Shown here piece after piece: positions 1 through 62,860 of a stretch of DNA of 62,860 nucleotides. Every line of letters starts with the position of its first letter. Position 1 is the first letter of the stretch. The notes beneath the pieces were generated by a model. That model worked only from the letters and a program-made list of their open reading frames with translations. It was not told where the DNA came from and did not search any database. The translations under genes and the position numbers were made by a program. The DNA comes from Promethearchaeota archaeon (GTDB taxonomy: Archaea > Asgardarchaeota > Lokiarchaeia > Sigyniarchaeales > SOKP01), in the NCBI GenBank assembly GCA_011364975.1, contig RDOE01000009.1, forward strand, positions 1-62,860. Direction: 5' to 3'.

Positions 1-346
1 TAAGATAATCATTATATTTGGATCCTTCTTTAGGTAATTCCTCATAAGTTAGCTCGCCTTCTTCTAATTCCTTACCAAAAACAACAACCCAGAGTAGTTC
101 GAAGTAAGTAAGAACTTTTTTGGGGCTACCAGGCATCCATTTAAAGACAGTACTGTGACGTTCACAAGACTCTGTTGATGAGCGTTTTCCTATTTCTCGA
201 AGTAAAATTAGGCTATCCTCTTCATTTTGAGTGACCTCGTTAATTTCTTTAAGAATCTCACGATATAGGAGTGTATAAAACAAAGAATTTGTACTTCTTC
301 CGAATGCTTTGGTTATTTTTTTTAACAACCATTGAAATGCTCCCAA
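1..346 (-). CDS. Bet3/TRAPP-like (TRAPPC3/Trs31-like) protein, 3' end runs off the window; missing from the ORF track
   Basis: Hand translation from TTG at 346, preceded by GGAGGTG: MGAFQWLLKKITKAFGRSTNSLFYTLLYREILKEI...LREIGKR...FELLWVVVFGKE, open to the window edge. The pattern resembles Bet3-family F..L..E/L..IG.R/W..lFGK. Confidence 0.6.
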   Translation of the reverse strand, partial: MGAFQWLLKKITKAFGRSTNSLFYTLLYREILKEINEVTQNEEDSLILLREIGKRSSTESCERHSTVFKWMPGSPKKVLTYFELLWVVVFGKELEEGELTYEELPKEGSKYNDYL

Positions 347-348
347 GA

Positions 349-858
349 TTAGGCACCTCCTTGGCGATATACGTATTCGTGGATACAAATTTTATGGCCT
401 AAAACTCTTGATTCTTTAACATCAAGATTATCTACTAAAAAAGGAGATTTTTCTCCTAATTCTTGATTGATTAATAGGATAAATTCCGATACCATTGCAG
501 TTATTATTTCACATCCCGCAGCTTCAATATCTTGAAAATAATACTTACAGAGCGGACAATCCGAATCTTTAATTTGAATTTTTTTATTAATATCGTCTAT
601 TTCAATAGAAACTGAGCTATTTAAAACATTTTTATATAAAGTAGCAATTACATTCTTAAAATTAGAAATATCGACGTATTCGATAGGCTTCCAATATTGA
701 ATATACGTTCGAGCAATATTTTGCCCAATTCTTCTTAATCTCTGTTTGATCTCAGTAATATTATTAATTTTTAAGAATCTTTGTAGATGATATATTGCAT
801 TTCGCATTTGATTCATAGTTGCATCTGATTTAATTAGATCTTCTCTCGTGTAATTCAT
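349..858 (-). CDS. V4R/Bet3-like (TRAPP-related) protein with probable Zn site
   Basis: LRRIGQNIA helix, DCPLC, GCEIITAMV and C-terminal HKICIH fit the V4R/NO-binding/Bet3 fold cysteine pattern. Confidence 0.65.
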   Translation of the reverse strand: MNYTREDLIKSDATMNQMRNAIYHLQRFLKINNITEIKQRLRRIGQNIARTYIQYWKPIEYVDISNFKNVIATLYKNVLNSSVSIEIDDINKKIQIKDSDCPLCKYYFQDIEAAGCEIITAMVSEFILLINQELGEKSPFLVDNLDVKESRVLGHKICIHEYVYRQGGA

Positions 859-1013
859 TTTTCCACAATTACTTCAATTAATTTTAAATAAATATTGAAA
901 AAAAGCTAATTATTTTAATATTTTCAATTGATTTAACAGATGATCAGTATGTTATTTTATAAGTTGAATTTTAATAATAATTTGAATTAATATGAATTGT
1001 ATTAAAATAATAA

Positions 1014-1670
1014 GTGATAATTATGGAATATCAAATGGAAATTTTTTGGTTAGGACACGCTTGTTTTAAGATAAAGCATTATAGTGGTCGAATTATTTAT
1101 TTGGATCCATATCAAATAAAGGAAGGTGAAGAAAAAGCGGATATAATTGTTTCTTCGCACAGTCATGGAGACCATTTTTCAAAACCGGATATAAAAAAAA
1201 TTTGGAAAGAGAATACCATTTTAATAGGTCCTGAAAGCATTAAGAAAGAGTTAGAAAAGTTCAATGGAAAACCCTTGAAAATAGGGGAAACACTCACCCT
1301 AGAAGATCTTACAATTGAACTTGTTCCAGCTTATACGATAAATAAACCTACTCATCCTAAAAGCAATCAATGGAGTGGTACTATTATAATATCAGCGGAT
1401 CGCAAAATTTATCATGCAGGAGATACGGAAAGAATACCTGAAATGAAGAATTTATCTAAAAGAAAGATAGATGTGGCAATTCTACCTTGCGGAGGAACTT
1501 ATACTATGGATTTTGAAGAAGCAACCGATGCTGCTCTAGACATTAAACCTAAGATAGTGGTTCCTATGCATAATTGGGGTAAAGATTTGCAGGAATTTAA
1601 GAAAATTATGTTAAGAAAAGATCCCCAAATACAAGTTGAAATCCTTGAGAGAAAGTCGTTAAAAGTTTAA
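1014..1670 (+). CDS. MBL-fold metallo-hydrolase (UPF0173/UlaG-like); likely start ATG 1023 or 1035
   Basis: WLGHACF, SHSHGDH, YHAGDT and VPMH motifs. Confidence 0.9.
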   Translation: MIIMEYQMEIFWLGHACFKIKHYSGRIIYLDPYQIKEGEEKADIIVSSHSHGDHFSKPDIKKIWKENTILIGPESIKKELEKFNGKPLKIGETLTLEDLTIELVPAYTINKPTHPKSNQWSGTIIISADRKIYHAGDTERIPEMKNLSKRKIDVAILPCGGTYTMDFEEATDAALDIKPKIVVPMHNWGKDLQEFKKIMLRKDPQIQVEILERKSLKV

Positions 1671-1773
1671 ATATTAAATCTAAAATATCGTAAATTTATT
1701 TATCTCTTTATTCAAGTTTATATTACTAAATTTCTATTTTTTTCTTGATACAAAAAATCTTGATGAGATCGAT

Positions 1774-2373
1774 ATGGATATTTATAATGTTGGAGTTAGA
1801 GGGGGATTAAAGAAAACAAATAAACCTGTTTTTGATGAAGAAAATGTTATAATGATTTATGATTATCCAACAATTTATATATGGTTTGGAAAAAATATAC
1901 CTGAGAAAAGAAAAAATATTAGTATTGTAAAGGCAAAATTGCTTAGCAAAAATAAAGAGAGTATTGCAAATTTACAAATAATAAATCAGGATAAAGAATA
2001 TGGAGCGTTTCTTGACATTTTTGATCTTCTACGCCATGAAAATGTGAGCAGTATTGAAAAAATGAGGCGTCCAGAATTACATATTGAATATGATGCTACC
2101 TTAGAATTTCTTGAAGCGGGTTTAGATCCTGACCTTGAAGCCGAAATAACAATTGCCTCACATTCCATTTCAGAACAAAAAAAATCCTATGATGAATTAT
2201 GCAGAATTTTAGCCAAGTTACAACTTTCACTGATTAAAGATAATTCAAAAATCACTAAACAAGAAATTGAACTAAAAACGAAAGAAATTTTTGCTTCCTC
2301 TTCCACTTATGATGAATTATGCTGGTTAATAGCTCAATTAACTATGTTAAAAGAAAAGAATGAATTAAAATAA
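1774..2373 (+). CDS. Single gelsolin-like domain plus C-terminal helical repeat domain (Asgard 1DGelX-like)
   Basis: N-terminal VIMIYD..TIYIWFGK...IINQDKE..AF is gelsolin-like. The C-terminus repeats YDELC(R/W)..A.L twice. Confidence 0.6.
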   Translation: MDIYNVGVRGGLKKTNKPVFDEENVIMIYDYPTIYIWFGKNIPEKRKNISIVKAKLLSKNKESIANLQIINQDKEYGAFLDIFDLLRHENVSSIEKMRRPELHIEYDATLEFLEAGLDPDLEAEITIASHSISEQKKSYDELCRILAKLQLSLIKDNSKITKQEIELKTKEIFASSSTYDELCWLIAQLTMLKEKNELK

Positions 2374-2519
2374 GGATTGATGTAATCATAGTAGGTTAAT
2401 ATTCTATAAAGAAAACCAATAAAAGCAATTAAATATTAGTGCTAAATACTATTAAACAAATTAGTAAAAACTTGAATCATTATTAAAAAAACAGATATTT
2501 ATATTTAAATGGATGAATT

Positions 2520-2879
2520 ATGACGAGTATCGAAGAACTAAATAATTATGGTATAAATCTCCCTGATGATTTTAGTGATGGGGTAGTTATATGTGATATA
2601 TATACCAATTGGTGTGGTCCATGCAAAATTTTAAGCCCTGTATTAGAGAAACTGGCATCAGAAGGGTTAATTAAATTATTTAAAGTAGATTTAGAGCAAA
2701 ATAGACCTTTAGGTGAAAGATTCTCTGTACACGCTATTCCAACATTATTATTCTTTAAAGAAGGAAAATTAATAGAAGAAAGTGTAATAATAGATGGAGA
2801 GAAAGCGGTAGAAAACGGTAAAATGGTTGGTAACTGGGGAGAAAAAAGAATAAGAGAAGTTATTTCAAAAATCGGTTAA
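2520..2879 (+). CDS. trxA: Thioredoxin
   Basis: WCGPC active site and IPTLLFFK. Confidence 0.9.
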   Translation: MTSIEELNNYGINLPDDFSDGVVICDIYTNWCGPCKILSPVLEKLASEGLIKLFKVDLEQNRPLGERFSVHAIPTLLFFKEGKLIEESVIIDGEKAVENGKMVGNWGEKRIREVISKIG

Positions 2880-3006
2880 TAAAGTAATATTCTGTTTCAA
2901 GTTTAAAATTTTAATAACATTTATGCTTTATTTAACCAAAAACAGAAAAGAATTAATTTTTTAATTTAATGAAAGTTAATTAATATATAGTTTTATTATA
3001 ATAAAG

Positions 3007-3519
3007 ATGGAAATTATGGCTACTATTGATTTTGATTTTCGGAATCAAATTATACAAAATGATATTGGAAATACATTAGCTTATTGTTATCAGTGTGCTA
3101 CATGCAGTGGGGCGTGCCCAGTCGCACAAGTAACGAACGGGAAATATAATCCTAGAAGGTTAATTTTAGATGCGCTTCTTGGGTTAAAAGAAAAAATTTT
3201 TGGTAAAGAAAATGCATTTGGTATATGGGGATGTACTGTATGTGATACATGTGATGAAGTTTGCCCCCAAAAAGTAGAATTGACTGAGATCTTTACAATA
3301 TTAAAAAATATGAGTGTAGAAAAAGGTGAATCGCCTGATTATTATACTACACAAGCATCCACTATTTTAGAAAATGGTAAAGCTATCCCTATGCAACCCG
3401 CTATTGAAAGAAGAAGAGAACAATTAGGCTTACCAAAAGTATTATCACCTGATGTGGAGGAAGTTCAAAAATTATTAAAGTCCACTAAATTATCAGAAAA
3501 GATCAAAAAAGAAGTTTAA
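3007..3519 (+). CDS. hdrC: Heterodisulfide reductase subunit C-like 2x[4Fe-4S] protein
   Basis: CYQCATCSGACP and CTVCDTCDEVCP; C-terminal RREQLGLP. Confidence 0.8.
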   Translation: MEIMATIDFDFRNQIIQNDIGNTLAYCYQCATCSGACPVAQVTNGKYNPRRLILDALLGLKEKIFGKENAFGIWGCTVCDTCDEVCPQKVELTEIFTILKNMSVEKGESPDYYTTQASTILENGKAIPMQPAIERRREQLGLPKVLSPDVEEVQKLLKSTKLSEKIKKEV

Positions 3520-3650
3520 TTCTTTCTATTACTCTTTTTTAATAAATAACTAATAATAATACTTTAGAAAAATTTATCATTGTCAATTAAGTTAAATTTT
3601 AATATTAAATAATCTAAAATTTGAATAGTATGTATAAGAGGATTTGAAAA

Positions 3651-4415
3651 ATGAGAATGCCAATAATTGGTGGTAATTGGAAGATGAATAGGGGTTCTCC
3701 ATCATCTGCTATAACTATGTTGAGAGTATTGAAGAGATTGGTTAAAAATATACATAATGTTGAGATTGTTATTGCACCACCTTTCACAGCATTGTTTTCT
3801 GTCATTCAGTATTTAAAGAAGACTGTTATAAGAGTTGGGGCTCAGAATGTGTATTTTGAGGATAGTGGGGCGTTCACCGGAGAGATTTCTCCAAAATTCT
3901 TAAAAGAGATCGGTTGTGAATATGTTATCCTTGGACATAGTGAAAGAAGGAATATATTTCTGGAATCTGATGAAGTAATTAATAAAAAAATTAAAAAATC
4001 CTTGAGTTATGGCTTAAGACCCATAGTCTGTATAGGGGAACATCTTGAAGACCGAGAAGCAGGTAATACAGAAAGAGTAATTGAAAAACAACTTGAATAT
4101 ACCTTTAAAGATTTAAATAAGAAAGATATGATGAATATAGTGATTGCTTATGAACCAATATGGGCAATTGGAACGGGAAAAACAGCTACTCCAGAACAAG
4201 CAGAGGAAATTCACAGATTTATAAGGAATTATTTAGGAGAAAAATACGATAATGATTTAAAAACCGGTATTAGAATTCAATATGGGGGGTCAATTAACCC
4301 TAGTAATGCTGAAGCTTTGTTTCAAAAAGAAAATATTGATGGTGGTTTAGTGGGAGGCGCTTCATTAGAAGCAGAATCTCTCTATGAAATAATTAAATCA
4401 GCAGAGAGATCGTAG
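3651..4415 (+). CDS. tpiA: Triosephosphate isomerase (bacterial/eukaryotic type)
   Basis: GGNWKMN, LGHSERR, AYEPIWAIGTG and LVGGASL. Confidence 0.97.
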   Translation: MRMPIIGGNWKMNRGSPSSAITMLRVLKRLVKNIHNVEIVIAPPFTALFSVIQYLKKTVIRVGAQNVYFEDSGAFTGEISPKFLKEIGCEYVILGHSERRNIFLESDEVINKKIKKSLSYGLRPIVCIGEHLEDREAGNTERVIEKQLEYTFKDLNKKDMMNIVIAYEPIWAIGTGKTATPEQAEEIHRFIRNYLGEKYDNDLKTGIRIQYGGSINPSNAEALFQKENIDGGLVGGASLEAESLYEIIKSAERS

Positions 4416-4442
4416 AATTCAAAGTCCTAATTAGAAAATATT

Positions 4443-5300
4443 TTATCCTAAAATTTGATTAAAACGACTAGTCAATTTTGCGGGGAATTCTCCTAAGTAA
4501 GATTGCGGATCCGCAAATAATAAGTAAAAATAAGGCTCAAATAACCCATTTACCGTAGGACCAACTCCTGATTTTATGATATAAACCCAGATCTGTTCAT
4601 TTAAAATGTTAGATTGTCGATAAATCCATTCAAATGGAGAGATTTCAGGAAAAACTCCAATATTTCTTAATATAACATCAACATCATCTAATTTATATTT
4701 TTTACCAAAAAGAATTATCGGAGAAAGGTCAAATGATGTAATACAAATCCCATTCAAGCCATAAGATTTCATATTAGAGAGAAATTCATTACTTTCATTG
4801 GTTATTTCATTTTTATTTTTCTTGATTATATTTCTTGCATCAGAATCGTTTAATATCTCTATTATTATATCAATTTCATTCTGTAGCAAATCCAAGGCAG
4901 AGTCGAGTGGGATTTTTGAAGATATTACCAAATCATAAATTATTTTGATCTTTTCTTTAACAGATTTATGTAATAGATAAGGTTCAGTTTGAACTGTGAT
5001 TAAAACATCTCCCTCAAATCCATTATCTTTTTTATCCTTTTTATTAGTTTCCTTAGATTTAAACTCAAGCAATTCTATTTTTTTATTTATATTTCTTGCA
5101 AATTCAAATAATGCGGAAATTAGTCCAGCATTTAATTCAAACGTGCTAGTATCATTTAAGTTAGGAATAATTTCTCTTTTATCTCTTGAAAAATCATAAA
5201 ATCTTAAATATAGGTTAACCCCCTCAGGAGGTTTCTTTAGTTTAAGATTATGATAGGGAAATCCCGTATTTGTAATAACGGAGAACTCATAATAAGTCAT
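4443..5300 (-). CDS. Hypothetical protein, possibly tandem longin/roadblock-like domains
   Basis: FSVITNTGFPY...AGLISALFEFA resembles longin beta1-beta2-alpha1. The second half GLNGICITSFDLSPI...YFYLLFAD...LGE resembles a roadblock/longin alpha-beta domain. Confidence 0.4.
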   Translation of the reverse strand: MTYYEFSVITNTGFPYHNLKLKKPPEGVNLYLRFYDFSRDKREIIPNLNDTSTFELNAGLISALFEFARNINKKIELLEFKSKETNKKDKKDNGFEGDVLITVQTEPYLLHKSVKEKIKIIYDLVISSKIPLDSALDLLQNEIDIIIEILNDSDARNIIKKNKNEITNESNEFLSNMKSYGLNGICITSFDLSPIILFGKKYKLDDVDVILRNIGVFPEISPFEWIYRQSNILNEQIWVYIIKSGVGPTVNGLFEPYFYLLFADPQSYLGEFPAKLTSRFNQILG

Positions 5301-5446
5301 TTTAATGCAGTACAGTAATAATGTATTTCTGAAGAATAATTCATTAATCTAAATTTCTATATTAATAGATTTAAGTTGAAGTATTTAAATTAATGTACTT
5401 AATACGTAGGTAATATTTAGAGCAATATTTTAGTAAAAGTAATAAT

Positions 5447-8239
5447 TTATTGAATGACGATAGCGGGCTTTCCAGGTAAAGCATGATACTTTTTTTCTGA
5501 TTTTGAATCTTTCTCTAATAAAACAGATACCTCACAATTATATTTCTTTTGAACAATTGGTATCAACTCATTGAAGAATTCAAGTTCTTTTTGTTTGGTA
5601 AGATTATAGCTTGAAAATTTCCCTATATTTTTAAGAATCTTAGTGATTATCTGGCTAATTGATTTACTATAAGGCTTTAAATTTTGATCTTTCATCAAAT
5701 TTTTCATAATCTCTCCTTGGTTTTTATTTTTCTGAATAATTGGCATCAACTTCGTATAAAATGCAAATTTCCAATCATCAGCAATAACGATTGTGATTTT
5801 TTTAATTTCATTTAGTTTAGTAGCTAATTTAATGCTATTTATGTCATCTAATGTGTTATTCATTAAATTCCATTTAAAATCATTTTCGCTCGTTAGAAAT
5901 TCCTCATTATATAAAGGCCATTTTGCGAGACTTATGACATCTTTTTTCCCCATAGACTCCCAGATCTCCTCTGTTAAATGTGGAGCAATTGGGTGAAATA
6001 GAAGGGTCAATTTTTCACGGCAATCATCAAAAACCGCTTTTAATCCCCCTTCATTATAATATTTTGTGAAATCTGTTGTAAATTGGATAATATGATTTAT
6101 GGCATCTCTTATTTCAAGGTTTTCAAAACTTTCAGTTACATTTTTTATTGATCTGTTTAGATTATATAAAATTAGTTCATCCCTAATTGTCGGTTCTTTT
6201 CGAATCTGGTTTATTTCTCCAGTAATAATCGTATAAAAGTTTCGAACAAACCTATATGCTGATTCTATTCCATCTTCAGACCATTCTAATCCAGATCTAG
6301 GGCTAGCTCCGAAAAGTATGAAATATCTGGCTGCGTCAGCACCATATTTATTCATTATTCCTATAGGATCGACAATGTTACCTAAACTTTTACTCATTTT
6401 AACGCTTTTTAAGACATATTGTGTCCCGCATCGTTTACAATTTTTATTACCCATTTCTGCTTTTAAAGCAAAGGTTTCACAATTCGGACAAAATGGGTGT
6501 GATTTATTTATCATTCCCTGAGTTAATAATCGTTGAAATGGTTCACTGAATTTATGAAGACCAATATCATAGGTAAATTTCGTAAAAAATCGTGCATACA
6601 ACAAATGAAGAATTGCATGCTCAACACCTCCCACATAAAAATCTACATTCATCCAGTAATTGGCAATTTTCTTTCTATACGGTAATTCCTTAGACTCGGG
6701 ATCGCAGTATCTAAAGAAGTACCATGAACTATCCACAAATGTGTCCATTGTATCAGTTTCTCTTTTAGCATCTTCACCACATTTAGGACATACAGTTTGA
6801 ACAAAAGTTTCGCTTGTTTCTAAAGGATTTCCATGTCCTGTAAATTTAACATCCTTCGGTAGTAATACTGGTAAATCATCGTATGGAACTGGTACAACAC
6901 CACATTTTTTGCAGTAGATCATAGGGATTGGACATCCCCAATATCTCTGTCGCGAAATTAACCAATCTCTTAATTTATAATTTATCGTAGCATATCCACA
7001 ATCTTTCTCTTCAAGTTTTTTATTCATTAATTTCATAGCATTTCGATTTTCCATACCATTAAACTCATCAGAATTAACTAATGTACCGTCACCTTCATAA
7101 GCTCTGGACATCTTATTTGCATCAATTTCATAATCAAATGGTTGTATTACTACCTTAATTGGTATATTGTAAGTTTTAGCAAATTCAAAATCTCTTTGAT
7201 CATGCGCGGGTACTGCCATCACAGCTCCAGCGCCATATTCATAAATAACAAAGTTACCGACAAAAATAGGGATATTTTTACCAGTTAGTGGATTTAATGC
7301 CTCTTTCCCTATGAACATCCCTTTTTTTTCGATTTCTACATCAGTTCGTTCAAATTTGTTCTGTTTCATAACCTCTTCATAAAAATCATTAAAATTTTTT
7401 TCATAATCACTATTTATGACCCATTCTCTTACCCAAGGGTGTTCTGGGGCAAAAACCATGAAAGTTACTCCATATAATGTGTCCACTCTAGTTGTAAATA
7501 TATCAATTGTTCTTTTTTCTCCTACAATAGGAAATTTTATTATAGTTCCTTCAGATCTTCCTATCCAATTCCTCTGCATCAATTTAACTTCTTCCGGCCA
7601 ATCTACCTGGTTCAATCCTTCCAATAATTCTTCAGCATAATCTCTGATTTTAAGAAACCACTGAGTTAAAAACTTTTGTTCAACTTCCGAACTACATCTC
7701 CAGCATTTACTATTTAATACTTGTTCATTTGCTAAAACAGTAAAACATTGAGGACACCAATTAACATACGATTCTTGACGGTAAGCAAGACCCTTCTCAA
7801 ACATTTTCAAAAAAAGCCATTGATCCCATTTATAATAATTTGGATCATGGCTAAAGATCATACGATTCCAATCATATGACAGTCCAATTCGTTTTTGTTG
7901 TTTTTTTATAGTTTTTATATTTAAATCTGTCCAACTTTCTGGATTTTCACCGTGATCTATAGCTGCGTTTTCAGCAGGAAGTCCGAAAGAATCATATCCC
8001 ATCGGGTAAAGTACATTATATCCTCTCATTCTTTTAAACCTTGCGAAAGCATCACCTATTGAATAATTTCTCAGATGACCAATATGTAACTCAGAACTAG
8101 GATAAGGATACATTTCCAATACGTAAAATTTTTCTTTTTTTTTGCTCAAGTCAGCTTTTACTTTGAAAGTGGTATCTTTTTCCCATCTATTTTGCCACTT
8201 TTTCTCTATCTTTTGAAAATTATACTCAAAATCGACCAT
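5447..8239 (-). CDS. leuS: Leucyl-tRNA synthetase
   Basis: [22 protein letters not shown] editing motif, [11 protein letters not shown] and KMSKS. Confidence 0.97.
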
Positions 8240-8373
8240 GTAGATTCAAACCACTATGTATGAAATTAAGAAAATAAATATAATCTTAAATAAATGATTC
8301 AATAAATTTTTTTGGAAATTCACTATAAATTATATCGAAAAAGCTTAATTTTATAGAATAATTAAATTATCTA

Positions 8374-9375
8374 ATGGCAATAGAGAAGATACGGGTTTCA
8401 ATTGGGAGTGCTGCGGTTTTAGGACTATATCAAACTGAAAAATTTAAGGATATTCCGACTACATGCTATATTATGACATATATAAAAGGTCGCTGTTTAG
8501 CAAATTGTGGATTTTGCCCTCAAGCTAGAGAATCTGAAAGTTCAACTGAAAAACTCTCTCGTATTAGTTGGCCAATTTTTTCTTTCAAAGATTTTATAAC
8601 TAAACTCACTTATTTACCACCTACAAAGCATTTTAAGAGAATTTGCATTCAATCATTAAATTATCCGGGAAATTTTGATGACCTGATTGAAATTGTGACT
8701 AATATTAAGAAAAGCACTAATATCCCTATTTCTATTGCAATACCACCAATGTCAAAAGAAAATCTACAAATTTTAAAGTTAAAGGGGATAGAAAGAATAG
8801 GAATCGCTTTGGATGCCGCAGATCCAAAGATTTTTGATGAAATAAAGGGATTAGGAGTTAAAGGTCCATATAATTGGGATAACCATTTCAAAGCATTGAA
8901 AGAAGCATTAACTATATTTTCTCAAGGGTTTGTTACTACTCACATAATAGTTGGCTTAGGTGAAACAGAAAAAATGGTATTAAATTTAATTGGTCAGTTA
9001 AATAATCTTAAAATTATGGTTAGCTTATTTGCATTTACTCCCATCAAAGGGACTAAACTAGACAAATTAAGTCCACCAAATCTTAGAACTTTTAGAAAGT
9101 TACAGTTAGGTCGTTTTTTAATATTGAACGGATTTCTGACTTTAAACGATTTTACATTTAATTTGAAAGAGGAATTAATAAAAGTTAATATAAATAAACA
9201 AAGTTTAAGAAATATTATCGAAGAAACTAATGCTTTTGAAACATCAGGTTGCCCTGGGTGTAATCGTCCATACTATACTTCAAGGCCTAAAGGTCCAATT
9301 TATAATTATCCAAGAACCCTTTCTGTAGGTGAAAAGGAAGAAATATATGAACAATTATTAAAATATGTAATTTAA
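8374..9375 (+). CDS. lipS2: Radical SAM lipoyl synthase component LipS2
   Basis: CLANCGFC radical SAM motif plus TSGCPGCNRP (the TxGCPxCxRP signature); adjacent to a lipoate ligase. Confidence 0.8.
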   Translation: MAIEKIRVSIGSAAVLGLYQTEKFKDIPTTCYIMTYIKGRCLANCGFCPQARESESSTEKLSRISWPIFSFKDFITKLTYLPPTKHFKRICIQSLNYPGNFDDLIEIVTNIKKSTNIPISIAIPPMSKENLQILKLKGIERIGIALDAADPKIFDEIKGLGVKGPYNWDNHFKALKEALTIFSQGFVTTHIIVGLGETEKMVLNLIGQLNNLKIMVSLFAFTPIKGTKLDKLSPPNLRTFRKLQLGRFLILNGFLTLNDFTFNLKEELIKVNINKQSLRNIIEETNAFETSGCPGCNRPYYTSRPKGPIYNYPRTLSVGEKEEIYEQLLKYVI

Positions 9376-9391
9376 TTATCTATTTCTCATT

Positions 9392-10171
9392 ATGAGTGTC
9401 TGGAGATTAATACCATTAGAGATAAATAATGGTTATTGGAATATGGCGTTAGATGAAGCTATTTTAGAAGCAGTATTAGCTAAAAAATCGCAGTTTACCT
9501 TAAGATTTTATAAATGGAATCCATCAACAGTTTCTATTGGACGAAATCAAAGTCTTTCAGAAGAGGTTAATATGGATTTTGCTGAAGAAAATGGATTTAA
9601 TGTTGTTAGGAGAATAACTGGAGGAGGAGCGGTATTTCATGACAATATGAAAGAAATTACATACTCCCTGATATGCTCAATTAATTTTTTAGAGAATTTA
9701 AAGGCATTTAAAGTTATTGAGCAATTTGAGCTAATTGAGGCAGGAATTGTCTCAGCATTAGGTAATTATGGTTTAACACCAGAAAAAGGAATTATTCATT
9801 GTCCAGCTATTTTTTTAGATGGTAAAAAATTTTCAGGAAATGCCCAAATAAGACGGAGAAATCATATCCTGCAACATGGAACAATTCTTTTAGAAATAGA
9901 TGCGGAACTGATGTATTCAGTGCTTAAAGCACCACATAATGTTTCTAAGTCAAGAATGGTTAAATCGGTTTATGCTAAATGCATAGGGGTAAAAGAAAAA
10001 TTAAATGATTATGATGAAGCAGACTTTTTAAAAGCTTTAAAAATTGGTTTTGAAAAGATTTTAAATATTAAGTTAAAAGAAAGTACTTTTACAGAATACG
10101 AGTTGAAATTAGCTAAAAAATTAGTCATTGAAAAGTATTCTAATATTAAATGGCTTGAAAAGTATGAATGA
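9392..10171 (+). CDS. lplA: Lipoate-protein ligase A / octanoyltransferase family
   Basis: NMALDEA, RRITGGGAVFHD, KKFSGNAQ and LQHGT. Confidence 0.9.
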   Translation: MSVWRLIPLEINNGYWNMALDEAILEAVLAKKSQFTLRFYKWNPSTVSIGRNQSLSEEVNMDFAEENGFNVVRRITGGGAVFHDNMKEITYSLICSINFLENLKAFKVIEQFELIEAGIVSALGNYGLTPEKGIIHCPAIFLDGKKFSGNAQIRRRNHILQHGTILLEIDAELMYSVLKAPHNVSKSRMVKSVYAKCIGVKEKLNDYDEADFLKALKIGFEKILNIKLKESTFTEYELKLAKKLVIEKYSNIKWLEKYE

Positions 10172-11216
10172 AACAAAAGAATTATTAAAAAGATTTGAAA
10201 GTGGGGCTCAATCCTGGACGGATTATGAAGATTATCTTAAATTGAATTCTCAAGAGATCGAACCTTTCCTGCAACTAGCCTTAAAGTTGAAGATGAGATA
10301 TTTTAATAATATCCTTAAAATTTATACTCCTGGAAAAAGGTTTCCGGCCATAAGTTTAACTGGAAGTCAATGTGCTTTAAGTTGTGAGCATTGTAATAAA
10401 AAATATTTAAAAAATATGCACCCAATTACTAATAATAAAGATTTAAGATCATTCTTATTAAAGCATTCTAAAGAGGGTGGCACTGGGGCTTTAATTTCAG
10501 GTGGTTGCTTACCTGATGGATCAGTTCCCTTATTAAATTATATCGAAAGTATTCAAAGTATTAAAAATGAAACTGATCTTATAATCAACGCTCATACAGG
10601 GTTAATAGATGAGAATTCAGCAAAAATGTTAGCTGAAGCTAAAGTTGATATAATTTCATTTGATTTAAATTTAGATGATGAGATCATAAAGGATATCTAT
10701 CACTTAGACAAAAATTTAGAGGATTATATCAAAGTTTTAAACATTCTTCGAAAATATAAACTAAATATTGTCCCTCATATTTGTATAGGTTTACACTATG
10801 GTAAGCTTCATAAAGAATTAGAAACGATTAGATATTTAAAAGATTCAGATTTAAATCCCTCATTAATTGTTTTAATTGCCTTAATCCCTCCAATTGATAC
10901 AAAACGTAAATTTGAAATACCTAACCCCATTGATATAGCTAAAGTTATCTCTATTATTCGTTTTGTTTTTCCGAGGACTGAGATCTCACTTGGGTGTATG
11001 AGACCACGAGGTGCTTTGAAATTGGAAATTGAAAAAATGGCTTTCAAGGCAGGAATAAATAGAATTGAAATTCCATCAAAAAAAACATTAAATTGGGCAA
11101 AAAAAGTTTTTCCAGAAATTAACTATCAATTTTTTTCTGCCTGTTGCGCAATTCCCCAAGAGTTTGAGGAATTAGCTCAGAGTAGAAACAATATTGTAAA
11201 AAAATATCAAATTTAG
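10164..11216 (+). CDS. lipS1: Radical SAM lipoyl synthase component LipS1 (start moved to ATG 10164, overlapping the lplA stop)
   Basis: CALSCEHC, LGCMRP and C-terminal ACCA motifs. Confidence 0.8.
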   Translation: MNETKELLKRFESGAQSWTDYEDYLKLNSQEIEPFLQLALKLKMRYFNNILKIYTPGKRFPAISLTGSQCALSCEHCNKKYLKNMHPITNNKDLRSFLLKHSKEGGTGALISGGCLPDGSVPLLNYIESIQSIKNETDLIINAHTGLIDENSAKMLAEAKVDIISFDLNLDDEIIKDIYHLDKNLEDYIKVLNILRKYKLNIVPHICIGLHYGKLHKELETIRYLKDSDLNPSLIVLIALIPPIDTKRKFEIPNPIDIAKVISIIRFVFPRTEISLGCMRPRGALKLEIEKMAFKAGINRIEIPSKKTLNWAKKVFPEINYQFFSACCAIPQEFEELAQSRNNIVKKYQI

Positions 11217-11241
11217 TAAATACTATATTTATAAGATAATA

Positions 11242-12645
11242 ATGGATCAAAAAATTCAAATTATCGGATTAAGAGGAATTCCCTTAGTTAAACCAGGGGA
11301 CGATATTGCTAAAATAATATTAGAGGCTTTAAAAAACGATAATCTTACTTTAGAGAATGGAGATATTATTGTTATAGCACAATCGATAATTTCTAAAAGT
11401 ATTGGTAGGATAAAAGATTTAAAAGAGATTAAGCCTAGCGAAGAAGCATATCACCTTTATGAAAAGATGGAACCATTATGTAAAGATTTTGAGTTACCTA
11501 TTAAAAGTCCTGAATTAATACAAGCTATTTTAGATGAATCTCGCGAAATTTTAAAAGCTGAACATGTTATGATTGTCGAAACTAAACAAGGATTTGTATG
11601 TGCGAATGCAGGTATCGATAAATCTAATGTTGAAGGTGAGTCCAATATTACCTTTTTACCAGAGAACTCTGATTTTGAAGCAATTAAAATACATAATACC
11701 TTCTATGGACAAACTGGAAGTCATGTAGGAGTTATAATTTCAGACTCATTTGGTAGAGCATTCAGAGTAGGAGCCGTTGGAGTGGCAATTGGGGTAGCTG
11801 GTATTAATCCTATCTTAGATAAAAGAGGATCACTGGATCTTTATGGCAAAGAGTTAAAAACTACGATTGTGGGACAGATTGACAATTTAGCATCGGCTGC
11901 ACAATTGATAATGGGAGAATCTAATGAAGGTATACCTGTAGTACTCATACGTGGCTATAAATTTGATTTCGTAAAAAGTAGTAATATTAATCAAATTTTA
12001 AGAAAAAAAGAAAGTGATTTATTTAGATTAGAGAATAAAAAAGATGAATTTTTAGGTCTACTGAAATCTCGTAGAAGTTATAAATTAAAGTTCAGTGAAA
12101 AAAAGATAGAAAAAAAGGTTATTATGCAATGTATAGAGATAGCACGATGGGCCCCAAGCGCTCACAATGGGCAATTTTGGCGTTATATTCTTCTAGAGAA
12201 AGATAAACTCCGTTATGAATTAATTGAAAATATGAATAATAAGTTAAAAGAAGATTTAACCAGAGATGGAAAATCTGAGCAAGAAATTAAAGAAAAAGTT
12301 AGCAAAACTAAAAAGAATTTTATTAAGTCACCATATTTAATTTTATTATGCTTAGATAAGAATGATTTGTATCATTTCAATGATTTGGAAAGGGATCAAA
12401 ATGAATATATCATGGGAATTCAAAGTATTAGTGCTTCAGCAACGTATCTTCAACTCGCTTTTGAAGCGCTTGGTTTAGCCTCTTGCTGGTATTGTGCTCC
12501 TTTATTCACAAAAGAAATTATAACTGATACGTTAAATTTGCCTTCTTCATACGTCCCCATGGCTTTTTTTACAGTAGGATACCCTTTACAAGAAGTTAAA
12601 GCTCCAAAGCGAAGACCATTAAATGAAATTATTTATAAAAATTAG
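11242..12645 (+). CDS. cofE: F420-0:gamma-glutamyl ligase CofE fused to a nitroreductase domain (FbiB-like)
   Basis: CANAGIDKSN and SDSFGRAFR in the N-half; SRRS, APSAHNGQFW and GLASCW nitroreductase motifs in the C-half. Confidence 0.9.
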   Translation: MDQKIQIIGLRGIPLVKPGDDIAKIILEALKNDNLTLENGDIIVIAQSIISKSIGRIKDLKEIKPSEEAYHLYEKMEPLCKDFELPIKSPELIQAILDESREILKAEHVMIVETKQGFVCANAGIDKSNVEGESNITFLPENSDFEAIKIHNTFYGQTGSHVGVIISDSFGRAFRVGAVGVAIGVAGINPILDKRGSLDLYGKELKTTIVGQIDNLASAAQLIMGESNEGIPVVLIRGYKFDFVKSSNINQILRKKESDLFRLENKKDEFLGLLKSRRSYKLKFSEKKIEKKVIMQCIEIARWAPSAHNGQFWRYILLEKDKLRYELIENMNNKLKEDLTRDGKSEQEIKEKVSKTKKNFIKSPYLILLCLDKNDLYHFNDLERDQNEYIMGIQSISASATYLQLAFEALGLASCWYCAPLFTKEIITDTLNLPSSYVPMAFFTVGYPLQEVKAPKRRPLNEIIYKN

Positions 12646-13600
12646 CTTGAAAACGGTGATAAAAATATCAGAAAAGTTTTATTTAGTCCTTGCAGGAGGA
12701 GTAGGAGCAGCGAAATTTATTGAAGGGTTAGTCCAGGTTATAAATCCTAAATTATTAAAAATTATTGTTAATACCGGCGATGATATTGAATTATATGGTT
12801 TGAAAATCTGTCCTGATTTAGATATAATTACTTATACCTTGGCAAATATAATTGATAAGGAAAAAGGATGGGGCTTTCAAAATGAATCTTTTCACTGTTT
12901 AAATGTTTTGAAGGTATATTATAATTTAGGTTGGTTTAATTTAGGTGATAAAGATCTAGCAACACATATTTTTCGTACTGATTTAATGAGAAGCGGGTAT
13001 TCAAAAGCAGAAGCAACAGCAATTATTTGTAAAAAGCTTGGTGTTATTTCTGAACTGATTCCAATGAGTAATGAAGATGTGCAAACAATAATTCATACAC
13101 CAACGAAAGCTATGCATTTTGAGGAGTACTATATTAAATACAAATGCGAGCCAAAAGTATTAAATATTGAATTTAAAGGAATTGAACATGCAAAACCGAT
13201 TAATAAGATTTTGGAATATATCCATAATGCATACAAAATTTATATTTCTCCCTCAAACCCAATCGTTTCGATTGGTACAATTCTTAGTTTACCCAAAATA
13301 AAGGAAAGTCTAGAAAAAGTAAAAGATAAAGTAATTGCAATAAGTCCTATTATTGCAGGGACTACAATAAAAGGACCTGCAGATAAATTAATGCAATCAC
13401 TCGGTTTAGAGGTTAGTTCCTTTGGAGTTGCTGAGTATTATAAGGATTTTGTAGCTCATTTCGTAATTGATAACATCGATTATAAATTAAAATCAAGGAT
13501 TGAAAGTTTAGGAATTTCTACTTATTGTTATGATACGATAATGACAAATTTAGAGAAAAAGAAAGCACTGGGAAATTTTGTATTAAATATCCCATCTTAA
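12623..13600 (+). CDS. cofD: 2-phospho-L-lactate transferase (true start probably near 12656-12665)
   Basis: LAGGVGAAKF, NTGDD, CPDLD, LGDKD, SNPIVSIG and KGPADK. Confidence 0.93.
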   Translation: MKLFIKISLKTVIKISEKFYLVLAGGVGAAKFIEGLVQVINPKLLKIIVNTGDDIELYGLKICPDLDIITYTLANIIDKEKGWGFQNESFHCLNVLKVYYNLGWFNLGDKDLATHIFRTDLMRSGYSKAEATAIICKKLGVISELIPMSNEDVQTIIHTPTKAMHFEEYYIKYKCEPKVLNIEFKGIEHAKPINKILEYIHNAYKIYISPSNPIVSIGTILSLPKIKESLEKVKDKVIAISPIIAGTTIKGPADKLMQSLGLEVSSFGVAEYYKDFVAHFVIDNIDYKLKSRIESLGISTYCYDTIMTNLEKKKALGNFVLNIPS

Positions 13601-13607
13601 TTATATA

Positions 13608-15053
13608 TTAGGAGATTGGGGTTGTAGATTCTTGTAATTCAATTTCTTCTGAGTCCTTTTCCACTTTTTTAACGTAATCTCCCACTGAAGCCAAGATTTC
13701 TTTAATCCTTCCTTCTTGCTGTAACCGAATAATTAAATTTCTGTGCTTAATAGTCGAAACTATTTTTGAGATCACAGGAAATATTAAAATTAGAGGTGCT
13801 AATAAAATCACGATCACTTCCGGCGAAAAAATGGCAACACTTTCTGTAATTGCTGGCGGTAAGTTAAACACATCTTCTAAAAACCATTTGGGATGTATAA
13901 TGATAAAACTTATTATAATTAAGAGGCTTACTCGAAAAATAAAATTGAGAACTGTTGAAAGTATAAGACTCTGAGACTTAGGTGCAGCGCTTCTTGCTGT
14001 TAATGTATCTCTGGCTTCAGAATCTTCTTGGAAAAGTCTTTGGATATATCTCCCAAGCCGTCTAGTCTTTGATGCCGCTGTAACAAGCTTTTTTTCTTCA
14101 TCTTCTAATTTACGTCTTTCTATCATTTCTTTGATATATGAGAATCCTTCTCCTGTTTTAGAAAAAAATTTGCCAATAGTCGCTTTTTCCTCTATTTTAA
14201 GCTCTTCTCGCCTTTTTTTGGCTTCGTCTTTAATTTTATCTACATTTGCTATAACAAAATGTGACTCACTCTGCAAGATACTTAATTGAGCATCTAATCT
14301 GTTTTTCCTCTCCAAAGAAGGTTTTGACACCGTGTAGGTATAGTTTATTTGAAAGGATATTTCCAAATATATATATGAAAGAATCGCGAGAAGAATTACG
14401 GAACTAGCGAAGAATTGAAAGATATCATTAATTGGTATTTCATGAAGCGAAATATCAAGAGGATTAGCAAGATTTTCTAAAAGAGGAAGAGTAATATTAA
14501 ATAAAGCTAGCATTTCTCTAAATCCAAAAACCATCAACGGTATGACAATCATTAGTACTAATGCTCCTATAGCGATCATATCTTTTTTTGGGTCAGTTCT
14601 TAAAAATGCTCTAACCACATAAATAATAGATATAATGTATAGTATTTGAAAGGCAAAAAGGTAAATATTCTCGGTAAAAATGGTAAATTCAAATCCAATT
14701 AGATCTAAAATTTGATTTAATTCAGGTGGATTACCGCTTGGAAAAGTAAACCATAAACTAATTAACCCTCTAAAAAATTGTTCTATTAATCTAAACATCA
14801 CCGGTTGTAAACCATATCCTATTAAGATGAATGAAGCAACCATTGCAGCGCCCATAGCAACCATATAAGCTGCTCCAAATATTAAAAGTGAAACAATAGT
14901 TCTTAAACTAGTTATAAAAGCGTTAAAAACTAACTCACCATTTTCCGTAGTAAGAACGGTCTCAAAATGAAATATAGATGAAAATATTATCAATAACCAA
15001 ACAAAGATTAATATATTAATGATTTTTAAAATAAGTATATAATATCTTGTCAT
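13608..15053 (-). CDS. Multi-pass membrane protein with a cytoplasmic charged/coiled-coil loop; last gene of the MoxR operon
   Basis: Several hydrophobic segments; 4-nt gap to the DUF58 gene. Confidence 0.7.
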   Translation of the reverse strand: MTRYYILILKIINILIFVWLLIIFSSIFHFETVLTTENGELVFNAFITSLRTIVSLLIFGAAYMVAMGAAMVASFILIGYGLQPVMFRLIEQFFRGLISLWFTFPSGNPPELNQILDLIGFEFTIFTENIYLFAFQILYIISIIYVVRAFLRTDPKKDMIAIGALVLMIVIPLMVFGFREMLALFNITLPLLENLANPLDISLHEIPINDIFQFFASSVILLAILSYIYLEISFQINYTYTVSKPSLERKNRLDAQLSILQSESHFVIANVDKIKDEAKKRREELKIEEKATIGKFFSKTGEGFSYIKEMIERRKLEDEEKKLVTAASKTRRLGRYIQRLFQEDSEARDTLTARSAAPKSQSLILSTVLNFIFRVSLLIIISFIIIHPKWFLEDVFNLPPAITESVAIFSPEVIVILLAPLILIFPVISKIVSTIKHRNLIIRLQQEGRIKEILASVGDYVKKVEKDSEEIELQESTTPIS

Positions 15054-15057
15054 TTTT

Positions 15058-16386
15058 TTAATACGCCTTTCCTTTTTTCTTTGCTTCCATATAATTGCTA
15101 ATTATTTGATTCATCATATCATCAGGTCCGACCGTTATAAGATTGACTCCTAAATTTTTTATACCTTGCTTAACTATTAAAATATGCTCCATCATTTCCT
15201 CACTTATCGCTTCAGCAAGTGCTTTATCAGTTGTAGATAAATCTACTTCATGTATTTCAAACCAAGGACTGAAAGGATTTATTATTATGATAGTATGGTT
15301 GAAAGGTATTAATTTCCGAATAGCTTGACCAAATTCATTCGGATTTACTTCTAAATCGGTAATTAGAAAAACTAAACTTCGTTTCTGAAATCGGCGATTC
15401 AGATAATCCATAGCTTCTACAATCCTACATTTTCCTTGTGGTTTAATTTTAGCTACAAAGTCTAAGACTTGATAAAAATGATCCTCGCCTCTTCCTGGTT
15501 TTAGAAATTGATAATTTTTTCTATCGGAGAAGGTAAACACTCCTACATTATCTCTTCGTGTTAATGCCACTTTAGTTAGTAGCATACAAGCTCTGATCGC
15601 GTATTCAAACTTAGTATTTTCTATTGCTCCTCCTGCCATAGAATTTGAGGAGTCAACTACTATCATTACGGTAACATCTCTCTCACTTTCAAATTCTTTT
15701 ACTATTAATTTTTGGGTACGAGCACTGGCTTTCCAATCTATTAATCGAAATTGATCACCAAATACATATTTTCTCATTCCATAGAATTCTGAGCCTAACC
15801 CTTTTTGTTTTGATCTTTGAAGTCCGTAATTTAAGTTTAATGAACGTTTCGAACCTAAAATCTCTATTCTTTTAATATCCTCATAAGGAGGATAGATTAA
15901 AATATCTGAAACGCTATCTGGTACAATTCTTTCCACGGAGTTAAATCCAAGTCTATCTTTTACTGTAACAGAAAGAGGTCCTAGAGGATATTCACCTCTT
16001 ACTTTTGGTTCAAGAACATAACTAAACTTAATTATGCCCTTAGGTCCAATTCTGGTGGATATAAAATTTTCTCCCAGTACTAAACGGAAAAGTTGTGGAT
16101 TATAATAATCTCTTATTTCGAGGAATTCAAAGCTATTTTTCCCAGTATTTTCGACTATCACTTTAATGTGCACAAAATCATCCTTAAACACTTTCTCTTT
16201 TTCAAGTTCTCTCTTAACTTTCAACTCTTCAATATTCATCTGCCAATAGAAAAGTGGTAAACTAATTACTGTGCTGAAAATCAATAGCACAGCGAAGTAA
16301 ATCAAAAAGTAATTAACAAAGGCAAAACCTGCTGTGAGAAAAAATACTGAAAATAGTATTAAAGCTCTCCCTTTTCCTCCTAACAT
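15058..16386 (-). CDS. DUF58 / VWA-like MoxR partner protein
   Basis: GSEFYGMRKYVFGD..RLIDWKASAR..LIVKEFE, DSSNSM MIDAS-like motif and an N-terminal TM. Confidence 0.9.
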   Translation of the reverse strand: MLGGKGRALILFSVFFLTAGFAFVNYFLIYFAVLLIFSTVISLPLFYWQMNIEELKVKRELEKEKVFKDDFVHIKVIVENTGKNSFEFLEIRDYYNPQLFRLVLGENFISTRIGPKGIIKFSYVLEPKVRGEYPLGPLSVTVKDRLGFNSVERIVPDSVSDILIYPPYEDIKRIEILGSKRSLNLNYGLQRSKQKGLGSEFYGMRKYVFGDQFRLIDWKASARTQKLIVKEFESERDVTVMIVVDSSNSMAGGAIENTKFEYAIRACMLLTKVALTRRDNVGVFTFSDRKNYQFLKPGRGEDHFYQVLDFVAKIKPQGKCRIVEAMDYLNRRFQKRSLVFLITDLEVNPNEFGQAIRKLIPFNHTIIIINPFSPWFEIHEVDLSTTDKALAEAISEEMMEHILIVKQGIKNLGVNLITVGPDDMMNQIISNYMEAKKKGKAY

Positions 16387-16462
16387 TATAATCCTCTTCT
16401 AATATTCTTGTACGTGATTTTCCATTGCAAATTTAAAAGTTTATTTATTTAATATATAATAT

Positions 16463-17443
16463 TTAGATAGGGACGGGAATATCTTCGATAATATTCTTGA
16501 TCACGGTTTTTACATCCAATCCTTCAAGTTCAGCTTCTGGTTTTAATAAAAGACGATGGTTCAAAGTAGGAACTGCTAAGGCGCGAACATCATCAGGAGT
16601 AACGTATACTCTCCCCAAGATTGCTGCTCTTGCTTTAGAGCAATTCATTAATACTAAAGATGCTCTTGGTCCGCAACCCAATCCAATTTGGGGATGATTC
16701 CTTGTTTTTAAGATAATATCTCGTATATATTTAAGAATTCTATCGTCGATGTAGACCATATTCATTAATTTCTGAGCTGCTAATATTTCTTCACCATTAG
16801 TGATTTCTTCTACTGAGGGGGATTCTCCTGAAATCTGTCTTCTCATAATATCAACTTCTTCGTCTTGTTCGGGATAATCCAACCATAACTTAAATAGAAA
16901 TCTGTCTACTTGCGCTTCAGGAAGAGGGTACGTTCCTTCCATTTCAACAGGATTTTCTGTAGCTATTACAATAAATGGTTTTTCTAATGGTAGGGTTTGA
17001 CCCTCTATAGTTACTTGTCGTTCAGCCATAGATTCTAATAATGCTGCTTGGGTTTTTGGTGCGCTTCTATTGATTTCATCCGCAAGCACAACATTGGCAA
17101 AGATGGGACCTTTTTGAAGTACGAAAGTTCCTTGTTCTTGAGAAAATATTTTAGTACCAGTAATATCACTTGGTAATAAATCAGGTGTGAATTGTACTCT
17201 ACGAAATGAAATACCAAGTGTTTTAGCAAATGTTTTAGCCATCACAGTCTTTCCTAACCCAGGAACGCCTTCTAAAAGCACGTGCCCATTTACAAGTAAC
17301 GCAATAAATAATTGTTGTAAGATCTCTCCATTTCCAACAATTACTCTGCTCACCTCTGAAAGTACTTCTTGAGCGATCCCTCTAATTGGAGAAACATCTA
17401 ATTTTTCCCTATCATAATATTTTGCTTTATCTGGAGCTTCCAT
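16463..17443 (-). CDS. moxR: MoxR-proper AAA+ ATPase
   Basis: GHVLLEGVPGLGKT, RVQFTPDLLPSD, LADEINR and YPLPEAQVDRF. Confidence 0.95.
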   Translation of the reverse strand: MEAPDKAKYYDREKLDVSPIRGIAQEVLSEVSRVIVGNGEILQQLFIALLVNGHVLLEGVPGLGKTVMAKTFAKTLGISFRRVQFTPDLLPSDITGTKIFSQEQGTFVLQKGPIFANVVLADEINRSAPKTQAALLESMAERQVTIEGQTLPLEKPFIVIATENPVEMEGTYPLPEAQVDRFLFKLWLDYPEQDEEVDIMRRQISGESPSVEEITNGEEILAAQKLMNMVYIDDRILKYIRDIILKTRNHPQIGLGCGPRASLVLMNCSKARAAILGRVYVTPDDVRALAVPTLNHRLLLKPEAELEGLDVKTVIKNIIEDIPVPI

Positions 17444-17489
17444 TTTTTTTCCTCTTTATTTGTTTTGTTTTTTATTTTTATTTTTGAGT

Positions 17490-19220
17490 TTATAAATTAT
17501 TTACTACCCATTCCATCTCGAAGAATAGGTCGTCAAAATCTTGTTCACTTCGAACTTTACTCTTACCTATTTTAATAGATAATATTCTTTCAATAAATCT
17601 TGAAATTCGTTTAATTTTCAATTTATTAATTTTTGGATCTTTAGAAATGACCATATCCACTACATTTTTGGTTGTAACTTTTTTTCCTCTTAAAAGTGCG
17701 TTTAATTTTCGATCGAGCCTTCTATTTAAAAGGATCAAAGCCTTATCATACCTATTTTTTTCTCTATACCATTGAATTTTTTCAGCAAAAAAGGAGGAAG
17801 TTCGAAACCTTTCCTTCTCTTCTTTCTTTTCTAATTGTTCTGCTTTCTTTTTTTCTTCCTTTTCGCTTTTTTTAGGTAAATATTTCTTTAGAGTATAGAC
17901 GGCTAAGAGGGGATAAATCCAAGCAGTTATAGGATTTGTACTTAAATGAATGATATATTGTGTAATAATACCATAAATTCCAGCTGAAGTTAAATCCCGT
18001 GAATATTCCGGTCTTATATGCGCTTCATCAAAAACTACAACCCAATTATCCTTAGGTTCACCAAAAGTTAACCAATTTATTATATTAATCCCAAAATCGC
18101 GATTATCATAACCAGGTAACCAGAGCAGTTCATTATTGAATAAACTTGCATCTGAAGATAGGAATATTCTGGAACTACTAGAATCTTTAGCCATGAAAAC
18201 TCCTTGTGAATACCCTCCAAGAGGCCATTTATCGGGGAAAGGGAGTAATCCAGTTACTAAACTTAAATCAACATAATCATCATTGAAATTGTACATCTTA
18301 TCTCCATTTTTGTCTACATAACCATATTCTGTAGATGAACCGACTAAATCCCACCCAAAAAAGGAGATGAAAGGGCCCCCTACAACTGTTGATGCTTGAG
18401 AAAGGATTACTTGACTAATTCCATTAGTAGTAGGATGTGCTTCAAAATTTTTAATTACAGGAAAATCAGGTCTTGTGTCAAATGAATCATTATCATATAA
18501 AGTACCATCAGCGAAGAGTGTTACAGGAATTAACCCTTGAAGATCGGGGTCTAAAGCACTAGCAATAAATATTTCCCATAAAAGAGTACTTGTACTTCCA
18601 TGATCATGACATATAAATAATGAATTTCTTATATTTGATTCAAAGAAGTCAATAAAGTAGGGAATTTCAAAAATAGGATTATAATACTGATTGGGCCCCA
18701 GTAGGATCAAAAGTATTGATTTATTTAATCTTTCTGTTGCGCTTAAACTAGATTGTATAGTCATAACATCATAACCCTCTTGTTCTATAGTATGTTTAAA
18801 ATCTGAAGCACCATTCCAATCACTATTATAAACTGAAAAGTTTTGATCATTTACTCCTTGATCAAAAATAGGACTTAACAACGGAATAAAAACAAGTATA
18901 AAAATTACTAACAGTAAAGCCTCTTTATAAATTGACCCTTTTTTAAGTTTTTTTCTTGATTGTACTTCTCTGGATTGTTGTTTGGTTGCATTTCGAATAA
19001 AAATAATTAAGCCAAATCCAATGAAAAGTGCTCCAATGTAGCATACCAGCGGGATATAGGTTATATAAATTGGTAACGATTGCCCTTGATACGATGGGTA
19101 AATCTCAATAAAGTTGGATATAAAAATACCATAAAATATTAAAAATATGGTAAAAAATCCTAATATTATTCCCTTTGAGAGCCTAACATTATTTACATTA
19201 CTACTTCCAATACTTGACAT
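17490..19220 (-). CDS. DUF4350-like membrane-anchored protein of the MoxR operon
   Basis: N-terminal TMs, FSVYNSDWNGAS, SDASLFNN and VVFDEAH motifs. Confidence 0.7.
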   Translation of the reverse strand: MSSIGSSNVNNVRLSKGIILGFFTIFLIFYGIFISNFIEIYPSYQGQSLPIYITYIPLVCYIGALFIGFGLIIFIRNATKQQSREVQSRKKLKKGSIYKEALLLVIFILVFIPLLSPIFDQGVNDQNFSVYNSDWNGASDFKHTIEQEGYDVMTIQSSLSATERLNKSILLILLGPNQYYNPIFEIPYFIDFFESNIRNSLFICHDHGSTSTLLWEIFIASALDPDLQGLIPVTLFADGTLYDNDSFDTRPDFPVIKNFEAHPTTNGISQVILSQASTVVGGPFISFFGWDLVGSSTEYGYVDKNGDKMYNFNDDYVDLSLVTGLLPFPDKWPLGGYSQGVFMAKDSSSSRIFLSSDASLFNNELLWLPGYDNRDFGINIINWLTFGEPKDNWVVVFDEAHIRPEYSRDLTSAGIYGIITQYIIHLSTNPITAWIYPLLAVYTLKKYLPKKSEKEEKKKAEQLEKKEEKERFRTSSFFAEKIQWYREKNRYDKALILLNRRLDRKLNALLRGKKVTTKNVVDMVISKDPKINKLKIKRISRFIERILSIKIGKSKVRSEQDFDDLFFEMEWVVNNL

Positions 19221-19274
19221 GTTTTATTCTTTCAATTAGTAAATTTTTTATTATGAAAATTCACTCTTAGTTAT

Positions 19275-19658
19275 TTAAAAACTAAGTGCTGGGACAGATT
19301 TTCCTGTAACTTCATTATATAAATTCGAAAATAATTCTATTGTATAATTCAACTCTTTGCTAGTTGGTTCTATTCCTCCATATATAATATCCTCAATCTT
19401 TTTAATAAAGGGGTAAATTGTTTCTGGTTTTTGTCCAAGCTCATTCACACACGTTATTGCATATTCTCGAATAGTTTGATATGCTAATCGTGGTTTTTTA
19501 TGTTTCAAGGTAATGATATCGTTATAGATCAGATATATGTAGGCAATAGCTTCTTTGGATCTACTAGTCTCAACAAGAACTTTCACATTCTCGAATTTTT
19601 GTTTAATATCTACTTCTGGTTCTTGAGTTTTTTTTGATCTCTTCACTTTTGGTGCCAT
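19275..19658 (-). CDS. DUF4129-like small protein
   Basis: QTIREYA...EDIIYG; similar to the C-terminus of 19756-21315. Confidence 0.65.
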   Translation of the reverse strand: MAPKVKRSKKTQEPEVDIKQKFENVKVLVETSRSKEAIAYIYLIYNDIITLKHKKPRLAYQTIREYAITCVNELGQKPETIYPFIKKIEDIIYGGIEPTSKELNYTIELFSNLYNEVTGKSVPALSF

Positions 19659-19755
19659 ATTATTTACCTTTTTCTGTTATTTATATCGTTTATATATTTT
19701 TTTTATTTATTTTTTTGGTTATTTGGTATTATCTTTTTTTAAGATCATTATTTTA

Positions 19756-21315
19756 TTAGAAATTTAAAATAAAATTATATCCTGTTAATTCAAAATAGAT
19801 TGGAGAAAATAATTCTATTGTGTTATAAAAATCATGTTCCTTAATTTGATATGGTCTTGCATATACAATTTCCTCAACCTTCTGAATAAAGGGATAAACT
19901 GATGTTGGGGATAATCTTAAATCTTTTACTGAAACTATCGCAAAATCTCGAATTGTTTCATTATCTTTTCTTTTTCTGCCATATTTTGCATTTATTAAAT
20001 CCATATATATCGCATTGAATAAGTATGATAACGATTCTTCTAATCTTCCAGATTCTTTAAGTATTTTAAGATTATTTATTTTATCTTCAAGAGGGAGATT
20101 GATTATCTTCGAAGCTTTTTCTTGTTTTTTATAATAGCGATAACCATAAAATGATATAACTCCGACAACACATCCTAAAACGGGTAGGAATATTGAAAAG
20201 AACATTAATAAAGGAGGGGCTTGAACTCCAGGATTAACGGGATTCGGTTGAGCTTGAATATCGATATAATGGGTCGTAATTAAAGTCTTACCAAGTGAAT
20301 TCGGCATCAAAATGATGATATGGGTGATTCCTGTCCATACTGGAAGCCCATAGGTAATAGAAAAATCACCATTATTATCTGTTTGAAGTTCTCTGATTAA
20401 GGTTCCGTTATAAAAAATCTGTATTAATTTATTATTTAAAACTAGGGAAGGATTCGTTCTTGATATCAATTTTCCAGCGATTATTAAATCGGTAGAAGCC
20501 CTTATTATTGTAGGAAGATCCCAAATACAGGATATATTCGAAAAAATCATTGGATTGGATAAAAGAACTTCTGAATATTCTATTTCGGGTAGAGAATTAT
20601 ATGATAATAATAAATCTAAATTATCGATACCTATATCCGGAATTGGAATATTTTGGATTAATCCTGTTGCATCTGTTGATACAAAATTGGTTTCAATCAT
20701 TACTGGTCCGTTGTACCATCGATAATTTATGCTTGCGAAGGGTATAACATTATTATCTTCAGTTCGTAAAAATCCATTAGGATCATAAAAATCTCCAATC
20801 AATTGAGGAGTTGAAGGTCCAATAATATCAAAATAAGAATTAGTACTAACATCAATTGAATAAAAAGTACGATATTCTACAGTATCTGGGGTTGAATCAG
20901 AAACTATAGCTTCAATTTTATGAGAAGTATAAATATCCAAACTAGTATCAACAACATAATCTATTTGGAAAATTCCATTTACTGTAATATCAGTGAATCC
21001 CATATCTACAACATCATCAATTTCAATAGCGATATTATATCCTGATTTATTATCACCAGTAATCCGGTTATATAATCTTCCTTGTATGGTGATAAGAGTA
21101 TTATGAGATAGTCTAGTATTATTAAAACTTGCAGGATAAAGATCTAACGTGGCCCAAATACCAGAAGACCGTACATTTGGATTTAAGTAATCTTGTGATT
21201 GAAGATTAATAAAAGTAAAATTAAAAAATATTCCTGAGAAGATGACTAAAATTAATATTAAACCATTTTTTCTTCTTATATTCATAAGCCTCTGCTTAAA
21301 AATGGTTAACTTCAT
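19756..21315 (-). CDS. Surface protein with Ig-like domains, a TM helix and a C-terminal DUF4129-like domain
   Basis: Signal/TM N-terminus, beta-rich repeats (TDNNGDF), TM near residues 370-392, then ETIRDFA...EEIVYA. Confidence 0.65.
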   Translation of the reverse strand: MKLTIFKQRLMNIRRKNGLILILVIFSGIFFNFTFINLQSQDYLNPNVRSSGIWATLDLYPASFNNTRLSHNTLITIQGRLYNRITGDNKSGYNIAIEIDDVVDMGFTDITVNGIFQIDYVVDTSLDIYTSHKIEAIVSDSTPDTVEYRTFYSIDVSTNSYFDIIGPSTPQLIGDFYDPNGFLRTEDNNVIPFASINYRWYNGPVMIETNFVSTDATGLIQNIPIPDIGIDNLDLLLSYNSLPEIEYSEVLLSNPMIFSNISCIWDLPTIIRASTDLIIAGKLISRTNPSLVLNNKLIQIFYNGTLIRELQTDNNGDFSITYGLPVWTGITHIIILMPNSLGKTLITTHYIDIQAQPNPVNPGVQAPPLLMFFSIFLPVLGCVVGVISFYGYRYYKKQEKASKIINLPLEDKINNLKILKESGRLEESLSYLFNAIYMDLINAKYGRKRKDNETIRDFAIVSVKDLRLSPTSVYPFIQKVEEIVYARPYQIKEHDFYNTIELFSPIYFELTGYNFILNF

Positions 21316-21344
21316 ATAAATACCATCAATCCTATATATTTATT

Positions 21345-24300
21345 TTAGGTTTCTCTAAAGACCTCAACTTCATTAAATTCAATATAATAATATTCTGGAG
21401 CATTAAAGTTATCTTCGGGAATAAAGCTAACCCAAACTTCTGAATTCGAAGGCCAGTTTCCCACTAATAAGGTTATATTAAAGAAGCCATTAATATCAGT
21501 ATAACCCAAGGCAGTTCCAAGTATTTGTCCTAAAGGTGTTCTCACAGTAATATTTACTTCCATAAATCCCATAGCAGTTCCATTATCCCATTCTAAATAA
21601 CCATAAACATATAAATCATCATCTTGGTAAAAATCATCCTTTACAACTCTTGTGTCATAATTTCCAGTAATTAATGTGCCCGCAGTGATATTAATCGGAA
21701 GGATAACACTCATAGAAGGAATCATATAATCATTTAAGGAGACACCCGCTTCATTGATGCTTCCTGTATAATAAATTAATATATAATATTGCCCTTGAGG
21801 ACAATTCATGAAGATGGAATTGTCGAGGTATTGAAAATTCCCTCCAGATATTAAATTAAACTGGGGACCATTTATACTTAAATAACTACTAGTAACATCA
21901 GAGTATGTATTATCTAATAGAAAGATACCTATAATTAATCCGTCTAAATTAGTACCATTCTGTTGTAAAGTACCCCAAACATCAAATTGATGAAAACTTC
22001 TTTGAATTACATTTCTATCAGAATTTATCGAAATACTGATTGTTTCGTTAATAATTATATAAGTTGTATTAAATGTACTATAAGTGTGATAATTTGCTCG
22101 AAGTCTTATCAATCCTGCATGGAGACTGTTTGTTGATATATTAAATTGAACAAATCCGGACTCATCTACGAAGGTGTATGATGTTATAAGATTGTTATTA
22201 AAATCATCATATAGAAACACCGTATTACCAAATTTAGGCAATACATGATAAATTTGAATTTGAATATGAGCTGTTTCGCCAAAATTATATGTTTCTGGAG
22301 GATTAGTATTATTATAAAGGGGTAAGGTTGGATTACCCTCAACTGAAAGATAAATATCTAAATTTTCAGGATCTATTACTTTAAGCTCTGAGAGCCCATT
22401 TACAGAATCTGTAAAATTATTTATTCCGCCTAAATAGAAATTATGTTCATTATATAAGTTATATGGCCAAGAGTACATAAAGATTCCGGCAAACTCAATT
22501 CTAATAGTATAATTTTTCTCAGGAGTCGAACTTTTAACAGAATAGGTTAGATCGAATACTCCGGTATCATCTAATCTAAGTGAACCACTTTCTAATACTA
22601 GGCAGTAAGATACATCAGTAGGACCATCAAACATATATACATCAATTAGAGTGTATTTTATAGGAGTCCCTAAAATTAAATCAGTTATATCTCCTTGTAA
22701 GTTGAAAGTCCTTTGAATTGCTCCACTTCTCATTATTTCTGCTGGGTTAGGTCCAGAAATAAGGTTAACAGTTATAGGAGTATTTACGATAAAGTAAGAA
22801 TAGTTATAATTCGAACCCCAATTAGCATATATTTGATGAGGTCCTGCTACTACTGATGATCCAATATTATAAATGAATCCAGCAAATCCATTAAGCGTTT
22901 GAGCAGACCCTATGAAAACTTCTTGGGTAGTATCATAAAAGTTCACCCATTCACCATCCCCAATTGGAATGCCCCCAGATTCGAGATAGACATTTAAATT
23001 TATATTGTCATTTGGGTAGACTAATGGGTTATTATAATCATTATTAGGGGTTCCATCAATCCAAAAGTTAAATATAAGAGATGTAGGAGTTAAGACTTTT
23101 AATTTGTTTAAAAAGGATGAAGAAGTATTAATATAAGGTAAATTAAAAAAGGTGCTGTATTCTGGATGCCATGAACGATCGATAGTTCCATTAAAATCAA
23201 GTCTTAAACTATAATTTCCTAAGGGTGTATTAGAGGCAACTTCGAAATTAATATTAAAATAACCATTAAAATCCGTGTAGAAATAACTACTCGGAATTAA
23301 GTAAGAAGAATAGTCTAGTCCCCCTCTAAATAATTTTAACTGTAATTGTGCTGTTCTTATTGGATTGTTATTTGTAGGGTCTATCATTTCCCCTTCAATA
23401 TTAAAGAAAGTATTTGTAGCACCCATCGCAGTTCGATTAATCTCTGTTGGAATTGGTCCTGAAAAAATATTTATTGTGGGTTCTTCGTTTAAAATGAAAT
23501 AGGAATAATTTTCTTCAATACCTAGCTTTGCGTAAACTAAATTAGGGCCAATGGTATTAAGATTATTAATATTGTAATCAATAGATGTAATACCGCTAGT
23601 ATTTGTTGTATTGGAACCCAAAAATACATTTCCTCTAGAATAATCATAAAAAGATACAATTTGATTGGATAAAGGAGCATCATCTTCATTTAATACTCTA
23701 ACTTTTAGAGCTAAGGTTGAAAATCTACTAACTATAGGGAAATCTGGTATTTGAGAGGGTATATCATTAATGTAAAACCAAACTTTTTTTATAATACCTC
23801 TCGTAATATTTAAATCCAACCTATTACTGGAAGCATTAATAAATCCTGCAGCATATGGTACAAAATACCAACTGCCATTAAAATCGACCCGTAATTCATG
23901 TTGGCCTATTGGAACAGAGGAATCAACATTAATAATTACATCAAAATCACCATTCAAATCGGTATAAGTAAAGATTGAATCAAAAGGTGGACTACCTATT
24001 CGATTGTTGGTACCTTTTTGAAGTAATACAAATTCCAAAGTAGCTCCAATAACTCTTTTGTTATTTACTGGATCAACAACATAACCTTGAATGTTAACAC
24101 TAGGATCTAGTGATATATTTACTTCTTGAGGACTAACACTTACTAAATTAACCTGAATATCACCATATATAGTATATATTGTCGTATCATTAACATTTGG
24201 ACTATATTGAGCAAATATAGCATGAGGTCCAACAAGTTGAGTATCATCAATATTTACTAATATTGATGTTTGACCAATAGAATTTGTATAACCTGTCCCT

Positions 24301-25793
24301 AGAAATTGAGAGGTAGTTAAATCGTAGATATTTATGGGTTCTCCTCCAACAGGATTACCATCTAAAGTAAGTGTTGCAGTTATATTTGCAATATTCCCCC
24401 TATATCCTGCTGTAAAGTTCGAATTTACAATTAAGGAATAATTTGCATAAGTTGGGGGAACTCCTAAATAATTATCGTAATAGATATCCATTTGAACCCA
24501 TTTACCGTTTCCTGAAATATCTGTTGGAATAAACACTTCTGCCCAATTATACATATTCTTGTATTTAATAGAAAAAGCATTTCTTCCCTCAATATTATCA
24601 TAAAATTCCTCTATAAGAAAACTGTTAAATCCGTCAACGAATCGAGTAGCTAACCCAAGAGCTCTTCCAAATGCACAAAATGCAGATGCAAAATCAGCCC
24701 AATATCCTATTTCATTTTCACAGAACCATTCAATTTGGTCATATCCATCTGGTGCGGGATTATATTGGCTGGGATCTGTTATTTTTGCAAAATTGTATTG
24801 CAAATAATTTCTAATTTTATCCGCTACGATAAAAGCATTATCTGAACTCAAAATTAAACTTGCAATATTATTATAATGAAATTCAAAATCATCATGATTA
24901 TTTATATAAACATTAACAGGATTTCCATTTAACTGTAAATATTTACTTTTTATTGGATCAGGAGTATATTGGGGATCTACGGCAATTGCATCGATCTCAG
25001 CGCTTGTAGGTAAATTTGACCCGAACATTTGATAACTCATGTTCACATCTCCTTCAGTGTGAAAAGAGATATCCATTGTTGTGCAGTTATAACTGTCTGC
25101 ATATAAAATGGGAGAATTTGGAGTATATTCCATATAATTTGGATTTGTCCATACACTTCCTTCCATTATATAAGGGTTGGGAAAGAATGAGGGTATTACC
25201 ATCGAATTTATACCCAAATTAGAAGAAAGTGGTAATTTAAGGGTTATTAAATCCTTACCCGGGTGATAATTATTATAATCATCATAGGTGGTAAAATCAA
25301 TTTGCTGCTTCGCAGCTGTAGAATGCCAACCATCCCCAGTATATTCATCAAAACTTTCATAACGCCACAATTTGGTAGTCATATCAGTAAAATCATTATA
25401 ATCATAAACTCTAAATACTTCTATTTCAGAAGCCATTAGAGCCGCTAGTGCTTGTGAATAATCTCCTAAATCTAAATCATCAATATCACCATCAAACATA
25501 TCCCCTAGTGCATCTATTAAATCACTTAACTGATCCGTTGTGAGATTAGGAAACTGATTTAAAAAATCAGATAAATTGTAAGGGAACGGAGGGATAAATT
25601 TTTGTATATCGGTAACAGGCTCAGCTTCAGATAAGCGATCACTTGGAAGAGGTCTTTGACTATCCCACAATAAACTAAATAAAAAAGTCGAAAAAGCGAA
25701 GGCTGTAATTAATAACACAGCTACAAGAATAATTTTAATTACTCTTTTTTTATCAAAACTGGTTACTAATAAGTCATCACGAAATTCTGACAT
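21345..25793 (-). CDS. Large transglutaminase-like surface protein with Ig-like repeats (catalytic Cys/His substituted)
   Basis: LWRYESFDEYTGDGW, GYWADFASAF..GRALGLATRFVDGF, YNWAEVF and WVQMD, followed by repeated beta-rich units rich in N-x-S/T sequons. Confidence 0.8.
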   Translation of the reverse strand: MSEFRDDLLVTSFDKKRVIKIILVAVLLITAFAFSTFLFSLLWDSQRPLPSDRLSEAEPVTDIQKFIPPFPYNLSDFLNQFPNLTTDQLSDLIDALGDMFDGDIDDLDLGDYSQALAALMASEIEVFRVYDYNDFTDMTTKLWRYESFDEYTGDGWHSTAAKQQIDFTTYDDYNNYHPGKDLITLKLPLSSNLGINSMVIPSFFPNPYIMEGSVWTNPNYMEYTPNSPILYADSYNCTTMDISFHTEGDVNMSYQMFGSNLPTSAEIDAIAVDPQYTPDPIKSKYLQLNGNPVNVYINNHDDFEFHYNNIASLILSSDNAFIVADKIRNYLQYNFAKITDPSQYNPAPDGYDQIEWFCENEIGYWADFASAFCAFGRALGLATRFVDGFNSFLIEEFYDNIEGRNAFSIKYKNMYNWAEVFIPTDISGNGKWVQMDIYYDNYLGVPPTYANYSLIVNSNFTAGYRGNIANITATLTLDGNPVGGEPINIYDLTTSQFLGTGYTNSIGQTSILVNIDDTQLVGPHAIFAQYSPNVNDTTIYTIYGDIQVNLVSVSPQEVNISLDPSVNIQGYVVDPVNNKRVIGATLEFVLLQKGTNNRIGSPPFDSIFTYTDLNGDFDVIINVDSSVPIGQHELRVDFNGSWYFVPYAAGFINASSNRLDLNITRGIIKKVWFYINDIPSQIPDFPIVSRFSTLALKVRVLNEDDAPLSNQIVSFYDYSRGNVFLGSNTTNTSGITSIDYNINNLNTIGPNLVYAKLGIEENYSYFILNEEPTINIFSGPIPTEINRTAMGATNTFFNIEGEMIDPTNNNPIRTAQLQLKLFRGGLDYSSYLIPSSYFYTDFNGYFNINFEVASNTPLGNYSLRLDFNGTIDRSWHPEYSTFFNLPYINTSSSFLNKLKVLTPTSLIFNFWIDGTPNNDYNNPLVYPNDNINLNVYLESGGIPIGDGEWVNFYDTTQEVFIGSAQTLNGFAGFIYNIGSSVVAGPHQIYANWGSNYNYSYFIVNTPITVNLISGPNPAEIMRSGAIQRTFNLQGDITDLILGTPIKYTLIDVYMFDGPTDVSYCLVLESGSLRLDDTGVFDLTYSVKSSTPEKNYTIRIEFAGIFMYSWPYNLYNEHNFYLGGINNFTDSVNGLSELKVIDPENLDIYLSVEGNPTLPLYNNTNPPETYNFGETAHIQIQIYHVLPKFGNTVFLYDDFNNNLITSYTFVDESGFVQFNISTNSLHAGLIRLRANYHTYSTFNTTYIIINETISISINSDRNVIQRSFHQFDVWGTLQQNGTNLDGLIIGIFLLDNTYSDVTSSYLSINGPQFNLISGGNFQYLDNSIFMNCPQGQYYILIYYTGSINEAGVSLNDYMIPSMSVILPINITAGTLITGNYDTRVVKDDFYQDDDLYVYGYLEWDNGTAMGFMEVNITVRTPLGQILGTALGYTDINGFFNITLLVGNWPSNSEVWVSFIPEDNFNAPEYYYIEFNEVEVFRET

Positions 25794-25983
25794 ATTAAAT
25801 CAAATTTTCCCTTAACTATTCCAAATTAAGTTTGCAATATTAATTAAAATAATAATATATATAATTTTCCTACTTATAGAAGAACCATACTAGATATCAA
25901 TTAGAATATTTTTTCTTAACATAACATCTTTAAAAAGATTCTTTAAGAAGACTTTTAAAAATAGATAGAAAAAGAGTAATAAT

Positions 25984-26820
25984 TTAAAATTCAAATCCGC
26001 ATTTTGTACAAATATTTTTTTTAGCATATTGAGGTTTCGGAATATAACTTATTATTTTTGTTTTATCTTCAACCTCTTTTATAGCAAAGCCAGTGGCACC
26101 ACAATTTGGACAAATTTTGCGTCCAGAAGAAGAACCTGTTCCTAAGGTAGGAGTAGAGGTCATAGATGATCCTGTAGGGGTTCCATATGAAATTGGAGCA
26201 CCCATACCAGAGGTTTGGGAAGTAATACCTTGAGCTAAACTAGAGGGCATTACTGCTTTTGGTTCTTTCAATTCTTGGATTCTTTTATCTTTATATACTA
26301 ATTCTTCCTGTAATTTATTAATTTGAGCTTGTAGAGGACCGATTTGTTGTTGTAATGTCATGTTCTCTTGCTGGAGAAGCTGTAAATTGTTTTGAAGTTG
26401 GGGAATTTGAGATTGTAGTTGTGCTTTTTCATTATTTAACATGTTAATCTGATTTTGGTAACCCTCAATGGTTTTTTGAAAATTTTGTAATTGACTTCTT
26501 AATTGATTTACTTGATTGTCCTTATCAATTAATTGAGCGTTTAAATTTGCATATTGAGCGTTTACATTATCTATCTGGTTTTGTAGCTGATATATAGTAG
26601 TATCTTTTTCTTGGACTTGTATTAGGGCAGAGTTATATTCATCTTGTGAAGGGCCTTGAGGAACATATGCTTCCTGTTGGTAAGAGGGAATGTCCTGTGA
26701 GGGCATAGGTGGCATTGAAGGGGGTGGCATTGATGGTGGAGGCATAGAAGGTGGCTTTATTCGAGGTGGTGTTGGGGGTCTCATTTCATCTTCATCTTCT
26801 CGTTCATATTCGTCCGACAT
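25984..26820 (-). CDS. Proline-rich / coiled-coil / C-terminal Zn-ribbon protein
   Basis: PPSMPPPSMPPPSMPP, a Q/N-rich heptad region, then CPNC...CTKC. Confidence 0.75.
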   Translation of the reverse strand: MSDEYEREDEDEMRPPTPPRIKPPSMPPPSMPPPSMPPMPSQDIPSYQQEAYVPQGPSQDEYNSALIQVQEKDTTIYQLQNQIDNVNAQYANLNAQLIDKDNQVNQLRSQLQNFQKTIEGYQNQINMLNNEKAQLQSQIPQLQNNLQLLQQENMTLQQQIGPLQAQINKLQEELVYKDKRIQELKEPKAVMPSSLAQGITSQTSGMGAPISYGTPTGSSMTSTPTLGTGSSSGRKICPNCGATGFAIKEVEDKTKIISYIPKPQYAKKNICTKCGFEF

Positions 26821-26934
26821 TATATTCTCCTCATTATTGTATAATAAATTAATTTGATTTGTTACTTTAATAGTAGAATAGATTTATAAATTATAGTAAA
26901 AAAAGTAATAAGAATATTTCTTAAATTATCGCTA

Positions 26935-28029
26935 TTAAAAACAATCCCAGAAGTATTTTAAGTTATCTTTTAATTTTGGAATTAGATTATTATTGATGTA
27001 ATTTAATACTTCTTTATCGGAAAATCGGGCTTTTTCTTCAATCATATACTCAGATTTTTGGTTTAATACTTGAATGCAATTGTATACTGCAATTGCTTGT
27101 TTGTCCACTTCATAACCACCTTCTAAAGTAATTAAGATTTTTCCATTTGCATACTTATTCGCGATAGTTGTAATCTTTTGTAAGTAATTTGCGGGTCCTT
27201 GATAGGTCCACCCCATATTGGTTAATCTATCCGTCCAATGAGTATCAAATCCTGCGGAAATTAAAATAAACTCTGGACGAAATTCATCACATATTGGTTT
27301 TATAACCTCTTCAAAATATATCATTACTATATCTTCTGCAGCTCTGGGAGGCATAGGGAAGTTTATTATTTTTCCCTCTCCTTTACTATGACCTAAATCA
27401 TTTATAAACCCACTTCCAGGATAGAGAGTTCTCCCATCCTGATGAGAATTAAACAAGATTACTTCACCGTTTTCCGAACCATTAAAAAAGATATCTTGTG
27501 TACCATTTCCATGATGACAATCCCAATCTATTATCACAACTCGTTTTATATTCTTTTCCCTAAATAAGTATTCTGTCGTTATTGCTATATTATTAAAGAT
27601 ACAAAATCCAGCACATTTATATGAATTTGAGTGATGCCCCGGAGGCCTAACTGTGGCAAAAACATTATTGACCTTTCCCTCTAAAATTTCATCTATTCCT
27701 GTTAAATTTCCACCAACACTATATAACGAAGCTTCAAAAGTTTTAGCAGATACTGCAGTATCCATATCTAATTGTTGAATATGTCCTGTTACTTTCGCTA
27801 ACTCACTTACTTCCTTTACTTCATTAATAAGGCTTTCTTCATGGACGTATTTTATTTGATCTAAACTCGCTTTCCTTGGTTGGATAAGTTTAAAATTTGG
27901 ATCATCAAATAATTTTTTCTCTTTTAAAAAGTTCATGATTGTGACTAATCTCTCATGAGATTCTACATGAGTTCCAATTCGATGTTCTAGATAAATAGGA
28001 TCATAAACTATTCCCGTTTTCATTAGCAA
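26935..28029 (-). CDS. Histone deacetylase family (class II-like / acetylpolyamine amidohydrolase) protein
   Basis: RPPGHH, GFCIFNN, DWDCHHGNGTQ, SAGFD and LEGGY. Confidence 0.93.
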   Translation of the reverse strand: MLMKTGIVYDPIYLEHRIGTHVESHERLVTIMNFLKEKKLFDDPNFKLIQPRKASLDQIKYVHEESLINEVKEVSELAKVTGHIQQLDMDTAVSAKTFEASLYSVGGNLTGIDEILEGKVNNVFATVRPPGHHSNSYKCAGFCIFNNIAITTEYLFREKNIKRVVIIDWDCHHGNGTQDIFFNGSENGEVILFNSHQDGRTLYPGSGFINDLGHSKGEGKIINFPMPPRAAEDIVMIYFEEVIKPICDEFRPEFILISAGFDTHWTDRLTNMGWTYQGPANYLQKITTIANKYANGKILITLEGGYEVDKQAIAVYNCIQVLNQKSEYMIEEKARFSDKEVLNYINNNLIPKLKDNLKYFWDCF

Positions 28030-28223
28030 TACCTTTTCAGATTTGATAATAGTTTTTACAGTTTATAATTTGATTTAACTTAATATAATATTTTTAAGTT
28101 TTTTTAAATCAGCGAAGTAGTATATTTACCCATTAATTTAATTTCTTTTTTATTTATTATCTTTCACAGAATTAAAATTCTAATATGTTAGAAATAATTG
28201 TTTTTACAGGTATACTTTTATTG

Positions 28224-29204
28224 TTATGGTTTAATAGCAATTTTAATAAAATTTCTGTTATGAGGATCAAGATATTTTTCAAAAGCGTTTTGAATTTCTG
28301 AAAGAGGCATAATATAAGAAATAAATTGGTTTGTATCAATAACATTTCTATCGAAAAAATCAATAGCTGTTAGAATGTCTTCACGATCATGCCCTAGTAT
28401 TCCCTTAATGCACGCTTCCTTAGAATTAATAAGAAATATAGGAAGCAATATTTTGCCTTTATAAATCCCCTCTAGTATAATATTTCCGCCTTTTTTAATT
28501 AAATCTATAGCCATAAGGATTGAATCTTGATTACCAGCACAATCGAAGATATAATTAGGTTCACCATATTTTTTAAGATATTTTTTGATTTTAGCAGTAT
28601 TAGGAGGGAAAGCTTCGTTTGCACCGATTTTTTTCGCGGTATCCCTTAAAAATTCCTGAGGTTCAACAACAATAATGTAATTAGGTTTCTTTTCAATAAG
28701 GAGATATTTTAAAAAGCATAATCCGATATTACCAGCACCTATTATTGCAATATTTTGATTTTTTTCTATGTTTGATAACCTTACACCCCGGCAAGCATTT
28801 GCAAATGATTCGATCATTATAGCATCTTTAGTTGATATTGATTTAGGAATATGAAATAAATATTTTCCTGGAAGATTCACATATTCAGCAAAGCCTCCGT
28901 CTTTAAAGATGCCTAATCCATCTAATTCTCCTTGACCAATATCCAATGCTACATTTATACCACATACTTTATCACCAATAGTAACATTTTTAACCCTATC
29001 TCCGATTTGCACAACCTCGCCTGTAAATTCATGACCCATTATTAAGGGTACTTGATACATTTTTAGTTTAAAGTTAGTAATATCACTTCCGCATATTCCA
29101 CAATAATGAGTCTTTATTAATACGTCTTCAGGTCCAGGAGAAGGTTTTGGGTAATCTTCTCTATATTCTATTTTTTTAACATCTAAAAATACTGCCGCTT
29201 TCAT
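28224..29204 (-). CDS. Zn-dependent medium-chain dehydrogenase
   Basis: CGICGSD, GHEFTG and GAGNIG; the four-Cys structural-Zn lobe is absent. Confidence 0.88.
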   Translation of the reverse strand: MKAAVFLDVKKIEYREDYPKPSPGPEDVLIKTHYCGICGSDITNFKLKMYQVPLIMGHEFTGEVVQIGDRVKNVTIGDKVCGINVALDIGQGELDGLGIFKDGGFAEYVNLPGKYLFHIPKSISTKDAIMIESFANACRGVRLSNIEKNQNIAIIGAGNIGLCFLKYLLIEKKPNYIIVVEPQEFLRDTAKKIGANEAFPPNTAKIKKYLKKYGEPNYIFDCAGNQDSILMAIDLIKKGGNIILEGIYKGKILLPIFLINSKEACIKGILGHDREDILTAIDFFDRNVIDTNQFISYIMPLSEIQNAFEKYLDPHNRNFIKIAIKP

Positions 29205-29454
29205 AAAATATTAGTTAGTTCAAAATTTTTGAGACTAATAAAAGAAATAGAAGATTCATTTAAAAAGTTTTAAACAATTGATAATCATCTCAAAATAAAA
29301 TTCTCATGCTTAGTTTTTTTAGCGAAAAGATAGTATTTTTCTTTTGTTTTAATTTCTCCTTTAATTCTCTCTTATGAATTTTCATTGATAGATATATTTC
29401 GAATCAGATCCGCTTAAATTATAATTAGTAGAGTTATTGAATTTAAAATCTAAA

Positions 29455-31644
29455 TTACTTCTTTAATAAAGAATCTGCTGATGTAAATAAAGGAAAATGT
29501 TTGTTTTTAGATTCCTTTAATTTTTCTTCCCGTTTATTCTTATTATAAAAAAGTGGAACATTATTAGATTTACTTTGTATTACTTGGTACACTTTTGGAT
29601 TTAATTCGTTTATAAATTGAGAAGTATTTAGATTAATCTGCCCTTTTAGATTTTTAACTTTTGTAGGAGATATTAAATAAAGTTGGTCTTTAGCTCGGGT
29701 AATTCCAACATAAAATACCCTTCGTTCTTCCTCAAAACTTTCAATATCATCCTTCACCTTAAATGTAGGAAATAAATTCTCTGAAAGCATTGGTATAAAT
29801 ACCACATTCCATTCCAAACCTTTAGCACGATGAATAGTTGATAATGTTAACATTGAATCAGAGTTAATATTTGTTCCTAAATCAAATTTTCTGGTTTCTA
29901 TATTTGTTTTGTTGAGAGTTAATATATCTAAAAAACTTGAAATTGATTCATAATTCTGGGAGTATATTATTAGTTGATTTAAATCTTCCAATCGATCTTG
30001 CCAATTAGAATACCTTTTTTTAAGATTAGGAATTAAAATATCAATTAATTGCATTAAAATTTCTTTAGTATTTAATTTTTGGAGAGATTGAATGAAATTT
30101 TTTAAAAACTGGATAATTTCTTGTCTTATTTTTTTTGAGATTCTTAAAATTACCATTTGATTTAGGAACAGATCATTTTGTAATATTTCATTTAATGGAT
30201 CTTTTAATCTTGATATAGTATTAACTAATTGAGACGCTTTTTTTTTTCCAATACCATCAAATAAAGTTAAGATTCTTAGCCAAGAAACTTCATCATATGC
30301 ATTTTGAACGATTCTCAAGTGTGCTATTAAATCTTTAACATGAGATTTTTCAAAAAAAGAAACTCCTGAATGTACTACATAAGGTAGATTATTTTTTTTT
30401 AATTCTAGTTCGATTTGTAGTGAATGAAAACCTGCTCGATATAAGATAGCTATATTTTCCAGTTTTTCATTTTTTTCTTGAAGTTCTATAATTTTATTTA
30501 CGATATATTTTGCTTGTTCTTCGTCATTTTCAGAGATAATATGAAAGGGTATTAACCCTGAGGGTTTAGTAGTTTTCATTTGTTTTTCAAACTGCGTCAT
30601 ATTATGTCTAATTGATTCATTTGCTAAGTTTAAAATTTCTGGGACACTACGATAATTATATGTTAACTTAAATATACGGCAATTATTATGTTTTCTAGCA
30701 AATTGCATAATATTTTGAAAATTAGCACCTCTAAACCCATAAATACTTTGAGCATCATCTCCTACAGCTAGAATATTACAATCTGGAGAATCTTTTGATA
30801 TTTTATTAATTATTTCATCCTGGATAAAGTTTGTATCTTGATATTCATCAACTAATATATATTTAAAATTCGAAGCTATGGCTCTCGCTACAGATCTTTC
30901 ATCAAGTAATCTGCTCCAAAATAGTAATAAATCATCAAAATCAACTAAGTTATCTTTGGCTTTTTTAGTTTTATAGAGATCAAAAATCTGGTTCAATTTA
31001 GAAATAATCTTTTCACTGTTATATTGAGGATATTTCCATTTTATAGTCTTTTCTATTGATCTATTGCAATTTATAGAATAGGATAATATTTTTTTAGCAA
31101 TTTTGGGAGATGGAAGAGAAATATCTTCGTTTTGATAATCAATCGCGTTATAAGCAATTTTCATAAGTAAATTTGCATCAATCTCATCTATTATGGAGTA
31201 ATTAGGTTCAAGACCAAGTGATTTTGCATACTTACGTAAAAATCTATTCGCAATAGAATGAAAAGTTCCTGCCCATATTCCTATTGGCTTTATACCTAAT
31301 AATTTTTCCACTCTATTCATCATTTCTTTAGCAGCTTTATTAGTAAAAGTCACTAACATTATTTGAGATGGATTTATATGGGAAGTTATGAGTTTAGCTA
31401 CAGCATAGACTATAGTTCTAGTTTTACCAGAGCCAGCACCAGCTATGACTAATTGTGGTCCTTTAATTTCATTCACAATCTCTAATTGTTGTTCATTTAA
31501 TTCTTTCTCAAAATTAATGGTATTTAGTTGTTTAACGTTTTTTATAGAATAGCGATTTTGATGATTATAGCTATAATCACCAAAAATTTCTAATTGTATC
31601 TTCTCTTTATTTTTCGAATTAGTTAAATTTTGATTAATTCTCAT
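29455..31644 (-). CDS. uvrD: UvrD/PcrA superfamily I helicase
   Basis: AGAGSGKT, LVDEYQD, GDDAQSIYGFRGA, NYRS, TIHRAKGLEW and EERRVFYVGITRAK. Confidence 0.93.
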   Translation of the reverse strand: MRINQNLTNSKNKEKIQLEIFGDYSYNHQNRYSIKNVKQLNTINFEKELNEQQLEIVNEIKGPQLVIAGAGSGKTRTIVYAVAKLITSHINPSQIMLVTFTNKAAKEMMNRVEKLLGIKPIGIWAGTFHSIANRFLRKYAKSLGLEPNYSIIDEIDANLLMKIAYNAIDYQNEDISLPSPKIAKKILSYSINCNRSIEKTIKWKYPQYNSEKIISKLNQIFDLYKTKKAKDNLVDFDDLLLFWSRLLDERSVARAIASNFKYILVDEYQDTNFIQDEIINKISKDSPDCNILAVGDDAQSIYGFRGANFQNIMQFARKHNNCRIFKLTYNYRSVPEILNLANESIRHNMTQFEKQMKTTKPSGLIPFHIISENDEEQAKYIVNKIIELQEKNEKLENIAILYRAGFHSLQIELELKKNNLPYVVHSGVSFFEKSHVKDLIAHLRIVQNAYDEVSWLRILTLFDGIGKKKASQLVNTISRLKDPLNEILQNDLFLNQMVILRISKKIRQEIIQFLKNFIQSLQKLNTKEILMQLIDILIPNLKKRYSNWQDRLEDLNQLIIYSQNYESISSFLDILTLNKTNIETRKFDLGTNINSDSMLTLSTIHRAKGLEWNVVFIPMLSENLFPTFKVKDDIESFEEERRVFYVGITRAKDQLYLISPTKVKNLKGQINLNTSQFINELNPKVYQVIQSKSNNVPLFYNKNKREEKLKESKNKHFPLFTSADSLLKK

Positions 31645-31706
31645 AAAAAATTGTAAACTCTCTATAATTTCTATTTTATTATTGAAGAAATATAGAAAAA
31701 AAGTGA

Positions 31707-34700
31707 TTAGTCATCTTTATTTGTAAATTTAATCATATTAGTACGTGGTTCATATAAAGTTCCTTCTCTCACTAACTCCTCAAGAGCATCCTTAATCCAT
31801 TTCTCATCCAATTCTTCCTCTAATGCAAGTATAGGAATTATATTAGTCTTTTCAAGTGCTTTCCATTTGTTTTCCTCAAATATTTCTTTAAGTCTTGTTA
31901 ATAATTTATCTAATTTACTAATTGAGCTTCTAGATTGTCCAACCAATATCCTATCCATATCTATTTTACCTGTTGTCTCATCATATCCAGTATCTTTTAG
32001 ATATCTTTTAAATAATTTAATAATTTCCTCTACATCCTCTTTAAGTACTATCTCTCTTAAAGCCATTTTAGCGTGTGCTTCAGTTAACCGAACAAGAGCA
32101 TCTAGATTCCTTGCTAATATCGAAACTATGGCATCTTCGCTATCATACTGACCTCTTAAATCTAAATAAAACTCTTTAATTTTTTCTTTTGATTCATCAG
32201 ATAATACAGGATGACAAGTTTTTCGGGCATGTTTTATATATTTCTTCAATAAATTCCCTTGAATAGGGGCAATCTCCTCCTCCTTTTCATTGTCATTTGT
32301 ATTAGGGTTGACCATCGCATTCTTCAAAATAAATTCAGCCATTTGAGCATCATCAGCGGGATTGGGCTTATCAACTACGACAAAGATTAAATCAAAACGA
32401 GATAATAATGATGGGGGCAAGTGAATATTTTGGGTAGGTGTTTTATATCGATCATATCGTCCAGATCGAGGATTAGCGGCCGCAATAATAGCAGTTTGAG
32501 CTTTTAATGTAGCAACGATTCCTGCTTTTGCTATGCTTACAGTATTATGTAAAATTACTCCTTGACTTATGAAAGTATGATTTGGTTCTATTGTAATGTC
32601 ATAAACCCAGGGTGTGTATGATTTACCTTTATTCTGTATAGTTTTTATTTTCTTAATTCTTCCCCAACAAATATCTGAATTTATAAATGATTCTAATTTG
32701 TTTAAACACATTTTTACTTGATCTAAATGATTCTTTAAAGCATTAATTAGATTTTTCTGAAATTCATATCTTTTTTCATTATTATATCCATTTCTTTCAA
32801 AATAATCTATATTACCTCGAGTGCATCCACAGATTTTAGAAAGATCATATTGCGAGTATCCAATTTCATGTCTAAATCGTTTTAGATCAGAAAAATTTCT
32901 CAGAGTTCTTAAGATCGTCTGGTATTTATCCTTAATGAGATTAAACTCCTTTATAATTATGTTTCGCGTAATTCCGTGTCTATTTTTTAAGTGTTTATAA
33001 TAATATCCATCATCTGCAATCGCTAAATTGGATTTTAGACTTAAAATATTATTTATTAAAGAAGTAGGAAAAACATCATGATGATGAGCTTTCTCTTCAT
33101 GTGGCTTGATCAAATTAGCAATCCTATTGAATCGTTTATCATCTTGTTCAACTATTTCATGATAAAATTTTATGAGGGAATGCCCACAGATATAGACTTT
33201 ATATGAATCATTATGTGTATCTAAAAGAATACGAGATTGAATTCCTAATTTCAATAATAAGTCTTGATAATCATGACTTAATCCTCTTGAAGATGTACGA
33301 TAACAAATTGCTGTTGACTCAACACTTCCATCACCCCTAAAGGCACTTTTTAAAAAACTTCTAGCAATCTCTCGACTTCCCGATAGTACTTTAACTGGAA
33401 TCCTTTTATATATCGATTTCGTCATTACTTCTTGAAAATTCAAAATCATCCACTTAAAAAGTTCGGTGGAAATATAACGGAGAGTGATCAAACCATCTTC
33501 CCTTGTATTTATTGAAGGTTCTAAACCAAAAGTATCGTACATTAGAGATTGCATATCTTCAAGAAGAGCTTCATCCTTATTAGAAAATCCTATCTCAGCG
33601 CCAGAACCTTTAAAACTGTGCCCCTCACTTACAAGATATCCTAACATTCTACTTAATTTTGAATTTAAAACAAGGGGAAAATCAAGGAATTTAGCATTTG
33701 GATGTGGAATGGTAGAAATATTTCTAAGTTCTATAGTAATGCTTGAATTGGGTAAATAATTAGGTAAAGGGATAAAATCATTAATATTACATTTGCTAGC
33801 CTCCACATTTGCTATCTTTCCTTCTCTAAACACAAAAAGGGGATGTTCAGGAGTGACTGTGATGGATCTACCATTATTAAAGGTGATTTTATAGAATAAA
33901 TCAGGAGCTTTATGACGACTTAACCTATCAGTTTTAATCTTGAAAATTTGATTGAAATCTGTAGAATACAGTTCTAAACCTCTAAATGGTAGAATTTCAC
34001 AATTAATCCCTCGAATAATATCTTCAGCATTAGATAGAAATAAGTTATCTATAAATTCTCCAATTAAAAACCTCTTTCCATTAGTGCTCAGTATTTCGGT
34101 CTTATAGTGATAAGATTGTTGTTCCATCGCTTCATGTAATGCAGATCTATCCGCAGTATCCATTTTATCAAATTCATCTATCGCAGCAACTCCTCCATTT
34201 GCTAATACTACCGCGCCTGCTTCTAAATTCATTTGACCAGTCTCATTATCTTTAATAACCGCAGCAGTTAAACCTACCGCTGTTGCTCCTTTCCCAGAAG
34301 TATATAATCCTCTGGGAGATATCTCTATAGCACCTTTCAAGATTTCACTCTTACCCGTTCCAGGATCTCCCACAAATAATACATGAATATCCCCTCGTTT
34401 ATAAGCACCTCCTGGTTTCTTCTTTCTTGTGCCGGCAAAAAGACTTAAAGCACATGCCATTTTCAAATCTTCTCGGCCATATATCGTTGGAGATATCGAT
34501 CTTGCGATTTTCTTTTGAATCATTGGTTCTTTTGATAATTTTTCAATTTCAAGTTTTTCTTCCTTGGACAAATCAATTAACTCATCACTTTTATCTTCAG
34601 GATCAATAAAGTTCACATCTATATAGGTTTTAAAAAGTGTACTATTCATCCCCTTAGTGGATTGCGCTAAAACTGACTTCAATATTCCGAGGATTTTCAC

Positions 34701-35405
34701 TCTATCACCTGGTTTAACTGTATCCACTAAATCATAGGTCAAGATTGCTTGAACAGACCGAGGTATTCTCCCAGGGGGTAAATCTTCTGGTATTTCTTGA
34801 ATAACTATACTTTGCCAATCAATAAATTCTGAAACTTTTGAGATTAAGCGAAAATCAGATTGAGCTCTTGCCTTACATCGTTTATTGGTGCAAAATTTTG
34901 GCCATTTTATCCTTGCAGTAAGTTGAATAACTTCAAATTGAGCACCGCATATCATACATTCAAATGTAGCTTTAACAAGTTTTGGTCTAATTGCTGAGCT
35001 TCTTACTAAAATACCATTAGAACAAACAAGATTATCAATATTTTTCGCTCTTAAGCCTCTTAAAGGGATGTTCAATGGGCTTTTTTCATCTTTTGTGGTC
35101 AGTCTTACAAAGTAATATTGATCAGTTATTTTAGCTCCTTGAAATTTTAGGATATTTTTAAAAGCATCTATAGCATCTTCTAACAAAGATTCTGGGTCTT
35201 TTCTTAGCATTTCTGCAATCTGAAAATCAAAAGCTAAAAGATCTTCATAATAAACTAGTAAAGTATTACCACCTTTAGAAAAAATATCACTTATTTGATC
35301 TTGGTATTTAAAAATTCCTGGCTTTTCTTCAAATAGCCTATAAAAATCTTCAAAACGCTGAGTTTTATGAATTGGTACATTTGGACTGGATAATGGGGTT
35401 GTCAT
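31707..35405 (-). CDS. mcm: MCM replicative helicase containing an intein
   Basis: GDPGTGKS, IDEFDKM, ALHEAMEQQ|intein|TVSIAKAG and LLSRFDL; Zn finger CMIC...C....C. Confidence 0.97.
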   Translation of the reverse strand: MTTPLSSPNVPIHKTQRFEDFYRLFEEKPGIFKYQDQISDIFSKGGNTLLVYYEDLLAFDFQIAEMLRKDPESLLEDAIDAFKNILKFQGAKITDQYYFVRLTTKDEKSPLNIPLRGLRAKNIDNLVCSNGILVRSSAIRPKLVKATFECMICGAQFEVIQLTARIKWPKFCTNKRCKARAQSDFRLISKVSEFIDWQSIVIQEIPEDLPPGRIPRSVQAILTYDLVDTVKPGDRVKILGILKSVLAQSTKGMNSTLFKTYIDVNFIDPEDKSDELIDLSKEEKLEIEKLSKEPMIQKKIARSISPTIYGREDLKMACALSLFAGTRKKKPGGAYKRGDIHVLFVGDPGTGKSEILKGAIEISPRGLYTSGKGATAVGLTAAVIKDNETGQMNLEAGAVVLANGGVAAIDEFDKMDTADRSALHEAMEQQSYHYKTEILSTNGKRFLIGEFIDNLFLSNAEDIIRGINCEILPFRGLELYSTDFNQIFKIKTDRLSRHKAPDLFYKITFNNGRSITVTPEHPLFVFREGKIANVEASKCNINDFIPLPNYLPNSSITIELRNISTIPHPNAKFLDFPLVLNSKLSRMLGYLVSEGHSFKGSGAEIGFSNKDEALLEDMQSLMYDTFGLEPSINTREDGLITLRYISTELFKWMILNFQEVMTKSIYKRIPVKVLSGSREIARSFLKSAFRGDGSVESTAICYRTSSRGLSHDYQDLLLKLGIQSRILLDTHNDSYKVYICGHSLIKFYHEIVEQDDKRFNRIANLIKPHEEKAHHHDVFPTSLINNILSLKSNLAIADDGYYYKHLKNRHGITRNIIIKEFNLIKDKYQTILRTLRNFSDLKRFRHEIGYSQYDLSKICGCTRGNIDYFERNGYNNEKRYEFQKNLINALKNHLDQVKMCLNKLESFINSDICWGRIKKIKTIQNKGKSYTPWVYDITIEPNHTFISQGVILHNTVSIAKAGIVATLKAQTAIIAAANPRSGRYDRYKTPTQNIHLPPSLLSRFDLIFVVVDKPNPADDAQMAEFILKNAMVNPNTNDNEKEEEIAPIQGNLLKKYIKHARKTCHPVLSDESKEKIKEFYLDLRGQYDSEDAIVSILARNLDALVRLTEAHAKMALREIVLKEDVEEIIKLFKRYLKDTGYDETTGKIDMDRILVGQSRSSISKLDKLLTRLKEIFEENKWKALEKTNIIPILALEEELDEKWIKDALEELVREGTLYEPRTNMIKFTNKDD
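32544..34115 (-). mobile_element. 524-aa intein with LAGLIDADG homing endonuclease and HTH
   Basis: Starts SYHYKTEI (Ser1); block B TPEH; LGYLVSEG and FLKSAFRGDGS endonuclease motifs; ends VYDITIEPNHTFISQGVILHN before extein Thr. Confidence 0.92.
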
Positions 35406-35584
35406 AGTAAATCATAATTTCATTGATCGTAATATACCAAACTTGTTTTGGATGATATTTTAAATCTGATATTAACGATTTAAGCTTATTAAAGAGTAAA
35501 TAAAATTTGCTGGAAAAAAATGAGAGGAGAGACATGGTTTAGTGATATAACAACACTCAATAACTTAAAATAAGTAATTAAAAC

Positions 35585-38500
35585 TTAACTTTCACGTAAT
35601 TTAGTTAAATTTTCACAGATAATAGGGTCTTGTGATACTTCACACCTTATTTTAAGTAACGATATAGCTCTTTTTTTAATTGATTCATCTCCATAACGTA
35701 GCGTTCGACCTAAAATTATTGCAATTGATTGTTGAGTTTCAATTGAGACTTCATCACTTAAATTCTTTAATAATTTTGAGATTACCTTCGAAATTCCAAC
35801 TTTTTGAATAATTCCAACAAAAACATCAATTGTAGTGGTTCTTACCTCCTTAGTTTCATCTCCAAGTAATATTATATAGTTTTCAAAAGTTTTCTCTGTC
35901 TCATTTTCAATATGTATTTTTAGTAATTGTGCACATCCTTCTCGAATTTTTGAATCTTGATTCGTTATGTTTTTAGAAATTTTTTCTAAAGGAATTTGGG
36001 ATGGTTTGATATTATTTAATGTCGAAATTAAATTCATAGTTGATTTCTTTACCCAATTATTTTCATCGTCCAATAAAGGAATTAAATGCGCTATAACCGA
36101 TTCTTGATTTTCAATAAATTTTAAGATATTTCCTAAACTTAAGACTGCGGCATTCCTAACAATCCAATCATCATCATTTAAAGCTTTATTTGTCAATAAA
36201 TTTGCTGTAAAAGTACTATCTTGCTTTCCAATATAACCAAGGATTTTTGTGGCAGTTTCTCGTATAAATGAGTCTCTACTATCTAATAATGCAGTTAAAG
36301 CTTTTGCGTGGATTGATTCTGGTTCATTTTTTACAAATTCCAATATTGATTTTAATAATATGTTTACTACAGACATATCCTGATTATATAACGAGTTGAT
36401 TAACTCTGGTATAACAGGTTTAACTATTTTTGGGGCTACTTTTGAGGTTTTTGCAACTAATTGGGAAACTTCTTTTTTCACATTTAAATCGATGGGTTGA
36501 TTTAAAATTGATATAACAGGTTCTAAATTAATTTTCTGGGGAAATTTTTCAACAAGTCCATCCAAAGAAGCAATCGAATTTACTACTATATCACTATTTG
36601 GAGAAAGTAAAGAATTGAGTAATTTTGGAATTATAAGATCGGGGAATTTTATTCCTAATTTAATTAAAGTTTTTGATACAATACCTTTTGATACAAATTT
36701 CACGTCATCTTTAGTTTCAATCAATTTTTTATAGATCAAATCTGAATGTGATTCATATTTATTTACTATGATATCTGATATCGTCTCTTTTAAAGTTGAA
36801 TTTTCAAATTTGATATATATCAATAATGTTGTTAAAATTTTTTCAGGATCACTATTCCATAATTTACCTAATAAACTTAAGATAGTGATAGCGGATTCTA
36901 GATCATTTGAATCTATTTTTCCAATAATGGAAGGTAGTTTTATCATATTGGGGCTTTCTTTGAAACAAGTTTCAATTGCTTTTGAGGCGGAATTTCGTAC
37001 ATCATCATTAGGATCACTTAATCCTTCAATAAATGGGTCAATTGGTATAGAATGTTTTTTAAATTGTCCTATTTTTGATAGAGCTTCAAAAATTGATGCT
37101 CTTATAGCACTTGCTGGTGCTTTCATCAATGGAACTATTTTTTCGATAAATTTAGAATCTAATTTTTCTAGGGTAACATTTTTTATATTTCGAATTGTTG
37201 CTGCTCTCACGTCCTTATTAATATTATTCAAATTTTTAAAAAATAATTCGGGAGATAGTTTAAGAGAGGTATAGGATAGGGTATTTAATACTTCTACTTG
37301 TACTTGAGTGCTAGGATCTACTAATAACTTAGTAATATTGAATTTTTGAATCAGATTTTCATTCTTTTTTATTAATTTTGATAATATTTTCAAACTATAT
37401 AACCTGATTCTCCATTCGGGATCTTCGATTAAATTAATGATGTACTTAATAGGTAATTCCTCTAATAATGAAATATCAGCTTCATATAATAATACTAAAC
37501 TAGAATAAATCTTATCATAATTAGGGGATTTTAAGGCATTTTCTATCCAAGGAAAGACTTTATCAGGACAATCTTTCAGTAGTTTTTTTAAAATTTTTTT
37601 ACATATACTTTGGAGTTTAGGGTTTGAGGAACATAAGCCATCTATTAACAAATCCTTAAATTTCCAGTCATTAAGTGAAAGATCAGTTTTTTTAGGGATT
37701 CGTTCATACATCATCATTAAAGTGTTTTTAGCATGTTTTTGAATAGTTGGATCTTTATTCAATAAAAGATTGAATAATGGTATTGGATCAAAAGTTTGCC
37801 CATATTCAGTTATTTTTGAATATTTAAGATTTCTCGTAAAATCACTCTTTCTTGAGAGGAAGTAATAACTAGTAAAAATTATTAAAAAAATCTCTTCTAT
37901 AACAGCGGGCCATGCAAATAGAATATAATTAGAAGTAAGATTAAAAGTGAGGGCCCAAGAGTTAAATGTATCAGATAATTTATCCGCATTTACGATTATG
38001 AAATTCACAAGAACATTTATACCTATCGTTGCCATCAAATAAGCCGCAAAATAGATATCAATTCCTCTATATTTGATTTTACGCCCCCAGAATCTTGTAA
38101 AATATCCAATTATACCAAATAGGAGCGTGACAAAAACGAAATAAGAAGTCATCGTAGATATTGCTAAAGTTCCTGAAAAAAAGAAAATGATCGTTTGAAA
38201 CATTGAAATCCATGCCCAAACAAATACAAAAACCATCAAACCTAATACTATAAATGGTCTTGGGTTTGTGATAAACTGTGTGAAGCTTCTTTTTGAACTC
38301 TCAAATCCCAAAAATAGAGATCTTTTTATATCTGGAATATGATAATATTCATTTGTTATACCAGCGATATAACCTTTTGATCCATAAAATGTTAAGATCA
38401 TCAATGGGTAAACAAGCATCCATGATATCCACATTAGCAGAAGTGGAACTCCAATAAAGCTAAATAAAATAGGAGGTATAATGAATATCGAATATAATAA

Positions 38501-38932
38501 AAGTGCCATTAAAACTGAAATTTTTTTGTTGTTAGTTCTATTTATCAAATTATGCCCAATGAATTTATGGAATGGAGTTAAACCTTCATCTGTTTCTGGA
38601 CTTAATGCTATAAATATGAAATCAATTAGCGGATAAAAAGAAATATATCCCAAACTTAATGTAAAAGGAAGTAATAAAGCTAAAGAATTTATTTTTTCTG
38701 GAATGATTGAAGTCCCCTGCCAAAATTCAGGAGTTTCAACAGCAAAAATGAAAGCCATTGCTAATACGACACTAACAGCTAAACTAAAGATAAAGCCATA
38801 AATTAAACACTGAAAACGATCCTTAACATTAAATTCTCCTTTCTTAACTAGGGCTACCTGTTTATAAATAATAATAAAACCAATTATAAAGAATACAAAA
38901 AATATTATCAAAAGAATTATTTCAGCAATCAA
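35585..38932 (-). CDS. Polytopic membrane domain fused to a long HEAT/ARM repeat array
   Basis: About 360 hydrophobic N-terminal residues, then repeated L.D....VR..A...L motifs (DPEWRIR, DPNDDVR, DDDWIVR). Confidence 0.8.
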   Translation of the reverse strand: MIAEIILLIIFFVFFIIGFIIIYKQVALVKKGEFNVKDRFQCLIYGFIFSLAVSVVLAMAFIFAVETPEFWQGTSIIPEKINSLALLLPFTLSLGYISFYPLIDFIFIALSPETDEGLTPFHKFIGHNLINRTNNKKISVLMALLLYSIFIIPPILFSFIGVPLLLMWISWMLVYPLMILTFYGSKGYIAGITNEYYHIPDIKRSLFLGFESSKRSFTQFITNPRPFIVLGLMVFVFVWAWISMFQTIIFFFSGTLAISTMTSYFVFVTLLFGIIGYFTRFWGRKIKYRGIDIYFAAYLMATIGINVLVNFIIVNADKLSDTFNSWALTFNLTSNYILFAWPAVIEEIFLIIFTSYYFLSRKSDFTRNLKYSKITEYGQTFDPIPLFNLLLNKDPTIQKHAKNTLMMMYERIPKKTDLSLNDWKFKDLLIDGLCSSNPKLQSICKKILKKLLKDCPDKVFPWIENALKSPNYDKIYSSLVLLYEADISLLEELPIKYIINLIEDPEWRIRLYSLKILSKLIKKNENLIQKFNITKLLVDPSTQVQVEVLNTLSYTSLKLSPELFFKNLNNINKDVRAATIRNIKNVTLEKLDSKFIEKIVPLMKAPASAIRASIFEALSKIGQFKKHSIPIDPFIEGLSDPNDDVRNSASKAIETCFKESPNMIKLPSIIGKIDSNDLESAITILSLLGKLWNSDPEKILTTLLIYIKFENSTLKETISDIIVNKYESHSDLIYKKLIETKDDVKFVSKGIVSKTLIKLGIKFPDLIIPKLLNSLLSPNSDIVVNSIASLDGLVEKFPQKINLEPVISILNQPIDLNVKKEVSQLVAKTSKVAPKIVKPVIPELINSLYNQDMSVVNILLKSILEFVKNEPESIHAKALTALLDSRDSFIRETATKILGYIGKQDSTFTANLLTNKALNDDDWIVRNAAVLSLGNILKFIENQESVIAHLIPLLDDENNWVKKSTMNLISTLNNIKPSQIPLEKISKNITNQDSKIREGCAQLLKIHIENETEKTFENYIILLGDETKEVRTTTIDVFVGIIQKVGISKVISKLLKNLSDEVSIETQQSIAIILGRTLRYGDESIKKRAISLLKIRCEVSQDPIICENLTKLRES

Positions 38933-39027
38933 TTTTAATCCTTCTAAGGTTTATTAATTGACTAATAGATTTTTATTTCAGTTTTTTTAGTTATATTAGT
39001 AATTGAAAGTATAAATAATTATTAAAC

Positions 39028-39603
39028 ATGGTATACAGTGATTTTAAAATAATAGAAAACCAATTAATGGATTCTTTAATTAGATTTAATTTTATTTTTA
39101 AAAATCAATATATAAATACGGAGTGCATATCAAATTTTGAAAAATTCTCATTAATGGGAGATTCCTATGGACCATTTGAAAAAGGAAAAACATATAAGCT
39201 TCGATTTTTTGAAGCATTACCATTCATAAAGTCTAAGGTGTTAAAAGTAGCATCTGAAGAAAAATGTGATAATGTTGATGTTCAGAGATATGCCATTAGT
39301 GAGCGTGATGATCAAAAGCTAAATATGAGAGAAAATAGATTATTTTTAAATAAAATTAAGGAATTTAAATTATTTATAGAATCTGATGTTCAAGAGAATA
39401 AAAAACCAAAGATCGATTTAGATCGTTATATATCCTATTTTGTAAATATTATTGATAGTAGATTACTTAAATTGCTTAGACTAGCCAGATCTGAATTATC
39501 TTTAGACGATGAGAGAAGAATAACAAATTCAGAGAAAATCTTATACGAGAAATTATCAATTCTTATCAATCAATGGAGGACCTTCCTTTTAAATAAGGAA
39601 TAA
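39028..39603 (+). CDS. GINS23 (Psf2/Psf3-like) subunit
   Basis: B-domain-first order (GPFEKGKTYKL..EA..F), then a helical A-domain ending RLLKLLRLA...EKILY...INQWR; close to mcm. Confidence 0.7.
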   Translation: MVYSDFKIIENQLMDSLIRFNFIFKNQYINTECISNFEKFSLMGDSYGPFEKGKTYKLRFFEALPFIKSKVLKVASEEKCDNVDVQRYAISERDDQKLNMRENRLFLNKIKEFKLFIESDVQENKKPKIDLDRYISYFVNIIDSRLLKLLRLARSELSLDDERRITNSEKILYEKLSILINQWRTFLLNKE

Positions 39604-39619
39604 TCTAAGATAGATTACT

Positions 39620-40294
39620 TTAAAAAATTAATTCTTGTTCTCCATATTTTTTGAAATACGCAATGATTTGAGATTTTATAGTCTCAGATGGATTCAGCTT
39701 CGGTAACAATTCTATAGCATTACTCATGGCATAATATGGTACATTTTGTGCTTTTATTGCATCTCCTACTGATTTTCCATCATCCCTTATTTCATTTCTA
39801 TTAGTCAATCCTATCGCAGCTAGAATTTTGACATTCATTTCAGAAAGTATATTAATACTTTCAATCAATGAATTGCCAGTTGTTGTGACATCCTCTATTA
39901 TTATAACACTTCCTTTAGGATATCCAAGAAAGAATCTATCCTTGATTTCTCCATGATCTTTAGGTTTTCCCCTTCCCATGGAAAGGATAAACATTCCAGG
40001 TTTGAGATTCTTATTCTTAAAAGCCCATTTATATTGTAAAATTATTCCTAATTTCGTTGCTCCTTCAGGAACTCCATAAAAACAAGTTGGATTAAGCTTT
40101 AAATATTTGACAAAACTAAATATGAATTCGGTCAATTGGTCAATCAAGAATACGTCTTCAGCGATACTTCTCCAATTAACATACCAACTTGATGTTCTCC
40201 CCGATTTTAACTTTATTGGATTCTCAAAAAATCCTATTACATCATTCGTAAGAATAAAATTAGAAAATTTTTCTTTTTGTTGTTCCCAGATCAT
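39620..40294 (-). CDS. pyrE: Orotate phosphoribosyltransferase
   Basis: LKSGRTS, PKDHG and IIEDVTTTGNS PRPP loop. Confidence 0.85.
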   Translation of the reverse strand: MIWEQQKEKFSNFILTNDVIGFFENPIKLKSGRTSSWYVNWRSIAEDVFLIDQLTEFIFSFVKYLKLNPTCFYGVPEGATKLGIILQYKWAFKNKNLKPGMFILSMGRGKPKDHGEIKDRFFLGYPKGSVIIIEDVTTTGNSLIESINILSEMNVKILAAIGLTNRNEIRDDGKSVGDAIKAQNVPYYAMSNAIELLPKLNPSETIKSQIIAYFKKYGEQELIF

Positions 40295-40304
40295 TCTTTA
40301 TAGA

Positions 40305-40823
40305 TTAGTCTTTTAGTATTAAATAATCTTTTCTAGCTTTAGCATACTCTTCACCTGAAATTTTACCCTCCAAAAAATCTTTTTCTTTTTGCCTCATCAT
40401 ATTTCTTTTTTCTGCTAGCTTTTTCCTTTTTTCAACCTTGTCAAAATTCTCTAGAATAGAATCGCACAACTTAATTATTTCCTTATTATCTTTATTTTTT
40501 AAATTGGGAATATAAGGTTTTATTGGATCAACTAATTCGATTTTCTTTTTTGATAATTCTTCTATTCTTTTTAAAGCCAAGATAATCTCTTCATTATTAT
40601 CTCCATCTAATACATCTATTAATCTAGGAATAGCAACTTCTTCAAGAATTTCATTAAGGTAAGCCTCGATATCTTTCTTTACATTAGAATCCTCATAATT
40701 ATTCATTAAATTATTTCGGATATATTCTATAAATATTAGGGGTAATTCAACGGACCATTCTTGCATTTTTTCTTTATCGATTAATTGTACTATACCACCG
40801 TCTTTTTTATTGAAAATTTTCAT
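40305..40823 (-). CDS. Hypothetical protein with a HEAT-like helical hairpin
   Basis: AIPRLIDVLD..NEEIILAL; co-oriented between top6A and pyrE. Confidence 0.6.
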   Translation of the reverse strand: MKIFNKKDGGIVQLIDKEKMQEWSVELPLIFIEYIRNNLMNNYEDSNVKKDIEAYLNEILEEVAIPRLIDVLDGDNNEEIILALKRIEELSKKKIELVDPIKPYIPNLKNKDNKEIIKLCDSILENFDKVEKRKKLAEKRNMMRQKEKDFLEGKISGEEYAKARKDYLILKD

Positions 40824-40842
40824 AAATTTATCATCACACTCC

Positions 40843-42036
40843 TTAAATCCAATCTCCTGTAGTCAATTTTTCTGGAAGATATTTATCAGTTAAAAATTCA
40901 AAGCCAAATGTCGAGAGTGCTTGAATTTCTGCTTTTATTTTTAGATTTAAAGCTAATTTCAAATCATTTTCCCATTCCTTATTATTTTTTACAAAATCTT
41001 CGCTTAATAATTCTTTTGTTCTTTTTATATCTGTCTGATTCATGGGAATTCTGCAATCATTAGGGATTTTATATTTCTCTAAATCACGGGTCAATACTCC
41101 AAGAAGTTTAATATTGGGAGTCGCTAGAAAGGGTGATTCATAGCTTAATCTTTTAGATCCTCTAAGATAAACTGAGTGAATATAATGACCATAAGGATCA
41201 CTATCTACTAAAGTGAATACGGGAAGATTTAATTCCTTACTTAATTTTCTTAAAAACATCCTAGTAGCAATATCTGCGGCACCTTTAGCTGTTAAAATAA
41301 TACATGGATAATTTTTCCAGAAACGTGCTTCAGATAACCTTATCATAGCAGCGTCTTTTTCTAAAACTAAAATAAACTCGGCATCTGATTCCAAGATTTC
41401 AATATTATCTAACATTGGGCTAATAGTCCAACCTCCACTGCCAAGACCTTCTAAATCAATAATATCATTTCTATCTCTAATCCGGAGTCTTCCTATACAT
41501 GACCCTTTGGCGGAAGCAACAATATGTGTCGAATTTCTTGTAGTGTAAAGCATTGTAGCAACATCTTCAATGCTTTTATCACTATTTTTTTGATCTCCAA
41601 ATAATTGAACGGAAGAATAATAGATTTCTCTTTTAGTGGCGTGAAGATCTTTTATTAATAACTCATTTACCTTTTCAAGAACTTTCATTAATCGCGTAAT
41701 ATCTGCTACACTTGCTAAAGAGTGAAATTGTTTTTCCATAATCTGTTTTCCAAGAAGTAAAAGATCATTCTCTTCATCCCATATTATATTAGTACTAGTC
41801 TTCGAAGGTAATTGAATTGAAGGTCTTCCTGATTCAGAAATCATCTCTATAATTGAATCAACCAATTGATGAATTCTTTCTAATATCTTTTTTCTGGAAA
41901 GATCATCAATTTTTACCGTATTTTCAGGTAATTTAACTTGTTTTTTTATCTCATCTTGTCCTTTTTTTAAATAATCTTGAAATAACTTTTTTGTTTCTTT
42001 TAAATCCCATTCTTTTTTATTGCTCTTGCTTGCCAT
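40843..42036 (-). CDS. top6A: DNA topoisomerase VI subunit A
   Basis: TKREIYY catalytic Tyr, VLEKDA, DSDPYG TOPRIM motif and KAEIQAL. Confidence 0.96.
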   Translation of the reverse strand: MASKSNKKEWDLKETKKLFQDYLKKGQDEIKKQVKLPENTVKIDDLSRKKILERIHQLVDSIIEMISESGRPSIQLPSKTSTNIIWDEENDLLLLGKQIMEKQFHSLASVADITRLMKVLEKVNELLIKDLHATKREIYYSSVQLFGDQKNSDKSIEDVATMLYTTRNSTHIVASAKGSCIGRLRIRDRNDIIDLEGLGSGGWTISPMLDNIEILESDAEFILVLEKDAAMIRLSEARFWKNYPCIILTAKGAADIATRMFLRKLSKELNLPVFTLVDSDPYGHYIHSVYLRGSKRLSYESPFLATPNIKLLGVLTRDLEKYKIPNDCRIPMNQTDIKRTKELLSEDFVKNNKEWENDLKLALNLKIKAEIQALSTFGFEFLTDKYLPEKLTTGDWI

Positions 42037-42046
42037 TTACATCCCC

Positions 42047-45000
42047 TTAAGCTAAACTCCAATGTTTTTTACCCTTTTTAGTTTCAACAAATATCAAACC
42101 TTTTCGTTCTAAATCTTTTAATTTAAGTTGAAGGAAACGAGCATCCATCATATCCTTTATCTTCATCTTAAATATTAAGGACGTTATAGGTTCTCCTTCA
42201 TTTGTTAACACATCTAATATTTTCTCTGTGGTAATAAGTGGTGTTTCTTCTTGAATAGAACTAGGTTTAACTAATGGTTTAACAACCTGAGTTTTAACCA
42301 TTTTTTCTTGCTTTATTGGTTCTTCCTTAATAATCGGAATTTGCGTTAGTACTATTTCCTTTTTCTCTTCAATTCCTTCTTCTTTTTCCTTTGAAAAGAA
42401 TTCCTGAATATTTTTAATTATTTGTGTTTTACTTGCTGATTTTGTAATAACTATGTTGTGATCTGAACAATATTCTCTAAGTTCTTTAACAGTCCAATTT
42501 TTTAATGTTTTTATGGATAGAAATTCTTCTTTATAATGATCCGTTACTTCAATTTCTTGCACGGTCTCAATAGGAGGCTCCTCAATTTCAATTCCTTTTT
42601 CCCATTCAATAGTAACTTCTTGAGGTTCTTCTTTGGCAATAGTTTCCCTTTCAAGTCTTTTAGGAGGAGTAGGTGTAAGTTCTATCTTTTTTGGTAAGGT
42701 TTTCTTTCCAATTGCTTGTTTCATCATTTCTTCTAATTCTTCACGAGAAAATTTCTCTTTATATTTTTCATTAGTGGAAGTAGCAATAGTGTAGATACTA
42801 TTTATAAAAGAAGGTATATATTTTTCTATTAAACTCGCCCTCTTTTCACTTTTTTTAAAAGTGGCTTTACGATTTAAATAAACTCGTAAACGCCTTCCAA
42901 TCGCTTCAAGACAATATTTTATTTCTTTTACTAGGTCTTCATCATCAGCTAACGCGTTTTTAGATTGAGATTTAAACATAAGATGTACATAGGGACCAGA
43001 AACATTTACTATTAACTTTATAGGTCCTTTAGGAAGGTTATTATCATATATCTCTAATTTATAGTTCTTCCAATTAACGCTTTGTACTGCTTTAGTTATA
43101 GCGCAGTCTGCTGAATCCCTTAATTTTGGTGTACGATTTACAAATCTAGACAGGACATCTCTGGAGCGTTTGGGAGTCTCAAGCTTCTTAGGGTCATTAC
43201 AATAGGCTAAACCAGCTTCCACTACATACGCTAAACCCTTTCCACTAGTTGGAGGTCTCGTTTCCGCAGAGACAAAATCATCATCCTTGGTATAATTTTG
43301 AGAAAAAAATTCTAAAACCTCTTGATAACTGTCCTTTTCGACATTTTGGAGGGAAATAAGGTTATTTTCAACAATTCTAATAGCCTGCTCTGTATCAACG
43401 CTTAGATCATTGATATCTATGCTTGCAAGGATTCTTGAATTGTAGTTTTTAAGTTCATCAATAGTAATCGGGATTTTATCTATTTTTTCTAATTTATTTT
43501 TTTGATCCTCCTTTATTATAGCTTTTTTTTTCTCTTCTTGTAGGATTTCGGAAGTTTTTATTAGAACTTCTAAAGGTTCTCCAAAATCATCAATATTCTC
43601 CGATACTTTTAGACCTATTTCTTTAATTAAGGTACTTTCTAGAACAGAATCTCCAACTGGAATAGCTGTATCGGTAGGCGGCGACATATATTTCATTGAT
43701 TTGAATGCATGAAATAGTGAATTAAATTGTTCATTTGTCAATTCAGAAGGTTTTGATTTAGACATTAAAATTTCGTTAATAAGACTTTCAAAATCCTCTC
43801 TATTTTTTAACTTCTTTATTTCAAGAATACCCTCATTAACATTTTCAAAAACTTTTGCTAATTCACTCTTAATTTTTTCTTTTTGTTGAGAAATTTTTTC
43901 TAATTTGCTTAATAGATTATCAATTTCTTTTTCAATTTTTTTAATATCTTTTTTTATTTCTGATTTTTCTATTCTATTATTATGTTTTTTAATTTCATCA
44001 TTAATCTTTTCTTTATCTCTATTTAATTGATTATATCTATCTATAAGCACCCAATATTTGTCCTTTAATTCGTTAGATTGCACTGTATAAATTATTAGTT
44101 TGTCTCTAGGTCTTTCTGATCGACCGAATACACGTTTTTCAAATCTAAGCAAAAATATTTCATCATTTTTTTTATTTGATTTTGAAATAAAGCTGTTCCC
44201 AAGATTTAAAAGATTAAGTTTGTCTTGCAAATCTCTTTCAGCATGATTTATTATATCTTTTGCAGTTTTAGAACTAATTCTTACAAAATTTTCTTGAAGA
44301 AAAGCCGATACAGTCAAATTTTCAGATTTAGCCAATAAATCTTGTAAATCTCCAATATTGGTTGATGTAGGGTGCGGTTTTGCATATTTAGGTTCTCTTG
44401 GAAACGAAGAAACTAATCTTCTGTAGATCCATTCATCTCCATAAGGATCTATAAAAATAACAGTTATATGAGGATTCATTAAAGCTGTTTCTTTAATATA
44501 AGTATCTACGTATCCTCTAACATATTTGACATTCAGGTAATTTAATTTTATATACGTACCATGTAAAAAAGGGCTATCAACTTCTGTCGGATGTATTAAA
44601 TATTTCTTTTCATTTTTGGAAGTTGTAAAAAATTCAGATACGGTAGCATAAATACTTTCAAGATTTTTCGATACCGCAACAATAGGCTTTCCAGTTGTGT
44701 TTTGAGCATCACTAAATGCACTTGGTGCCCCAAATCCTTGACTACCTCTAGTCTGTTTTAACTCAATACTTTTTGAAGATGCTAAATATTTACCAAATTT
44801 TCTTAAGTCTACTTTAGACATTCCGATTCCATTATCAAAAATTTCAAATGTGTAGCTCATTACGTTTTTCTGGGATAGCTCTGATGTAAGAAATGATGCA
44901 GCTTCGTATTCTCTTAGACGAATAATTACAAGTGGCTCGATGTCTATAATTGATTCAACGGGCTTTATAATTTCATTCATATCAAGGATGATACGTTTAA

Positions 45001-45452
45001 CTTCTTCCTCAACTTCTAACTCGGATTTATCAATTATTTCTCCCGAACCTTCTTCTTTATCTTGAAAAGAATCTATAGATATCTCTATTGACTCTGCAGG
45101 AGCTAGACCTATTTCTTTCATCAATGTTAATTTGGCTTCATTGTTTAATGGTTTAGCAATTTCATCTGCTTTAGCTTCTTGAAGAATTGAAAGATTTTCT
45201 AATGTAAGATCTTGATCTAAAGAAAATAAAGCTTTAGATTCCTCCTTTTGGAGTTCATTCCAGTGGTAAGTTTCAATAGCGTCCAATGCGTTATCTAAGA
45301 ATTCGGCTATATATTGTTTGCACAGGTTTAGGATGCCTATAGAACCTTGAATGCTTCCAGTAACCGAATTCAAACCCAACTAGTTGTGTTCTTTTACGCA
45401 TGAACTGAGCTATTGTTCCTTGTTTAATCCTGCCTTCTTCCTCTGATGAAAT
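42047..45452 (-). CDS. top6B: DNA topoisomerase VI subunit B, predicted spliced: join(45452..45349, 45317..42047), about 1124 aa
   Basis: Exon 2 has EFLDNALDA, DNGIGM, QTRGSQGFG and RFVNRTP. Exon 1, in another frame, reads ISSEEEGRIKQGTIAQFMRKRTQLVGFEFGYWKH, matching the Top6B N-terminal 'aeFf.rn..l.GF' segment. Confidence 0.9.
45318..45348 (-). other. Putative 31-nt BHB/BHL-type archaeal mRNA intron in top6B
   Basis: mRNA GCAU-UC^A-AGGUU..UAGG-CAU-CCUA-AACCU-GUGC-AA^A: 4-bp central helix, 3-nt bulge and intron hairpin. Removal restores the frame. Confidence 0.8.
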
Positions 45453-45688
45453 TTTTTACACCTGCCTTATTAATATTTTAATTATAAAATTCACATAATT
45501 AGATGAATTATAATCTATATATACATAAACCTATTTTTACCACATAAGACCTATTAAATATTCTAATGTCTAATAAATTAATCAATTTTTAAAATTGTAT
45601 TTGTTCAGTCATTTTGAAAAGAAATTGATTTACTATTTAAATCTTTTCTTCATTTGTAAAAATTTATAAAGAACGAGTGGATTTAAGT

Positions 45689-46966
45689 TCAAATATTTTT
45701 AATTCTATAATTCTCTAGGGCAACATCTAGTATTTTTGATGCAATATATCTTTTAGATTGCTTTTCTATATGTGTAATATGTTTTTCTTTATCAATTATG
45801 TAAACCTCATTATATTTACTATTAAATCCAATATCATCTCTACCAACATCATTTGCGATTATTAGATCCGCTTGAGACTTATTTAATCGATTATAGGCGC
45901 GATCTATTAATTCTGTTCTTGATACATTCGTTTCTGCTTTAAATGCTACAATATATACTTTATAATTCTTCTTTCGTGCCACATCTATTATTTTGGGAGT
46001 TAATCTCATATTAATTTTAAGTTCTTCAACATCATCCGACGAGATCTTCCCTTTAATAAAATCGACGGGTTTATAATCACTTATAGCTGCGGCACATATA
46101 AAGAAATCATATTCTTTGTACGATAACTCATCTTTAACAGATTTTATAAAATCGTCTGAGGATACTACGTTTATTGTATTGATGTAATCAGGAATTTTTA
46201 CCATACACTGCCCTGCGATTAATAAAACATCAGCACCTCTAGCGGCAGCTTCTTTTGCAATCTCGATTCCCATCCTTCCAGAAGAATTATTAGATACAAA
46301 TCTTATCTCATCAATGTATTCTCTAGTCGGTCCAGCAGTAATTAGTATCTTCTTCCCTTTTAAATCCTTTTTAGCGATCACTAGATCAATTACACGATCG
46401 ATGATATCATCAACTTTTGCTATTTTTGCTTTTCCTTCTGAAATTCTTGGTCCAAGAATATCTACTCCGTATTTCTTGAGTCTTGAGATATTTTTTTCAA
46501 TAATTGGATGAAACATACTTTCATGCATTGCTGGTACAATTATAATAGGAATTGAGGACCCGAATGCTGTTGAAACAACAGTTGTTACTGGTGTATCATC
46601 AATTCCATTCGCAATTTTAGAAATAGTATTAGCTGTTGCGGGGCAAACTAATATTAAGTCGGCTTTTCCTACTTCCCTTGGACGATCTCCCGCTATATAA
46701 ACATGTTCGACTTCTCCTGTTAATTTACTGATTACAGGATTACCAGTTGCCCAATGCATTAATGATGGATTTATTAATTCTGTCGCAGCTTTTGACATTA
46801 CAGTAATCACATCTGCACCTAAACGCATCAATTCTCTAGCTATAATTGGAGCAGATATCACAGCAACAGATCCTGTTAAGCATATACATATGGTTTTTCC
46901 TCTAAGAATTGTGCCTTTGGTTTCAATAATATCTTTAGAGGGATGATGTAGATTTTCTCGAGCCAT
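45689..46966 (-). CDS. coaBC: Bifunctional phosphopantothenoylcysteine decarboxylase/ligase
   Basis: PATANTISKIANG, VPAMH, ITAGPTREYID.IRFVSNNSSGRMG and AAISDY. Confidence 0.95.
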   Translation of the reverse strand: MARENLHHPSKDIIETKGTILRGKTICICLTGSVAVISAPIIARELMRLGADVITVMSKAATELINPSLMHWATGNPVISKLTGEVEHVYIAGDRPREVGKADLILVCPATANTISKIANGIDDTPVTTVVSTAFGSSIPIIIVPAMHESMFHPIIEKNISRLKKYGVDILGPRISEGKAKIAKVDDIIDRVIDLVIAKKDLKGKKILITAGPTREYIDEIRFVSNNSSGRMGIEIAKEAAARGADVLLIAGQCMVKIPDYINTINVVSSDDFIKSVKDELSYKEYDFFICAAAISDYKPVDFIKGKISSDDVEELKINMRLTPKIIDVARKKNYKVYIVAFKAETNVSRTELIDRAYNRLNKSQADLIIANDVGRDDIGFNSKYNEVYIIDKEKHITHIEKQSKRYIASKILDVALENYRIKNI

Positions 46967-47132
46967 ATTTCGATAAATATTAATCTAGATTTTGTATATT
47001 TGAATTATGTGATTAATATAAATATAAAGTTAAAAATTTTCCTTTATTCACAAAATATATTATCTTCTTTTATATAATAAGGCTGAAACAATTTGAAAAT
47101 TAATGTTGGATTTAATAAAGCGCATTTAAAAA

Positions 47133-49496
47133 TCACTGATCAATAATTTTGATTTTCAATTTCAATTTTGAAGCAAATTTTAAATATTTATTGAATGTCT
47201 CTTGTCTTAGAATCGATTTATTATCAAGCTTAAGAATTAAAGAAAGTTGTTTGCCATAATAGGTTCTATTCAATTCACTTACATCAAAATTAAAACCCTT
47301 TTCAAACGGAAGTTTGTAAATGGATGAACGTTCAAATTCTTCTTTTCTAATTTTTAAAATTTCTGTAGAGTATTTAATAAACTGAGTATGGCGCATTTTT
47401 TTCAAATCGAATATTATAGTACTTCCTAATTCTTTTTTTTGGAGTAAATCTTCAATATAATTATGAATTTTTTCTAATAAATGCTTACGAAATTCATGTA
47501 AATTTAATGAATTTTGCAGTAAATTGTTTATTATTTCATCTAAAGGTAATTCTAACCCTGCAAGTTCAGTGCTTAAATTTAAAAGAATTAAAAATTGATT
47601 GGTTCTTTCTTTTGGATTAGATTCTAATTCATGATAAACGTAATCGCGTTCCTTATTAATAAAGTCAAACAAAAACTCTTGAAATGCTTTTACAAATTCA
47701 GTATAATTTGGTATAAAAATTCTATCTTCATTTTCAATCAATACCCGATTTGCTTCAAATGGATTTATACTTTTTTTTATTACAGAATTGACTAGAGAAA
47801 GAGGATAATATCCTTCAATAAAATCCATACCCTTTGTAATACTTTTAATTGCATCCTTAAATGAGCATTTTGTTATTACATTGATAGTTTTGATGAGATT
47901 CCGTTCAATTTTAACAGGAGTTTTCCGGCAATAGCATAGATCAAAGGGTTTTAAATCATGAAAAAGAGGATTATTTTGATCAGGAATGACTATTTGTGCC
48001 CCAAAAGCGTTAACTAGACTTCCTTGTCTAGGCTTATTAGCTAAATCCCATTCAATTAATATAAGATCATTAACATTTGAATAATTCTGGTCTATGTCAT
48101 AATTATAATCGATGGATTTACTTATCACAGAATGGAAGTCAATAGGATTTATTTCATATTCATCATTTTCCCCCCAAAACTGCTTTTTATAATAAAAAAT
48201 GTCAGGAAAATTGCTAAAATCGTCCAGAAAGAGTTCTTTTATAATTAAGTAATTTACTCCAATTTCAGAAGATTTAATGATAGAATCACTTAAATCATAA
48301 AATCCAAGATGATTTATTATGTACTTATAAGCGGGATTTTCGAAATTCTCTTTATCATGATTAACAATATAAGTGTTTCTTCTTTTTCTAAAAGCAACTC
48401 TTGTTTTCTTTATATTAAATTTATCAATAAAGAGTTTTATAAAGGAAAACTTTCTCAAATATACCTTCTTTTCTAATTCTTTAATTTCATTTTTATAGGC
48501 TTTGTATCTTTCAATGTATAAATCTTCTGGAATTTCAAGTACAATAAATTGTTTCTTCATCAGCTTTAATTTATCAATGATACAGAAATTTTCAATCTCA
48601 TTTAAAAAATAATTGACGATTTCTGCCTTAAACAGCTTGAAGTCATCAAAATTTATTATATTGTCAATTCCAGGTTCATTTTGTGATATTTTATCATAAT
48701 ATTTTTTTATAAAGAAGAAAGCAAAATATTTTTCATTTATAACTTTCGAGTTTGTAAATTCTATTAATTTCCTAATTAAAAAATTAACAAATGTATTGTT
48801 CTGAAATTTATATTTTTCTAGAAAGGCATAAATTGATTCGATAATTCTTAGTATTTCATAAAAAGAGTATAAGGATATTGCTCTTAAGAAGCGTATAGTT
48901 CCCTGTTCAATATAATTATTATATTTAAGAAGATAATGATCAAATTCATTCTCATAAGAACTTTGCAGAAATTCAAAAAATTCAATATATAAGTTATTTG
49001 ATATGGCAGTTTGAAGAAAATTTTCAATAATAAGCTCACTATCTTGTTGGTTGATAATTGCTTTATTTAGGTAATTTAAGCCTTCAACACAATTATCATC
49101 TTCAAAGCATTGATTAGCTAGTTGGAGGAAATTTTTACTTTTTTTTTTTGATCCAAAATCTTCTGAAGTTAGATAATAATTATCGATTTTGTTAAGGAGT
49201 CTTATAGCGATATTTTCATCCAATAAAGTTATTACTCTAATAATATGGTTACATATCTTATCGTCTCGTTCTGTATGGATTAAAAATTTTGGACAATCAT
49301 GAAAAATTTCAAGATTTTTTTCATCTATAATTAAATGGAATTCCCTATCATTGTCTAATATAATACTCCTTATTTTAATTGGGTCTTTCCTAAGTGAAAT
49401 AAATTTAATTTTATTTTTTGGAAAATCTAGTGATTTTCTATAGAGATTTTCACTAAATTTGCTATTTATGATTTCTGATAACGCTTTATTATTCAT
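47133..49496 (-). CDS. Large helical protein with an N-terminal SWIM-like Zn finger
   Basis: HDCPKF....ICNH resembles SWIM CxC..CxH with the first Cys replaced by His; 2-nt gap to the VWA gene. Confidence 0.55.
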   Translation of the reverse strand: MNNKALSEIINSKFSENLYRKSLDFPKNKIKFISLRKDPIKIRSIILDNDREFHLIIDEKNLEIFHDCPKFLIHTERDDKICNHIIRVITLLDENIAIRLLNKIDNYYLTSEDFGSKKKSKNFLQLANQCFEDDNCVEGLNYLNKAIINQQDSELIIENFLQTAISNNLYIEFFEFLQSSYENEFDHYLLKYNNYIEQGTIRFLRAISLYSFYEILRIIESIYAFLEKYKFQNNTFVNFLIRKLIEFTNSKVINEKYFAFFFIKKYYDKISQNEPGIDNIINFDDFKLFKAEIVNYFLNEIENFCIIDKLKLMKKQFIVLEIPEDLYIERYKAYKNEIKELEKKVYLRKFSFIKLFIDKFNIKKTRVAFRKRRNTYIVNHDKENFENPAYKYIINHLGFYDLSDSIIKSSEIGVNYLIIKELFLDDFSNFPDIFYYKKQFWGENDEYEINPIDFHSVISKSIDYNYDIDQNYSNVNDLILIEWDLANKPRQGSLVNAFGAQIVIPDQNNPLFHDLKPFDLCYCRKTPVKIERNLIKTINVITKCSFKDAIKSITKGMDFIEGYYPLSLVNSVIKKSINPFEANRVLIENEDRIFIPNYTEFVKAFQEFLFDFINKERDYVYHELESNPKERTNQFLILLNLSTELAGLELPLDEIINNLLQNSLNLHEFRKHLLEKIHNYIEDLLQKKELGSTIIFDLKKMRHTQFIKYSTEILKIRKEEFERSSIYKLPFEKGFNFDVSELNRTYYGKQLSLILKLDNKSILRQETFNKYLKFASKLKLKIKIIDQ

Positions 49497-49498
49497 AA

Positions 49499-52000
49499 TT
49501 AAAATCTAGATTTTATTATATCAGAAATTAATTTTGGAAATTCATTCCAATCTTTGATTGTAAGTAATTGTCCTCCGGCGATTTTAATCATTTTTTCAGC
49601 TTCCTTCAAATTATAGGAGCTTTCTGGAGTAATAAGTATGAAATCAACACCTAATGAGCGCATAACTTTTAATTCTTGCATGGCTTCCCTAATATCAAAA
49701 ACTTCTGCATCTGTAAACAAAACATTTAATTTTTCACGAGAACTAGATTTTTCTTTAAATTGTTTATTAGCCCATTCAAGTGCACTTTGAATCTTAGTGC
49801 CGCCTCTTGCATTTACCGATAAGAGTTCATCAGCTAATTTTTCTAAATCAGCTTTTTCATCTAATTGTTTCAATACGTGAGTATTCGATTCAAAGAACGT
49901 TATCCCGAATTCATCTTTACGCATCCCATAGCATAACATAGTTATGCAAATACTCATATAAGCAAGTTTTTCTCCCGTCATTGAACCACTAATATCAAGT
50001 TCAAAACAACATGATCGCATTCCTTTAGCAGTTTCGAAAACATAGAAATCATCATAATTAATATGTTCTAAATCTTTTCCTTTTTCTAAAAGATTGAATA
50101 TAGTTTCCTCTAAATCTATATTATCAAAATCATCTCCAATAGTATAAGGTCTAACGATATTTATGGGTATAGGCCCAGTGGTGGCACTCCCTAAACGCGC
50201 TCTAGAATAATATATCCCTAATTCAATCAGCATTTTCTTTGCTAGCTCCTTCACTTTTGATTTAGATTGCTCTGGTAAGCTATTTCTATGCAGAAACCAC
50301 TGCTTTAAAAGGTTTTCACCACTACCCGCAGATAAACAGGAAATTAGCTTATCTTGGCCCTCATTTCCACCAACTTGCTGTGCACCTTTTAATGCTTCAC
50401 TTAAATTAAAGTGACCCAAAGCACCTAAAGCATCTCTATTATCATTTGCAAGTGCACTACTTAACAGCTCTTTAAATCTATCCTTTGTTATTTGATCTTT
50501 AATTTGATTTATTAAATTATCGATTCTTTGAAAATCTCCAGTATTCTTTTCAATCATCTTTTTTAATAATTGATAATTTGGCTCAATCAGCTCGTATATT
50601 TCTTCATCAGACATTTCAAGATTTTTTCCCTTCGATTTGATATCTTCCTCCATAGGATTCAAACCTATTTTTCGTAAAAATTCTATAACATTTCTAAGTT
50701 GATCTGGTGTCTCACATGCCTTTAAATTTTGAGAAATAATATCTGGGATTTTTTGAGCTATTTTTTGGCTACAATGCATATTCGAACAGCTATTCATTAA
50801 TTGTTGTAATTTATGAGATAGGGACTTAAAAGCCTCAAATTTCATCTTCTGGTTGTTCGCATCATCTATAGCATTTTTCAATGCTTGATTAAACAGAGAA
50901 TTCCAAGCTTTATTCGCATATGAATTTTTAGTCAAATCTTCTAAAGAAAGATTCATATGTTCCGAAGAAATCGCTTTATTTAATTCATTAAGATACGCAG
51001 ATCTTAATTCCGTCCCAAAATATTGATCTAATGAATTTGTTAAGTTAAAATTGTGTTCAAATGTTGATTGTTGCAATGAATTTTTTAATACTTTATTTAT
51101 ATCGAATTTAGGGGTTTCGCCTAAAGTTTTAGCAGCATTAAATAGCTGATCAAGGTTATTAATTTGATTATGAAGTTGTTCTTTTACTTTATTTATTTCT
51201 TCCTTAATATTATTTTGATTGACTGATTCGTTAAGGAATTTAATAGATTCTAACAAATCCTCCAATTTTCCTGATTTCATCAAATTATTTAAATCTTCTG
51301 CGATAGATTCGTTATTAAGAGCTTTGCTTGTGATTTTTTCCCATTCTCGAAGTGATTTTTCCTGAATTAGATCATTCATGTTTAAATTTGTCGCAGCAAT
51401 TAAGTCCTGGGGAGTAAGAGAATTTATTTTCTCCTCTAGTCGTTTTTGTGCTTCTTCTATTAGTTTTTTCAAAGAATTAATTTCTTCTTTATATAATTCT
51501 GAATCATCATTAAAAAAATTCAGTGCTGATTTATATGGTTCTAATTCACGATTTAAATTGATTTCTTCTAAAAAAGTCTCTAATTTTTGAATTGAATCTT
51601 CATTAATCAACTTAGACATTTCAATTTCCTCAATAATTTCTTGAAGTTGATCCAATTCTGATTTAATTTCTGAATCTAAAGTTTGATCTACTGAACTATT
51701 GATACCATTTAATTCATTTCCAAAAAAGGATTGCACCATATCCTTTTTATAATTTGGAAATAAAATCTCAAAGGCAATATCCTTAGCTAAATCTTGATTG
51801 TCAGGAAAGGAAGTGACCGTACTGATTTCAATATAATCATTAGGAGAAACATGCCCTTTTCTATAATATCTTGATAATATAAGTTTTGGTATAGCTAATA
51901 CTTGTCTAGAAGATGGAATTTGAACAATATCATGATGATTTCTCATTCTTCTTATAAAATCAATGGCGAATTCGCAAGGATTTTCTGGAAAAACTGCCAT
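49499..52000 (-). CDS. VWA domain protein (helical N-terminus, C-terminal MIDAS)
   Basis: IDLEETI, DISGSM, GGT and FTD. Confidence 0.88.
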   Translation of the reverse strand: MAVFPENPCEFAIDFIRRMRNHHDIVQIPSSRQVLAIPKLILSRYYRKGHVSPNDYIEISTVTSFPDNQDLAKDIAFEILFPNYKKDMVQSFFGNELNGINSSVDQTLDSEIKSELDQLQEIIEEIEMSKLINEDSIQKLETFLEEINLNRELEPYKSALNFFNDDSELYKEEINSLKKLIEEAQKRLEEKINSLTPQDLIAATNLNMNDLIQEKSLREWEKITSKALNNESIAEDLNNLMKSGKLEDLLESIKFLNESVNQNNIKEEINKVKEQLHNQINNLDQLFNAAKTLGETPKFDINKVLKNSLQQSTFEHNFNLTNSLDQYFGTELRSAYLNELNKAISSEHMNLSLEDLTKNSYANKAWNSLFNQALKNAIDDANNQKMKFEAFKSLSHKLQQLMNSCSNMHCSQKIAQKIPDIISQNLKACETPDQLRNVIEFLRKIGLNPMEEDIKSKGKNLEMSDEEIYELIEPNYQLLKKMIEKNTGDFQRIDNLINQIKDQITKDRFKELLSSALANDNRDALGALGHFNLSEALKGAQQVGGNEGQDKLISCLSAGSGENLLKQWFLHRNSLPEQSKSKVKELAKKMLIELGIYYSRARLGSATTGPIPINIVRPYTIGDDFDNIDLEETIFNLLEKGKDLEHINYDDFYVFETAKGMRSCCFELDISGSMTGEKLAYMSICITMLCYGMRKDEFGITFFESNTHVLKQLDEKADLEKLADELLSVNARGGTKIQSALEWANKQFKEKSSSREKLNVLFTDAEVFDIREAMQELKVMRSLGVDFILITPESSYNLKEAEKMIKIAGGQLLTIKDWNEFPKLISDIIKSRF

Positions 52001-52018
52001 GACTTTAGATTAAACCTC

Positions 52019-52960
52019 CTAGGTTCCTAATGTTTTATGAATTATATTCTCAATAACATTTTCTACTTTCATTCCAGGTTTAGGCTTAATACTTCCAAGT
52101 AAAACATTTTTAGTGATATCAGTAAGAATTTCATAAATTGACATTTTTTCTTTAACATTTTCTTTTTTCTCAAGAAATCTTGTACGTGCTACTAGTTTAG
52201 CAATTGCGATACCTGCCCTTATTGAAGCAGGAATTTCAATATCTATCTTATTTTTTCTAGTTTCATTGATTATTGTATAAATCAGCTCTAATTCAGATTC
52301 TTCAACCACAAAATGCTCAGGTAAGTTGATTCTTATAATATCTAGTTCTGTAGCTTTATCTGGATATGTCAATTTTATCCATACTTTAATTCTATCTTTA
52401 AGTGCTTCTGATAATCTATGAGTTCCAGATAATTCTTCAGGATTCATTGCCGAAATAAAAAAGAAATCCTTATCCGCTTTTATACGCCCCAAATGAGGAA
52501 TACTTATGGAAGCTTCCTCTAAAGGTTCTAATAAAGTGTTTTGGGAATATTCTGTAGCTCTATTTATTTCATTTGCCAAAAATGTGCCACCCTCAAGCAT
52601 AGCGCTTAAAAGAGGGCCAGGATTAAAAGCTTCTAAAACAAAGCCTTTCTTTAAGGTGATTGCAGGATCAAAACTACCAATAAAATGGGAAGGTTTAATG
52701 GACTCATCCATTGTTAACCAATGAAAGCTTTTATTTTTATTTTCTTGGGCTCGTAAACTAGCAAAATATCTGCATAAAATAGTTTTACCAACCCCGGGAG
52801 GACCAACTAAAGCAGGAAATAATCCTGTAGCTTCAGCATCCCTCAGTAATTCTAAAGCTTTTCCATACTGACCAGAAAGCACAATATCAATTTTTTCCTC
52901 AGAAATGTCTTTGATAAGATGTTGATTAAATAACTCCTCAAATTTTTGCTTATTTATCAT
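52019..52960 (-). CDS. MoxR-like AAA+ ATPase (AAA_5; CoxD/YehL-like)
   Basis: GPPGVGKT, PGPLLSAM, LANEINR, AMNP and LSEALKDR. Confidence 0.88.
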   Translation of the reverse strand: MINKQKFEELFNQHLIKDISEEKIDIVLSGQYGKALELLRDAEATGLFPALVGPPGVGKTILCRYFASLRAQENKNKSFHWLTMDESIKPSHFIGSFDPAITLKKGFVLEAFNPGPLLSAMLEGGTFLANEINRATEYSQNTLLEPLEEASISIPHLGRIKADKDFFFISAMNPEELSGTHRLSEALKDRIKVWIKLTYPDKATELDIIRINLPEHFVVEESELELIYTIINETRKNKIDIEIPASIRAGIAIAKLVARTRFLEKKENVKEKMSIYEILTDITKNVLLGSIKPKPGMKVENVIENIIHKTLGT

Positions 52961-53179
52961 ATTTAACGTTCAAAGAAATGATTTCAATTTAATAGTATTA
53001 TCTTGATTGAATAATAATTATTGACTCTTAATCTATTTTATTATATAATATAAAATTTTCATTCTATATTTAAAATAAGATTAATTATTTACCTACATAA
53101 TTTCTAACTTCAAGAAAAGGGTAAAATAGATATTTAAACAAAAAAGTATAAAAATAAATTATAAATTTTTAATCATAAT

Positions 53180-54220
53180 ATGAGAAAAAAAGGGCAAATT
53201 AACCTATTAAATTATATTTTACGTAGAGTTCTAGTCGCAGTTCCTGCCCTTCTGGGGCTTGTAACCATTATTTTCTTTCTTAGTAGGGCAATTCCTGGAG
53301 ATCCCGTATTATATAGGGTTCCTACAAAAGCACTTGGTACTTTATATGAAATAGAAAGAAAAAAATTAGGTTTAGACCAACCGATCTTCATTCAGTATTT
53401 AAAATTTATGTGGGTGATGTTTACAGGGGATTGGGGATTTTCGTTAGGTGTTCAACCAGATATTGACGTTTGGACTCTATTGTGGTTAAGATTGCCAAGA
53501 ACTTTAGAAGTAGTCACCATAAGTATGTTAATTGCGGCACTATTGGGAATAAAAGCTGGTAAAATCGCAGCAACAAACCGAAATAGTTTTAAAGATGTCA
53601 TTATAAGGTTTATTATTTATACTGCAATGGCAGTACCGGGGTTTGTAGTTGCAACCTTCATAATTACTTTTTTCGAAAGTACGAGGATTAAAATTTTCCC
53701 ATTTTATAGTTATAAATCTATAGGTATAGGAGACCCCCCCACTATAACATATATTCGAACCATTGATTGTATCCTATCGGGGAATTTTATTATGCTTTTT
53801 GATTACCTATACCATCTATTTATTCCAATCTGTACTATGGTTATAATTCAATTAGTTATAATTGCAAGACAGACAAGATCTAGTATGATTGGTATTCTAC
53901 AGATGGATTATATTAGGACTGCTATCGCTAAAGGAGTTAATCTTAAAACCATATATAAGAAACATGCACTTAAAAATGCAATTCCTCCTGTAATTACCAA
54001 AATTATGATAGGTTTTCCCACTCTTCTTGGTACAATGATTCCTGTAGAAGTTGCACTTGAATTAAAGGGTTTAGGGCAATATTTTGCGATGGCTATGTTT
54101 TATCTAGATTATAGTGTGATTATAGCTATGATTTTTGCATATGGTGTCATAGTGATTATTTTTAATCTAATTGCAGATATTTTATATGGTGTGGTTGATC
54201 CTAGAATTAGATATACATAA
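53180..54220 (+). CDS. dppB: Peptide/nickel ABC transporter permease (DppB/OppB)
   Basis: IPGDP, LGLDQP..QY, DYIRTAIAKG EAA loop, HALKNA and DPRIR. Confidence 0.92.
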   Translation: MRKKGQINLLNYILRRVLVAVPALLGLVTIIFFLSRAIPGDPVLYRVPTKALGTLYEIERKKLGLDQPIFIQYLKFMWVMFTGDWGFSLGVQPDIDVWTLLWLRLPRTLEVVTISMLIAALLGIKAGKIAATNRNSFKDVIIRFIIYTAMAVPGFVVATFIITFFESTRIKIFPFYSYKSIGIGDPPTITYIRTIDCILSGNFIMLFDYLYHLFIPICTMVIIQLVIIARQTRSSMIGILQMDYIRTAIAKGVNLKTIYKKHALKNAIPPVITKIMIGFPTLLGTMIPVEVALELKGLGQYFAMAMFYLDYSVIIAMIFAYGVIVIIFNLIADILYGVVDPRIRYT

Positions 54221-54381
54221 TTGCTTATTTTGGTTTTATCCAAATTTAGATTAGTTTTAATTTGCATTTTAAGATAGATTATATTTACTGTATAATAAAA
54301 AACCTCAAATAATCAAGATTAACAAATAAAAGTGAGTTTTATTATATTATTAATAAAGAAAAAACAATAATTTTGATTTAA

Positions 54382-55305
54382 TTGGTAAAAAAAACGTCTA
54401 CTCAAACTTCTCTTTCTGAATTTATTAATAGTAAACCTGAAAATGGGATTAAGTTATATTATCAGAAGCATTATTTAGAGAAAAATAAAGTAGAAAATGT
54501 ATATCCATTTGTGAAATGGGCAGGTGGAAAACGACAATTAATCCCAAAAATTAAACCTTATATCCCTAAGAAATTTAATAATTATTTAGAACCCTTTGTG
54601 GGAGGTGGTGCTATGCTATTCTATCTACTCCCAGATAGAGCAGTGATAATTGACAACAATATGGAACTGATAAATTGTTATGAAGTAATAAAAAAGAATG
54701 CAGAAGAATTAATTGAATCTTTGAAGAACTATAAATATAATAAGGATTATTATTATGAAATTAGAGCTTTAGATCAAAAATTAGACGTTTATAATAGTTT
54801 ATCTAACGTTGAAAAGGCAGCAAGAACAATTTTTTTGAACAAAACGGGATATAATGGGTTGTATCGAGTCAATAGTAAGGGTCGATTCAATGTTCCTTTT
54901 GGGAGGCATAAAAACCCTAAGATTTGCGATAAAAAAAATTTGAAAGCAGTACAAAAAGCTATTCAAAATGTAGAAATCTTGCATGGATCTTTTGAAATCT
55001 GCCTAAATTACGCTAAGGAAGACGATTTTGTATATTTTGACCCGCCTTATTATCCTCTTTCTGACACTGCGTTATTTACTAGCTATACCAAAGAAAATTT
55101 TGGAAAAGAGTCCCAAATCCAATTATATGAAGTGTTTAAAGAACTAGATGCCCGAGGATGTAAATTGTTGTTAAGTAATTCATATTGTAATTTTATATTA
55201 GATTTATATAACGAATTTAAAATTATAACAATTAGAGCAAAGAGAGCAATTAATAGTGATTCATCCAAAAGAGGATTCATTAATGAGGTTTTAATTATGA
55301 ATTAA
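54382..55305 (+). CDS. Dam-family (D12 class) N6-adenine DNA methyltransferase
   Basis: KWAGGKRQL, EPFVGGG, YNGLYRVN..G.FNVPFG, YFDPPY and LSNS. Confidence 0.92.
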   Translation: MVKKTSTQTSLSEFINSKPENGIKLYYQKHYLEKNKVENVYPFVKWAGGKRQLIPKIKPYIPKKFNNYLEPFVGGGAMLFYLLPDRAVIIDNNMELINCYEVIKKNAEELIESLKNYKYNKDYYYEIRALDQKLDVYNSLSNVEKAARTIFLNKTGYNGLYRVNSKGRFNVPFGRHKNPKICDKKNLKAVQKAIQNVEILHGSFEICLNYAKEDDFVYFDPPYYPLSDTALFTSYTKENFGKESQIQLYEVFKELDARGCKLLLSNSYCNFILDLYNEFKIITIRAKRAINSDSSKRGFINEVLIMN

Positions 55306-55388
55306 GTCCTAATTCCTCTAATAAATTTATTTAACCTTGAATTCATATTTTTATATTAGCTATAATTTTTAATATTAGTTGACTAAAA

Positions 55389-57767
55389 ATGCAGTTAGAA
55401 CTTAATCTTTATTCAGATTATAGGAAAAGGATAAATAAGACAAGAAATAAAGTAATAAGTCAACCACATGAATTATGTATTGAAAGAGCATTACTAATTA
55501 CAAAATCGTATGAAAAAACTAAAGGAGAAAGCCCAGTTATCCGATTTGCTAAAGCGATGGAATTTTTCTTAACTAATATGACCATAAAAATATGGGATGA
55601 CGAGATTATAGTAGGAAATAGATGTACTAAATATGTTGGTACCCCTTTATATCCTGAAGTTAGAGTAGACACTATTGAACAAGATTTAGATCTTTATAAT
55701 ACAAGAGAGGTTCAAAAATTCTTAATTTCTGAGGAGGATAAAAAAACTTTAAGGGACTATATTATTCCTTATTGGAAAAATGAAGATGAAACTGTAAAGG
55801 CGCGATTCTATTCAAAATTGTCTCCTGAATTAAAAAATTATATATTAAATTTATTATATGTAGTTGATACCGACATAACAAATGGTGTAGGTCATTTCAT
55901 TCCTGGTCATTTTAACATCTTGAATTACGGTATCAATGGTTTACTTGAAAAAGTTAAGAAGAGAAAACAACAACTTAATGGAATAGAAAACAGTAAAGAG
56001 TTTTTAGATTCAGTAATAATCTTACTAAATGGCGCTCAAACATTTATAAAAAGATTTTCTAATTTGAGTAAGCAATTAGCCGAAAATGAAAATGATTTAA
56101 AGCGAAAAATGGAATTATTTGATATATCAAAAACATGTTTGAAAGTCTCTTCTGAACCTCCTGAAACTTTCAAAGAAGCTCTTCAATTGATATATTTTAC
56201 TCATCTTATAGCTGGTTTAGAAGACGGAGGTTTTGCGATTAGTCTTGGACGTTTAGATCAAATTCTTTATCCTTACTATATTAAGGACATGAAAAAAGGA
56301 AAAATAAGTAATGAAGAGGTTCAGTTCCTAATTGAATGTCTTTACTTAAAGTTATCCACTTTATGGAATTATGTACTTCATAAAGGTATAATTGCTGCAG
56401 AAGGTCCTCCAATTGCAATCAATTTAACGATTGGAGGTATAGATAAAAATGGAAATAATGTTACAAATGATTTATCATATCTATTTTTAGATTCTTATGA
56501 ATTTCTAAAAACAATTCAACCTGCTTTTTCAGTGAGAATATGTTCAAATACTCCAGATGATTTAATCAGAAAAGTTGGTCAAGCTATTAAATCAGGAGCT
56601 AGTATCGGGCTATTTAATGATTTAGTTATGATCCCTGGACTAATTGATATGGGATATACATTAAATGATGCTAGAGAATATGCACCGATTGGATGTGTGG
56701 AACCCGCACATCATTGTAAAACCTTTGGTTGTACCAATGCAACTCAAATAAATATAGTAAAATGCTTGGAATTAACATTAAATAATGGAATAGACATGTT
56801 TACAAGGAATAAATATGGTCTTGAAAATTCCAAACAAATAAATTCATATGAAGATCTATGGGAGGATTTTACTAAACAATTAGAATTTTTTTTAGAGAAA
56901 ATGATTCTCACCATGCGAGATCTTGAAGAATCCATCGCAGAGATGAATCCACAACCATTCTTATCTGCTACAATTGATAATTGTATCGAACGTGGAATGG
57001 ATATAACTAAAGGAGGAGCTATTTATGATTTTACGACAACTCAGTTGATTGGTTTAGCAACAGTCGCAGATAGCTTAGCAGTAATAAAAAAATTGGTGTT
57101 TGAAGAAAAAATACTTACTTTAGAAGAATTGACAAATATTTTAAAGAAAAATTATCGTGGGACTTATAGAGGTAAAAGTGGAGAAGAATGGAGACAAATT
57201 TTTATAAATAGAGGGCCTAAATTTGGAAATGACGATGATTATGTTGATAATATTGCCTATGATGTAGCAAAACTTTTTTGTGAACGTTTACGCAAATTTA
57301 GAAACTATCGGGGAGGTAAATATAACCCGGGAATTTATTCAACATCGTTTCATTTAGCTTTTGGGGCATTTACAGCCGCATCTGCAGATGGAAGGAAATC
57401 AAGAGAAGCCCTTTCAAATGGTATAGGCCCTACAAATGGGATGGATAAAAATGGACCTACAGCGATTTTAAATTCAATAATGAAGTTGGAAAATGAATTG
57501 ATGACGAACGGTAATTCGACAATATTATCAATTCATCCTAGTTCTTTCAGGGAAGATTTATTCGTACCATTAATTAGATCTTTTTTCAAAATGAATGGTG
57601 GTTATCATGTTCAATTTAATGTTGTTGGTAAAGAAATGCTTTGTGAAGCTCAAAACCATCCAGAGAACTATATAGGTTTAGTAGTAAGGATTGCGGGGTA
57701 TTCTGTACTCTTCAATGAATTATCTAAATCGGCTCAAGATGATATAATCTCTAGAACACAATATTAA
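55389..57767 (+). CDS. Glycyl radical enzyme (PFL2/dehydratase-like), substrate unknown
   Basis: Single-Cys loop GCVEP and glycyl loop VRIAGYS; SLGRLDQ and HVQFNV. Confidence 0.9.
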   Translation: MQLELNLYSDYRKRINKTRNKVISQPHELCIERALLITKSYEKTKGESPVIRFAKAMEFFLTNMTIKIWDDEIIVGNRCTKYVGTPLYPEVRVDTIEQDLDLYNTREVQKFLISEEDKKTLRDYIIPYWKNEDETVKARFYSKLSPELKNYILNLLYVVDTDITNGVGHFIPGHFNILNYGINGLLEKVKKRKQQLNGIENSKEFLDSVIILLNGAQTFIKRFSNLSKQLAENENDLKRKMELFDISKTCLKVSSEPPETFKEALQLIYFTHLIAGLEDGGFAISLGRLDQILYPYYIKDMKKGKISNEEVQFLIECLYLKLSTLWNYVLHKGIIAAEGPPIAINLTIGGIDKNGNNVTNDLSYLFLDSYEFLKTIQPAFSVRICSNTPDDLIRKVGQAIKSGASIGLFNDLVMIPGLIDMGYTLNDAREYAPIGCVEPAHHCKTFGCTNATQINIVKCLELTLNNGIDMFTRNKYGLENSKQINSYEDLWEDFTKQLEFFLEKMILTMRDLEESIAEMNPQPFLSATIDNCIERGMDITKGGAIYDFTTTQLIGLATVADSLAVIKKLVFEEKILTLEELTNILKKNYRGTYRGKSGEEWRQIFINRGPKFGNDDDYVDNIAYDVAKLFCERLRKFRNYRGGKYNPGIYSTSFHLAFGAFTAASADGRKSREALSNGIGPTNGMDKNGPTAILNSIMKLENELMTNGNSTILSIHPSSFREDLFVPLIRSFFKMNGGYHVQFNVVGKEMLCEAQNHPENYIGLVVRIAGYSVLFNELSKSAQDDIISRTQY

Positions 57768-57857
57768 ATTGATTTTGATTAATCTTAATTTCTAAATGTT
57801 AAAATCAAAAAAATTTTTAGTTAGCCTATTTTTTAACTAGTATTATTATTATAGAAT

Positions 57858-57961
57858 GGGCCTGTAGATCAGTGGAAGATCGCTTGATATGATTTGAGTT
57901 TTAAACTTAAATCACAAGATTCGCATTCAAGAGGTCACGGGTTCAATTCCCGTCAGGTCCA
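57858..57961 (+). tRNA. tRNA-Ala(CGC) with a 32-nt intron; CCA not encoded
   Basis: Acceptor GGGCCTG/CAGGTCC with G3:U70, D stem GATC/GATC, T arm ACGGG-TTCAATT-CCCGT. Spliced anticodon arm CTTGA-TTCGCAT-TCAAG; 72 nt mature. Confidence 0.93.
57889..57920 (+). other. BHB tRNA intron at non-canonical position 32/33
   Basis: CTTG-AT^A-TGATTTGAGT..ACTTAAATCA-CAAG-AT^T. Confidence 0.88.
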
Positions 57962-58064
57962 CTAATTAATATTGGATTATTGAAAACAATCAAAACTAAT
58001 AAATCAAAGGATATATTCTTAAATTTATATCTTTTGGGTAATAAAATGTAAAAAGGAGAGAGTC

Positions 58065-60665
58065 ATGGCTCAGGAAACTAATTATCCTAAACGGTTTAAA
58101 TTTGAAGATATTCAAAATAAATGGATAGAATATTGGAATAAAGAGAAACTTTACGCATTTGATATTGATAAAAATGGCCAAATATTTTCAATAGATACGC
58201 CTCCTCCATTTGTTAGTGGTGTACTTCATATTGGTCAATATTTAAATTATGCTTGGATTGATTTTGTTGCACGTTATCATAGAATGAAAGGAGAAAATGT
58301 TTATTTCCCTCAAGGATGGGACTGCCATGGATTACCTGTAGAATTAGCAGTCACCAAATATTATAAAGTAAAGAAAGACAATAGAGAACTCTTTCTTCAA
58401 AAATGTAGAGAATGGGTAGAAAGTAATATTGAAAATATGACGAGACAGTTAAATATTTTAGGATATTCTACTGACTGGAACTATACCTACCGAACAATGA
58501 ATGATAATTATAAATATAAAGTCCAATTATCACTTCTCTATTTTTTTAATAAGGGTTGGTTATACCGAGAAAAATTCCCAACTCATTTTTGTGTTAATTG
58601 TGAGACTTCTTTAGCAAAGGCAGAAGTAAGTTATGAAGAGGAAGAAGGAAAATTATGGTTTATCAAATTACCCTTAGCAGGAAGAGAAGATGAATATCTT
58701 ACTATTGCTACTACTCGCCCTGAGTATATGGAAGCTTGTGTTGCGATATTAATAAATCCAAACGATGGGAGATACTATGATCTATCTGCTGCTGAGGTTA
58801 GTATTCCTTTTACCGATAGAATAGTTAAGGTTTATTTAGATAGTAATGTGGACATGAATTTTGGCACGGGAGTAGTTTATGTATGCACTTATGGAGACGA
58901 AATGGATATTAAATGGAAGTTGCAATATAATCTCGAAGAAATTCAAATTTTTACGGAAGATGGGCATTTAAATGAGAACTCAAAATACAAGGGTCTCACA
59001 ATTACCGACGCTAGGGAGCAAATTGTAAAAGATCTTGATAAAATGGGATTAATCGTAAAAGTTGAGGATTATCCACATAGTGTTATTATTCACAGTGAGC
59101 GTTCCTCTTGTAGAAAGCCTATCGAATATTTACCAGTTTATCAATGGTTCATTAATATAAAGGATTTTACCGAGGACATTCTTGAATCTGGAGAAGTCAT
59201 GAAATGGTATCCCGAGAAGCAAAAACAAAGATTAGTTGATTGGGCTAAGGGTTTAGATTGGAATTGGGTTATTTCGCGACAAAGAATATTTGGGACGCCT
59301 ATTCCTTTTTGGTACTGCGAAGATTGTGGAGAGATTATTGCACCAAAAAAAGAGGATTTACCGTTAGATCCTGTAAAAAAGACACCACCATTGAAGAAGT
59401 GCCCAAACTGTAATAGTACCAAATTAATCGGAGAGAAAGATGTATGCGACTGCTGGATAGATTCTAGTATAACTCCACTTGTAATCTCCAAATGGGAAGA
59501 GGATTCAAATTTTTTTAAGAAAGCCTATACTGACGCAATAATGCACAGATCCCAAGGTTATGAAATAATTCGAACATGGTTGTTTTATACACTTTTTCGA
59601 TGTAAAATGTTAACAGGTAAACCCCCTTTTTATGAAGTAATGATTAATGGTATGGTAGCTGGTCCTGATGGTAGGATCATGTCAAAAAGTCTTGGAAATT
59701 ATATCTCACCAGATGAGGTTGTCCCTCAGTATGGAACAGATGCAGTTCGATATTGGACTGCCATGGGGTCTTTAGGAGATGATTATCCGTTTGAGTTTAC
59801 TTGGATAAATCTTCAAAATAAACAACCTGTTTCGAAGGAACTTATAATGAAGGAGATGCAAAATTTAAGTAAAGATAAATTTAATAAGAAATATCAAAGA
59901 AGGTATGAACAATTAATTGGGGCATCTAGATTACTAACTAAAATTTGGAATGCTTATAGATTTTTATATTTAAATTTAGATAAAATAGAGATATCAGATT
60001 TAATCTATAATTCAAAAGAGCTATCAGCAATTGATTGCTATTATTTTTCTGAATTCAATAAGATAATAGAAACCATCACAAATCATTTTGAAGGATATAA
60101 TTGGCATGAGGCGACCATGATCTTGCGCAGTTTTTTCTGGAATGATTTATGTGATAATTATATTGAAGCAATTAAATACAAGTTTTATTCCGAGGATGAA
60201 TCCTTAAGGAAACGTTCTTTAAGAAATGCATTAATTTTATTTTATAACATCTTGAAAGTTTTTTCAGTAATAATGCCATTCATTACTGAAGAAATATATC
60301 ACATTTTATATAAGCAATTTAAGGAGCTTAAATCAATTCACCTCGAGAATTGGGCGCAATCTTTTACAAACTTAAGTGAGGAGTTAATTCAATATGGAAA
60401 ATTAGGGATAGACCTTATTAGAAATTTAAGAAACATCAAATCAAAGCTTCAAATCCCTTTGAATCAAGAAATTTCTGAAGTTTATATAATAAGTGTTAAA
60501 GATAATGTAAATTATTTAGAATTAATAAAATCAGATATTTCAAACACTCTAAGGATCAATAATTTGATATTTTTAAAAAAACCACAGAAAAAAACGATCA
60601 AGCGGACCCCCGATTTAAAAGAAGATTACACGGATTTAGGATTATCAATATATTTCTTTAAATAA
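58065..60665 (+). CDS. valS: Valyl-tRNA synthetase (archaeal type)
   Basis: IDTPPP.VSG.LHIGQ, GWDCHGLPVE, ATTRPE, WVISRQR.FGTPIP and IMSKS. Confidence 0.93.
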   Translation: MAQETNYPKRFKFEDIQNKWIEYWNKEKLYAFDIDKNGQIFSIDTPPPFVSGVLHIGQYLNYAWIDFVARYHRMKGENVYFPQGWDCHGLPVELAVTKYYKVKKDNRELFLQKCREWVESNIENMTRQLNILGYSTDWNYTYRTMNDNYKYKVQLSLLYFFNKGWLYREKFPTHFCVNCETSLAKAEVSYEEEEGKLWFIKLPLAGREDEYLTIATTRPEYMEACVAILINPNDGRYYDLSAAEVSIPFTDRIVKVYLDSNVDMNFGTGVVYVCTYGDEMDIKWKLQYNLEEIQIFTEDGHLNENSKYKGLTITDAREQIVKDLDKMGLIVKVEDYPHSVIIHSERSSCRKPIEYLPVYQWFINIKDFTEDILESGEVMKWYPEKQKQRLVDWAKGLDWNWVISRQRIFGTPIPFWYCEDCGEIIAPKKEDLPLDPVKKTPPLKKCPNCNSTKLIGEKDVCDCWIDSSITPLVISKWEEDSNFFKKAYTDAIMHRSQGYEIIRTWLFYTLFRCKMLTGKPPFYEVMINGMVAGPDGRIMSKSLGNYISPDEVVPQYGTDAVRYWTAMGSLGDDYPFEFTWINLQNKQPVSKELIMKEMQNLSKDKFNKKYQRRYEQLIGASRLLTKIWNAYRFLYLNLDKIEISDLIYNSKELSAIDCYYFSEFNKIIETITNHFEGYNWHEATMILRSFFWNDLCDNYIEAIKYKFYSEDESLRKRSLRNALILFYNILKVFSVIMPFITEEIYHILYKQFKELKSIHLENWAQSFTNLSEELIQYGKLGIDLIRNLRNIKSKLQIPLNQEISEVYIISVKDNVNYLELIKSDISNTLRINNLIFLKKPQKKTIKRTPDLKEDYTDLGLSIYFFK

Positions 60666-60688
60666 TTTTATTTCACTTCTTTAAGGTC

Positions 60689-61405
60689 ATGAAAAAAGTC
60701 GTAAGTATCATTATTCCCGCTTTTAATGAAGCTAAATCAATTAAAAGTGTATTACAAAAGATTCCCCAATTTTCGCAATTAATCTTAAAAGTTTTTGTAA
60801 TAGATGATGGAAGTACGGATAATACCTCAGAATTAGCAAGTAAATCAGGTGCGATAGTGATTTCAAATCCAAAAAATTTGGGTTTAGGAATATCCTTTAA
60901 AGTGGGGTTATATCATGCATTAGAACAAGGTTCTGAAATTATTGTAATATTAGATGGTGATGGTCAGTATAATCCACATAATATTGGTGATTTAATAAAT
61001 CCCCTACTTAATAACGAATCGGATTTAGTAATCGGAAATAGGTTCTTAAATAAATCTATTTCAGAAATGAGTATTATAAAAGACACTGCAAACAGAATCA
61101 TTTCTATATTCATTTCCAAAATTTTATTACTTTTAAATGAAAATTATGATGTTCAATCATCTTTTAGAGCTTTTAATAAAAATTTTGGAAAGTTTTTATA
61201 TCAAAAATTAGAGGGAAAATATAATTATGCTCAAGAAATGTTTATTATCGCAATTCTCTTTAGATACAAAATTAAACAGATTCCAGTCAAATGCTATAAA
61301 AGAACTTATGGAAAATCAAAATTAATAAAGAGCCCACTTCTTCATCTTTTTAAGATCTTATATATTACCTTTAAAACTTATTTTAAAATCACAATTTTCC
61401 ACTAA
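60689..61405 (+). CDS. GT2 family glycosyltransferase (DPM synthase-like)
   Basis: IIPAFNE, DDGSTD, LDGDGQ and DLVIGNR. Confidence 0.9.
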   Translation: MKKVVSIIIPAFNEAKSIKSVLQKIPQFSQLILKVFVIDDGSTDNTSELASKSGAIVISNPKNLGLGISFKVGLYHALEQGSEIIVILDGDGQYNPHNIGDLINPLLNNESDLVIGNRFLNKSISEMSIIKDTANRIISIFISKILLLLNENYDVQSSFRAFNKNFGKFLYQKLEGKYNYAQEMFIIAILFRYKIKQIPVKCYKRTYGKSKLIKSPLLHLFKILYITFKTYFKITIFH

Positions 61406-61408
61406 ATA

Positions 61409-62278
61409 TCATTTCTGTTCTGTTTCAAGGCCTAATTGTCCAATCATAACTTTTTTCAATTCCTCTTTATTTTTTGGCAATCCAAACATTTCAGAATATT
61501 TATCTGTAGTGGTTAATTCATCCGATCTTCCTTTTTTAACTGCAGAAACGAGATCGTTATCAATTAAATATTTAACGTGTTCATATGCTCCTGTACCTCT
61601 CAATTTAATAACCAAAGATTTTAAAATCGGTTGCTTCAATGCTATTACTGTTAATGTCCTGAGGTAGCGTTCAGCAATACCTCCTCCACTTGAGAATTTA
61701 GCAACTCTTTCAACATATTCTGATCTTAACGCCATTTGATATTTTTCTCCTACTTGGTTAATGATTAACGAAGTAGCACGGTCCATGTAATCAAGAGCTA
61801 ATTCTTGGATTAAAATTTCAACCTCCTTTTTAGGTATCTCTAATTTAGTTGATAGTTCTTCTACATCCAAGGGCTTACCGGAAGCATATAGTGAGGCTTC
61901 AATAAGGTTACGATTTATTACGGCAACTTGAGCTTCCAAATCTTCTTTGCTTAATTCAATAGAATCTTCTTTAATAGAATAACCATTTAGTTCATCTTCT
62001 TCATTAACTAATTCCGCTATTTCATCTTCCTCATCATCTAATACCTTTAGTTCAGCCTCTAAATCATCTAGTTCATCTTCTTCATCAAATATTTCCTCTA
62101 GTTCATTTTCCTCATCATCTAATTCCTCAATTTCACCTTCATTATCATCAATTTCCTCTAATTCAGCTTCCTCAGAGATTATTTGCGTAAAATCTTCCTC
62201 TTTATCCTCAGATTGATTATCCTTATCACTTTCATTCTCTTCAATATCTTCAATTTCATTTTTGTTTGTTTCATTCAT
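61409..62278 (-). CDS. scpB: SMC segregation protein ScpB with an acidic N-terminal extension
   Basis: IEASLYASGKPL, LRTLTVIALKQPI..S.V..LRG and TTDKYSEMFGL. Confidence 0.9.
   Translation of the reverse strand: MNETNKNEIEDIEENESDKDNQSEDKEEDFTQIISEEAELEEIDDNEGEIEELDDEENELEEIFDEEDELDDLEAELKVLDDEEDEIAELVNEEDELNGYSIKEDSIELSKEDLEAQVAVINRNLIEASLYASGKPLDVEELSTKLEIPKKEVEILIQELALDYMDRATSLIINQVGEKYQMALRSEYVERVAKFSSGGGIAERYLRTLTVIALKQPILKSLVIKLRGTGAYEHVKYLIDNDLVSAVKKGRSDELTTTDKYSEMFGLPKNKEELKKVMIGQLGLETEQK
61991..62180 (-). repeat. Degenerate ~30-nt (10-aa) tandem repeat encoding the acidic ScpB N-terminus
   Basis: Units starting TTCA at 61991, 62021, 62051 (21 nt), 62072, 62102, 62132 and 62162 on the plus strand. 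Confidence 0.65.
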
Positions 62279-62308
62279 ATCTTTTCACCTTTATGCAGAT
62301 AGGAAATT

Positions 62309-62860
62309 TTACCTTAAATTAATGTTAAAATCTTTAAAATCTTCATCTTGATGGAGTAAAAGTTTATTTCCAGTAGACAAAAACATTAACGCTAAAAATA
62401 GTTTTACAAATGCGAACTTTCGATCAATATCACTAGTCTCCTCTTCCTTTATCATTTTTGCCAGTTCATAGAAAGATAATTCTTTCTCATCTAGACTTAT
62501 TTTTGCTTTAATTTTATTATGCCATGATTCTAGTAATTCTTCGATACTTTGTTCTCTTCCACTAATATGTTTCAGAAGTTCTCTTGGTAAGCTTGCTTTT
62601 GAACGCATCTGTATTCTTTCTTGCTTTAATTCTTCTTTACGTAATGCTCGTCTTCTTAATTTCTCTCTATTTTGCATAGTTTCTATTATAGCCGATCTCA
62701 TAGCGTCAAATAATTCTTCTTTAGTGGAAATCATTAATTTTGGTTGAATAGGTTGAGGCAGTGCCTTGGGAATTGTTCTAGAATGTTGCTGTCTTAACTT
62801 TTCCAATTCTTCCTTTTTCTGTATCTCCTCCTCTTGTCGTATAATACTCGATATTTTATA
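62309..62860 (-). CDS. scpA: ScpA kleisin, C-terminal part; frame is open to the window edge
   Basis: FVKLFLALMFL....L.L.QDEDF.D winged-helix signature; directly upstream of scpB. Confidence 0.8.
   Translation of the reverse strand, partial: YKISSIIRQEEEIQKKEELEKLRQQHSRTIPKALPQPIQPKLMISTKEELFDAMRSAIIETMQNREKLRRRALRKEELKQERIQMRSKASLPRELLKHISGREQSIEELLESWHNKIKAKISLDEKELSFYELAKMIKEEETSDIDRKFAFVKLFLALMFLSTGNKLLLHQDEDFKDFNINLR

What the first reader, a model, noticed from the sequence alone, without database searches (positions are those of the whole stretch)
45291..45452. tRNA-type (BHB/BHL) intron interrupting the mRNA of an essential gene, top6B
Seen: the conserved Top6B N-terminus (…IAQFMRKRTQLVGFEFGYWKH) and the GHKL N-box (QYIAEFLDNALDA) lie in different frames, 34 nt apart, where homologue spacing as I recall it (GF-x8-Q..E..N) needs one codon. 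The spacer folds as GCAU/GUGC (4-bp central helix), a 3-nt bulge UCA, an intron hairpin AGGUU/AACCU plus UAGG/CCUA, and AAA on the 3' strand. Established: archaeal splicing endonuclease (EndA) cuts after the second nucleotide of each bulge. Applying that rule removes exactly 31 nt (45318-45348) and gives CAU UCA CAA UAU = H-S-Q-Y in frame. Unspliced RNA ends at a stop at 45291-45293 after 53 codons. The established archaeal mRNA example I know is crenarchaeal cbf5; I do not know of one in top6B or in Asgard archaea. Inference: EndA/RtcB-dependent mRNA splicing is needed to make Topo VI and could gate its expression.
Basis: partly seen in the sequence, partly recalled or inferred. Interest (0 to 1): 0.95.

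Follow-up and report, generated by a model that had tools for sequence, protein, structure and literature searches.

The report
Archaeal mRNA intron splitting top6B
A 31-base insert that must be cut out of the RNA interrupts the topoisomerase VI B gene of an Asgard (Lokiarchaeia-type) archaeon, and the same genome carries look-alike inserts in the genes for elongation factor 1-alpha and ribosomal protein L11, so this lineage most likely splices messenger RNAs with its tRNA-splicing enzymes.

Summary
On the minus strand, the Top6B N-terminus (45452-45349) and the rest of the gene (45317-42047) lie in different frames, separated by 31 nt (45348-45318).

It is not an assembly error. Contigs from two other studies carry the insert. 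Five of 42 genomes of the genus, plus one more distant allele, have a 29- or 31-nt insert at the same codon. The other 82 of 88 distinct alleles have exactly one codon there.

The RNA folds as a relaxed bulge-helix-bulge. Cutting after the second base of each bulge restores the frame in all six alleles. An 11-12-bp exon-exon helix clamps the motif, and it is strongest in exactly the six intron-bearing alleles.

The genome encodes a two-subunit EndA with the broad-specificity loop lysine, and RtcB.

A scan of the same genome found inserts obeying the same rule in aEF-1alpha (at the P-loop Lys codon) and in uL11. Pfam models lack exactly one position at each junction. Both are patchy across the genus.

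No RNA data were available, so splicing itself is inferred.

Verdict: a real archaeal pre-mRNA intron. It is a new member of the cbf5 kind, in new genes and a new phylum. The idea that it gates expression is untested.

The parts
45349..45452 (-). top6B exon 1: 34 codons plus 2 bases, encoding the conserved N-terminal segment up to ...GFEFGYWKH. The likely start is ATT at 45452-45450.
   Evidence: Translation. The upstream in-frame stop is at 45458-45456. ATT sits where orthologues have ATG or GTG.
45318..45348 (-). 31-nt intron, from the third base of the 5' bulge to the second base of the 3' bulge.
   Evidence: Fold. The scan places exon 1 end at 45349 and exon 2 start at 45317. Orthologues have one codon here.
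42047..45317 (-). top6B exon 2: one base completing the Ser codon, then QYIAEFLDNALDA... (GHKL N-box) through the transducer domain to the stop codon.
   Evidence: Pfam Topo-VIb_trans E 9.7e-28; HATPase_c_3 is weak.
45351..45354 (-). Central 4-bp helix, 5' strand (GCAU, in exon 1).
   Evidence: Paired in 6 of 6 alleles.
45320..45323 (-). Central 4-bp helix, 3' strand (GUGC, in the intron).
   Evidence: GC/GU alternation at one pair across alleles.
45348..45350 (-). 5' splice-site bulge UCA. The predicted cut is between 45349 and 45348.
   Evidence: The cut rule is quoted from PMC2738675.
45317..45319 (-). 3' splice-site AAA, lying in a 3x3 internal loop opposite GAA (45355-45357). The predicted cut is between 45318 and 45317.
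45324..45347 (-). Intron hairpin: a 5-bp stem next to the central helix, a 3-nt internal bulge, and a 4-bp apical stem.
   Evidence: A natural C-to-U variant (RNA sense) at 45342 falls in the unpaired internal bulge.
45360..45371 (-). Exon-exon clamp helix, 5' arm (in the E-F-G-Y codons).
   Evidence: 11 of 12 positions are paired in register.
45299..45310 (-). Exon-exon clamp helix, 3' arm (in the I-A-E-F codons).
45459..45462 (-). GGTG, Shine-Dalgarno-like, 6 nt upstream of the ATT. It recurs upstream of the aligned start codon in several orthologues.
   Evidence: Read.
40843..42036 (-). top6A (397 codons), 10 nt downstream of top6B; the partner subunit.
   Evidence: Pfam TP6A_N match at 41524-41700. 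ORF coordinates.

Best explanation
The top6B gene of this Promethearchaeota (Lokiarchaeia-type Asgard) genome carries a 31-nt archaeal-type intron.

In the pre-mRNA, the codons on either side of the insert pair into an 11-bp exon-exon helix. This helix presents a relaxed bulge-helix-bulge motif: a 4-bp central helix, a 3-nt bulge at the 5' site, and the 3' site in a small internal loop.

The heterotetramer-type splicing endonuclease cuts after the second base of each bulge. It is made of a catalytic alpha subunit and a structural beta subunit, and the alpha subunit has the Crenarchaea-type specificity loop. RtcB then joins the exons, creating the Ser codon in ...WKH-S-QY... and putting the N-terminal segment in frame with the GHKL ATPase domain. 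Unspliced RNA would give only a 53-residue peptide.

Shown here: the DNA anatomy, its recurrence, the fold, the frame arithmetic, and the presence of the enzymes.

Inferred: the cleavage and ligation themselves, and which enzymes perform them.
For: 1. The split is real and so is the DNA. The frames are as described. A 7,179-nt contig from run X20 and a 493-nt contig from run X13, from two other studies, cover the insert without gaps. X20 differs by a single base, in an unpaired intron position.

2. The insert recurs at the same codon. Five of 42 genomes of the genus match an intron-spanning pattern. One further allele, L071, about 72% identical, also has an insert. In all, 6 of 88 distinct alleles carry an insert of 31, 29, 29, 29, 29 or 31 nt, and the other 82 have exactly one codon.

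3. The bulge rule gives H-S-Q-Y or H-T-Q-Y in all 6 alleles, matching the residues in intronless alleles.

4. The fold supports it. The minimum-free-energy structure has z = -3.0. Of the cells in the proposed pairs, 93.9% are paired in the 6 alleles, against 17-40% when the partner strand is slid. The central helix is paired in 100% of cells, and 2 pairs show compensatory changes on both sides.

5. The exon-exon clamp tracks the intron. The 6 intron-bearing alleles are the top 6 of 88 by flank duplex energy (-11.7 to -14.1 kcal/mol, against -0.1 to -8.9 for the rest). All 4 of 4 phylogenetically independent contrasts go the same way.

6. The enzymes are present. There are two tRNA_int_endo ORFs. 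The 200-aa ORF keeps the catalytic Tyr, His and Lys. It aligns end to end with the A. pernix alpha subunit (3p1z_B, E 1.6e-35), including a Lys opposite K44 of the specificity loop (K44 is named in PMC5829648). The 205-aa ORF has Phe and Asp at the Tyr and His positions, as expected for a structural beta subunit. One RtcB is present.

7. The same rule works elsewhere in this genome.
- uL11 has a 28-nt insert. Pfam Ribosomal_L11_N positions 1-25 lie before it and 27-58 after it.
- aEF-1alpha has a 32-nt insert at the P-loop Lys codon. Pfam GTP_EFTU positions 1-15 lie before it and 17-184 after it, and the fold is near-canonical with z = -2.85.
- In the genus, 12 of 29 parsed uL11 loci and 5 of 30 aEF-1alpha loci carry them.
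- In the uL11 alignment, 0 of 500 shuffles reach the observed percentage of paired cells.
Against: - No RNA evidence exists. No listed run holding the locus is on record as RNA. The spliced junction, the excised intron and the protein have not been seen.
- The 3' site is not a canonical 3-nt bulge.
- Covariation within the top6B set alone is weak. With 6 sequences the shuffle controls are not exceeded (116-259 of 500 shuffles reach the observed values).
- The independent-contrast sign test cannot reach significance (p = 0.125).
- The helix in G007 next to the 5' bulge has two mismatches.
- The duplex-energy threshold used was chosen after the data were seen.
- Part of the exon-exon complementarity follows from the amino acids: E-F-G and A-E-F codons are mutually complementary. 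Intronless alleles therefore keep a weaker version.
Confidence: 0.85

Rival explanations
1. Assembly or sequencing artefact: a spurious insertion or frameshift in one metagenome-assembled genome.
For: The window comes from a 200-contig bin with 6% contamination.
Against: Contigs from runs of two other studies carry the insert without gaps. Five genomes of the genus plus L071 have an insert at the same codon, with different sequences and lengths.
Confidence: 0.01
2. Pseudogene: a small insertion (for example a mobile-element footprint) inactivated top6B, and the gene is decaying.
For: The insert breaks the frame. A GyrA-like fragment exists in the bin, so another type II topoisomerase might compensate.
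Against: - Exon 2 stays open for 1,089 codons in an AT-rich genome, and exon 1 stays conserved.
- All six interrupted alleles are otherwise intact.
- Synonymous sites around the insert are tuned to pair.
- Only one top6B match exists in the genome.
- aEF-1alpha and uL11, which cannot be pseudogenes, carry the same kind of insert.
Confidence: 0.03
3. Translational recoding: ribosomes frameshift or bypass the insert, as in phage T4 gene 60.
For: The insert is short, contains a hairpin and lies within a coding region.
Against: - Inserts of 31 and 29 nt at the same site would need shifts in opposite directions.
- The 29-nt alleles have an in-frame UGA seven codons into the insert (read).
- Reading, I saw no matched take-off and landing codons flanking the insert.
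- The conserved features are those of an endonuclease substrate.
- The aEF-1alpha inserts of 31, 32 and 33 nt fit one cut rule but no single recoding event.
Confidence: 0.04
4. Split gene: a 53-residue peptide and an N-terminally truncated Top6B (for example from the TTG at 45379) are made separately and assemble.
For: A 1110-codon ORF with a TTG start exists in the downstream frame.
Against: - The break falls inside a contiguous conserved segment, one codon before the N-box.
- The 21 codons upstream of Q in that frame are intron and out-of-frame exon sequence, with no conservation.
- The equivalent breaks in aEF-1alpha and uL11 fall inside the P-loop and inside a compact domain.
Confidence: 0.03
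5. The insert is removed at the RNA level by something other than EndA and RtcB, such as self-splicing or another nuclease-ligase pair.
For: No enzyme assay was possible.
Against: Thirty-one nt is far too short for a group I or II ribozyme. No relevant Rfam family matches 45150-45550; the only hit is a 13.8-bit psRNA6 match against a gathering score of 60. The geometry is that of the EndA substrate.
Confidence: 0.03

Closest known systems
cbf5 pre-mRNA intron of Crenarchaeota (Desulfurococcales, Sulfolobales). I read the abstract, the Background and text passages of PMC2738675. The original 2002 and 2006 papers I saw only as references.
   Same: - A short insert in a protein-coding gene (cbf5: 16-44 bp; here 29-31 nt).
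- An unconventional bulge-helix-bulge motif.
- The predicted cut lies between the second and third bulge residues.
- The host has a hetero-oligomeric EndA.
- The intron shows lineage-specific presence and absence.
- It lies at a highly conserved codon.
   Different: - A different gene. The cbf5 of this genome is uninterrupted.
- A different phylum (Asgard rather than TACK).
- Here at least three genes in one genome are affected.
- A long exon-exon clamp helix is present and co-varies with intron presence.
- For cbf5, spliced cDNA and in vitro cleavage are published. Here there is nothing at the RNA level.
Non-canonical (relaxed BHB/BHL) tRNA introns of archaea with (alpha-beta)2 EndA carrying the L1/CSL loop (PMC5829648, passages), and Asgard tRNA introns (bioRxiv 10.64898/2026.10.13.758758; abstract and sections 2.2 and 2.6).
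   Same: The same predicted enzyme and cut geometry, with one well-formed bulge and one relaxed site. The Asgard EndA is reported as two-subunit with the L1 loop, and I find the same here.
   Different: The substrate is an mRNA with no tRNA body. An exon-exon helix made of codons takes the place of the tRNA stem. That preprint does not contain the word mRNA (0 occurrences).
HAC1/XBP1 unconventional mRNA splicing in eukaryotes (recalled; only a reference title on RtcB and HAC1 was seen).
   Same: Spliceosome-independent removal of a short frame-changing intron from an mRNA, with ligation by a tRNA ligase or RtcB.
   Different: There the endonuclease is Ire1, not the tRNA-splicing endonuclease, and splicing is a regulated stress switch. 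No regulation is shown here.

Membership tests
Archaeal bulge-helix-bulge intron (EndA substrate) | 4-bp central helix between the two splice sites | tested here: met
   GCAU/GUGC appears in the minimum-free-energy fold. All cells are paired in 6 of 6 alleles.
Archaeal bulge-helix-bulge intron (EndA substrate) | 3-nt bulge at the 5' splice site, flanked by helices on both sides | tested here: met
   UCA lies between the central helix and a 5-bp intron stem. The inner stem is paired in 86% of cells across alleles; G007 is the weakest.
Archaeal bulge-helix-bulge intron (EndA substrate) | 3-nt bulge at the 3' splice site on the opposite strand, closed by an outer helix (canonical form) | tested here: not met
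   AAA faces GAA in a 3x3 internal loop closed by 2 bp and then the clamp helix. This fits the relaxed forms described for enzymes with the L1 loop, not the strict motif.
Archaeal bulge-helix-bulge intron (EndA substrate) | Cutting after the second base of each bulge yields a functional joined product | tested here: met
   The frame is restored with one Ser or Thr codon in 6 of 6 alleles of 29 or 31 nt. This matches the one codon in the 82 intronless alleles.
Archaeal bulge-helix-bulge intron (EndA substrate) | Host encodes a splicing endonuclease able to take relaxed motifs, and an RtcB ligase | tested here: met
   Alpha and beta subunits are present, with a Lys aligned to K44 of the specificity loop. 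RtcB matches at E 3e-166.
Archaeal bulge-helix-bulge intron (EndA substrate) | Observed cleavage and ligation in RNA (spliced junction, excised or circular intron) | not testable with these tools
   No listed run that holds the locus is on record as RNA.
Group I / group II self-splicing intron | Ribozyme core of hundreds of nucleotides | tested here: not met
   The insert is 31 nt. Rfam gives no relevant match in 45150-45550.
Topoisomerase VI subunit B | GHKL ATPase N-box and transducer domain, encoded next to top6A | tested here: met
   Topo-VIb_trans E 9.7e-28; HATPase_c_3 falls below its cut-off. The N-box motif is conserved. top6A lies 10 nt downstream.

The most novel reading that the evidence does not exclude
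The top6B intron is one of a population of tRNA-type introns in core protein-coding genes of this Asgard genus. I found four sites in three genes. These are top6B, aEF-1alpha at the P-loop lysine codon, and uL11 at two sites, of which one is in this genome and the other only in relatives. A probable fifth site lies in a 2-oxoacid:ferredoxin oxidoreductase gamma-like gene. Each site is present in some species and cleanly absent in close relatives.

If so, routine spliceosome-independent mRNA splicing, with frequent intron gain or loss, operates in close archaeal relatives of eukaryotes. Standard gene callers would then truncate universal marker genes in these genomes.
Probability: 0.8. Interest if true: 0.9.

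Novelty: new member of a known kind. Interest (0 to 1): 0.8.

Why it matters
In the papers I could search, archaeal pre-mRNA splicing is documented for one gene, cbf5, in Crenarchaeota. The 2018 EndA paper still cites only the cbf5 papers for pre-mRNA.

A second, independent set of such introns in Asgard archaea, in top6B, aEF-1alpha and uL11, would matter in three ways.

1. It shows that the tRNA-splicing machinery is used on mRNAs well outside Crenarchaeota, including on some of the most highly expressed genes.

2. It provides a natural series of intron-plus and intron-minus alleles, with a co-varying exon-exon clamp. This could be used to test how EndA recognises substrates that have no tRNA body, and how such introns are gained or lost.

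3. It has a practical consequence. aEF-1alpha, uL11 and Top6B would be mis-called as truncated or split in these metagenome-assembled genomes. That affects marker-gene phylogenies and completeness estimates for the lineage used to study the origin of eukaryotes.

Tried and rejected
- **RNA evidence.** The look-up of sequencing runs listed 23 runs, 20 of which hold the stretch. No RNA holder was listed, so expression and splicing could not be examined.

- **Laid runs.** Nothing was laid from run X18, and X9 covered only the edges of the stretch. Neither says anything about the insert.

- **Genome-wide enrichment.** A scan of the genome for relaxed BHB motifs that join two open frames gave 1,338 candidates against about 1,070 expected by chance. 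A looser scan gave 3,250. There is therefore no bulk excess, and the scan is not a census. True cases were picked out only by ranking on exon-exon duplex energy, reading the flanking peptides, and then checking Pfam. That procedure favours well-known conserved motifs.

- **Reversed-genome control.** The control was uninformative, because reversing the sequence destroys the ORFs.

- **AMP-binding candidate.** The 46-nt candidate on C147 stays unresolved. Its downstream piece starts at Pfam position 3 and the upstream piece hits nothing.

- **POR-like candidate.** The 63-nt candidate on C165 is only probable. The downstream piece starts at model position 11 and the upstream piece is too short to score. 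The fold has z = -0.45.

- **Covariation in top6B alone.** The shuffle controls were not exceeded.

- **Sign test of clamp versus intron.** p = 0.125 with 4 contrasts.

- **Single origin of the intron.** On the Top6B tree the six intron-bearing alleles need at least 4-5 changes, and holding them as one clade is rejected (p-AU 2.9e-90). The group was defined after seeing the tree, it is a gene tree, and gain cannot be told from loss.

- **cbf5.** The classical intron host is uninterrupted in this genome.

- **Literature.** Seven searches found no report of a BHB intron in top6B, aEF-1alpha or uL11, or in any Asgard mRNA. The library lacks most subscription journals.

Full report
**What is in the sequence.** The gene lies on the minus strand. 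Read from 45452, the frame gives 53 residues that end ...VGFEFGYWKH plus 19 unrelated residues, and stops at 45293-45291. One base out of register, the frame carries ...CKQYIAEFLDNALDA and continues as a 1110-codon ORF to 42047. Pfam finds the Topo VI-B transducer domain in it (E 9.7e-28). top6A follows 10 nt downstream. Between the His codon and the Gln codon there are 34 nt.

**The organism.** Record titles of near-identical loci call them Promethearchaeota or Promethearchaeia metagenome-assembled genomes, that is, the Lokiarchaeia-type Asgard archaea. A few carry other Asgard labels. The held genus has 42 genomes.

**It is real DNA.** Assembled contigs of public runs from two other studies cover the insert without gaps. 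One is a 7,179-nt contig of X20 with one substitution inside the insert. The other is a 493-nt contig of X13. The X20 substitution is at 45342, which is unpaired in the fold. X13 also holds a 151-nt contig of a relative that runs from exon 2 straight into exon 1 sequence with one codon at the junction. This is an intronless allele of another species in the same sample (table 7).

**Orthologues.** I collected top6B loci from relatives and from 80 named records.
- Dropped before counting: 25 identical duplicates; two loci that begin inside the gene (L030, L116); and one unrelated pattern hit (L035).
- That left 88 distinct alleles.
- Eighty-two have exactly one codon between H and Q.
- Six have an insert at that codon: 31 nt in the window's genome and in L071, and 29 nt in G046, G022, G007 and G024.
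- A pattern spanning the insert matched 5 of 42 genomes of the genus, plus one unrelated place.
- None of the lengths is a multiple of three, and the sequences differ.

**Structure.** The unconstrained fold of 45370-45300 gives the following elements:
- a 10-bp exon-exon helix;
- a 2-bp step;
- a 3x3 internal loop (GAA opposite AAA);
- the 4-bp helix GCAU/GUGC;
- the 3-nt bulge UCA;
- a two-part intron hairpin.

Its energy is -18.5 kcal/mol against -10.6 +/- 2.6 for shuffles (z = -3.0). So the 5' site is a textbook bulge and the 3' site is relaxed.

The cut rule was shown experimentally for cbf5 and tRNA: between the second and third bulge residue (passage of PMC2738675). Applied here, it removes 45348-45318 and yields H-S-Q-Y. 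The same rule yields H-T-Q-Y or H-S-Q-Y in the other five alleles, whatever their length. These are the residues seen in the intronless alleles.

On the six-sequence alignment, 93.9% of cells in my 22 proposed pairs are standard pairs, against 17-40% when the partner strand is slid. The central helix is always paired, and two pairs change on both sides. With six sequences the shuffle controls are not exceeded.

**The clamp helix.** The 12 nt encoding E-F-G-Y upstream and the 12 nt encoding x-A-E-F downstream are complementary.
- The six intron-bearing alleles have 11-12 of 12 positions paired, with duplex energies of -11.7 to -14.1 kcal/mol.
- The 82 intronless alleles range from -0.1 to -8.9 kcal/mol.
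- The six are the top six of 88.
- On the protein tree they fall in at least four separate places.
- All four independent contrasts go the same way, although four contrasts cannot reach significance.

The differences are synonymous codon choices. The simplest reading is selection on RNA pairing wherever the insert is present.

**Enzymes.** The genome has two tRNA_int_endo ORFs and one RtcB.
- The 200-residue ORF aligns over its length with the catalytic subunit of the Aeropyrum pernix heterotetramer (3p1z_B). It keeps the catalytic Tyr, His and Lys, and has a Lys opposite K44 of the Crenarchaea-specific loop.
- A figure legend of PMC5829648 names K44 as the conserved residue of that loop. The same paper states that the loop confers cleavage of relaxed motifs and is conserved in Asgard.
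- The 205-residue ORF has Phe and Asp at the Tyr and His positions, as expected for a structural beta subunit.

**The same thing elsewhere in this genome.** I scanned the laid genome for relaxed motifs whose excision joins two open frames. The bulk count is no higher than chance. Ranked by exon-exon duplex energy, however, the top two candidates are the uL11 gene and top6B itself.

*uL11 (C106).*
- The insert is 28 nt, at 16072-16099.
- Pfam Ribosomal_L11_N positions 1-25 lie in the upstream piece and 27-58 in the downstream piece, so exactly one position is missing at the junction.
- Of 29 parsed loci in the genus, 12 carry this insert (28-29 nt).
- Seven carry a second insert (32, 37 or 38 nt) one conserved block upstream, in all combinations.
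- On 12 sequences the central and inner helices are 88.6% paired, 0 of 500 shuffles reach that value, and three pairs change on both sides.

*aEF-1alpha (C113).*
- The insert is 32 nt, at 30766-30797, at the P-loop lysine codon.
- GTP_EFTU positions 1-15 lie before it and 17-184 after it.
- The fold is an almost canonical bulge-helix-bulge with a 9-bp exon-exon extension (z = -2.85).
- Five of 30 genus loci carry it, with lengths of 31, 32 or 33 nt. By my reading of the printed sequence, the 33-nt form has an in-frame stop.

*Other candidates.*
- A 63-nt candidate in a POR gamma-like gene is probable.
- A 46-nt candidate in an AMP-binding enzyme is unresolved.

aEF-1alpha and uL11 cannot be pseudogenes. 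Their inserts must be removed, and the same rule removes them.

**Rivals.**
- An artefact is excluded.
- A pseudogene does not fit the intact 1,089-codon exon 2, the tuned synonymous sites, or the parallel cases in indispensable genes.
- Frameshifting or bypassing would need opposite shifts for the 29- and 31-nt alleles, and the 29-nt alleles have an early in-frame stop.
- A two-polypeptide Top6B would break a contiguous conserved segment one codon before the N-box.
- Self-splicing is excluded by size, and Rfam gives no relevant match.

**Known relatives and novelty.** The closest known case is the crenarchaeal cbf5 intron. It shares the size class, the relaxed motif, the cut rule, the enzyme architecture, and lineage-specific loss. 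This genome's cbf5 is not interrupted. Seven full-text searches found no report of such an intron in top6B, aEF-1alpha, uL11 or any Asgard mRNA. A preprint of October 2026 on Asgard tRNA introns does not mention mRNA. I therefore file this as a new member of a known kind. The kind of element and the mechanism are known. The genes, the phylum, the multiplicity within one genome and the co-varying clamp helix are new, as far as these searches reach.

**Limits.**
- Nothing here shows RNA.
- The suggestion that splicing gates Topo VI expression is untested. The clean absence of the intron in sister species speaks against a required regulatory role.
- Gain versus loss cannot be decided from an unrooted gene tree.
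- My scan is biased toward motifs I could recognise and is not a census.

Noticed in passing
G000:C106 16072-16099 (locus L120 573-600), + strand: A 28-nt BHB-type insert in the ribosomal protein uL11 gene of the same genome. Pfam Ribosomal_L11_N positions 1-25 lie before it and 27-58 after it. Twelve of 29 parsed genus loci carry it (28-29 nt), with compensatory changes in the intron stem.
   Followed up: yes
Loci L131, L132, L136, L137, L138, L141, L143 (uL11 genes of relatives), just upstream of the A-S-G-G-P-P codons: A second uL11 insert site (32, 37 or 38 nt) in 7 of 28 parsed loci. It occurs with or without the first insert. The central helix reads UGGG/CCCA in some and AGGG/CCCU in others, which is a compensatory change at a Gly third position. 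It is absent from the window's own genome.
   Followed up: partly
G000:C113 30766-30797 (locus L154 367-398), + strand: A 32-nt near-canonical BHB insert in aEF-1alpha, at the P-loop lysine codon. GTP_EFTU positions 1-15 lie before it and 17-184 after it. Five of 30 genus loci carry it, with lengths of 31, 32 or 33 nt.
   Followed up: yes
G000:C165 7709-7771 (locus L185 310-372), + strand: A 63-nt candidate insert with a GUAC/GUAC central helix in a 2-oxoacid:ferredoxin oxidoreductase gamma-like gene. The downstream piece starts at Pfam POR position 11, and the upstream piece ends in ...GGQGVIRAVQ. The fold z-score is not significant.
   Followed up: partly
G000:C147 17488-17533 (locus L121 489-534), + strand: A 46-nt candidate insert just before the AMP-binding domain of an acyl-CoA-synthetase-like gene. 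Homology across the junction could not be shown.
   Followed up: partly
window 45450-45452 (minus strand) and the aligned position in loci L005, L007-L009, L011-L014, L018-L024 and many others: top6B appears to start with ATT. No ATG, GTG or TTG lies between the upstream stop and the conserved N-terminus. ATT sits exactly where other alleles have ATG (for example L002, L010, L016) or GTG (L003, L017), and a GGTG lies a few bases upstream.
   Followed up: partly
whole genome G000: aragorn finds only 22 tRNA genes in a genome estimated 99% complete, 13 of them with an intron call. Many tRNA genes are probably interrupted at positions the program cannot model.
   Followed up: no
window 42047-45317 (minus strand): This Top6B is about twice the usual length as I recall it. 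The transducer domain lies at residues 678-825 of the exon-2 product, preceded by long Lys/Glu-rich stretches and followed by a roughly 260-residue C-terminal extension. Orthologues share this size (open frames of 1,040-1,150 codons).
   Followed up: no
G000:C186 5-490 (minus strand): A GyrA/ParC-type fragment (Pfam DNA_topoisoIV positions 1-162) lies at a contig edge of this bin, which has 6% estimated contamination. Whether the organism has a gyrase is open.
   Followed up: no
record titles of loci L040, L042, L056, L071, L084 and others: Near-identical top6B loci of one genus are deposited under different phylum labels (Odin-, Hod-, Hermod-, Thorarchaeota). One is labelled as a Nanopelagicaceae bacterium. 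These look like submission labelling inconsistencies.
   Followed up: no
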